DNA of 44,015 nt from Bacteroidales bacterium. GTDB lineage: Bacteria; Bacteroidota; Bacteroidia; Bacteroidales; VadinHA17. Made by a program: the position numbers and the translations under genes. The DNA lies in assembly GCA_017882345.1 (NCBI GenBank), contig JADGPT010000003.1, forward strand, positions 1 through 44,015, given 5' to 3'. This document shows positions 1 to 44,015 of the stretch, piece by piece. The notes beneath the pieces were generated by a model, which did no database searches, was not told the origin of the DNA, and saw nothing but the letters and a program-made list of their open reading frames with translations. Each line of letters starts with the position of its first letter. Within the stretch, counting starts at the first letter, position 1.

Positions 1-77
1 CCCCAAATGGAGGGCTTTATCATTTTGCCTTTTTACTTTTGCCTTTTTACTTTTGTCTTTTGTCTTTTATCTTTTAT
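1..77 (-). repeat. Composite intergenic repeat: NNAAAAG heptamer tract followed by GC-rich palindrome (truncated at window edge)
   Basis: Minus strand after the ugd stop reads ataaaag ataaaag acaaaag acaaaag taaaaag gcaaaag taaaaag gcaaaatg ataaagccctccatttgggg, the same layout as 6693-6801. Confidence 0.85.
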
Positions 78-1394
78 CTATCTTCTGCCTATTCCAAAAT
101 ATACAAATCCAAGTTTTTTTAGCTGAGCAGGGTCATAAATATTTCTGCCATCGAAAATCACCCTTCCTTTCATTAATTCAGCCATCCTGTTAAACTCAGG
201 AAGGTGAAATTCCGACCATTCAGTCATTAATGCAAGAGCATCGACATTTACCAGGGCTTCATAAGGATCAGAGTTGTACTCAATTTTGTTTCCAAGGAGT
301 TTTTTTGTTTCATTAATAGCCGCCGGGTCATAGGCTTTTACTCTGGCGCCAGCCTCAAGAAGACTTTCTATCAGAATGATTGAAGATGCTTCCCGGATAT
401 CATCTGTTTTAGGTTTGAATGATAACCCCCAAATACCAATTAACCTGTTCTTAAGATTATTATTAAAGAATTTATTCATCTTGTTGAAAATGACATTTTT
501 CTGGTACTCATTTGCTTTCTCGACAGCTTTGATTACATTTAGCTCATATCCATTGTCAGAAGCTGTTCTCAGAATCGCTTTTACATCCTTTGGAAAGCAT
601 GATCCACCGTACCCGGTACCCGGATAAATAAACTTGCTGCCTATCCTGGAATCACTGCCAATTCCTTTTCGGACATTGTTAATATCAGCGCCAAGTATAT
701 CGCATAAATTTGCTATCTCATTAATGAAACTGATACGTGTGGCAAGCATTGCATTTGCAGCATATTTTGTTATCTCCGCGGAAGCAATATCCATGAAAAG
801 TATCGGATGATTATTCAGTACAAATGGCATATACAGCCTGGTCATAATCTCCCTGGTTTTTTCATTATTTATTCCTATAACAATTCTCTCAGGTTTAAGA
901 AAATCGTCGATTGCCGCACCTTCTTTCAGAAACTCAGGGTTAGAAGCCATATCGAATGGAACGGATTCACCTCGTTTATCGAGTTCAGACTGGATGGCAG
1001 CACGAATCGTCTCAGATGTTCCCACAGGTACCGTACTTTTTGTTACTACAACGATGTGTTTTGTTATAACACGTCCAATATCCCTGGCAACATTAAGTAC
1101 ATGTTTCAGGTCAGCTGATCCATCTTCCCCGGGAGGTGTTCCTACAGCAATAAAAACTACCTCCGATCCTTCAATTCCTTCTTTTATATCTGTTGAAAAC
1201 GAAAGTCGCTTTTTTTCAATATTACTTCTGACCATACTGTCTAATCCGGGTTCATAAATCGGAATGGTCCCATTCTTAAGCTGTTGTATTTTATTACTAT
1301 CTACATCAACACAAGTTACATTGACCCCACTTTCAGCAAAACATGCGCCTGTCACCAAACCAACATAACCCGATCCTACTACAATAATTCTCAT
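78..1394 (-). CDS. ugd: UDP-glucose/GDP-mannose dehydrogenase family protein (UDP-glucose 6-dehydrogenase)
   Basis: N-terminal GSGYVG Rossmann motif, AVGTP, KSTVPVG, NPEFLKEG, catalytic GYGGSCFPKD, C-terminal DGRN. Confidence 0.95.
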   Translation of the reverse strand: MRIIVVGSGYVGLVTGACFAESGVNVTCVDVDSNKIQQLKNGTIPIYEPGLDSMVRSNIEKKRLSFSTDIKEGIEGSEVVFIAVGTPPGEDGSADLKHVLNVARDIGRVITKHIVVVTKSTVPVGTSETIRAAIQSELDKRGESVPFDMASNPEFLKEGAAIDDFLKPERIVIGINNEKTREIMTRLYMPFVLNNHPILFMDIASAEITKYAANAMLATRISFINEIANLCDILGADINNVRKGIGSDSRIGSKFIYPGTGYGGSCFPKDVKAILRTASDNGYELNVIKAVEKANEYQKNVIFNKMNKFFNNNLKNRLIGIWGLSFKPKTDDIREASSIILIESLLEAGARVKAYDPAAINETKKLLGNKIEYNSDPYEALVNVDALALMTEWSEFHLPEFNRMAELMKGRVIFDGRNIYDPAQLKKLGFVYFGIGRR

Positions 1395-1434
1395 AAATCC
1401 TTAGGTATTTAAAGTATTTAGTTTATAAATTTTA

Positions 1435-1442
1435 CAAAGATA
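1435..1442 (-). promoter_or_regulatory. Bacteroidota housekeeping promoter -7 element (TATCTTTG) for ugd
   Basis: Exact TAnnTTTG match about 40 nt upstream of the start codon on the coding strand. Confidence 0.65.
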
Positions 1443-1619
1443 CTATAACAAGTCAAAAACAAAAATTTCAGGAATGGAATAGAAAGGCTTAAGACGACAG
1501 GCTACAGTTAACGGATTACAGGCTGACAAAATCATCAGACTCATCCTTTATCAATATGGCTGACGCCTGATGTAGTGTGAATTTATTCCATAATATTGTG
1601 GGGATTTTGAAAAATATCA

Positions 1620-1627
1620 TATCTTTG
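1620..1627 (+). promoter_or_regulatory. Bacteroidota -7 promoter element (TATCTTTG) for rpsA operon
   Basis: TATCTTTGCA about 65 nt upstream of the ATG, with a TTG about 21 nt further upstream. Confidence 0.7.
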
Positions 1628-1691
1628 CAACCAATTTTTCATACAAAATAATGTCTAACCTATTAATTATTAGTTCTTTTAATTTAAAATT

Positions 1692-3800
1692 ATGACTGAA
1701 AACAAAAAGAAAACAACCAAAAAGGAGGTTGTTGAAAAAAGCGAAGCTCCGGTAAAAGTAACAAAAAGGGCAAGGATCAAAGAAAAAAATGAAGATCAGG
1801 ATGTTACAACAGAAACATTAACTCCGGATGAAGCTGTAACCGGTATTTTAGAAGAGGCTCCTGAAGCTGAAGAGATAACTGAAGTTGCAAAAGCTGAAGA
1901 TTACGGATTCGAGTCGGAAGTAAAGAAAGAGAAGAGATCGAAAAAAACGGAAACAGAACCGGAAGATGAACCGGGGAAAGAATTTAAAACAATAGCCGAA
2001 CCACGAATTGCTGCCACAGCAGAAGAATTCGACTGGGTCTCCTTTGAGAGTGAAGAACTCCGGAATTCACCAAAATATAAAGAGTACGAATCCCTCTATG
2101 ACGAAACGCTCTCTACCGTTGCAGTTGATGAAGTGGTTATAGGAACAGTAATACAGATGACATTACGTGAAGTCGTAATAAATATAGGATACAAATCGGA
2201 AGGCGTTGTCAGTTTAAATGAATTCCGCTATAATCCAAATCTTAAAGTTGGCGATGAAGTTGAAGTTTATGTTGAAAGCCAGGAAGATAAAAAAGGGCAA
2301 CTCCTTCTTTCACATAAGAAAGCACGCGCAATTAATTCATGGGACAGGGTAAATGCTTCACTTGAAAAAGATGAAATCATTACAGGTTACATCAAGTGTC
2401 GTACAAAAGGTGGAATGATCGTAGATGTTTTTGGCATCGAAGCTTTCCTCCCTGGTTCACAGATTGACGTCAAACCAATTCGCGACTATGATGTATTTGT
2501 TGGTAAAACAATGGAATTCAAGGTTGTGAAAATTAACCAGGAATTTAAAAACGTCGTTGTTTCTCATAAAGCTCTTATTGAAGCTGAACTTGAGCAACAG
2601 AAGAAAGAAATTATCGCAAAACTTGAAAAAGGACAGGTTCTTGAAGGAACTGTTAAAAATATTACATCTTATGGCGTTTTCATCGACCTGGGTGGCGTTG
2701 ATGGCCTTATTCATATCACTGACCTTTCATGGGGCAGAGTTAATCACCCCGAGGAAATTGTACAGCTCGATCAGAAACTCAATGTGGTTATTCTTGACTT
2801 CGATGATGATAAGAAGAGAATTGCTCTCGGTCTTAAACAGTTGACTCCTCATCCCTGGGATTCTGTTGACCCGAATATGAAAATCGGAGATAAAGTAAAA
2901 GGGAAAGTTGTTGTTATGGCTGACTACGGCGCTTTTGTTGAAATTGCACCCGGCGTTGAAGGCCTGATTCACGTATCTGAAATGTCATGGTCTCAGCATC
3001 TGCGCAGTGCACAGGAGTTCCTGAAAGTAAGCGACGAAATTGAAGCAGTAATTCTGACACTTGACAGGAATGAGAGAAAAATGTCTCTCGGTATCAAGCA
3101 ACTCAAAACCGATCCCTGGCAGAATATTGATGATAAATATACTGTAGGTTCAAAACATACTGCCAAAGTTAGAAACTTTACAAACTTCGGTGTCTTCGTT
3201 GAGATTGAAGAAGGTGTAGATGGACTTATTCATATTTCTGATTTGTCCTGGACAAAGAAAATCAAACATCCGGCCGAATTCACATCTATTGATGCTGATA
3301 TAGAGGTAGTTGTACTTGAAATTGACAAAGAAAACAGACGGCTGAGCCTTGGACATAAACAGCTTGAAGAGAATCCATGGGATGTCTTCGAGAATCTCTT
3401 TACCATGGATTCAGTTCACGAAGGTACAGTAGTAGAAGTATTCGATAAAGGCGCTGTGATCGCTCTTCCTTATGGTGTTGAAGGATTTGTTACTCCAAAA
3501 CATCTTGTAAAAGAGGATGGAATGATGGCAAAAGTTGATGAGAAATTGATGTTTAAAGTCATTGAATTTAATAAATCAGCTAAGAAAATCATCGTTTCGC
3601 ATAGCAGAGTATTTGAAGACGAAAGGAAAGCTGCTGAAGCTCCGGTAAAGATATCAGAACCTGCTTCACCAAAGAAAACAACAAGGAAACAGAAATCAAG
3701 TTCTGAAAAAACAACACTTGGAGATATCTCTCAGTTGGCTGCTTTGAAAGAAGAAATGGAAGAAAAAGAGAATAAAGCATCCAAGAAAGCGAAAAATTAA
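1692..3800 (+). CDS. rpsA: 30S ribosomal protein S1 with long acidic N-terminal extension
   Basis: Tandem S1 repeats (YGVFIDLGGVDGLIHITDLSW, YGAFVEIAPGVEGLIHVSEMSW, FGVFVEIEEGVDGLIHISDLSW), Bacteroidota EEFDW motif and C-terminal TTLGD. Confidence 0.97.
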   Translation: MTENKKKTTKKEVVEKSEAPVKVTKRARIKEKNEDQDVTTETLTPDEAVTGILEEAPEAEEITEVAKAEDYGFESEVKKEKRSKKTETEPEDEPGKEFKTIAEPRIAATAEEFDWVSFESEELRNSPKYKEYESLYDETLSTVAVDEVVIGTVIQMTLREVVINIGYKSEGVVSLNEFRYNPNLKVGDEVEVYVESQEDKKGQLLLSHKKARAINSWDRVNASLEKDEIITGYIKCRTKGGMIVDVFGIEAFLPGSQIDVKPIRDYDVFVGKTMEFKVVKINQEFKNVVVSHKALIEAELEQQKKEIIAKLEKGQVLEGTVKNITSYGVFIDLGGVDGLIHITDLSWGRVNHPEEIVQLDQKLNVVILDFDDDKKRIALGLKQLTPHPWDSVDPNMKIGDKVKGKVVVMADYGAFVEIAPGVEGLIHVSEMSWSQHLRSAQEFLKVSDEIEAVILTLDRNERKMSLGIKQLKTDPWQNIDDKYTVGSKHTAKVRNFTNFGVFVEIEEGVDGLIHISDLSWTKKIKHPAEFTSIDADIEVVVLEIDKENRRLSLGHKQLEENPWDVFENLFTMDSVHEGTVVEVFDKGAVIALPYGVEGFVTPKHLVKEDGMMAKVDEKLMFKVIEFNKSAKKIIVSHSRVFEDERKAAEAPVKISEPASPKKTTRKQKSSSEKTTLGDISQLAALKEEMEEKENKASKKAKN

Positions 3801-3829
3801 TTAAATTTAGGCTATCAAATTTTATCACT

Positions 3830-4168
3830 ATGGATTTTAATATTGAGAGCCGGAATAACAGCACTGTAATTCAGATACTGTCGGAAAAGCTTGATACACA
3901 TATTGCTCCGGCACTTAAGTCGGAACTGGTGCTTGTCTCAGGTAAGGGTGAAAAGAATATCATCCTCGACCTTGAAAAATGTCAGTACTGTGACTCTTCC
4001 GGGCTGAGCGCTATATTAGTAGCCAACAGATTATGTAAAAATGCAGGGGGTACATTCGTTCTTTGCGGACTTAATGAAGCTGTTGAACGACTTATCACCA
4101 TTTCTCAGCTCGACACCGTTCTTACAATAACAGGATCGGTTGAAGATGCTGAAAAAATGATATCTTAA
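3830..4168 (+). CDS. STAS-domain protein (anti-sigma factor antagonist, SpoIIAA/RsbV-like)
   Basis: 112 aa with ILDL..CQYCDSSGLSAIL motif containing the phospho-acceptor Ser. Confidence 0.9.
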   Translation: MDFNIESRNNSTVIQILSEKLDTHIAPALKSELVLVSGKGEKNIILDLEKCQYCDSSGLSAILVANRLCKNAGGTFVLCGLNEAVERLITISQLDTVLTITGSVEDAEKMIS

Positions 4169-4191
4169 AACAGATCGTTTTAAAGAGTGCG

Positions 4192-5115
4192 ATGAAAGTT
4201 ACTATACTTGGTAGTAGTTCTGCATTGCCGACTTCAGAAAGATATCCCTCCGCTCATGTGCTTAATGCGCATGAGCGGTTATTTTTAATAGACTGTGGTG
4301 AAGGTACACAGATGCAACTCAGAAAAACGAGGATCAGATTCGCAAAAATAAATCATATCTTCCTAAGCCACCTTCATGGCGACCATGTCTTCGGTCTGTA
4401 TGGATTATTGTCAACCTTCAGCCTTATGGGAAGGGAAAGCCCAATTCATCTTTATGCTCCTGAAAAATATGACAATATTCTGAAATCACATCTCAGAGAT
4501 TTTGATATAAATCTCAGTTTTGACATAGATTTTATTCCTCTTTCCGGCAATGAACCGGTTAAAATACTTGATGATAAGTATCTTACTGTAACATCATTTC
4601 CTCTTCAGCACAGGGTTCCCGCTTATGGTTTCCTTTTCAGGGAAAAAATATCTGACAGGAGTATTATCAAAGAATGCATTGATAAGTTTCATATTCCTCC
4701 TCTCAGGATTCCTGCAATTAAAAAAGGAGAGGATTTTATCACTCCTGATGGTACAATAATAAAAAATACAGAGATAACACTTCCTCCGCCAAAACCTTTG
4801 TCTTATGCCTATTGCAGCGATACGAAATATTTCAAACGGCTGGCATCTTTCGTGAAGGAAGTGAGTCTGTTATATCATGAAGCTACTTTCGATAAAACCA
4901 AAGTCGATCTTGCTGAAATTACAGGTCACTCGACAACTCTCGATGCGGCAAGAACTGCTATGGATGCAAGGGTCAGCACTCTTCTTATCGGCCATTTCTC
5001 AGCCCGTTATAAAGATGTTTTACCGCTCGTCGAAGAGGCCAGAACATTATTCCCGGAAACTTATGCCGCAATAGATGGTCAGACTTTTGAAGTGGGGAAT
5101 CTTACTCATCCCTAA
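4192..5115 (+). CDS. rnz: Ribonuclease Z
   Basis: DCGEGTQ, HLHGDH metallo-beta-lactamase motif, YCSDT, HEATF, GHST, GHFSARY. Confidence 0.95.
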   Translation: MKVTILGSSSALPTSERYPSAHVLNAHERLFLIDCGEGTQMQLRKTRIRFAKINHIFLSHLHGDHVFGLYGLLSTFSLMGRESPIHLYAPEKYDNILKSHLRDFDINLSFDIDFIPLSGNEPVKILDDKYLTVTSFPLQHRVPAYGFLFREKISDRSIIKECIDKFHIPPLRIPAIKKGEDFITPDGTIIKNTEITLPPPKPLSYAYCSDTKYFKRLASFVKEVSLLYHEATFDKTKVDLAEITGHSTTLDAARTAMDARVSTLLIGHFSARYKDVLPLVEEARTLFPETYAAIDGQTFEVGNLTHP

Positions 5116-5127
5116 TAAAAGAATATC

Positions 5128-5135
5128 TATCTTTG
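5128..5135 (+). promoter_or_regulatory. -7 promoter element (TATCTTTG) for guaA
   Basis: TAnnTTTG match in the short rnz-guaA spacer. Confidence 0.6.
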
Positions 5136-5162
5136 TGACCATTGTAATAAACTAATAAAGTC

Positions 5163-6692
5163 TTGCAGGAAAAAATTTTAATTCTAGATTTTGGATCTCA
5201 GTATACTCAGCTGATAGCCAGAAGAATACGTGAAATTAATGTCTATTGCGAAATATATCCATTTAATCATTTTCCATCTCCTGATGATAGTGTTAAGGGG
5301 GTAATCCTGTCAGGCAGTCCATCTTCTGTGCGTGACAAAAATGCACCAACTCCGGACCTTTCAAAAATCAAGGGGATCATACCTTTACTTGGTATCTGTT
5401 ACGGAGCACAGTATCTGGTTCATAATTATGGTGGAGAAGTTATGCCTTCGGGAATCCGCGAATATGGCAGGGCTAGCCTTATTTCTATAATTAATAATGA
5501 TCCACTCTTTAAAGATATAGAATCAGGAACACAGGTATGGATGTCACATGCTGATACTATCACCGCTGTCCCTGCTGGTTACGAGATTACAGGATCAACA
5601 GCTGATGTGAAAGCAGGAGCATTTCATATAAATGGTGAAAGTACATGGGGAATACAATTCCATCCCGAAGTATATCATACAACAGAAGGAACTAAGATAC
5701 TTAAGAACTTTGTAATTGGTATCTGTGGTTGTTCTCAGAACTGGACTCCCGATTCATTTGCCGGTTCAACTGTCGATAACCTGAAAGCCAAATTAGGTAA
5801 TGATAAAGTGATCCTTGGCCTCTCAGGAGGTGTTGACTCTTCTGTTGCGGCATTTCTGCTTCATAAAGCGATTGGCAAAAACCTCACCTGTATATTCGTT
5901 GATAACGGGTTACTCAGGAAGAATGAATTTACCAGGGTGCTGGAGTCATATCTTGGACTCGGACTTAATGTTGTTGGAGTTGATGCATCAGAAAGGTTCC
6001 TGGATCAATTGGAAGGGGTGAGTGATCCGGAGACTAAACGTAAGATAATCGGACGTGTTTTTATTGAAGTTTTTGATAGCGAAGCAAAAAAAGTCAGAGA
6101 TGTTAAATGGCTGGCTCAGGGAACAATCTACCCCGATGTAATTGAATCTGTTTCAGTTAACGGTCCGTCTGCAACAATTAAATCACATCATAATGTCGGA
6201 GGCTTGCCGGAAAAAATGCACCTGAGAGTGGTGGAACCACTCCGTCTCCTTTTTAAAGATGAGGTGCGAAAAGTAGGGCTGGCTCTCGGACTCCCTGATT
6301 TTATACTTAAAAGGCACCCTTTTCCGGGTCCGGGATTAGCAATCCGGCTGCTTGGAAAGATGACAAGAGAAAAACTGGAGATTCTAAAGGAAGCAGATGA
6401 AATTTTTATCGAAGGCCTCAAAAAACATGGGTTGTACGATTCTGTCTGGCAGGCTGGTGTGATTCTTCTGCCTGTGCAGTCGGTCGGGGTGATGGGGGAT
6501 GAAAGGACTTATGAAAATACTATAGTTCTCAGAGCAGTAAATTCAACAGATGGCATGACCGCAGATTGGTCGCATCTGCCCTATGAATTTCTTGGGTTAA
6601 TTTCAAATGAAATAATAAATAAGGTAAAAGGAATTAACAGGGTCGTTTATGATATCAGCTCTAAACCACCTTCTACAATTGAATGGGAATAG
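5163..6692 (+). CDS. guaA: GMP synthase (glutamine-hydrolyzing), TTG start
   Basis: [44 protein letters not shown]-terminal KPPSTIEWE. Confidence 0.97.
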
Positions 6693-6801
6693 GAAAAGAC
6701 AAAAGACAAAAGACAAAAGTAAAAAGACAAAAGTGAAATCAAGGAGAAAGGGAAAAGACAAGAGGATAAAGCCCCCCATTTGGGGGGTTGGGGGGTAAAA
6801 A
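6693..6801 (+). repeat. Composite intergenic repeat: acaaaag/taaaaag heptamer tract plus AAAGCCCCCCATTTGGGGGGTTGGGGGGTAAAAA palindrome
   Basis: Five tandem 7-mers at 6699-6733; C6-ATTT-G6 hairpin plus second G6 run at 6768-6801; related copies at 1-20, 14731, 33245, 33291 and 38402. Confidence 0.9.
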
Positions 6802-6901
6802 ATTAGAAGTAAATACTCTAATATACAGGTAATTAGCCCCACTTTAAAAACTTTTCACCCTTTAAATTGTTGAAGTAAATTATTACATTGAAAATCAAAA
6901 T

Positions 6902-8503
6902 ATGAAAAGAAAAATATTAAACATCGTAGTTCTGACCGTTTCCTTTTTCCTTTTAACAATAACTGCTTCATCACAGGTATTAAATGAGGGGACTATTAAA
7001 TTTGGCAGGACTCTGAGTCTGATTGATGCATTCTATGTTGATTCTACCAATCTGGATATGCTTACCGAAAAAGCAATAATTGAAGTGCTGAAAAATCTTG
7101 ACCCGCACTCAACTTATATTTCCGCAAAAGATGTTAAAGAAATGAACGAACCTCTTAATGGCAATTTTGAAGGAATCGGCGTTCAGTTTAATCTTCTTCG
7201 GGACTCAATTATTGTTGTTGAACCTATTACCGGAGGTCCTTCAGAAAAAGTAGGAATAAGGGCTGGCGACAGAATTCTGACTATTGACAATGAAAAAGTT
7301 GCAGGAATAAAGATAACTACATCTGGTGTTCGAAGCAGGTTAATGGGACCAAAAGGGACAAAAGTAAATATAACTGTTTACAGAAGAGGAGAAAAGGATA
7401 TCCTTGATTTCACAATTATTCGTGATAAAATACCGATTTTTAGTCTCGATGCATCCTATATGCTTGATAAAGAAACAGGATATATTAAACTGAATAAATT
7501 TGCCGCCACCACCGAAAAAGAGTTTTCAGATGCAGTAACTAACCTCAAAAAGAGCAACATGAAAAATCTGGTCCTCGACTTAAGGGGAAATGGTGGAGGT
7601 TATATGCTGGCTGCAACAGAATTGGCTGATAAATTCTTCCCGGATCAGAAACTGCTTGTCTATTTAGCCGGAAGAAAGACTCCAAAGCAGGAATTTAAAT
7701 CAACCGGCAACGGGAGTCTTTCCTCAGCAAGGATCGTGGTTCTTACCGATGAAGGATCCGCATCAGCGAGTGAGATATTTGCAGGAGCTATGCAAGATTG
7801 GGACCGTGGTGTCATTATGGGCAGACGTACCTTTGGTAAAGGACTGGTTCAGAATGGATTTTACCTTACAGATGGTTCAATGATAAGACTCACGATAGCC
7901 CGTTATTACACTCCTACAGGAAGGTCAATTCAAAGACCATACAACGAGGGTTATGAGAAATACATGGAGAACTTCTATAAACGATTTACAGATGGTGAAC
8001 TGATGTCGGCTGATAGTATCCGTTTACCTGATTCTTTGAAGTATAAAACATTGGTTAACAGACGCATTGTTTACGGCGGCGGCGGAATAATGCCTGATAT
8101 TTTTGTACCTGCAGACACTTCATCCATTTCTCCATACTTTAACAAACTAGGTGCAAAAAATGTTCTTAATACCTTTTCACTTGAATATTTCGATAGAAAC
8201 AGGACAGTGTTAACTTCCCAGTATAAATCATTTGGTGACTTCAACATGAAATTTAAATTCAGTCCCAATGATATTAAAGCATTTATAGCAAAAGGAGAAG
8301 CTGAAGGAGTCAAATTCAATGAAGAACAATTCAACAAATCTGAAGATGAGATTCTGTTAATATTGAAGGGGTTTGTTGCAAGTAACATGTGGCAGACAAG
8401 CGAATTGTATCAGATTGTGAATGAAAACGATAAAGTGATCGCCAACGCGCTCAAAATTATTTCAGATAAGAAGAGTTATAATTTGATACTAGGTATTCAG
8501 TAA
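6902..8503 (+). CDS. S41 family carboxyl-terminal processing protease (CtpA/Prc-like)
   Basis: Signal peptide, LDPHS, PDZ region (FEGIG..., GIRAGD), DLRGNGGG, catalytic ASASE and TFGKG, ARYYTPTGR. Confidence 0.93.
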   Translation: MKRKILNIVVLTVSFFLLTITASSQVLNEGTIKFGRTLSLIDAFYVDSTNLDMLTEKAIIEVLKNLDPHSTYISAKDVKEMNEPLNGNFEGIGVQFNLLRDSIIVVEPITGGPSEKVGIRAGDRILTIDNEKVAGIKITTSGVRSRLMGPKGTKVNITVYRRGEKDILDFTIIRDKIPIFSLDASYMLDKETGYIKLNKFAATTEKEFSDAVTNLKKSNMKNLVLDLRGNGGGYMLAATELADKFFPDQKLLVYLAGRKTPKQEFKSTGNGSLSSARIVVLTDEGSASASEIFAGAMQDWDRGVIMGRRTFGKGLVQNGFYLTDGSMIRLTIARYYTPTGRSIQRPYNEGYEKYMENFYKRFTDGELMSADSIRLPDSLKYKTLVNRRIVYGGGGIMPDIFVPADTSSISPYFNKLGAKNVLNTFSLEYFDRNRTVLTSQYKSFGDFNMKFKFSPNDIKAFIAKGEAEGVKFNEEQFNKSEDEILLILKGFVASNMWQTSELYQIVNENDKVIANALKIISDKKSYNLILGIQ

Positions 8504-8524
8504 TCAGGAGTCAATATACTAATA

Positions 8525-9667
8525 ATGAGATTTGTAGCAAAGACTCTATACGGACTTGAAAAAGTTCTTTCAGAAGAACTTATCAGTCTTGGAGCCCTCG
8601 AAGTACAAACGGGTAACCGTGCAGTGTTTTTTAAAGGTGATATGAATCTTTTGTACAGGGCAAACTACTGTGTCAGAACTGCTTTATCGATCCTCATGCC
8701 AATAGCTGAATTCAGAATCCGATCAAAAGACGATCTGTATAATGAAGGATTGAAGATAGAATGGGATAGATTTATGGATCCTGATGATACATTTTCAATT
8801 GTACCTGTTATTAACTCTCCTCATTTTGGACATACTGGTTATGCCGGTCTGATTCTCAAAGATGCTTTAGCCGATTCTTTCAGGAATAAGACGGGAAGGC
8901 GTCCATCTGTTGATTCAGGTGATCCCCGGATTCTGATCAATCTTCATATTAGCAATGACCTCGCGACGATCTCACTCGACTCTTCTGTAGTTCCTTTGTT
9001 CAAACGAGGATACAGGCAGGAACAGACAGTTGCTCCGCTTAATGAGGTTCTCGCTGCAGGTATAGTGCTTTTATCAGGATGGAATATGTCTGCTTCTTTG
9101 ACTGATCCAATGTGTGGATCTGGTACCATACCCATTGAGGCAGGACTGATAGCCTGTAATATTCCACCAGGCAAATTCCGTCAATTCTTTGGATTTCAGC
9201 GATGGAAAGATTTTGATGAAGATCTGTTCGAAAAGATAAAACACGATTGTAACAGTCAAATTGTACTTTCATCTGTAAAAATATTCGGAAGCGATATCTC
9301 GGAACAAACATTACAGCATGCAAGAGCCAATGTTGCTAAAGCAGAACTGAGCGATGCCATATCCCTTGAAGTATCTGATTTTAAGAATCTTAAATCTGTT
9401 GACGATAATGGATTCGTTTTTCTGAATCCGCCTTATGGACAAAGAATTCAACCTGAAGAAATTGACCTTTTATATAGTATGATTGGTACAACGCTGAAAC
9501 ATAATTTCGCCGGAACCACAGCATGGCTGATAACTTCAAACAAGGAGTCACTCAAACATGTTGGTCTGAAACCTAAAGAAAAGCACACTCTTTTCAATGG
9601 CGCATTGGAGTGCGTTCTCCTTAAATATGAGATGTACCAGGGGACGAAAAAGCAGGAGAAGACCTGA
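8525..9667 (+). CDS. THUMP-domain SAM-dependent RNA methyltransferase (RlmL-like, probable 23S rRNA m2G methylase)
   Basis: KRGYR, APLNEVLAAG, DPMCGSGT SAM-binding motif, NPPYG, LFNG. Confidence 0.85.
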   Translation: MRFVAKTLYGLEKVLSEELISLGALEVQTGNRAVFFKGDMNLLYRANYCVRTALSILMPIAEFRIRSKDDLYNEGLKIEWDRFMDPDDTFSIVPVINSPHFGHTGYAGLILKDALADSFRNKTGRRPSVDSGDPRILINLHISNDLATISLDSSVVPLFKRGYRQEQTVAPLNEVLAAGIVLLSGWNMSASLTDPMCGSGTIPIEAGLIACNIPPGKFRQFFGFQRWKDFDEDLFEKIKHDCNSQIVLSSVKIFGSDISEQTLQHARANVAKAELSDAISLEVSDFKNLKSVDDNGFVFLNPPYGQRIQPEEIDLLYSMIGTTLKHNFAGTTAWLITSNKESLKHVGLKPKEKHTLFNGALECVLLKYEMYQGTKKQEKT

Positions 9668-9783
9668 TATCTCCTCATAAATGATGTTGATCACAGCAAA
9701 TAGGTACCTTTATCAAAAATATACCCATTATTTAAAAAACCGGAAACTGTGATAGTTAAATTTTGGTAGCTTTATATTTTTAT

Positions 9784-9791
9784 TATATTTG
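9784..9791 (+). promoter_or_regulatory. -7 promoter element (TATATTTG) for the siaB/siaC-like pair
   Basis: TAnnTTTG with TTTG at 9762-9765 as a plausible -33 element. Confidence 0.6.
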
Positions 9792-9830
9792 TTATTGGAA
9801 AAACTAGATCTTATCTAAAATGAAGCTTAA

Positions 9831-10388
9831 ATGAGCTTTAATATAGAGAATTATTTTTCAGACTTGTCTGCCGGGAATACAATCCTTTATTATAAAGGCA
9901 ATGTTGATTCGGATGTCATAAATCATGTTCTTGACACTGTTGAGGATAAGATGGTTGCGGTTAATGAACAATCAAAGCTCAGGAAAAAAGTCTATAATGT
10001 CCTTGTTGAAAGTCTTCAGAATTTATACCATCATGTTGACAAAGTTCCCGATGACTTTGAGGATCAGACGGCTGAAAGATTTGGCCTGCTCGTAGTTAAA
10101 AAGGTCAACGACGGATATAGAATAATAACTGGAAATTTTGTACATGCCGAAAACATTGAAAGGCTGGAAGAGAAAATCAAGAGGATCAACAGGTCTAGCC
10201 ATGAAGAGATCAGGGAACTATATAAATTTATTCTGAACCACCAGCGTATTTCGGCTAAAGGAGGAGGTGGACTTGGCCTTGTTGACATAGCAAGGAAAAC
10301 AGGTAATAAACTTGAATACACTATTAAAGTATATAATAAAAATTATTCGTTCTTCTATCTTGATATTTTAGTGAACGAAGAAATGTAA
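9831..10388 (+). CDS. SiaB family (DUF6272) GHKL-type Ser/Thr protein kinase
   Basis: YKG N-terminal motif, N-box VESLQNLYHH, TGN, G-box KGGGGLGLVDIARK. Confidence 0.85.
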   Translation: MSFNIENYFSDLSAGNTILYYKGNVDSDVINHVLDTVEDKMVAVNEQSKLRKKVYNVLVESLQNLYHHVDKVPDDFEDQTAERFGLLVVKKVNDGYRIITGNFVHAENIERLEEKIKRINRSSHEEIRELYKFILNHQRISAKGGGGLGLVDIARKTGNKLEYTIKVYNKNYSFFYLDILVNEEM

Positions 10389-10410
10389 ACAAATTTTAAA
10401 TCTGATAAAT

Positions 10411-10791
10411 ATGGAACCGATCATTATCGAAGGAACCGCAAAAACTCCAACAGTTAAATTTGATTCTACAGAAGGTGTCTTTGAAATTAAAGGACGTTCA
10501 ATTCCAGAAAACTCAGTAGAATTCTATAAGCCTTTGGTAGACTGGCTTGATACATATAAGGAGTCACCTCTTACAAAAACTGTAGTAAATATTCGCCTTG
10601 AATATTTCAACACAAGCTCATCGAAGTGTATCCTCGATGTATTTAAGAAACTCGAAGCAATTCACAAAGCGAAAAATGAGGTTGAGGTGAACTGGTATTA
10701 CGAGGAAGACGATGAGGATATGCTAGAGGCAGGCGAGGATTATGAATCAATAATCCGGGTACCATTTAAAATGATTGAGATTATTGAATAA
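10411..10791 (+). CDS. SiaC family (DUF1987) regulatory phosphoprotein
   Basis: TP.V.FD, GRSIPEN, FY.P, YFNTSSSK (phospho-Thr motif), WYYEEDDEDM.E.GEDY. Confidence 0.9.
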   Translation: MEPIIIEGTAKTPTVKFDSTEGVFEIKGRSIPENSVEFYKPLVDWLDTYKESPLTKTVVNIRLEYFNTSSSKCILDVFKKLEAIHKAKNEVEVNWYYEEDDEDMLEAGEDYESIIRVPFKMIEIIE

Positions 10792-10832
10792 CTGATTTTT
10801 GAAGTTATTATGACAAAGATCGGTTGTTCTAA

Positions 10833-10874
10833 AAATTAAAGAGGCTGTCTCTTCTGAGGCAGCCTCTTTAATTT
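10833..10874. terminator. Bidirectional intrinsic terminator between siaC-like gene and ABC transporter
   Basis: aaattaaagaggctgtctc-ttct-gaggcagcctctttaattt inverted repeat with A/T-rich flanks between convergent genes. Confidence 0.85.
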
Positions 10875-10888
10875 ATCAACGTGTTGAT

Positions 10889-13800
10889 CTAATCGGAACT
10901 TTTCTTCTTTTTCCCAAATATATCTTCCCCGGAATCGAGTAGTTTTTTGAGCAACCTGAAATACAGTGCAAGGTAAAGAAAAAATGTCATACCCCAGAGG
11001 ACGATAACATTTACCATATAAGTATCAACTTTCATCCCAAAAATCTGCTTTTCCGGTGCATAAAAATGTGCCCTTATAAATTTATATTTGGAATCCATGA
11101 ATATTGGATCGAGTTTCTGAATCAATTCACCCTTATAAACAATGGTTTTTGTCGTTTCATTTTTGTCCTTAACGAACTCCTCGAGAGAATTATTAAAATA
11201 GTTATCCCTTAGTTTCAGGAATTTTTGCAGATTTTCTCCTGCCAACCTCGATTTCAAAGCTTCTTTACGGTTGCTGGCATCATTATAAAGATTGACATAA
11301 AGTTTCCTGATTGTTTCAACATAACTTATACCGGCAGTAGCTACTTCATAAGTAATCTTGTCGGGAGTGAGTTGATCACTATATACAAATCTGATCTCTG
11401 GTGTCAGTGCAAGTTGTTTCTTAATCTCATTTGAGACAAGAAGCAGGTTATCTCTGAATTCATTATCCTTTACTCCTTTGTCCAGGTCATTTATAATATT
11501 ATCAAGAGCGCCTTTTATCTCTACATTCCAATAGTCTTTCTTAAAGACTGCATTACTCATCTCCTTTTCATAAAGATAAAAAGGCCTTTCATAATTATTA
11601 TTAATAAACTGCTTAACGGCAAGGGCTTCATAACCCCACCTGGCAGTGATAAATTCACCATATACCGGAATAGAAACCGGAGAGGAAATATTCGGATTCA
11701 GCTTCTCAAATTTGACCATTACACCACTTAAAATAATCTGAGGAATTACAAGGAATGGAATTAATATATAAATAGTTACCACAGTCTTGAAGCTATCTGA
11801 TATTACCAGTCCAAGCATATTTGCACCTGCCCAGCAAGAAAACAGTACGAGCCAGTATTCAAACATCATCCCTCTTATTTCAGTAATCCCGTTACCAACC
11901 AGTACAAATGTGAATGCCTGAATTGCCGATATTGCAAACTGAACGAACACTTTCGACATCAGATAACTATTCCAGCTAAGATTAAGGAAAGCCTCCCTTT
12001 TTAAAATTTTTCTATCTTTTATTATCTCTTCAGCACTGACTGTAAGCCCCATGAAAATAGCTACAATCACCGACATGAAAATATAGATCGGAAGGTTGCT
12101 GTTGTTATATAAAGTGTAGTGTGGGGTTTTTATGCTTTCATCAAAATATCGTATAAGGAATGCAAGAAAAAATGCCAGAATGGGCGCCTCCAAAAGTGTA
12201 ATAATAAGGTATTGCGTGTCAGCAACTTTGGAGAGAACATCACGTTTAATAAAAACTATAAACTGTTTAAGTCTGTTTGGAGTCTTGAAATTTATTTCTG
12301 GTATTGAATTACCTGGTTCCCTTTTATCTTCCTTCTTTTCTTCTTTATAAAGGTTACTCCAGTCTGCCGGGGAAATCCTGCGTGTTTCGGTGGGTTGTCC
12401 ACTCTCGGTAAACACTTTGGTCTCAACAATATTGAATATCTGTTCAGGATTCACATTACCGCAGACGTAACACTCGCTATCGTTGTAATTTGCCTGTTCA
12501 ATTTTCCTTTTAAAATACTCTATTGAGTCAACCGGGTTGCCATTATATATAAGATATCCTCCGGTATCGAGGATAATAAGCTTATCAAACATCTTAAATA
12601 TCTCGGATGAGGGTTGATGGATTACAATAAACAGAAGTTTCCCTTTTCGTGCAAGTTCCTTTAATAAGTCAAGAATATTTTCAGAATCACGGGAAGATAA
12701 ACCGGATGTTGGTTCATCAAGAAACATTATTGCTGGTTCGCGGATAAGCTCAAGCGAGATGTTGAGTCTCTTTCGTTGTCCGCCACTTATTTTCTTATTA
12801 AGTGGACTGCCTACCTGAATATTCCTTATTTCATAGAGTCCGAGATTTTTCAGGACACTATCGACTCTGGTGATGATTTCTTCTTCTGTTAAATTATCAA
12901 AGCAAAGTTTAGCGTTGTAATAGAGATTTTCAAAAACAGTGAGCTCTTCAATGAGAAGGTCATCCTGTGAGACATATCCGATAAGCCCTTTGATCTTTTC
13001 CTTTTCCTTATGGATGCTTATTCCATTTATAAACACTTCTCCGTCATAAGGATTGCTTGTACCATTCAGTACACCGAGTAGAGTTGACTTTCCTGCCCCA
13101 CTGGCACCCATGATCCCTACCATTCTGCCCGATTCTTCCTTGAAGCTCATGTGATGAATTCCCACTGTTCCGCTTTTGAACCGGTATTCAAGATTATTAA
13201 CCTCATAAACTACTCTTGATGCTTTGAACTCCCCTTTCAGGAATTGCATTGTAACATCCCAGTAATATATAGGTGTTATTTTATATCCTTTGATAGATGA
13301 TCCCTGACTGAATGGATATACTTTTTCCTCCTGCAGGAGTTGGCCATTCATAGATAATTCACCTGAACCAATAAACCTTACAAAATATTTGTTAACAGAT
13401 GGCACATATAGTATCCAGATGTGACCTTTCAGTAAATCCTTATATGCATGTTTTGCCTCTTTGCGGTCAAAGTTCTTAATGCCATTAATTATTAACAGAT
13501 CAGAGGTTGCAGGAATATTTAAAAACGAATTCAGGACAAATCTTTCAATGAATTCATATTCCTCTGTGGTAATATTCAACCCTTCCGCGAGTGTACTTAT
13601 AAAACCAAGTTCAAGCTGACTTACTTCCTGTCCTCCTAATTTGCAAAATTCCAGTACCTGAATAACTACTACTATTCTCTGTTCCTGGTCGAGCTGACCC
13701 TGTTCGTTGATTTCATTGCTAAGTTTTCTGATCCTGATTGCGATGGCTCCTTCACGTCTCTCTTCACTGCTTTTTTCAAGCTTCTTTCTGGCTTCTTCAA

Positions 13801-13960
13801 ATTTTTCATCATATTTCGAGAGATATTTATTTACCAGTTCCTGATTCAGCAGTCGTTTGAGAAAAACTTCAACGAACCCTCTTCTCTCTTTAGCGTTGCT
13901 CTGAGGTTTGGCAATAATCGCAAACAACTGCATAAGAGTTTCCAGGATCTTCTCACTCAT
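10889..13960 (-). CDS. ABCG/White-like ABC half-transporter (N-terminal TerB-like helical domain, NBD, ABC-2 type membrane domain)
   Basis: Walker A GASGAGKST, Q-loop YVSQDD, signature ISGGQRKR, Walker B FLDEPTSGL, VIHQPS H-loop, then multiple TM helices. The N-terminal domain call is by resemblance only. Confidence 0.85.
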   Translation of the reverse strand: MSEKILETLMQLFAIIAKPQSNAKERRGFVEVFLKRLLNQELVNKYLSKYDEKFEEARKKLEKSSEERREGAIAIRIRKLSNEINEQGQLDQEQRIVVVIQVLEFCKLGGQEVSQLELGFISTLAEGLNITTEEYEFIERFVLNSFLNIPATSDLLIINGIKNFDRKEAKHAYKDLLKGHIWILYVPSVNKYFVRFIGSGELSMNGQLLQEEKVYPFSQGSSIKGYKITPIYYWDVTMQFLKGEFKASRVVYEVNNLEYRFKSGTVGIHHMSFKEESGRMVGIMGASGAGKSTLLGVLNGTSNPYDGEVFINGISIHKEKEKIKGLIGYVSQDDLLIEELTVFENLYYNAKLCFDNLTEEEIITRVDSVLKNLGLYEIRNIQVGSPLNKKISGGQRKRLNISLELIREPAIMFLDEPTSGLSSRDSENILDLLKELARKGKLLFIVIHQPSSEIFKMFDKLIILDTGGYLIYNGNPVDSIEYFKRKIEQANYNDSECYVCGNVNPEQIFNIVETKVFTESGQPTETRRISPADWSNLYKEEKKEDKREPGNSIPEINFKTPNRLKQFIVFIKRDVLSKVADTQYLIITLLEAPILAFFLAFLIRYFDESIKTPHYTLYNNSNLPIYIFMSVIVAIFMGLTVSAEEIIKDRKILKREAFLNLSWNSYLMSKVFVQFAISAIQAFTFVLVGNGITEIRGMMFEYWLVLFSCWAGANMLGLVISDSFKTVVTIYILIPFLVIPQIILSGVMVKFEKLNPNISSPVSIPVYGEFITARWGYEALAVKQFINNNYERPFYLYEKEMSNAVFKKDYWNVEIKGALDNIINDLDKGVKDNEFRDNLLLVSNEIKKQLALTPEIRFVYSDQLTPDKITYEVATAGISYVETIRKLYVNLYNDASNRKEALKSRLAGENLQKFLKLRDNYFNNSLEEFVKDKNETTKTIVYKGELIQKLDPIFMDSKYKFIRAHFYAPEKQIFGMKVDTYMVNVIVLWGMTFFLYLALYFRLLKKLLDSGEDIFGKKKKSSD

Positions 13961-14115
13961 AATAAAGCATTTTTATAATTCAAGCTTTGAAGATATGAAA
14001 TTAGTTGTTTGGGACAAAGAATCCTAATTAATGTTTTTTGCTTTATTCCATATTTTAGCCATCTATTCAGCCTGGTTAAGGCCAATGGTTGAATGAATTT
14101 ATCTGCAAAAAAATC

Positions 14116-14694
14116 CTATTTCTTCTTGTTTTTCTTCTCCACAGAAAAACCAAATTTACCTATTAAACTGCCTGTTTCATAATATTTTCCATGCGAATAG
14201 CAGATAGGTTCTGCGTCGTTTAATCTGAACAGACCGGTGTTTTTATCAATATATTTTTCATCGGCATTAACGGCTACCACCTCTGATATAAACATGTGGT
14301 GCGATCCAAGTTCTTTTATTTCCTTAACAATACATTCAATATTGATTGGCGATTCTTTGATCAAAGGCGCTTTTAGCTTTGAAGCAGGAACAGGAGTGAG
14401 CCCCATTTCAGAAAACTTTTTATGGTCCTTTCCGGATTTTACACCACACCAGTCTGTTGCAAAAGCAAGTGATTTTGTCGTCAGGTTGATTACATACTCA
14501 CCATTATTTTTTATTATATTATAGGAGTGACGGCCAGGCCTTACAGAAATGTAACACATTGCCGGATCACTACATATAGTACCAGTCCATGAAACCGTAA
14601 TAATATTATACTCTTCAGGAACAGATCCACAACTTACCATTACCGCCGGTAACGGATAAATCATCGTTCCGGGTTTCCATAAAACTTTACTCAT
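14116..14694 (-). CDS. Flavin reductase family (flavoredoxin-like) protein
   Basis: YPLPAVMVSC, NIITVSW, D.CG..SG...KF, P.IKESP.NIEC, GSH.MFI.EV. Confidence 0.88.
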   Translation of the reverse strand: MSKVLWKPGTMIYPLPAVMVSCGSVPEEYNIITVSWTGTICSDPAMCYISVRPGRHSYNIIKNNGEYVINLTTKSLAFATDWCGVKSGKDHKKFSEMGLTPVPASKLKAPLIKESPINIECIVKEIKELGSHHMFISEVVAVNADEKYIDKNTGLFRLNDAEPICYSHGKYYETGSLIGKFGFSVEKKNKKK

Positions 14695-14710
14695 AATTCA
14701 GAATTTGAGC

Positions 14711-14718
14711 CAAAGATA
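14711..14718 (-). promoter_or_regulatory. -7 promoter element (TATCTTTG) for flavin reductase gene
   Basis: TAnnTTTG on the minus strand 17 nt upstream of the ATG. Confidence 0.6.
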
Positions 14719-14730
14719 GTGCTAAATTCA

Positions 14731-14747
14731 TTACCCCCCAACCCCCC
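14731..14747 (-). repeat. Partial copy of G6-TT-G6 repeat element
   Basis: ttaccccccaacccccc is the reverse complement of the 3' half of the 6768-6801 element. Confidence 0.7.
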
Positions 14748-14753
14748 TATATT

Positions 14754-14836
14754 TGCCATAATGACATGATAAGTATATGATTTTCTGTCAAAAAGACATT
14801 GAATTGAAATTGATTAACACTGGCAGTAATTTTGCA
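14754..14836 (+). promoter_or_regulatory. Putative sigma54-type (-24/-12) promoter of clpB with two upstream TGYCA-N3-WGACA boxes
   Basis: TGGCAGTAATTTTGCA at 14821-14836 (GG-N10-GC); TGCCATAATGACA at 14754-14766 and TGTCAAAAAGACA at 14786-14798. Confidence 0.6.
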
Positions 14837-14859
14837 GAACATTACTCAAACAACGCAAT

Positions 14860-17457
14860 ATGAATTTAAATAATTTCACCTTAAAAGCTCAGGAATCAGT
14901 TCAAAAAGCATTTGACATTGCTAACGCCAAAGGCCAGCAAGCTGTTGAATGTGCACATATTCTCAAAGGAGTAATGAGCGAGGCAGAGAGTATCACAAAT
15001 TTCCTCTTCGGGAAAATGGGAGTAAATTCTGTCGCTCTGGCAAAAGAGATTGATAGTCTTATTGATTCATATCCAAAGGTTACAGGTGCAGATTCCTATG
15101 TATCGTCTTCAGTATCAGATGCGTTCAGGAAAGCAAATAACCATGCCGCACAAATGAAAGACAAATTTGTATCATCAGAACACTTACTCATGGGAATCCT
15201 TGATACTGAGGATAAGGCATCGCGTATCCTTAAGGATTTGGGTGTGACAATGAAAGAACTGAAAGCTGCTGTCAATGAACTTAGAAAAGGAGCAACTGTG
15301 GAGAGTCAGACTTCAGATGATACTTTTAATTCGCTGAACAGGTTCGCAATCAATCTGAATGAGAGGGCGCGGTCAGGGAAACTCGACCCTGTCATAGGTC
15401 GGGATGATGAAATCAGGCGTATTCTACAGATACTAACACGGCGGACAAAAAATAATCCGCTACTGATAGGTGAACCTGGCGTTGGAAAAACAGCTATTGC
15501 TGAAGGTTTGGCTCATAGGATAATCAGGGGAGATGTTCCTGAAGATATTAAATCAAAGATCATTTATTCACTCGATATGGGATCCCTTATCGCGGGAGCA
15601 AAATATAAAGGAGAATTTGAAGAAAGATTAAAATCAGTTGTGAACGAAGTTATCGGATCAAACGGGGAAGTAGTCCTTTTTATCGACGAGATTCATACCC
15701 TTGTTGGTGCCGGTAAATCTGAAGGAGCGATGGATGCCGCCAATATTCTGAAACCTGCTCTTGCCAGAGGTGAACTGAGAGCGATTGGGGCAACTACCTT
15801 AAATGAATATCAGAAATACTTTGAAAAAGACAAGGCTCTTGAAAGAAGATTCCAGGTTGTTATGGTTGATGAGCCCGACAGGACAGATTCCATTTCGATA
15901 CTGAGAGGTATCCGTGAGAAATATGAAACACATCATAAAGTTATTATCAGAGATGAAGCGCTCATTGCAGCTGTAGACCTGTCAACAAGGTATATAACCG
16001 ACCGGTTCTTACCTGATAAAGCAATCGACCTTATTGATGAAGCAGCATCGAGGTTAAGACTTGAAATGAATTCTGTTCCAGAAGAGATCGATGAAGCTGA
16101 AAGAACTATTACCCGTCTTGAAATTGAAAAAGAGGCACTCAGGAGGGATGGAGATACAGTTAAGGCAGAAAAAATATCACGGGATCTTGCTGATATGCAA
16201 GCGAAAAGGGATGAGCTGAAAGCCGGATGGAAGGCTGAAAAAGAAATGATTGATAAGGTGCAGGTTAAAAAAGAGGCCATCGAATCTCTTCGTCTTGAAG
16301 CAGAACAGGCTGAGAGAAGCGGCGACTATGGAAAAGTAGCGGAGATACGGTATGGAAAAATAATTGAAATTGAAAAGGGAATTTCAGAACTTAAGAATCT
16401 AATCGAAAAGAAACGAACTAAAGGGTCGCTGATACAGGAAGAGGTACGATCGGAAGATATTGCAGCCATAGTGTCTAAATGGACCGGAATACCTGTTTCA
16501 CGGATGCTCGAAAGTGAAAAAGAAAAATTGTTAAAGCTCGAATCTGAATTACACAAAAGGGTAGTCGGGCAGGATGAAGCAATTACAGCAGTTGCTGATG
16601 CAGTCCGAAGGTCACGGGCCGGACTGCAGGACCAGAAAAAGCCATTGGGTTCCTTTATCTTTATCGGAACCACAGGTGTGGGAAAAACAGAGCTGGCGAG
16701 GGCTCTTGCCGGATTCCTCTTTAATGATGAAAACCTGTTGACACGGATAGATATGTCTGAATACCAGGAAAGACATTCTGTATCGAGGCTTATTGGTGCA
16801 CCTCCGGGATATATTGGATATGACGAAGGAGGACAACTCACTGAGGCTGTCCGGCATAAACCATATTCAGTAGTTCTTCTCGATGAGATTGAAAAAGCAC
16901 ATCCCGACCTGTTTAACCTGCTACTCCAGGTTCTTGACGAGGGAAGACTTACAGATAATAAAGGACGGACAATAAATTTCAGAAACGTTATTATTATCAT
17001 GACATCGAACCTGGGGTCAGAACTTATAAGAGACAGGATGGATAAATTGGATAATAAAATGTCGGAAAAGGAAGAGGAAATCCTCAGGAAAGAAATATTT
17101 ACACTATTAAGAAGAACACTCAAACCGGAATTTCTTAACAGGGTTGACGAAATTGTAATGTTTAAACCTTTAACTAAAGAACAGATTAGAGCAATCGTGG
17201 AAATTCAACTGGTTAATATAGAGCATACTCTTGCCGGGTATCAACTGAAATTAGTGGTAAGAGATGAGGCTATTGACTGGTTGGCAGAAAAAGGTTATGA
17301 TCCTCAATTGGGGGCAAGACCAGTAAAAAGACTTATTCAAAAAGAGATAGTAAATGAATTATCTAAAGAAATTATTGGTGGAAAGGTATCCAAAGAGGAG
17401 ACAATAATAGTTGATGTGGAAAATGGTCATCTCTCTTTCAAAAAAAAATCCAAATGA
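14860..17457 (+). CDS. clpB: ATP-dependent chaperone ClpB
   Basis: Two AAA+ modules ([16 protein letters not shown]), [13 protein letters not shown], coiled-coil middle domain ending [18 protein letters not shown]. Confidence 0.97.
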
Positions 17458-17468
17458 ACTGAGAGTTA

Positions 17469-17801
17469 TCAGAATGACCTTAAACATGTATCAATATCAG
17501 AATAGATCTGAAAAACAGTGTGAAGGTGAAGAGTTTCAAACAACTCAGTAATTCTTGGCTCCGGATTAGCAAACTTGAGTACTCCATAATTGTTCCTTGC
17601 AGCTTTCATAACTGAAAGAAAACAACCAAATCCTGAACTGTCAATATATTCCACCCCTTTAAGATCGATTATAACTTTTGAATTAGAATTATCAAGTACT
17701 TTAAGAATATCTTCTCTGATTTCATCAATGTTCAGAGCATTGATCTTATTGACAGAGAAGGATATAATGTCTATATTATCCTTTTTTTCAATATTTATCA
17801 T
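17469..17801 (-). CDS. STAS-domain anti-sigma factor antagonist
   Basis: IIDLKGVEYIDSSGFG motif, 110 aa; ATGA overlap with the upstream Hpt gene. Confidence 0.9.
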   Translation of the reverse strand: MINIEKKDNIDIISFSVNKINALNIDEIREDILKVLDNSNSKVIIDLKGVEYIDSSGFGCFLSVMKAARNNYGVLKFANPEPRITELFETLHLHTVFQIYSDIDTCLRSF

Positions 17802-18163
17802 TTATTACTGTTTAACCTGTTACTGATCAACTCATCAAGCTCCCTGATAGCTTCTTTTGTTTCACTTATAAATCTCTCTAAATATGATTCATATAATTGA
17901 GTTTCTTTTCCCGCCCTGGCCTGGAGTTCAAGTGTTTTTAACATTTCGGCCAACGAAGTCATCCCCATAATGGCAACTGATGACTTTGCTTTGTGGGCGA
18001 GCAATCCCAGAGAAGTATACTTCTTTGCTGCCAGGAGGGATTTCATCTCATTATATATTTCAACAGATTGTTCTTTGAATATCACAACGATTTCATTGAT
18101 GATTCCGGGATCTCCTCCTGAAACAGAATCAAGATATTCCATGTTTATGAATTTGTAATCCAT
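17798..18163 (-). CDS. Stand-alone histidine phosphotransfer (Hpt) domain protein
   Basis: YL..VSGGD...I.E....F, conserved LAHKAKSS His motif, all-helical 121 aa. Confidence 0.88.
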   Translation of the reverse strand: MDYKFINMEYLDSVSGGDPGIINEIVVIFKEQSVEIYNEMKSLLAAKKYTSLGLLAHKAKSSVAIMGMTSLAEMLKTLELQARAGKETQLYESYLERFISETKEAIRELDELISNRLNSNK

Positions 18164-18211
18164 AATTTTTAGAGAGATAAATTTTTATAACACCGTGCAA
18201 AGAATTACAAA

Positions 18212-18219
18212 CAAATATA
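18212..18219 (-). promoter_or_regulatory. -7 promoter element (TATATTTG) for Hpt-STAS operon
   Basis: TAnnTTTG on the minus strand about 50 nt upstream of the Hpt ATG. Confidence 0.55.
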
Positions 18220-18324
18220 ATAATATTTTTGTCTGTCTGTGAACAGTTTTCCGTTTATTAGTAAAGAAGGTTTTTCAGATAAAGGAAATAAGTGCTACTT
18301 TTATGGGTATAAAAAACAAATGTT

Positions 18325-20385
18325 ATGCGATATTTTCTCTACTCATTAATAGTGGTATTTATTCTGAATTCTTCAAGCCTGGATGCCCAGACAGATATCA
18401 CCATCCATCGTAAGGATTTTAAAACTGATAAATCAGGATTTGAAGAAGCATGGAAACATGTCGTTAACGGAGATGCTTATTATGGTGAAAAAGGTATCTG
18501 GTACAATGATGCATATAATGAATATCTACAAGCTCTTGTTTATAATAATTCAAATTCCGAATTGAATTATAAAACAGGGGTGTCAGCTCTTTTCTCAGAT
18601 AATAAAGAAGAAGCAGGAAGTTTTTTTCTGAAGGCTATTGAAATTAAGAAAGATGTTGCTGAAGATGTCCTTTTACTCACCGGACGATCACTTCAATATT
18701 CCGGAAAATTTCAGGAAGCAATTGAAAAATTCACTGGTTACCTGAGCTCGCCGGGAAAGAAGAGTAAGAAGAACACATCATTGGCACGGAAATGCATACA
18801 GGAATGTAATTCCGCTATAATTATAACGAAAGATACAATGAGAGTATCAATAAAGAATCTGGGGCCAGATATTAACTCTAATTCTGACGACTATTCTGAA
18901 GTTTTAACTGATGACGGTAATACAATGTATTTTGCTACCCGTCGTCAACTTCCAAAATCGGGTAATCGCCATTCTGACACAAAATTTGATGAAAATATCT
19001 TTATTTCGCACCTGGCCTCTGGTTCCTGGACACCAGCCATTTCAGCAGGAAAAAACCTGACTACAAAGCTCAGTGAAGCACCTCTTTATATAAATTCAGC
19101 TAATGACATACTCTATGTTTATACCGGTTATTCAAATAATGGGGACATAAAAATGTCATTGAATAAAAAAGGAATCTGGAAAACTCCCGTAGCTATTCCG
19201 TATCACATAAATACCAGAGGATCAGAAACTTCATTTACAATAAACCCTTCAGGGAATGAGATTTACTATGTCTCCGATAATGCTAAAGATAATATTGGTG
19301 GTAAAGACATCTACTATATAAAGAAGATTAATTCACGGAAGTGGTCAAAACCACAAAATGCCGGGAGTATAATTAATACTATTTATGATGAGGAGGCTGT
19401 GAGATTTTCAAAAACCGGTGATACTCTGTGGTTTAGTTCCCGGGGTCACAACTCAATAGGTGGATTTGATATATTTTATAGCATTAGAAATAAGAATGGT
19501 GCATGGGATAGTGTAAAAAATGCAGGCTACCCGGTAAACTCTCCATGGGATGAGATCTTCTATAATCCTTCACAGGTTGATGACAGCTCATTTTATTTTG
19601 TTTCGAATCGTACAGGAGGATTAGGCGGAACAGATATCTACCACGGACAGATTTTGCCACCTAAACCTGTTGTCGTAATTCCACCGCCACCCGCACTAAT
19701 AAGGGATACCGTTTTAATTGTTGCACCACCACCACCTGTAGCCCCGGCCATCCAACAGGAAAACCCGGTTTTTCTTATAGGAAAAGTAAAAGATTCAGAG
19801 ACAGGTGAACCGGTATTGGCTAAAATTGACCTCAAAGATATTTCAAGCGGGGAAGTTATTGGAACTACTGCAAGTTCGGATGAGGACGGTAGTTACAGAC
19901 TGAAACTGCCTGCCAGGAAATCTTATGAGATTGATCTTCACGCAACAGGATTTCTATCAGAGACAAGACGTATTGATGTCCCCGATAACTGGTTGAAAGA
20001 AGTTTATAATCTTAATATTGAATTGATTAAGGTAAAGGTTGGCAAGAAAGTTGTACTGAACAATATCCTGTTTGAATCCGGGAAATCTATACTGACATCA
20101 GGTTCATATACAGAACTCGATCGTTTATTGAATATCATGAAGGAAAATGCTCAGATGAAAATTGAAATATCCGGACATACTGATAAAACAGGAAGCGAAT
20201 CACTTAACTTTAAATTATCGGGAGCACGGGCAAAAGCTGTTGTAGATTACCTGGGTCAGAAGGGCATAGACCGCTCACGAATGGAATTCAGGGGTTATGG
20301 TTCCTTACAACCTATAGCTGATAATGCCACTGTTGCCGGACGGGCTAAAAACAGAAGGGTTGAGTTTAAAATCCTTGAATTCTGA
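18325..20385 (+). CDS. OmpA-family protein with TPR, PD40 beta-propeller, carboxypeptidase-regulatory-like and OmpA_C domains (PorE-like architecture)
   Basis: Signal peptide ending A/Q, TPR-like helices, repeated YF.S....GG.DIY and N.G..IN motifs, C-terminal IEISGHTD...LS..RA..V...NRRVEF. Confidence 0.88.
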   Translation: MRYFLYSLIVVFILNSSSLDAQTDITIHRKDFKTDKSGFEEAWKHVVNGDAYYGEKGIWYNDAYNEYLQALVYNNSNSELNYKTGVSALFSDNKEEAGSFFLKAIEIKKDVAEDVLLLTGRSLQYSGKFQEAIEKFTGYLSSPGKKSKKNTSLARKCIQECNSAIIITKDTMRVSIKNLGPDINSNSDDYSEVLTDDGNTMYFATRRQLPKSGNRHSDTKFDENIFISHLASGSWTPAISAGKNLTTKLSEAPLYINSANDILYVYTGYSNNGDIKMSLNKKGIWKTPVAIPYHINTRGSETSFTINPSGNEIYYVSDNAKDNIGGKDIYYIKKINSRKWSKPQNAGSIINTIYDEEAVRFSKTGDTLWFSSRGHNSIGGFDIFYSIRNKNGAWDSVKNAGYPVNSPWDEIFYNPSQVDDSSFYFVSNRTGGLGGTDIYHGQILPPKPVVVIPPPPALIRDTVLIVAPPPPVAPAIQQENPVFLIGKVKDSETGEPVLAKIDLKDISSGEVIGTTASSDEDGSYRLKLPARKSYEIDLHATGFLSETRRIDVPDNWLKEVYNLNIELIKVKVGKKVVLNNILFESGKSILTSGSYTELDRLLNIMKENAQMKIEISGHTDKTGSESLNFKLSGARAKAVVDYLGQKGIDRSRMEFRGYGSLQPIADNATVAGRAKNRRVEFKILEF

Positions 20386-20478
20386 TAATCATCAGATAAT
20401 TTAAGGAAAGTATTTGTTTGCTTTGCAAAAAAATCGAATGTATCGGGTTTACTGTTTATTTTTTAAAACTAAGTTTTA

Positions 20479-21585
20479 ATGAAAAATACTGTTTTTATTA
20501 AATTTCACCAGGAGGCAGGCGCCAAAATAATTCCTTTTGCCGGATACAATATGCCTGTTGAATATGTTGGTATTACCGAAGAACATCTCACGGTCAGGAA
20601 TAGAGTAGGGGTCTTTGATGTTTCTCACATGGGTGAATTCTGGGTTACGGGTCCGGCTTCTCTTAAATTTCTTCAATATATAACATCAAATGATGTTTCA
20701 ACCCTCATTGACGGGAAGATACAATACTCTTGTTTTCCGAATGGTAAAGGAGGGATTGTGGATGACTTGCTGGTTTATAGATATAATCCTGAAAAATACC
20801 TGCTTGTAGTAAATGCAGCAAACATTGAAAAAGACTGGAAATGGTGTGTACAGAATGCTGAGCAATTCGGTTTGAAAGCAGGAAAGGAACTTATTAATGC
20901 TTCAGATGGTATTGCCCAGCTTGCTGTTCAGGGTCCGTTGGCGCTTAAAGCAATGCAGAAGCTCACTAAAACTCCTGTAGAGGATATGGAATATTATACA
21001 TTCAAGGTTCTGGAATTTGCAGGGATTAAGGATGTAATATTCTCTACTACAGGTTATACCGGTGCCGGAGGATGCGAGATTTATGTTAAAAATGTAGATG
21101 GACCAAAGCTCTGGAAAGCAGTATTTGATGCTGGTAAAGAATTTGATATCAAACCTATAGGTCTGGGTGCACGGGATACACTACGTCTTGAGATGGGTTT
21201 TTGCCTTTACGGCAATGATATCAATGATCAAACATCCCCGATCGAAGCAGGATTGGCCTGGATTACTAAATTCACTAATAGTAAGGAATTTATTGACAAA
21301 GCTCTGTTGATGAAACAGAAAGAGGGTGGAGTGGAAAAAAGACTGAAAGGATTTGTGATGATAGACAGGGGAATACCCAGACAACATTATGAAGTTGTAA
21401 ATGCTCAGGGGGAAACAATCGGTGAAGTTACCTCGGGAACTATGTCTCCTATGATGAAGCAGGGAATTGGAATGGCTTACCTGATCAAGAGTTACTGGAA
21501 ACCAGGCACTGAAATATTTATACGAATCCGCAATAAAGATCTTAAGGCAAAGATTGTGAACCTGCCCATTTATAACAAAAACTAA
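20479..21585 (+). CDS. gcvT: Glycine cleavage system aminomethyltransferase T
   Basis: [45 protein letters not shown]. Confidence 0.96.
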
Positions 21586-21627
21586 AGGCGTCAGGACACC
21601 AAAAATCACCAAGGAAGAACTTCTTGT

Positions 21628-22350
21628 ATGAGTAAAAGAAATCTAGAGACATGTTTTTCACCTGCTTTATTTGAAGCTGGGGCACATCGTGATTCAATCG
21701 TGGTGATTATTGACATTCTACGTGCATCATCAGCTATTTGCACTGCTTTTGCCAATGGTGCTGCTTCAATAATTCCCGTTGCAGAGGTGTCCCTGGCAAT
21801 GGATTACAAGTCAAGAGGTTATCTTGTCGCAGCTGAACGCGATGGCTTTGTCCTTGATTTTGCAGATTTTGGGAATTCTCCGTTTAATTTCACAAAAGAA
21901 AAGGTTGAAGGCAAAACTATTGTTTATAGTACTACAAATGGGACTGGTATTATTAATCTGACATTATCCTCCTATATGACAGTAATTGGTTCCTTCCTGA
22001 ATATTGGAGCAATTACGCGATGGCTGATTAAACAGGACAGGGATATATTGTTACTATGTGCAGGTTGGAAAAACAGATTTAATATTGAAGATACTGTTTG
22101 CTCCGGAGCAATTTCAGAAATTCTTATGAATAGCAATAATTTCACAACTATTTGTGATTCAACATTTGCTGCTATTGATCTCTGGTCGTTAGCCTGTCAT
22201 GATCTTTCAGGATATATTGAAAAAGCAGCTCAGCGAACCCGTCTGAGAGATAAAAACCTTGATGATTGCATAAAGTTCTGTCTTACACCTGATTTCACCG
22301 ATAAAATTCCCATAATGAAAAATGGGGTTCTTGTTGATAATATCCAATAA
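21628..22350 (+). CDS. 2-phosphosulfolactate phosphatase (ComB) family protein
   Basis: IDILRASS, AAER.G, D.GNSP, TTNGT, CAG......ED motifs. Confidence 0.88.
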   Translation: MSKRNLETCFSPALFEAGAHRDSIVVIIDILRASSAICTAFANGAASIIPVAEVSLAMDYKSRGYLVAAERDGFVLDFADFGNSPFNFTKEKVEGKTIVYSTTNGTGIINLTLSSYMTVIGSFLNIGAITRWLIKQDRDILLLCAGWKNRFNIEDTVCSGAISEILMNSNNFTTICDSTFAAIDLWSLACHDLSGYIEKAAQRTRLRDKNLDDCIKFCLTPDFTDKIPIMKNGVLVDNIQ

Positions 22351-22451
22351 ATATGTTCATACGGAATTAGTTAACAGAAGATATTATTATTTATATATTT
22401 TTGTATAACTCAGATACTAAATTATCCATTATTAATTATAAAAAGTCCTTT

Positions 22452-23522
22452 ATGAAAAAACACAATTTTTATGCCGGTCCTTCAATTCTTCCTCAGTATA
22501 CCATTGATAAGACGATTGAAGGGATAAAAGATTTTGCAGGTTCAGGGTTATCTGTACTTGAGATTTCTCACCGTAGCAAGGAATTTGTTGCTTGTATAAA
22601 CGACACCATAGCACTTTTTAAAGAATTGCTCGAAATTCCTGCAGGTTATCAGGTCTTGTTTCTTGGCGGTGGAGCAAGTTTACAGTTCGCGATGGTACCG
22701 ATGAATATGCTGAACAGGAAAGCTGCTTATCTCAACACAGGTGAGTGGGCAGGCAAAGCTCTAAAAGAAGCAAAGTTATTTGGAGAGGTAGTAGAAGTTG
22801 CCTCTTCCAAAGAAAAGCTATTTAATTTCATCCCCAAAAATTATTCAATTCCTTCCGATGCTGATTATTTCCATATCACAACAAACAATACAATTTATGG
22901 AACAGAGCTTAAGAAAGATCTTGATGTAAAAATTCCTCTTGTAGCAGATATGTCATCAGATATATTCAGCAGACCCGTAGATATTTCAAAATATTCCATT
23001 ATTTATGGAGGTGCCCAGAAGAACCTGGCTCCGGCAGGTGTCACTTTTATTATTGTAAAGGAAGATGTACTTGGTAAAGTAACCCGTCCAATTCCATCGA
23101 TGCTCGACTATCGGGTACATATTAAAGGTGAGTCGATGTTCAATACTCCTCCCGTGTTTGCAATATTTGCCGCACAACAAACCCTCACCTGGCTGAAAAA
23201 CCTTGGTGGTGTGAAAGCCATCCAGAAAATGAATATTGAAAAAGCAACAATTCTTTATGATGAGATTGACAGAAATAAATTATTCGTACCTACAATTGCT
23301 GACCCTGAGGACAGATCTCTTATGAATATATGCTTTGTTATGGCGCCGGAGTACAAAGAGCTTGAGAAACCATTTGCCGATTTTGCCAAAACAAAAGGAA
23401 TGCTTGGTATCGAGGGTCACCGTTCAGTAGGTGGTTTCCGTGCTTCTACCTATAATGCTCTTCCGAAAGAAAGCGTTGTTGCGCTTGTACATTCAATGAA
23501 AGAATTTGAATCAAAAAATTAA
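22452..23522 (+). CDS. serC: 3-phosphoserine/phosphohydroxythreonine aminotransferase
   Basis: NFYAGP, SHRS, GGASLQF, NNTIYG, DMSSD, GAQKN (PLP Lys), [15 protein letters not shown]. Start moved to ATG 22452 because the track's TTG lies in a TATTTTTG promoter motif (22396-22403). Confidence 0.95.
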
Positions 23523-23585
23523 ATAATCATAATATTAAGAACTTTACGGGCATCTGCAGCCTTAATATTTAATATAAACATCGTT

Positions 23586-24506
23586 ATGAAAGTACTTGTA
23601 GCTACAGAAAAAGCATTTGCCCGGGTTGCAATTACTCAAATTCGTACAGTGACAGAGGCTGCAGGTTATGAACTTGTGTTACTCGAAAACTATAAGGATG
23701 TTTCAGATCTCCTTGCTGCTGTTTCGGATGTAGATGCCATGATCGTTCGGAGCGATCTGGTAACACCAGAGGTACTTAATTCGGCGAAAAAGTTAAAAAT
23801 CGTTGTCCGTGCTGGTGCTGGTTACGATAATCTCGATCTGCCTTCTTGTACTGCACACAATGTAGTAGCAATGAATACTCCGGGGCAAAATTCAAATGCT
23901 GTAGCTGAACTGGCATTTGCATTAATGCTTTATCATGCTCGCGGCGGATTCATTGGAAAATCAGGCACTGAACTAAGAAGAAAATCAATAGGGATTCACG
24001 CATTCGGAAATGTAGGGAAACATATTGCCGAAATAGCAAAAGGGTTTGGAATGGATATATACACCTTCGATCCTTTTGTCATTGAAAAAGATATAAAGAA
24101 GTATGGTGTTAAAGTCTGCAATACCACAGAAGAATTATACTCAAAATGTCAGTATATCTCATTACATATGCCGGCAAACGATAAAACCCAAAAATCAATT
24201 GGTTATAACCTGTTGAAGAAAATGCCTAAGGATGCTGTCCTGGTAAACACTGCAAGAAAAGAAGTAATTGATGAAGATGGCCTTCTGCGAATATTTGAAG
24301 AACGTCCGGACTTCAGTTACCTCTCCGATGTTACACCTGACTGTAGCGCCTTGTTTGAGGAAAAGTATAAAGGTCGCTTTATATTTACAGTAAAAAAAAT
24401 GGGAGCTCAGACGGAGGAAGCAAATATGAATGCTTGTCTCGCTGCTGCCAGGCAGATAGTTGACTATTTCAAAACAGGGAATGAAAAATATAAAGTAAAC
24501 AAGTAA
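23586..24506 (+). CDS. serA: D-3-phosphoglycerate dehydrogenase, short type III (Lys-type)
   Basis: VRAGAGYDN, NTPGQNSNAVAEL, AFGNVG, NTAR, KMGAQT.EA; directly downstream of serC; no ACT domain. Confidence 0.85.
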   Translation: MKVLVATEKAFARVAITQIRTVTEAAGYELVLLENYKDVSDLLAAVSDVDAMIVRSDLVTPEVLNSAKKLKIVVRAGAGYDNLDLPSCTAHNVVAMNTPGQNSNAVAELAFALMLYHARGGFIGKSGTELRRKSIGIHAFGNVGKHIAEIAKGFGMDIYTFDPFVIEKDIKKYGVKVCNTTEELYSKCQYISLHMPANDKTQKSIGYNLLKKMPKDAVLVNTARKEVIDEDGLLRIFEERPDFSYLSDVTPDCSALFEEKYKGRFIFTVKKMGAQTEEANMNACLAAARQIVDYFKTGNEKYKVNK

Positions 24507-24527
24507 AACTTAAAATATTATAATCAG

Positions 24528-25778
24528 ATGGCAGTTTTTAAACCTTTCAGGGGGTTACGGCCCCCTCGTGCTCTGGCAAAAGATCTGGCTTGTCTGCCAT
24601 ATGATGTGATGAATACTGAAGAAGCCAGAAAGATGGCGAATGGAAAAGAGTGTTCTCTTCTTCACATTACCAGATCAGAAATCGACCTTTCGGCAGACAT
24701 TGATACCCACTCAGAGCAGGTGTATAACAAATCAGTCGAAAACTTTGGTAAGTGGCAGAAGAACGGTTGGCTGATTAAGGATAAGACGCCCCACTTTTAT
24801 ATTTATGCACAGACAATGAAAGGGCGTACTCAGTATGGAATTGCAGGATGTGCCTCTGTCGACGATTATCTTAATGGCATTATTAAAAAGCATGAACTTA
24901 CGCGTCTTGATAAAGAACAGGACCGTATGGTACATGTCCGTGTCAACAATGCTAATATTGAACCGGTTTTTTTTACATATCCTGCAGTTAAAGAGATTGA
25001 TGAAATAGTAAATAAGATTGTCAACTCCGAAAAACCCGAATATGATTTTGTTGCAGAGGACGGTTTTGGCCACCATTTCTGGGTTATTAATAAAACGGAA
25101 ACAAACAAACTGATAGAAAAGCTGTTTACAGAAAAGGTGCCTTACACTTACGTTGCAGATGGTCATCACAGGACAGCTGCCGCAGCACTTGTTGGTAAAG
25201 AAAAGAGGGAGAATAATCCATCCCATAATGGGACTGAAGAATATAACTTTTTCCTTGCAGTTCATTTCCCTGCTGATCAATTACAAATAATTGACTATAA
25301 CAGAACTGTTAAGGACCTTAACGGTCTTACCACTAAACAATTATTAGAAAGGCTGGAAAGTGGATTTGTTATTGAGGAAAAGGGTAGTAAAAACTATAGA
25401 CCTAAAAAACTTCATAACTTCTCAATGTATATCGATGGTAAATGGTTCAGTCTTACTGCAAAAGCCGGAACTTATGATGACAATGATCCTATCGGTGTTC
25501 TTGATGTAACAATACTTACAACTCAGATACTCAGCCCTATACTGGATATTCAGGATCTCAGAAGATCGAAGCGAATTGATTTTATTGGAGGAATCCGCGG
25601 TCTCCGTGAGCTCAAGAAGAGGGTAGATAGTGGTGAGATGAAGGTCGCATTTGCGCTTTATCCGGTATCAATGAATCAACTCATTACAATTGCCGATTCA
25701 GGTAACATAATGCCTCCCAAGTCAACTTGGTTTGAACCAAAACTCCGCAGCGGACTGGTTATTCATTTACTTGACTAA
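24528..25778 (+). CDS. DUF1015 family protein (ParB/sulfiredoxin-like fold; candidate SerB replacement)
   Basis: PFRG.RP, PYDV, IKKHE.T, YVADGHHR, MPPKSTWFEPKLRSGL. Confidence 0.88.
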   Translation: MAVFKPFRGLRPPRALAKDLACLPYDVMNTEEARKMANGKECSLLHITRSEIDLSADIDTHSEQVYNKSVENFGKWQKNGWLIKDKTPHFYIYAQTMKGRTQYGIAGCASVDDYLNGIIKKHELTRLDKEQDRMVHVRVNNANIEPVFFTYPAVKEIDEIVNKIVNSEKPEYDFVAEDGFGHHFWVINKTETNKLIEKLFTEKVPYTYVADGHHRTAAAALVGKEKRENNPSHNGTEEYNFFLAVHFPADQLQIIDYNRTVKDLNGLTTKQLLERLESGFVIEEKGSKNYRPKKLHNFSMYIDGKWFSLTAKAGTYDDNDPIGVLDVTILTTQILSPILDIQDLRRSKRIDFIGGIRGLRELKKRVDSGEMKVAFALYPVSMNQLITIADSGNIMPPKSTWFEPKLRSGLVIHLLD

Positions 25779-25787
25779 CAGATATAT

Positions 25788-26453
25788 ATGCCACTCATTG
25801 CTGAAAACATAAGCTTTTTAAAATCACAGATCCCTTCATCTGTCAGGCTTGTTGCAATATCCAAAACGAAACCGGTAGGCGATATCATTGAAGCCTATAA
25901 TGCCGGGCAGAGATATTTTGGAGAAAATCGGGTCCAGGAACTTCTTAATAAAAAAGATCTTCTCCCAGCTGATATAGAATGGCATATGATAGGACATCTT
26001 CAGACCAATAAGGTTAAATCTATTGTGTCATTTATCAGTATGATACAATCTGTTGATTCATACAAACTATTGGTTGCCATCAACTCCGAAGCATTAAAGA
26101 TAAATAGGGTAGTAGACTGTCTGTTACAGATTCATATTGCAACTGAAAAGACCAAATCCGGATTTTCTGTGCCCGATCTTTATGAAAACCTGCAATCAGA
26201 GGATGTTTTACTTTTGAGAAATGTGAGGATCTGTGGTGTGATGGGAATAGCTTCATTTATATCTGACACAAATCAGGTTATGAAAGAATTCGCAAATCTG
26301 AGAGAGTGTTTTCATTCGCTGAAAGACAGTTATTTCAGATCCGGCATTTATTTTAAGGAGATATCTATGGGAATGTCGGGAGATTATGCAATGGCGCTTA
26401 AGGAAGGAAGTACAATGCTCAGAATCGGGAGCTTAATTTTCGGTAAAAGATAA
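25788..26453 (+). CDS. yggS: YggS family pyridoxal phosphate homeostasis protein
   Basis: VAISKTK (PLP Lys), FGENRVQE, WHMIGHLQTNK, SMGMSGDY, RIGS.IFG. Confidence 0.93.
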   Translation: MPLIAENISFLKSQIPSSVRLVAISKTKPVGDIIEAYNAGQRYFGENRVQELLNKKDLLPADIEWHMIGHLQTNKVKSIVSFISMIQSVDSYKLLVAINSEALKINRVVDCLLQIHIATEKTKSGFSVPDLYENLQSEDVLLLRNVRICGVMGIASFISDTNQVMKEFANLRECFHSLKDSYFRSGIYFKEISMGMSGDYAMALKEGSTMLRIGSLIFGKR

Positions 26454-26496
26454 GGACCTTCTAAAGATGAAACCCAGACTATCAGATAAAAGCTAA

Positions 26497-27012
26497 TTAT
26501 CTTTCAAGAATCGAAATCAGTTCAAAGATCAGAGGCTTCTTTTCATTATCCTGGGAAACCGGGCTTTCCTGAATTATATTAATAATTTCATCCTTTAATG
26601 ATTTGCTTAATTCATGTATCGAATCTTCAATTACTGTAAGACATTCAATTGCTGTTACATAGTCACTTGTAAGAAATACTCTTGCCAGATCGGGAGAATA
26701 AACTGAATAATTAAGACCTGACTGCCAGCATGATGATACTAACATGCTGATAGTATCTGGCTTCCATTCTTTCCTTATTTCTTTTATGACCTCTTCACAT
26801 GCAGTCTGATCTTTCAGATCATTAATAAAACCAGCAATTGTTTTTCTTATTGACATATCATCGGTTTTGTTATAAAAGGCAGTAAGTAAACCGATTGCAC
26901 CCTCAAAGGGCTTTTCCTTACGAAGCAATTCAATAGTGTCAGTTATCGAAATATTGTTATCTTTATTAAGTGTTTCAACAAGCTTCTTTAGCTTTTTCTC
27001 TGATTTTATCAT
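26497..27012 (-). CDS. Hypothetical all-helical protein, HEAT-repeat-like
   Basis: 171-aa ORF filling the gap, own TAACTTTG motif (27030-27037, minus), amphipathic helix pairs (LVSSCWQSGL, AIECLTVIE). Confidence 0.7.
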   Translation of the reverse strand: MIKSEKKLKKLVETLNKDNNISITDTIELLRKEKPFEGAIGLLTAFYNKTDDMSIRKTIAGFINDLKDQTACEEVIKEIRKEWKPDTISMLVSSCWQSGLNYSVYSPDLARVFLTSDYVTAIECLTVIEDSIHELSKSLKDEIINIIQESPVSQDNEKKPLIFELISILER

Positions 27013-27130
27013 CGTTAGCTAATTTGAGACAAAGTTAGAAATACCAGCAATTAGTTAAAGCTGTTTTTGAAAAATAAAAATATTATACTAATTTAGTCGT
27101 GAATTAGATTTGAAATTAAATATTTAGATC

Positions 27131-28054
27131 ATGAATAAAAAATATGGCATTTGTTCAAAAATTCTGGTGGTAGTTTTAATGTTCACCAGTCTGCTTATGG
27201 GCTGCAAGTCCGGAGGTACAAAGACAACTAAGGAAGATGTAAAAGTTAGTGTTCCAAAAGAAAATGCAACTGTAGTTGAAGATATTCAGCAGGCAGAAAA
27301 AATATTTAATGCACTTCCGTCACCCCTTGAGTCAGCTATGCTCATAAAATCGGCTGGTGCAAGGTTCGATGAGGCTCTGCTCAATCCTATAGGTAATGTA
27401 AATAGTTATGTGACGAATAAAAGCATGGCTCTTAATCTGGGAATTTATACCTGCGATTTAAGTTTTGCAAGTTTATATGAACAGACTCAGCTTATTATTG
27501 ATTATATGAACGCTGCCAAGAAAATGGCTGATGGACTGGGCATTCTTAAGGCAATTGAACAGTCACAAATTGACAAATTAGAGGAAAATATCAATAACAG
27601 CGAAGTTATTATGGAGATTGTAAGTGAGACTTTTATGAACTCTAATTCATATCTTTCAGATAATGGTCAGCCCGCAATTGCAGCAATGGTACTAGTAGGC
27701 GGATGGTTCGAGGGATTATATATTTCTACTCAACTTGTTGATTTGAAGGAATTTAATGGCAATAAGCTTGTCGGCAGGATTATTGATCAGAAACTTTCGA
27801 TCGACATACTTTTAAATTTACTTGAAAGCAGTAAGGGGAATCCTGCAGTTGATGACCTAATTGTTCAGGTTAAAAAACTGAAAGTCGTTTTTGATAAAAT
27901 ATCAATCACAACTTCAAAAATAAGACCAGAGTTTGACAAAGTATCAAATATGACAGTTCTAAAGTCAGAGGTTAAGACTGATATGACACCTGAAGTATTC
28001 AAGGAACTCTCAATAACTGTTTCGGAGATAAGAAAGACATTCGTAAATAACTAG
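27131..28054 (+). CDS. Hypothetical all-helical lipoprotein
   Basis: Lipobox LLMG-C at about residue 25, low-complexity tether, then PSPLE, ALNLGIY..DL, GGWFEGLY motifs. Confidence 0.8.
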   Translation: MNKKYGICSKILVVVLMFTSLLMGCKSGGTKTTKEDVKVSVPKENATVVEDIQQAEKIFNALPSPLESAMLIKSAGARFDEALLNPIGNVNSYVTNKSMALNLGIYTCDLSFASLYEQTQLIIDYMNAAKKMADGLGILKAIEQSQIDKLEENINNSEVIMEIVSETFMNSNSYLSDNGQPAIAAMVLVGGWFEGLYISTQLVDLKEFNGNKLVGRIIDQKLSIDILLNLLESSKGNPAVDDLIVQVKKLKVVFDKISITTSKIRPEFDKVSNMTVLKSEVKTDMTPEVFKELSITVSEIRKTFVNN

Positions 28055-28058
28055 CCCC

Positions 28059-28502
28059 ATGAGAATACTTAGAATAATTCCAATACTGGCATTACTTGTA
28101 GTTGCTACAACTTTTAATGTAAATGCTCAGTGCAAAGCATTCGCTAAAAAGGTTTGCATCCCTGAGTTGGGAGCGTATACCCATGATGGAAACTATCATG
28201 CTGCAATACTTGTTGAAGGCGAGGAAGCCGAGCTATATAAAACATTTTATTCCGACATGGATTACAGAGTCTCAATCTGTGGAGAAGACAAACTTCCGGA
28301 TGTGGAATTCAGGGTACTGGATGCAAATAAAAATGTACTCTATTCAAATAAAGATGCGAACTTTGCTAAAACATGGGATTTCAAACTACAATCCAGTCAA
28401 CAGCTAAAGCTCATTGTTAAAGTTAACTCATTTAATAAACCAGGTGAAACACCGGCAAGTGGTTGTGTTGCAATAATGTTTGGATTCAAAATAAAAAAAT
28501 AA
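28059..28502 (+). CDS. Hypothetical secreted beta-sandwich protein with four Cys
   Basis: Signal peptide ending VNA/Q, C..FAKK.C, YRVSICG, VLDAN.NVLYSN, GCVAIMFG; starts 4 nt after the lipoprotein stop. Confidence 0.8.
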   Translation: MRILRIIPILALLVVATTFNVNAQCKAFAKKVCIPELGAYTHDGNYHAAILVEGEEAELYKTFYSDMDYRVSICGEDKLPDVEFRVLDANKNVLYSNKDANFAKTWDFKLQSSQQLKLIVKVNSFNKPGETPASGCVAIMFGFKIKK

Positions 28503-28522
28503 AATATATCGATTACAAAATA

Positions 28523-28550
28523 GGAGGGACGTTGCATGCAACGTCCCTCC
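28523..28550. repeat. Perfect 28-nt palindrome (REP-like); probable bidirectional terminator
   Basis: ggagggacgttgcatgcaacgtccctcc between convergent genes, flanked by aaaata / atatttt. Confidence 0.8.
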
Positions 28551-28555
28551 ATATT

Positions 28556-31348
28556 TTATATATGTTTCACCAGTTTCGGTGCCAGATATCTGCCTGTGTA
28601 AGATTCTTTACATCGGGCCAGATCCTCAGGTTTTCCCTCAAAAACAACCCAACCACCGTCTTCTCCACCTTCAGGTCCAAGATCAATAACCCAGTCGGAA
28701 CTCTTTATCACTTCCTGATTATGTTCAATAAGTATCACTGAATGTCCGTGATCGACAAGGGCATTTATTGATTTAAGAAGCTTATTTATATCATGAAAAT
28801 GCAATCCTGTTGTAGGTTCGTCAAAAATAAATAATATATGTCCACTACCTCGTTCCTGACTAAGGAAATATGCCAATTTTACCCTTTGACTTTCACCTCC
28901 CGACAAAGTACTTGACGACTGTCCCATCTTGATATATCCCAAACCGACATCTGAAAGCGGTTTCAGCTTTTCAACAATCCTCTTCTCATTCTTTCCCGGA
29001 TGTGAATTAAAAAATTCAATTGCTTCATCTATGGTCATCTCAAGCATATCATAAATGTTCTTATCATTATATCTCACATCGAGTATGTCCTTTTTGAACC
29101 TCATCCCTTTGCAGCTTTCACATGTCAGTTCCACATCGGCCATAAACTGCATTTCAACCCGTATTATTCCTTCTCCCTGGCATTCTTCACATCTGCCGCC
29201 TTCAATGTTAAATGAAAAATGTGATGCTTTATAATTATTCTGGACTGAAGACTGCAGCTCTGAATAAAGTTTCCGGATTTCATCATAAGCTTTTAGGTAT
29301 GTAACCGGATTTGATCTGCTCGATCTGCCTATAGGATTCTGATCAACCATTTCAATGCCTGTTATACTGGATGTGTCTCCAGTGATTTCTCCATGTTGAC
29401 CTGGTTTTAAATTTGTTCCGTTAATCCTGTTAGACAATACTTTATATAATATATCAGATACAAGACTTGACTTACCTGAACCGCTCACTCCTGTAACGGC
29501 AGTAATGGTATGGAGAGGAAACTTTACATCAATGCCTTTCAGGTTATTCTCCCTTGCACCTTTAATTTCAATATAGCTATTCCATTTTCTTCTGGTTCCC
29601 GGAACAGGTACAACCAATCTGCCACTGAGATAGCTGGCAGTAAGTGATTTATTTGCTGTTGTAAGATCGAGACCCCCCTGATAAACTACCTCACCACCGA
29701 GCCTGCCTGCTTCCGGTCCCATATCAATTATTTCATCAGCGGCTCTTATAATCTCTTCTTCATGCTCCACTACAATTACTGAGTTACCCAGGTCTCTTAG
29801 CTCTTTCAATACCCCGATCAAAAGGTTGGTGTCCCGGGGATGAAGCCCAATACTGGGTTCGTCAAGAATGTACATCGAACCTACAAGGTTGCTACCCAGT
29901 GAAGTCGAAAGGTTTATTCTCTGGGATTCTCCCCCTGACAATGTTGCAGAGACCCTGTCGAGCGTAAGATATGGCAGACCGACCTCAATAAGGAACTTCA
30001 GCCGGACGGTGATCTCTTTGATCAGTCTTTCTGCAACCGTGGCATCAGGTTCATTAAGCTTAATTGCAGAAATTACTTCATAAAGCTTTCCGACAGGGAT
30101 TGAAACAAGTTCCTGGATTGTTTTTCCACCAACCTTTACATAACCTGCCTCCTTACGTAATCTTGATCCCTTGCATTCAGGACATGTTGTTTTCCCTCGA
30201 TACCGGCTTAAAAGTACCCGGTACTGAATTTTGAATTTTTTCTCCTCGATATGATCAAAGAATTTGTTTATACCATCGAAATATTTATTTCCTTTCCAGA
30301 GAAGCGCCTTTTGTTCATCAGTAAGCTGGTAGACCGGTTTATGTATCGGGAAGTCGAATGATCCGGCATTAGTTACCAGTCTTTCTTTCCACTTTTTCAT
30401 TGTTTCCCCTTTCCAGCAAGCAATAGCATCCTCATAAACTGAGAGGTTCTGGTTGGGTATAACAAGATTTTCATCTATACCTATAATCTTACTATATCCC
30501 TCACAAACCGGACAAGCACCGATAGGATTATTAAAACTGAACAAATATTCAGAAGGCTCTTCAAAAAGAATTCCATCCTCTTCAAATTTATTCGAAAAGC
30601 TTTCTCTTCTCACCACCTTATCATTGAGTACAACCACCTGACAATATCCTTTGCCTGTTTGAAATGCTGTTTGTGCAGAGTCGGCAGCCCGGCTGAAACT
30701 GTCAGGAGAATGTTCAATTACCAGTCTGTCGATTACTATGTTTATCTGCTGACCTGGTTTATATTTATTTAAAGATTCCGGCTCATCAGTTTTGATGAGT
30801 TTGCCTTCTGATTCAATACGATTAAATCCCTGTTTTTCGAGGAATAAAAAATATTCCGAAACTTTAATGTTTTCTGGTATCTCCGCTGAAGAAGTAATAA
30901 TTACTTTAGTTCCCTCAGGCAGAGCAGCAAGAAAATCAATAATATCATCTACACTGTGTTTTTTGACTTCTTTTCCGGAAACCGGAGAATATGTCCTGCC
31001 AATCCTGGCAAACAGAAGTCTCATATAATCATAAATCTCCGTCGAGGTACCAACTGTGGAACGTGGATTTCTGGAATTAACTTTCTGTTCAATTGCAATG
31101 GCAGGAGGGATGCCGTTTATAAAATCAACTTCAGGCTTATTCATCCGGCCAAGGAACTGACGGGCATAAGATGAGAGACTTTCTACGTATCTTCTCTGAC
31201 CTTCAGCATATATTGTGTCAAAAGCAAGAGAAGATTTCCCCGATCCGGATACCCCGGTTATTACAACAATTTTATTTCTGGGAATTTTAAGACTGACATT
31301 TTTCAGATTATGTACCCTTGCCCCCCTGATTTCAATAAAGCCATCCAT
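28556..31348 (-). CDS. uvrA: Excinuclease ABC subunit A
   Basis: GARVHNLKN, two Walker A motifs GVSGSGKSSL, EGQRRYVESLS, LSGGESQR twice, FSFN..GACP.C.G and GGRCEECQG. Confidence 0.96.
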   Translation of the reverse strand: MDGFIEIRGARVHNLKNVSLKIPRNKIVVITGVSGSGKSSLAFDTIYAEGQRRYVESLSSYARQFLGRMNKPEVDFINGIPPAIAIEQKVNSRNPRSTVGTSTEIYDYMRLLFARIGRTYSPVSGKEVKKHSVDDIIDFLAALPEGTKVIITSSAEIPENIKVSEYFLFLEKQGFNRIESEGKLIKTDEPESLNKYKPGQQINIVIDRLVIEHSPDSFSRAADSAQTAFQTGKGYCQVVVLNDKVVRRESFSNKFEEDGILFEEPSEYLFSFNNPIGACPVCEGYSKIIGIDENLVIPNQNLSVYEDAIACWKGETMKKWKERLVTNAGSFDFPIHKPVYQLTDEQKALLWKGNKYFDGINKFFDHIEEKKFKIQYRVLLSRYRGKTTCPECKGSRLRKEAGYVKVGGKTIQELVSIPVGKLYEVISAIKLNEPDATVAERLIKEITVRLKFLIEVGLPYLTLDRVSATLSGGESQRINLSTSLGSNLVGSMYILDEPSIGLHPRDTNLLIGVLKELRDLGNSVIVVEHEEEIIRAADEIIDMGPEAGRLGGEVVYQGGLDLTTANKSLTASYLSGRLVVPVPGTRRKWNSYIEIKGARENNLKGIDVKFPLHTITAVTGVSGSGKSSLVSDILYKVLSNRINGTNLKPGQHGEITGDTSSITGIEMVDQNPIGRSSRSNPVTYLKAYDEIRKLYSELQSSVQNNYKASHFSFNIEGGRCEECQGEGIIRVEMQFMADVELTCESCKGMRFKKDILDVRYNDKNIYDMLEMTIDEAIEFFNSHPGKNEKRIVEKLKPLSDVGLGYIKMGQSSSTLSGGESQRVKLAYFLSQERGSGHILFIFDEPTTGLHFHDINKLLKSINALVDHGHSVILIEHNQEVIKSSDWVIDLGPEGGEDGGWVVFEGKPEDLARCKESYTGRYLAPKLVKHI

Positions 31349-31504
31349 ATCTGATTCTTTAAAAAACTTGTTAAATTTCTGTTAAAGCTCAAAAGTAATA
31401 CTTTCAAATCAAAAAAATTGCTTTCTTTGTAATTGCAACATTTACTAACGAAAAACAGACTGCCTATAAAACATCTCTACTCTAGTTAATTAAACGAGAG
31501 AGTT

Positions 31505-32092
31505 ATGAATAAGATGATTTCCGATTATGAACTGATTCTGAGGTTCATAAAGGGTGAGCAGTCGTGCTTTGAAAAGATAATCCACCGTCATAAGAACAAG
31601 GTTTTCGCGTATATAAGTCTTTATATACGTGATCAGGCTCTTGCAGAAGATATCTTTCAGGATACTTTCCTTAAAGTTATTCAATCTGTTAAAGCGGGTA
31701 AATATTCCGATAACGGAAAATTTGTCTCCTGGGTGATGCGTATAGCTCATAACCTTATTATAGACCATTTCCGCAGGATCAAGCAGATGAATACTATTTC
31801 TAACGATAATTATGAGTCTGATCTTTTTAATTCAAAATCGTTTGCTGAAGACAATGTAGAAGACGATATGATTAAACGACAGATACAAAAAGACGTAAGA
31901 AATATAATTAGCCATTTACCTGATGACCAAAGGGAAGTAGTAATCCTGAGGCATTATGCAGGATTAAGCTTTAAAGAAATCGCTGATATTACTGATGTAA
32001 GTATAAATACAGCTCTTGGCCGTATGAGATATGCCCTCATTAATATGAGGAGAATAATGGTTGAGAATAAAATCACTTTGACACTGAATTAG
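31505..32092 (+). CDS. ECF-type RNA polymerase sigma-70 factor
   Basis: AEDIFQDTF.K, F.SW..RIAHN..IDHFR (region 2), LP.DQREV..LR....SFKEIA......NTALGRMRYAL (region 4). Confidence 0.93.
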   Translation: MNKMISDYELILRFIKGEQSCFEKIIHRHKNKVFAYISLYIRDQALAEDIFQDTFLKVIQSVKAGKYSDNGKFVSWVMRIAHNLIIDHFRRIKQMNTISNDNYESDLFNSKSFAEDNVEDDMIKRQIQKDVRNIISHLPDDQREVVILRHYAGLSFKEIADITDVSINTALGRMRYALINMRRIMVENKITLTLN

Positions 32093-32183
32093 ATCGGGAT
32101 CATTATCGAATAAGAACATATAAATTAATTATTTAATATAACAATAATATGTAATCCGGGGCGTTTTCATTAAAACTGAGAAT

Positions 32184-32381
32184 ATGGAGCCTATGGGATT
32201 AATTTTTACTCAATTTATCACATTCCGGGATATCAAAGTTGAAGACATAGATCTTTTTGAAGATGCAATGGGTTTAAACTTTGAATTCTTTGAAGTGATT
32301 GAACTACTCCGGCAAGTAAAACCGGTTCCGGAGAGATGCTTGACAACGAGCCTGATAAAAAAAATCAGGAAAAAAGTTTAA
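32184..32381 (+). CDS. Small hypothetical protein downstream of ECF sigma factor
   Basis: 65-aa ORF with A-rich upstream region; acidic N half, amphipathic basic C-terminal helix after a Pro. Confidence 0.55.
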   Translation: MEPMGLIFTQFITFRDIKVEDIDLFEDAMGLNFEFFEVIELLRQVKPVPERCLTTSLIKKIRKKV

Positions 32382-32465
32382 AGGTTACAGGTAGATGGAA
32401 ATCAATGCCAGGAAATGTTAAAAGGGAGGAATCGCGAATAACTTTATGGCCGGATAGTATCTGTA

Positions 32466-33170
32466 TTATTGATTTAAAAAGTATATCGAATGGCAGGCTG
32501 CAACGCCTGCCGTTTCTGTTCTAAGACGACTTTGTCCAAGATGAACCTGAAAAAAATCTCTGTTGACTGCAGAATCAATCTCTTCCCTGGTGAAATCGCC
32601 TTCCGGTCCGATCATTATTATTGCACTATCACTTTTTGAATATACATCAGATACCCTGCTTCTTATTATTGAATCATTACAATGAGCAATCATCCTGACG
32701 CCTTTTGAATCCATATTTATAAAATCTTTGAAATTACATGGTTCATTAAGTACCGGCTTTGTTGCTTTAAGAGATTGTTTCATTGCCGAAATGATAAGAT
32801 TGTTAACTCTTCCCGGCTTTATTCCCGGCTTTTCAGTATTTCTGCAAACCAGAGGAGTAATCTCATCGATACCTATCTCAACACTCTTTTCAATAAACCA
32901 TTCAAATCGTTCAGGATTCTTTAATGGTGAGATTGCAATATGAAGCCTGTAATTCCTTTTTTCGAAATCCTTAATTTCCCCTGTGATTTCAATTCTGCAC
33001 TTGTTCTGATCCGGTTCGCTTATGATTCCCTCATACAGATTCCCTTTACCGTCAATCAGCCTGACCTTAGCGCCTCTTGTCATTCTTAGTACCCTGATCA
33101 AATGCTTTGACTCGTTTTCGTCAAGTGTATACGTTTTGCCAATAATATCAGGTGCATAAAATATCTGCAT
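32466..33170 (-). CDS. rsmE: 16S rRNA (uracil-1498-N3)-methyltransferase
   Basis: HL.RVLR, EK.VEIG, AMKQS, IGPEGDF, LG..RLRTETA. Start moved to ATG 33170 (MQIFY); TAATTTTG promoter motif at 33186-33193 on the minus strand. Confidence 0.94.
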   Translation of the reverse strand: MQIFYAPDIIGKTYTLDENESKHLIRVLRMTRGAKVRLIDGKGNLYEGIISEPDQNKCRIEITGEIKDFEKRNYRLHIAISPLKNPERFEWFIEKSVEIGIDEITPLVCRNTEKPGIKPGRVNNLIISAMKQSLKATKPVLNEPCNFKDFINMDSKGVRMIAHCNDSIIRSRVSDVYSKSDSAIIMIGPEGDFTREEIDSAVNRDFFQVHLGQSRLRTETAGVAACHSIYFLNQ

Positions 33171-33244
33171 AGAAACCAATTTATGCAAAATTAGGAAATT
33201 AGAACTTATATTTACGCAGTATTGTTAAAACCTTTGCTGTTTCA

Positions 33245-33325
33245 ACCCCCCTTCCCCCCATATGGGGGGTTAAAAAACAGACATAACTTTAAAAGCCCCC
33301 CATTTTGGGGGGTGGGGGGTAAAAA
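33245..33325. repeat. Inverted pair of C6-Nx-G6 repeat elements (BIME-like doublet)
   Basis: accccccttccccccatatggggggtt (minus-orientation copy) and aaagccccccattttggggggtggggggtaaaaa (plus copy) separated by about 20 nt. Confidence 0.85.
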
Positions 33326-33332
33326 TTTATAT

Positions 33333-33839
33333 ATGAAAATAGGTCTTCTCTCGGACACACATGGATGGATTCACCCGCGGCTTTTTGATCATTTTGCAGA
33401 TTGTGATGAAATATGGCATGCAGGAGACATTGGAAACGTTGAAACAGCAGATAGACTTTCCAGCTTCAAACCTTTGAAAGCTGTTTACGGTAACATTGAT
33501 GATGCAGTTATCAGAAGTATTTATAAAGAGAATTTAATTTTCATGGCTGAAGAAATCAGGGTTTGGCTTACCCATATTGGTGGAACACCCGGCCATTATG
33601 ACCGCAGAATATTACCTGCTCTGAATGAAAATCCTCCTGATCTTTTTATTTGCGGACATTCACATATCGCAAAGGTGATGAATGATAAAAAGTCAGGATT
33701 TTTATATATGAATCCTGGGGCTGCTGGTTATAACGGTTTTCATAAGTATATGACAGCAATCAGGTTTTATATTGATGGGAAAAACATTCACGATCTTGAA
33801 CTGATAGAGCTTGGCGAGCGGGGCAGGGTCATTTTATAA
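33333..33839 (+). CDS. YfcE/MJ0936-like metallophosphoesterase
   Basis: LSDTH, HAGD, GNID, GHSH, NPG motifs. Start moved to ATG 33333; the upstream in-frame extension is translated repeat DNA. Confidence 0.9.
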   Translation: MKIGLLSDTHGWIHPRLFDHFADCDEIWHAGDIGNVETADRLSSFKPLKAVYGNIDDAVIRSIYKENLIFMAEEIRVWLTHIGGTPGHYDRRILPALNENPPDLFICGHSHIAKVMNDKKSGFLYMNPGAAGYNGFHKYMTAIRFYIDGKNIHDLELIELGERGRVIL

Positions 33840-36800
33840 GACCATTGAGATCCCTGGAATTATCTTCCGCTTTGTTATCCGACATTCTCTGAAGGAATTT
33901 GCCAAGCCGGTCTTCAACTGCAATCATATATGTATAAGGTACTTTTATTGTTGATTCAGGGTGTTTTCTATCATTAAGTTTCGTTTTGGCAATAATTGTA
34001 TTATAGCTGTTGTTCCCCGACTGTGTCATCATTACGCCTCTGAAATATGAGAAATAATACCAGGTAGATTGATCTGCTTTCAGATATATATCAATCAAAT
34101 CACCCGATCTTCTTCTTTGAATCTCAATATAGCCGTCAACATAAACATTTACAGGTTGTGGTCCTATGAATCCGATACCTATTTTACCTGTCGATCGGAA
34201 GGATGCTGTAGATTCATTCCAGAAGAGTTTTACATCGTTGAGAAGAAGTTCGTATTTAAATTCCTTCGGCAGGTTCCTTGTTGCGCCGAACAGATCCATG
34301 TCCTCCTTTAATTGCGATGCAATATTCACTCCCAGGAGATCCTTCATAGCCTTGTTATTCAGATCTGAATTCAGATTCACAGGTTTAAGCGACGGCATCA
34401 TTCTTATTTCATCTGCCATAACTTTAAGGGCTTCAGAGGAGAAATGAAAATCAAGGGCAAGGATCGCATTAATGTTAACTTTACCCGAATCAAGGACATG
34501 AACTACATTGCCAGCACTGGTAAGTTTAACAAGGTCAAGCTTTGCGCCAAAATCAATATGTCCCTCTCCCGACAATATGCAGTAGTTTTTATCGAAGCCA
34601 ATCATATTCCCCGGAAGAGTCTGATCGATAAGCTTTTCACGCGAGGCGATTAAGTATCTGCCTTTTGCTTTTTCATAGTAGAGCCATCCATTTGAGTTTA
34701 CCAGAGCGACATCGGACCATGATTTTTGGGCAGAAAGGAAAGTTGGATATATATGAATAGAATCAATATTGATGAAAGATCCGGAAACTACAAGATTATC
34801 ATTCATGTCTCTGGGTTTCTCAACGACGGGGATCATAACATTTTTTGGATCGATCTGGTATTTGAATTTGAGTGAATAACTCTCGATTGTTCTGCAATTA
34901 TGCAAGATACCTGCAGCTCCTGTAAAGGTAAGATTATCGGCCCGGGCTGAGAGGGCAACATCACCGGAAAATGAGAAAGCAGGACTTAGCATGAATTTTT
35001 GAGATACAGGTATATAGCCTTTCGCGTAGGTTGTTGCCGTATCGACCTCCAATTCCGGAAAATTAATTTTCTGAATCTCTTTATTTTCATCCAAATAATC
35101 GTAAATAGCGCTACCGGTATATCTTTTTGTTGATTCAATATCAATCTTTGCAGAATGCAATATGTGTCTGTGGTTCAAAGCAATGACGGCATTCTGCATC
35201 TGTTGAATTTTAGCTCTCCGGTTAATTATAATCTTCCCATTTTCTGGTTGAATGAGTGCATCAGCAATATGAATATAATTTATGTTTTCCGCTTCAATAT
35301 ATTCCTGATCCAGGTGATAACTTCCTTTCCATGATGAGAAAGCGACTGTATCAGAAAGATTGTTTGTGGCAAAAAAAGTCGGCTTATCAAGTCTGGCGAA
35401 GTCAAGCTTTATGAGTTTATCAGTTGTTAAAAGAGGAATATTCGACTTTCCCTTCTGCTCCATATTGAGAATACGGTTTTCCATATTGTAAGTAAAATCT
35501 GTCATTGTACAGATATATTGGATCTCTGGAAATTTTACAACTGATGAATCAGTATTTAACCTGAAGTGTGCCATCTTAAGATCAAAATTGATCTCTGTAT
35601 TGGCATTTTCCGCAATAAATGAATATCCGTTTGTGGAAAGCGATTTGAGAGTATAATCAGCAGTATCGGCTTTAATTGCATTCGATGTAAAACTGAAAAG
35701 ATTGGAAGTGACTCTGGAATCGGTTAAATTAATTATTCCAGTACCATTCAGTCTTGCCGGGGAAAGTGATAATTTGCCATCAAGGGTTGTTCCATTTCCG
35801 AACATATTAAAAGTCTTTCCTTCTGCGGTGGTTGCTATCCATTCATCTTTTTGAGTCAGCCATCTGACTGCGACATCCTGGCTGTTAAGTATGGGAAATA
35901 TTCCTGATCCATCTTTTTCAATATTGAAAGTCGAGGCATTGGTGATCATGGAATCAGGGAAGAATTTAAATTCATCCGATACTGTTGTGGATGTCAAATG
36001 TTTTATAGTCCCGCTTCCTGTCAGTCCCTTGTTACTCATGCTAAGAGCATTATATAATATACCCCTGTTCCCATACACTTCAATCCCTTCCGGAGGGATG
36101 GTCATATTAAATCCTAATGAGTTGTTTTCCTGTATAACCAGATACTGACGCATTGGTTTAAGAATATTTCCTCCCACAAATTCTCCCGATAGGTTCAAAT
36201 CCTTGTTTGTGTAATGATCTATATTTTCATAGGTGAAAGGATCAACCTTAAAATAAAAATCCTTTTGTTTGTAAACACCCTCAAGTCCGGCTATCTTATC
36301 ATAGAAAATATATGAGTTTGTAGTTGTATTTATGATCGGATACTGCTTCAGGCTTTTTAATCCGGATTTGTTATCCGGTTTATCGATATAAAGTTCCGCT
36401 GAGCCCAGTTGAATAAGATTCTCTACATTTTGAATAATAGGATTACCCAGTTTATCCCTCTTATCGGTCTCAACAGAAATTTTTATGGAATCGATTTTCT
36501 GAAGCCTGATCTTAAATGTATCATAGCTGAATAAGAAATTATGCCCGAAAACTGTAAATAGACCTGCTTCAACGATACCGTCAAAATTAATGTTTCTGTT
36601 TTTACCGATTATCAATTGTTTATTATAAGGATAAATTGCAACCTTCTGGGAATCGCTAAGTAAGACGCTGGATACACCATTTATTGTCAGACCGAATTTT
36701 TTCAGATCAAGGATAGCGTTATCAGCAGGTGCTCTTGTTTCGCTGACTATATTTATGATATCATAGTCTTTTTTTCTGGCATATGAATTGAGGAAATCCT

Positions 36801-38337
36801 TTGTTTTTTTCTTTATTGTGACCTCATTATTAATTCTATCATAGAAAATAAAGCCCTTATTGGCCATATCGATGCATAAACCGGTAACAGCCTCTACAGG
36901 CCTATTAAGCCATCTGGCAAATTCAGCCACGGAAAATGTCTCGGAGTAGAACCATTCTGCAAATTTAGTCAGACGGTTTAGAGGATGGTATTCATCGAGT
37001 CCCATCAACTGTAAAAAATAGGCTGAGTTGAAGAACGAGGTGGATTCAAATTCTGCATGTCCAAGAGAGGCTCCTCTTGCATGTGAAAGAACAATTTTAA
37101 AATCGTTCATATTCCACGACAAATATTCAAAATACATGTCGAGGTTGTGAAATGAATCGAAATAGGGACTCCCGGAGATCGGATTACTTGTGCGGAAGAG
37201 ATTTACCTGTCTGGTAGAAACAAAGTATGAAAACCCCAGGTTTGAATGGTATATTGAATCCTTGTCAAGATACAGCGACATGGTAACTTCCTGGCTGCTT
37301 AATCCGGTTTTGGAGAAGAGAAATTCTTTTGAACGTATTCTGAGATAAAGAGTATCATTTCTGAAAAGAGTAATTTTCGCCGGGTCAGCATTTTTACCGG
37401 TTCCCTTCACATTAGCCCCTTCAAATGTGAGTCCGCCTTCATAATTAACACCCTTGTATATGTTTTTAATCTTAAATTCTTTTGCATAAGTTTCAAAACG
37501 AGGATAGTTAGCTTTTTCCTTGTTGGTAAAGCTTATTGCCTGGTCGGCAAGTAATCCTGTAACCGGTTCTTTAAAATAGGTAGCATGCGTAAGTTTCGCA
37601 GAATCAACGGTGAAACTGCTTTTTGTCATATTAATTGTATAGCCGGTGAGTTCAGCAAAAACTTCATTACGTGGATATCCGGCTTTTTCCCAGGTAACGA
37701 CACCTTTTGTACCTATGAATTGCTGGGTCTCAGGATAGTAACTTCCCGTGACATTGTATAGTTCTGTACTGTCTTTTTGAGAATAGCATGTTAGTGTAGC
37801 GTTGGAAACAGTAACATAAATAGCAGTGTCGTGCAAAAATTTAAGAGTATTATTCTTTACCTTCCATTTAACACTTCCAGATTCGAAGAGCACATTTTCT
37901 TTGACCATCAGGCTGCTATTTTTAAAATACCTGTCGATATTGTCATTTGTAAATGTCTGACTGAATGCTATTTCACTTAAGCCTTTAAACCAATTCGTGA
38001 AAAAAGAGACGTCACGTTTATACTCGATGAAATAATTCAGGGTCAACAGAAAATCATTAAAGTGGGGTACAGGTCTCATTTGTCTCGATGATAACTGAAC
38101 CGAAACATTAATTATTTTATTCATAATATCAGAGCTGAAAGCAGAGCTGTCCCATCTGGAAAGGAATGTATTAAGGTTTGCAAGCTGATCGGCATTAAGG
38201 TTCGGTCCCATAAAAGATGTGAGTTCGGTTCTGAACTTTGCAGGATCTCCGGAAAATGCAGATTTGGCCTGGGAATGCAATATCCCGGTAGATACTAAAA
38301 AGATTAACTGAATCAGAATTGCCAGCTTTTTTGACAT
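33829..38337 (-). CDS. Large (1502 aa) exported hypothetical beta-rich protein
   Basis: Uninterrupted 4.5-kb ORF, signal peptide MSKKLAILIQLIFLVSTGILHS/Q, alternating-hydrophobic beta pattern; no catalytic motif recognised. Confidence 0.85.
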   Translation of the reverse strand: MSKKLAILIQLIFLVSTGILHSQAKSAFSGDPAKFRTELTSFMGPNLNADQLANLNTFLSRWDSSAFSSDIMNKIINVSVQLSSRQMRPVPHFNDFLLTLNYFIEYKRDVSFFTNWFKGLSEIAFSQTFTNDNIDRYFKNSSLMVKENVLFESGSVKWKVKNNTLKFLHDTAIYVTVSNATLTCYSQKDSTELYNVTGSYYPETQQFIGTKGVVTWEKAGYPRNEVFAELTGYTINMTKSSFTVDSAKLTHATYFKEPVTGLLADQAISFTNKEKANYPRFETYAKEFKIKNIYKGVNYEGGLTFEGANVKGTGKNADPAKITLFRNDTLYLRIRSKEFLFSKTGLSSQEVTMSLYLDKDSIYHSNLGFSYFVSTRQVNLFRTSNPISGSPYFDSFHNLDMYFEYLSWNMNDFKIVLSHARGASLGHAEFESTSFFNSAYFLQLMGLDEYHPLNRLTKFAEWFYSETFSVAEFARWLNRPVEAVTGLCIDMANKGFIFYDRINNEVTIKKKTKDFLNSYARKKDYDIINIVSETRAPADNAILDLKKFGLTINGVSSVLLSDSQKVAIYPYNKQLIIGKNRNINFDGIVEAGLFTVFGHNFLFSYDTFKIRLQKIDSIKISVETDKRDKLGNPIIQNVENLIQLGSAELYIDKPDNKSGLKSLKQYPIINTTTNSYIFYDKIAGLEGVYKQKDFYFKVDPFTYENIDHYTNKDLNLSGEFVGGNILKPMRQYLVIQENNSLGFNMTIPPEGIEVYGNRGILYNALSMSNKGLTGSGTIKHLTSTTVSDEFKFFPDSMITNASTFNIEKDGSGIFPILNSQDVAVRWLTQKDEWIATTAEGKTFNMFGNGTTLDGKLSLSPARLNGTGIINLTDSRVTSNLFSFTSNAIKADTADYTLKSLSTNGYSFIAENANTEINFDLKMAHFRLNTDSSVVKFPEIQYICTMTDFTYNMENRILNMEQKGKSNIPLLTTDKLIKLDFARLDKPTFFATNNLSDTVAFSSWKGSYHLDQEYIEAENINYIHIADALIQPENGKIIINRRAKIQQMQNAVIALNHRHILHSAKIDIESTKRYTGSAIYDYLDENKEIQKINFPELEVDTATTYAKGYIPVSQKFMLSPAFSFSGDVALSARADNLTFTGAAGILHNCRTIESYSLKFKYQIDPKNVMIPVVEKPRDMNDNLVVSGSFINIDSIHIYPTFLSAQKSWSDVALVNSNGWLYYEKAKGRYLIASREKLIDQTLPGNMIGFDKNYCILSGEGHIDFGAKLDLVKLTSAGNVVHVLDSGKVNINAILALDFHFSSEALKVMADEIRMMPSLKPVNLNSDLNNKAMKDLLGVNIASQLKEDMDLFGATRNLPKEFKYELLLNDVKLFWNESTASFRSTGKIGIGFIGPQPVNVYVDGYIEIQRRRSGDLIDIYLKADQSTWYYFSYFRGVMMTQSGNNSYNTIIAKTKLNDRKHPESTIKVPYTYMIAVEDRLGKFLQRMSDNKAEDNSRDLNGLIK

Positions 38338-38401
38338 GAAATCAGAAATTATTTAACTTTTATACTGACAGACCCCATCCTTTTCACCCCCATCCCACCT
38401 G

Positions 38402-38434
38402 TTTTTACCCCCAACCCCCCAATTGGGGGGCTTT
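38402..38434 (-). repeat. Full copy of AAAGC6-AATT-G6-TT-G5-TAAAAA element
   Basis: Reverse complement reads aaagccccccaattggggggttgggggtaaaaa, nearly identical to 6768-6801; lies downstream of tpiA in sense orientation. Confidence 0.88.
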
Positions 38435-38472
38435 AACCATTTAAGGTGTTAGAATCTGGTCAGAGAGGAGGG

Positions 38473-39231
38473 TTAAAATGCTTCCACTATAGCTGTAAAA
38501 TCCTCTTTTTTAAGAGCTGCACCGCCTATCAATCCACCATCTACGTCGGGCTTAGAAAAGATTTCATTGGCATTTGATGGTTTGCAGCTACCTCCATAAA
38601 GAATCGGGAGTTTCTTAGCGCAATCATTGCCATATTTCTCTTTAACCAGATCACGGATGTACTTATGCATCTCCTGAGCCTGATCAGGCGTTGCAGTCAA
38701 TCCTGTTCCGATTGCCCACACCGGTTCATACGCCAGAACAATCATATCCATTTGTTCCTCAGTAAGGTTGAATAATCCTTCCTGAAGTTGTCTTTTTACA
38801 ATAAGAAAATGTTGTCCGGCTTCCCTTTCTTTTAATACTTCACCTATGCAGAAAATAACCTTCAATCCGCTGTTAATAGCTAGTAATGTCTTTTTATTCA
38901 GAAGTTTATCATCCTCATGATAGTAAGTTCTTCTTTCAGAATGCCCTATTATAACATACTGGGCACCGGTACTTTTTACCATCCATGCTGAAACTTCACC
39001 TGTAAAGGCTCCGGAAGCCTCGGCTGCACAGTTTTGAGCGCCAAGTGCTACCTTCCCGTGTTTAAGAATTTCGCCCACTCCAGCCAGATGTATAAACGGT
39101 GGACATAAGATAACCAATGCCTTATCCGAAGGAGTTTCCCTGAAATACTTTTCAATCGACCCGGCGAACTTCAGGCCTTCTGCCAGATCCATATTCATTT
39201 TCCAGTTACCGGCAACAATCTTCTTTCTCAT
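38473..39231 (-). CDS. tpiA: Triosephosphate isomerase
   Basis: AGNWKMN, GAFTGEVS, IGHSERR, AYEPVWAIGTG, LYGGS, DGGLIGGA. Confidence 0.98.
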   Translation of the reverse strand: MRKKIVAGNWKMNMDLAEGLKFAGSIEKYFRETPSDKALVILCPPFIHLAGVGEILKHGKVALGAQNCAAEASGAFTGEVSAWMVKSTGAQYVIIGHSERRTYYHEDDKLLNKKTLLAINSGLKVIFCIGEVLKEREAGQHFLIVKRQLQEGLFNLTEEQMDMIVLAYEPVWAIGTGLTATPDQAQEMHKYIRDLVKEKYGNDCAKKLPILYGGSCKPSNANEIFSKPDVDGGLIGGAALKKEDFTAIVEAF

Positions 39232-39329
39232 ATAAATTAATGTTTTAAGATGTAATTATATTTAAATGTACAAAAAATTGAGTACTTAAAGTGATCTAAA
39301 GTTTGGAGTGCCTGAAGTTGTGGCATAAA

Positions 39330-40442
39330 TTATTTATTTAAAACCGGAAGTTTTCCAAACCATTCCGGTTTAGGAACATTTGCCCATGACCATTTTTCAA
39401 GAATTATTCCATCTTTAAGCAAAATGTAACCCGGATTTGCTCTTACCATTGTCTTCAAAGTAGTCTCATCTGCAGAACAGAAATTCAACCCGTTTTCATA
39501 ACTTTTCACCTCATCTGTTCCTGAAGAGGTGAGAATATAAAAGTTAATTCCGTTTGCCATGCAATAATTGCCAAGTTTAAATCCTTCGGATAAAGATCTT
39601 TGTCCTGCCTCAGAAAGTTTTTTAGTTATCATTAAAACAGAATATCCGGAGTAAGATAGTATATTTTGAGTAAGATCCTCTCCATTTAATGCAGTTATGA
39701 TAAAATCATGTATAGGAGGTTTATATCCTTTTTTTACCAGGACGGATTTCTGATCAACAAACTTCCAGGTTGAATCATCAGCCGGATAGTTATTAATGTT
39801 AAAATCCTTTTTGACGCCGTTTTTTTCATAGATAAATGTAGTGCTGTACTCATCGCCCGGAACTCCTTCGGGGATAATCATTTTATCGGCAATTTTCACT
39901 CCTGATTTATACGGAAGAAAATCGATAACAGGTAAATATCTGAGGTTTGCCAGCGAAAAAATAACAAAAAGAACAGTAGTTATGATTATTATAATCCATT
40001 CAGTTGTTTTCCCCGGGATACTCCTAATCTGGTTTTTACCTGTATAAAGTACTATCAATAAGGAAACTAAGACTATATTTTTTCCAAATGTCTGCCAATT
40101 TGTAAGATGGATTGCATCGCCGAAACAGCCACAGTCTGAAACGGGATTAGTCAGTGCAAGTATGAATGTAAGAGGAGTAAAGATTACCAGAAGAATAAAG
40201 ACACCCCAGATTCCTGTTTTCTGCCTGAAACCTGTAAGTAATGAAAAACCTGCGATGAATTCAGCCGTACACAGGAGGATAGCAAGAGGGAGGCTTAGAT
40301 TATTAAGAAACCCAAGATGAAAAGCCTGAAAATAATCATGGAATTTATACGCAGAGCCCAGAGGATCAATTGCTTTAACTATTCCGGAGAAGATAAAGAC
40401 CAGACCAATTATTATTCTGCTCAGAGTTCTTAATATCTTCAT
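39330..40442 (-). CDS. BT_3928-like DoxX/MauE membrane protein with C-terminal thioredoxin-like domain
   Basis: R...G..FIFSG..KAIDP.G, DCGCFGDA, DFLPYK.G, LKTMVRANPG. Start moved to ATG 40442, just past the tmk stop. Confidence 0.85.
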   Translation of the reverse strand: MKILRTLSRIIIGLVFIFSGIVKAIDPLGSAYKFHDYFQAFHLGFLNNLSLPLAILLCTAEFIAGFSLLTGFRQKTGIWGVFILLVIFTPLTFILALTNPVSDCGCFGDAIHLTNWQTFGKNIVLVSLLIVLYTGKNQIRSIPGKTTEWIIIIITTVLFVIFSLANLRYLPVIDFLPYKSGVKIADKMIIPEGVPGDEYSTTFIYEKNGVKKDFNINNYPADDSTWKFVDQKSVLVKKGYKPPIHDFIITALNGEDLTQNILSYSGYSVLMITKKLSEAGQRSLSEGFKLGNYCMANGINFYILTSSGTDEVKSYENGLNFCSADETTLKTMVRANPGYILLKDGIILEKWSWANVPKPEWFGKLPVLNK

Positions 40443-40443
40443 T

Positions 40444-41133
40444 TCAAACGCACTTTTTATTATTGAAAACATTTAATATACGATTAAATATTTCAGAAGG
40501 AGTAAGCATCGTCCCATTGCTGTTACCACAGTTGATAACCGCTAGCCGGTCATCCGATTTTGAAACTCTCAGATAAATATCCCTGACCTTTTTCTGAAAT
40601 ACTATACTCTCTTCATGGATATCACGGGTTCCGTTAAGATAATTCCGGTCATTTCCGGTTCTTGTTTTCATTAAATTTTTTTCTGCAAAAGCAAATGGGA
40701 CATCGAGGAAAATATTAAGGTCGGGTTTTGGAATTGCAAAATGATTAAACTCGAGAGACATAATCCAGTTCATAAGCTTATCCTGGCTCTTTATATCATT
40801 TAACTTGGCACATTGATACGCTATATTTGAATATGTATATCTGTCGAGCAGGACAATCTTTCCTTCAGTCAGCCAATTGCTTATTATGGCTGAAGCATCT
40901 TTTCTGTCACCTGCATAAAGCATTGCAACCAGGTATGGATCAACATCATCCAATAATCCGAATTCTCCTCTTAAAAACCTTGCAATAAGCTCTCCGAAGT
41001 ATGGGGTTTCAGTTCTGGGGAAGTGCATATATTCACAGTCATACCCTTTCTTTGATAAAAAGTCTCTTAACAACTTTATCTGTGTTGATTTGCCGGCGCC
41101 ATCCACCCCTTCAATAACTAAAAGCTTCATCAT
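40444..41133 (-). CDS. tmk: Thymidylate (dTMP) kinase
   Basis: IEGVDGAGKSTQ P-loop, HFPR, LYAGDR, DRYTYSN.AYQ, PDL.IFLDV. Confidence 0.9.
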   Translation of the reverse strand: MMKLLVIEGVDGAGKSTQIKLLRDFLSKKGYDCEYMHFPRTETPYFGELIARFLRGEFGLLDDVDPYLVAMLYAGDRKDASAIISNWLTEGKIVLLDRYTYSNIAYQCAKLNDIKSQDKLMNWIMSLEFNHFAIPKPDLNIFLDVPFAFAEKNLMKTRTGNDRNYLNGTRDIHEESIVFQKKVRDIYLRVSKSDDRLAVINCGNSNGTMLTPSEIFNRILNVFNNKKCV

Positions 41134-41153
41134 TTAATTGATTTCAATCAGTA

Positions 41154-41161
41154 CAAATATA
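41154..41161 (-). promoter_or_regulatory. -7 promoter element (TATATTTG) for tmk operon
   Basis: TAnnTTTG about 20 nt upstream of tmk on the minus strand. Confidence 0.55.
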
Positions 41162-41237
41162 ATAACCACAGGGCAAAGATGGAAATGTATGATTGGTTTA
41201 TTGCAAATTTCGTTAATTTCGTCTATTCTTTAAAACT

Positions 41238-42098
41238 ATGTTTCCGGAAAAACCTCAGTATATTAACGCAGGGGGCAAACTGCTTGACCTTGCAATCCCC
41301 AGGGTGATGGGAATATTAAATATTACACCTGACTCTTTCTATTCCGGAAGCCGCTATAGTACCGATGAAGAGATACTGAGTGCAGCAACACGAATGTTAG
41401 AGGATGGTGCAGATATACTCGATGTCGGGGGATACTCCTCACGTCCGGGAGCAGCAGATATCTCAATTCAGGAGGAGGGTGCACGTGTCCTGAAGGCAAT
41501 TAAACTGATAAGCAGGGAATTCCCTGAGGCGATTATATCAGTTGATACTTTTCGTGCCGATATTGCCAGGGAGGCTGTTGTTGAATGCGGTGCTAACATG
41601 ATAAATGATATCTCAGGGGGTGACGCTGACAGCGAAATGTTCTTTACTATTGAGAATCTGAATGTTCCATATATTTTGATGCATATGAAGGGGAATCCGC
41701 GCTCGATGCAGAATAAACCGGTTTATGAAGATATTGTAGCAGATATTCTTAAATGGTTTGGCGAAAGGATCTTCAGATTAAATTCTTCAGGAGTAAAGGA
41801 TATTATAATTGATCCCGGTTTCGGATTCGGGAAAACCATTGATCATAACTTTGAACTTCTCAGGAGACTCGGCGATTTTTCAATAGCCAGGTTGCCGGTT
41901 GTCGTTGGTATATCACGAAAATCGATGATCTGGAAGACACTTGATATTTCTGCTGATGAGGCTCTGAATGGAACTACAGCGCTTAATGCAATAGCACTTT
42001 TTAATGGCGCTGATATTTTGAGGGTTCATGACGTAAAAGAGGCAGTACAGACTGTACAATTAATTTTGAGGATCAGAAATTCCGGGAATAAGTTGTAA
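41238..42098 (+). CDS. folP: Dihydropteroate synthase
   Basis: MGILNITPDSF, GG.SSRPGA, SVDT, INDISGG, DPGFGFGK, SRKS, RVHDV. Confidence 0.96.
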   Translation: MFPEKPQYINAGGKLLDLAIPRVMGILNITPDSFYSGSRYSTDEEILSAATRMLEDGADILDVGGYSSRPGAADISIQEEGARVLKAIKLISREFPEAIISVDTFRADIAREAVVECGANMINDISGGDADSEMFFTIENLNVPYILMHMKGNPRSMQNKPVYEDIVADILKWFGERIFRLNSSGVKDIIIDPGFGFGKTIDHNFELLRRLGDFSIARLPVVVGISRKSMIWKTLDISADEALNGTTALNAIALFNGADILRVHDVKEAVQTVQLILRIRNSGNKL

Positions 42099-42197
42099 AG
42101 ACAAAAGACAATCCACCTTCGCTACCATCTTCACAGGCATTTCGTCAGTCAAAGAAAGCTATGGTGGACGAAGAAAGTAAAAAGACAAAAGTGAAAA
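42099..42197 (+). repeat. Heptamer tract interrupted by a tccaccttcgct...agctatggtgga hairpin element
   Basis: acaaaag acaa [42112-42174] aag taaaaag acaaaag tgaaa; the flanks match the guaA-downstream tract. Confidence 0.75.
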
Positions 42198-42299
42198 ATC
42201 AAAACATTCAAACATCAATATTCGGACAAAAGTCTATGGACCATTAAGTTTACGCTTAAAAATGTTTCTTTATTATTAACGATTATTTAGATTATAATT

Positions 42300-43076
42300 A
42301 TGCCATTTCATATAACCATTCTTGATATTATTGATATTGTTCTTGTTGCAATAGTACTCTTTCAGCTATACCGTCTTATCAGAGGTACAGCAGCTTTCAG
42401 CATCTTCCTGGGAATCTTTTTTATCTACCTTTTCTGGCTTGTTGTAAAAGCTCTGAACATGGAGCTGATAAGCGCTTTACTTGGTCAGGTTATTGGCGTT
42501 GGCGTTATTGCTCTTATTATTGTGTTTCAACAAGAAGTCAGAAGGTTTTTACTGGTAATTGGAAACAAGTATATCACAAGGAGCAGATTCTCGTTCAGCA
42601 GGTTGTTCTCTTTGGTTACAAATGAACCAGGAAGCCCCAGAGAAGCCGAGGAGATTGTAAAAGCATGTGAAAGACTTGCATCAAAGAAAACCGGAGCTCT
42701 GATAGTGATTGGCAGAAAAAGCAGTCTTGATCTCTTTTCTGAAGGAGGGGAGATACTTAAAGCGCAGATAAGTGCAGAATTACTTGAAACAATATTTTTC
42801 AAGAATACTCCATTGCACGACGGGGCTGTACTTATTGAAGGCGGATTGATACTCGCTGCCAGATGTCCCTTACCAACTACTGACCAGGTCACTTTACCTC
42901 CCCGATTCGGGATGCGTCACAGGGCTGCAATCGGGATGTCGGAACACTCTGATGCACTTATTGTTGTACTATCCGAAGAATCCGGATTTATTTCCGTCGT
43001 TGATACAGGTGAAATCAGGGAAAATATCACGCCAAACGATCTGCGGAATATTCTGCTTATGGAGAAGGTCTGGTAA
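42300..43076 (+). CDS. cdaA: Diadenylate cyclase CdaA (DacA)
   Basis: Three N-terminal TM segments, VFQQE.RR, GALIV, PLHDGA, GMRHRAA, SEESG. Confidence 0.93.
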   Translation: MPFHITILDIIDIVLVAIVLFQLYRLIRGTAAFSIFLGIFFIYLFWLVVKALNMELISALLGQVIGVGVIALIIVFQQEVRRFLLVIGNKYITRSRFSFSRLFSLVTNEPGSPREAEEIVKACERLASKKTGALIVIGRKSSLDLFSEGGEILKAQISAELLETIFFKNTPLHDGAVLIEGGLILAARCPLPTTDQVTLPPRFGMRHRAAIGMSEHSDALIVVLSEESGFISVVDTGEIRENITPNDLRNILLMEKVW

Positions 43077-43184
43077 GACCCTATGCCACATACCCAATAG
43101 AAAAATAATCCCTGTTGCTTGATAGTTATCATTTTATTATGTAAATTTGGTATAAAATGATGTATCTCTGAAATAATTATAACA

Positions 43185-43418
43185 ATGAAATCTAAATTCT
43201 TAAGACTTAACAGTCGCGATTTTATAAACGGGTTGATAGTAGTAATGTTTTGCACATTCATTACCGGCTTATATCAGCTTATTGCCAATGGAGGCGTTAT
43301 TAACTGGCTGACAATTAAGCCAGTAGTAATTGCGGCAATTGGCTCTGGCGTAGCTTACCTGACTAAGAACCTTCTCACAAACTCGAAGGGTAAGTTTATG
43401 ATGAGAGAGGCAAGTTGA
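43185..43418 (+). CDS. Small two-TM membrane protein, holin-like
   Basis: 77 aa, two hydrophobic segments, basic termini, AYL.KNL.TNS motif; TAAATTTG promoter motif at 43142-43149. Confidence 0.65.
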   Translation: MKSKFLRLNSRDFINGLIVVMFCTFITGLYQLIANGGVINWLTIKPVVIAAIGSGVAYLTKNLLTNSKGKFMMREAS

Positions 43419-43420
43419 AA

Positions 43421-44015
43421 CTAATTTATCTTATACATCATCAAAGTTTCCGCATCTTTTATATATATCTTTTCTCCTGCAACTATTGGGTATGAATAAA
43501 CAGAGGTTTCTGAAACCTTGTATTTTATCACTTCACTATAAGCAGTTGACGCAGGTTTAAATACTATCAGGTTTGCGGTACTTGGTAATCCTATAATTAC
43601 TGTACCACAATCAACGATTGAAGCAAAGTCACTGTTGACAGCATTATCGATCCATGCAGTTTGTCCAGTTGTTGAATTCAGGCAGTAGATTCTTTTCTGA
43701 TCAGTGAATCCATAGAGGAATCCATCTTTAAGTACAGGGGTGTTCCATTTTGCTCCTATTGTGGGGTTGGTCCATAATTCTTTTGTAACATATTCATTAC
43801 CACTCTTCTCTACTTTAAGCGCTTTCGTTCCTGTTCCCTGTCCGGTTAAATAAATTGTTTGTCCATCAATATATGGACTAACACAATTATAGAACCGTTG
43901 CTGAACAGGAGTCGCTATCTGCCACATTAGTTTTCCGTCCGCGAGGTTCAGGGAAATGAGGTTTTTTTCAGTCTGTACAATCAGATGTTTTTTGCCGTCA
44001 ATAATCATTACGGAG
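43421..44015 (-). CDS. PQQ-like beta-propeller repeat protein (5' part outside window)
   Basis: L...DGK..W, SP.I.G..IY, TPV..DG.LYG, CL...TG...W, YP.V.G..IYIKD repeats; frame is open to the window edge. Confidence 0.85.
   Translation of the reverse strand, partial: SVMIIDGKKHLIVQTEKNLISLNLADGKLMWQIATPVQQRFYNCVSPYIDGQTIYLTGQGTGTKALKVEKSGNEYVTKELWTNPTIGAKWNTPVLKDGFLYGFTDQKRIYCLNSTTGQTAWIDNAVNSDFASIVDCGTVIIGLPSTANLIVFKPASTAYSEVIKYKVSETSVYSYPIVAGEKIYIKDAETLMMYKIN

Follow-up and report, generated by a model that had tools for sequence, protein, structure and literature searches.

The SiaABCD system of Pseudomonas aeruginosa is the closest described relative of the locus reported here, and its SiaB/SiaC phospho-switch, which controls a target (PMC7278518), is the model on which we draw by analogy. 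E61 of the P. aeruginosa SiaB is predicted to be catalytic in PMC7647112. According to PMC8457831, SiaC binds the diguanylate cyclase SiaD through its alpha2/alpha3/T68 face, and SiaC proteins (DUF1987) are widespread, while modulation of adjacent proteins by them is merely suggested there. Our search found no paper on Sia proteins or on a TerB/FHA ABC transporter in Bacteroidota, with most of the subscription literature lying outside that search. To our knowledge, a diguanylate cyclase is the only characterised output of SiaC.

A first-pass annotation of the 44,015 nucleotides analysed here (the window) had described a siaB-siaC pair as an orphan module with a likely output other than c-di-GMP signalling. 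We propose that the pair is a Sia-type partner switch whose likely output is the neighbouring ABCG-type transporter, with SiaC docking on a helix of the transporter head, and we consider this reading fairly probable.

The siaB-siaC locus

The pair had been described as an intact kinase and its SiaC partner with their own promoter motif and terminator, and it comprises the following features.

9762..9791, + strand: promoter-like TTTG-N18-TATATTTG before siaB, a match to a Bacteroidota housekeeping-type motif
9831..10388, + strand: siaB, SiaB-family Ser/Thr kinase (DUF6272) of 185 aa, assigned by profile, with motifs E60xxQN and G-box intact
10411..10791, + strand: siaC, SiaC-family phosphoprotein (DUF1987) of 126 aa with T68 as its putative phospho-acceptor, PF09345 at 158 bits
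10833..10874, no strand: 19-bp hairpin, likely a terminator in both directions, for siaC and for the convergent ABC gene (-29.9 kcal/mol, z -10)

In profile searches, SiaB scored 146 bits against NF038262 (cut-off 85) and 127 bits against DUF6272. It carries GGGGLG at residues 144-149, and E60 of its intact E-x-x-Q-N motif aligned to the glutamate of SiaB in 6kko; ExxQN was present in 106 of 106 full-length SiaB homologues. The T68 codon of siaC is at 10612-10614 within the motif YFNTSSSK. T68 aligned in register with T68 of P. aeruginosa SiaC, and it was unchanged in 76 aligned SiaC homologues. Among the best 80 of 580 related loci, SiaC identity was 80-98% and the nearest named relatives were Bacteroidales MAGs. 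Both proteins scored under the equivalog cut-offs (68 vs 225 for SiaB, 101 vs 150 for SiaC).

The promoter motif was named after what we take to be the Bacteroidota housekeeping-promoter consensus. TTTG-N18-TATATTTG by itself is not significant, with 3 matches in the window vs 1.85 expected. Of 76 related loci, which are kin and not independent, 75 carry TAnnTTTG no more than 120 nt before siaB, vs 101 of 1600 random windows. The hairpin was not called by a simple terminator scanner. Metatranscriptome contigs from 4 runs of 2 studies overlap siaB, siaC, and the ABC gene in part, and their depth of 2-4 is too thin to judge transcription or operon structure. The earlier description holds, and siaB-siaC is a real, intact pair with its own promoter motif and terminator.

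The window also encodes further partner-switch components without a local kinase, two stand-alone STAS anti-anti-sigma proteins and an Hpt protein (3830-4168, + strand; 17469-17801 and 17798-18163, - strand), as well as a 1502-aa ORF with a start resembling a signal peptide (33829-38337).

Phosphatases and c-di-GMP enzymes in the genome and class

The window had been said to lack GGDEF and PP2C genes, and genome-wide searches indeed placed none on its contig. The description of the pair as an orphan without SiaA fails at the level of the genome, which has 10 SpoIIE/PP2C matches. Eight PP2C domains, most of them on sensor proteins, scored 160-196 bits against the PP2C portion of the SiaA model, and none of the eight reached the full-length SiaA cut-off of 700. 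The sole PDB match of one SiaA-type PP2C was 6k4e, which we take to be, most likely, the SiaA PP2C structure. A PP2C gene is often 10 bp to 1.4 kb from siaB in other families; no SiaA PP2C is next to siaBC in the window or in the 80 closest loci, and a quick PP2C tree placed no phosphatase of this genome within the clade that flanks siaB elsewhere. Since the eight SiaA-type PP2C domains are encoded outside the locus, the phosphatase arm exists and is dispersed.

Profile searches for GGDEF, EAL, and PilZ found none in this 87%-complete genome, while the positive controls gave matches in 8, 6, and 5 of 14 reference genomes, respectively. A SiaD-type stalk was also not found by profile search in the same genome. 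Of the two partners reported as missing, the SiaA-type PP2C was recovered genome-wide and the SiaD-like cyclase was not. In a sample of the phylum, SiaC was present in 18 of 300 other genomes, and GGDEF accompanied it in 0 of 7 genomes of the same class and in 11 of 11 of other classes. Among 351 Bacteroidia, 190 encode SiaC, six have GGDEF above the cut-off, and one has both. Since nearly all of these 190 genomes are without c-di-GMP synthesis, SiaC must have another job there, and the suggestion of an output other than c-di-GMP stands.

The genome carries 6 SiaC genes, and two genes account for its 3 SiaB domains. A 371-aa tandem double SiaB has an altered second G-box and no adjoining siaC (C244:3149-4264). 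Five solitary SiaC paralogues (contigs C13, C86, C125, C104, C72) are beside unrelated genes; position 68 is Ser in two of them, and the C-terminus is longer and diverged in two. A cluster judged by eye to be iron-hydrogenase-like includes a gene for an atypical SpoIIE protein whose phosphatase domain is N-terminal (C221:7808-15604).

The ABC transporter next to siaC and its companions

The analysis of gene neighbourhoods and co-occurrence yielded a specific candidate output, the adjoining ABC transporter. The following features belong to it or travel with it.

10889..13960, - strand: ABCG-type half transporter of 1023 aa, the proposed output, with a TerB-like and FHA-like head, an ATPase, and an ABC2 membrane domain
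13241..13516, - strand: FHA-like beta domain within the head, spanning roughly residues 149-240, assigned by fold matches to FHA domains
27131..28054, + strand: lipoprotein of 307 aa, no known family (no Pfam; unnamed Atlas clusters)
28059..28502, + strand: protein of 147 aa, no known family (no Pfam), its N-terminus like a signal peptide, travelling with the lipoprotein and the ABC gene

The transporter matched PF00005 at residues 269-419 and then PF01061 at 566-756. Its ATPase motifs are intact, with GASGAGKS at 285 (Walker A), SGGQ at 392 (signature), IMFLDE at 411 (Walker B), and IHQ at 447 (H-loop). An ATPase with all four motifs followed by an ABC2 membrane domain is the layout of an ABC-2/ABCG half transporter.

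The 245-residue head is predicted to consist of a helical bundle followed by a beta domain (pLDDT 83.8, from a 7-row alignment; the single-sequence fold was poor past residue 143). The bundle, head residues 1-145, is TerB-like: 50 of 76 heads matched PF05099 (best E 1.7e-11), whereas the window's copy gave no match, and 14-22% of the members of Atlas clusters matching the head were TerB. The top TerB-like folds were 2h5n (Z 8.8, rmsd 3.6, 117 aligned) and 2ou3 (Z 7.3, rmsd 4.7, 130 aligned), which are modest scores for helical bundles. The beta domain matched many FHA structures with Z 5.5-7.0 (3gqs: Z 6.9, rmsd 2.2, 73 aligned), and the Foldseek FHA matches were weak in score and consistent (E 0.007-0.1). 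Pfam FHA was detected in 0 of 76 heads. We judged the domain by the NGT loop, which we take to represent the canonical phosphothreonine-binding residue set, and in one weak alignment to the MEK1 FHA domain (E 0.3) this loop was not kept. The FHA-like domain is thus probably not a phosphothreonine reader.

The lipoprotein gene is 13 kb away from the ABC gene in the window, and it is right upstream of it in most other families. The lipoprotein and the 147-aa secreted protein are likely to be periplasmic partners of the transporter. Two ABC paralogues with the same head are encoded elsewhere in the genome, one with a clade-2 docking segment (C247:5348-8400, score 1.16) and one in which the segment is lost (C218:5988-9101, score -0.17), and there are three further lipoprotein paralogues.

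Co-occurrence and synteny

Among the 351 Bacteroidia, 180 genomes have both SiaC and the ABC head, 10 have SiaC only, 9 the head only, and 152 neither (phi 0.89). This tally takes in the unpublished genomes G376 and G440, without which the joint count is 178 of 349, and the kin among the co-occurring genomes are not independent. In an 80-genome subset, the ABC head reached a phi of 0.82 with SiaC and the lipoprotein 0.86, compared with 0.59 for a STAS gene of the window used as control. This single control indicates that shared lineage accounts for part of the signal. Two fragmented genomes (G318, G341) lack the head and keep the lipoprotein.

Of the 80 closest loci, 79 contain siaB and 76 have the ABC gene beside siaC; where 4 kb of downstream sequence was available, the ABC gene was found in 63 of 64 closest loci. 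The neighbourhoods of 20 regions showed a recurring ABC gene, usually together with homologues of the lipoprotein and the 147-aa protein. Convergent, co-oriented, and spaced gene orders, including a duplicated clade, were found in 34 genomes of 17 other families, whose loci were picked for adjacency and so show its spread and not its rate.

Two loci of a second cassette clade (L056, L063) have on one strand genes for CheR/CheB-like proteins (by eye), a sensor, PP2C, SiaB, SiaC, the ABC protein, the lipoprotein, and the small protein. Tandem siaB-siaC-siaB-siaC arrays were seen at L199, L200, and L204, in two families in which the docking helix is lost from the ABC heads.

The predicted SiaC-head complex

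Head residues 1-245 and SiaC were predicted to form a complex with a score of 0.85 (runs 0.85, 0.83, and 0.86), and the best of 3 controls scored 0.00. For calibration, 116 of 157 solved complexes attained the score mark, as did 2 of 215 mismatched pairs; these rates are rough here, where our own alignments were used. The input was a 76-row alignment for each protein, taken from adjacent genes, and 43 of the 76 rows were close kin. At least 95% of the contacts agreed among the runs, and the pLDDT of SiaC was at least 91. The predicted interface has two parts on the head.

13715..13762, - strand: docking helix, head residues 67-82, the predicted SiaC site, lost in SiaC-less genomes
13583..13615, - strand: second predicted contact patch, head residues 116-126, the best window outside the docking helix

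The interface residues are 60, 64, 67-76, 78-79, 82, and 116-126 of the head and 31, 64-75, and 102-114 of SiaC. T68 is predicted to contact head residues 70, 73, and 74, and D110 to contact R76. The face of SiaC that contacts the head in the prediction is the one known to bind SiaD. The family consensus of the docking helix, K-R-T-S-x-x-S-V-K/R-I/V-L-K-I-C, has diverged to RREGAIAIRIRKLS in the window protein, in which A74 and G71 replace the usual Ser.

The predicted complex supports binding of SiaC to the head. Since SiaC-SiaD (7E6G) and SiaC-SiaB (6KKO) are solved structures, the model may have learned from them how SiaC grasps helices, which may raise the score. With five SiaC and two ABC paralogues in the genome, the pairing in the cell is assumed from adjacency.

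Conservation of the predicted docking helix follows SiaC

We scored 10 positions of segment 68-80, which was set by the model, in heads outside the complex alignment. The segment was kept (about 1.0 bit per position or more) in 26 of 30 heads with SiaC in the genome and in 0 of 9 full heads of SiaC-less genomes, the best of which scored 0.22. The 30 SiaC-bearing heads had been chosen by family before their sequences were viewed; the 9 SiaC-less genomes represent 6 families, and the counts are raw, without phylogenetic correction. Other conserved positions of the head were largely kept (median 2.26 in SiaC-less vs 2.67 in SiaC-bearing genomes). In a sliding comparison of heads with and without SiaC, window 68-80 had the top gap (2.86), and the best of 110 windows outside the docking segment was 116-126 (1.01), the second patch of the model.

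Two rows were dropped, G411, in which a contig end cuts the head, and G481, a 96-aa contig-end fragment. The G481 fragment is an exception, as it comes from a SiaC-less genome and retains the motif. Contrasts within families agreed in f70 and f107, agreed partly in f15, and were mixed in f63. The segment was also kept in three genomes with a large distance between siaC and the ABC gene (G340, G420, G383), so gene order is not the explanation. The comparison shows, at the level of sequence, that the docking helix is selectively conserved where SiaC is present.

The SiaD-type stalk as a probable alternative target of SiaC

At other loci, the gene after siaC encodes a stalk with the motif K-I-x-R-I-S/G-D-x-x-Q-x-K-L, either alone or fused to GGDEF, to a histidine kinase, or to a hydrophobic C-terminal segment. 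In 7e6g, the two motifs by which SiaD binds SiaC were both matched by the stalk profile (E 4.8e-4), and an unrelated helical protein scored alike. The stalk module was seen at L047, L048-L050, L051, L052, L055, L060, L061, L064, L065, L201, and L204. The SiaD-type stalk is a mobile module, and SiaC may also gate histidine kinases. Homology between the head and the SiaD stalk was not detected by hhalign (probability 0.4%). A by-eye guess that head residues 76-90 are the SiaD stalk motif was dropped on this result and because the predicted complex lies in a more upstream register. SiaD motif patterns built on the residue list in PMC8457831 gave only chance-looking matches in the ORFs of the genome.

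The stalk was found in 5 of 80 genomes, of which two lack the ABC gene, two have a degenerate head, and one has both; in G320, the stalk and a partly kept helix occur together. Among 26 chosen genomes, seven have the stalk: two without the ABC gene, two with helix-less heads, and three from a family with weak-scoring heads, in which the helix was lost in both heads examined. The two stalk genomes with helix-less heads are two of the four exceptions among the 30 SiaC-bearing heads. No stalk was found in the 16 chosen genomes with an intact helix (0/16). There are exceptions, as G310 and G503 have SiaC and a helix-less head and no stalk, and G339, G375, G429, and G437 have SiaC and neither head nor stalk. 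Head and stalk behave as alternative targets of SiaC, and since the stalk tends to appear where the helix is lost, the head seems to sit in the output slot.

Proposed mechanism and alternative explanations

In the mechanism that we propose, SiaB would phosphorylate SiaC on T68 and hold it in that state, and a signal at a dispersed SiaA-type PP2C sensor would lead to removal of the phosphate. Unphosphorylated SiaC would then dock on helix 67-82 of the TerB-like head, with T68 buried against the small residue at position 74. Phosphorylation of T68 would block docking, as we infer from the P. aeruginosa model (PMC7278518) and from the position of T68 inside the predicted interface. Docking may activate the pump and not inhibit it, with the balance tipped only slightly towards activation. 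More broadly, we lean a little towards the view that in about half of the Bacteroidia families SiaC is a clip-on subunit gating a TerB-headed ABCG exporter with its own lipoprotein, and that DUF1987 activators have been rewired among diguanylate cyclases, histidine kinases, membrane-anchored stalk proteins, and a transporter with an unrelated docking helix.

Docking alone leaves undecided which partner regulates which. SiaC might dock on the head while the transporter and lipoprotein act on the input side or as a sink, sensing the envelope and sequestering SiaC, and the output might be elsewhere, for example through SiaB as an anti-sigma factor. The complex and the helix conservation are just as compatible with this reading, a sigma factor is the classical end point of partner switches, and a similarity of SiaC to anti-sigma antagonists is described in PMC7647112. 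However, it is the stalk, a known output module, that tends to replace the lost helix, and eight SiaA-type PP2C domains already supply inputs, so we consider a sensor role unlikely.

It is less probable still that the adjacency is a gene order inherited in one set of environmental Bacteroidia while SiaC controls another protein. Such a history predicts neither the selective loss of the helix without SiaC nor its retention when the genes are unlinked, and it does not predict a complex scoring 0.85 on the same helix. Yet here the two genes are convergent and transcribed separately, with the hairpin between them, the control STAS gene co-occurs too (phi 0.59), and several SiaC-bearing genomes are without the ABC gene.

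Phosphorylated SiaC could instead bind the FHA-like domain of the head, given the FHA-like fold in the head and the phosphothreonine of SiaC. Rv1747 is described in PMC3138270 as a phosphorylation-regulated FHA-ABC transporter, and a phosphate could not enter the complex prediction. We regard this binding as quite improbable, since the 76 heads have no Pfam FHA, the NGT loop was not kept in the weak alignment (E 0.3), the predicted interface names no FHA residue, and the SiaC-linked conservation falls on the helix. Least credible of all is an ordinary SiaABCD system with its diguanylate cyclase in the unassembled 13% of the genome: completeness is 87% and true siaC-GGDEF pairs occur in other classes of the phylum (L047, L051, L052), but GGDEF is above the cut-off in 1 of 190 SiaC-bearing Bacteroidia, and EAL and PilZ were not found in the genome.

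Now that a candidate target can be named, with a predicted docking helix and predicted contacts, the question of whether SiaC gates the transporter is reduced to two small soluble proteins. If true, it would be a new way of gating an ABC transporter. It would also give the first functional lead for the TerB-like domains of transporters and for the unnamed lipoprotein family, and suggest what the numerous PP2C sensor proteins in environmental members of the class may do.

Comparison with known systems

The locus resembles SiaABCD of P. aeruginosa, as described in PMC7647112, PMC8457831, and PMC7278518 and by the structures 6KKO, 7E6G, and 6K4F, in its SiaB kinase, T68 of SiaC, and SiaA-type PP2C. 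The alpha2/alpha3/T68 face of SiaC is predicted here to lie on a target helix, as in that system. Unlike in SiaABCD, no SiaD or c-di-GMP enzyme was found in the genome, and SiaA is not operonic, the phosphatases being dispersed. At several positions that contact SiaD, the alignment to P. aeruginosa SiaC showed the differences D29R, Y31I, D79K, R103D, and D114I. The target in SiaABCD is a coiled-coil stalk, whereas the predicted target here is a TerB-like bundle on a transporter.

The transporter resembles Rv1747 of Mycobacterium tuberculosis, which is paired with the kinase PknF (PMC3138270). Both are ABC-2/ABCG half transporters with an N-terminal FHA fold and a tie to Ser/Thr phosphorylation. 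Unlike Rv1747, the transporter here has one FHA-like domain, with the phosphothreonine loop seemingly missing, plus a TerB-like domain, and it is predicted to be controlled by a separate docking protein, not by a Hanks-type kinase that phosphorylates the transporter.

The switch is also similar to HptB-HsbR-HsbA/HsbD and BgrUVW/BgrR, in which, according to PMC7647112 and PMC8457831, a kinase, a PP2C, and a small phosphoprotein regulate a target by binding. In the same papers, those pathways use STAS proteins and end in diguanylate cyclases, whereas the pathway here would use a DUF1987 protein and lead to a transporter.
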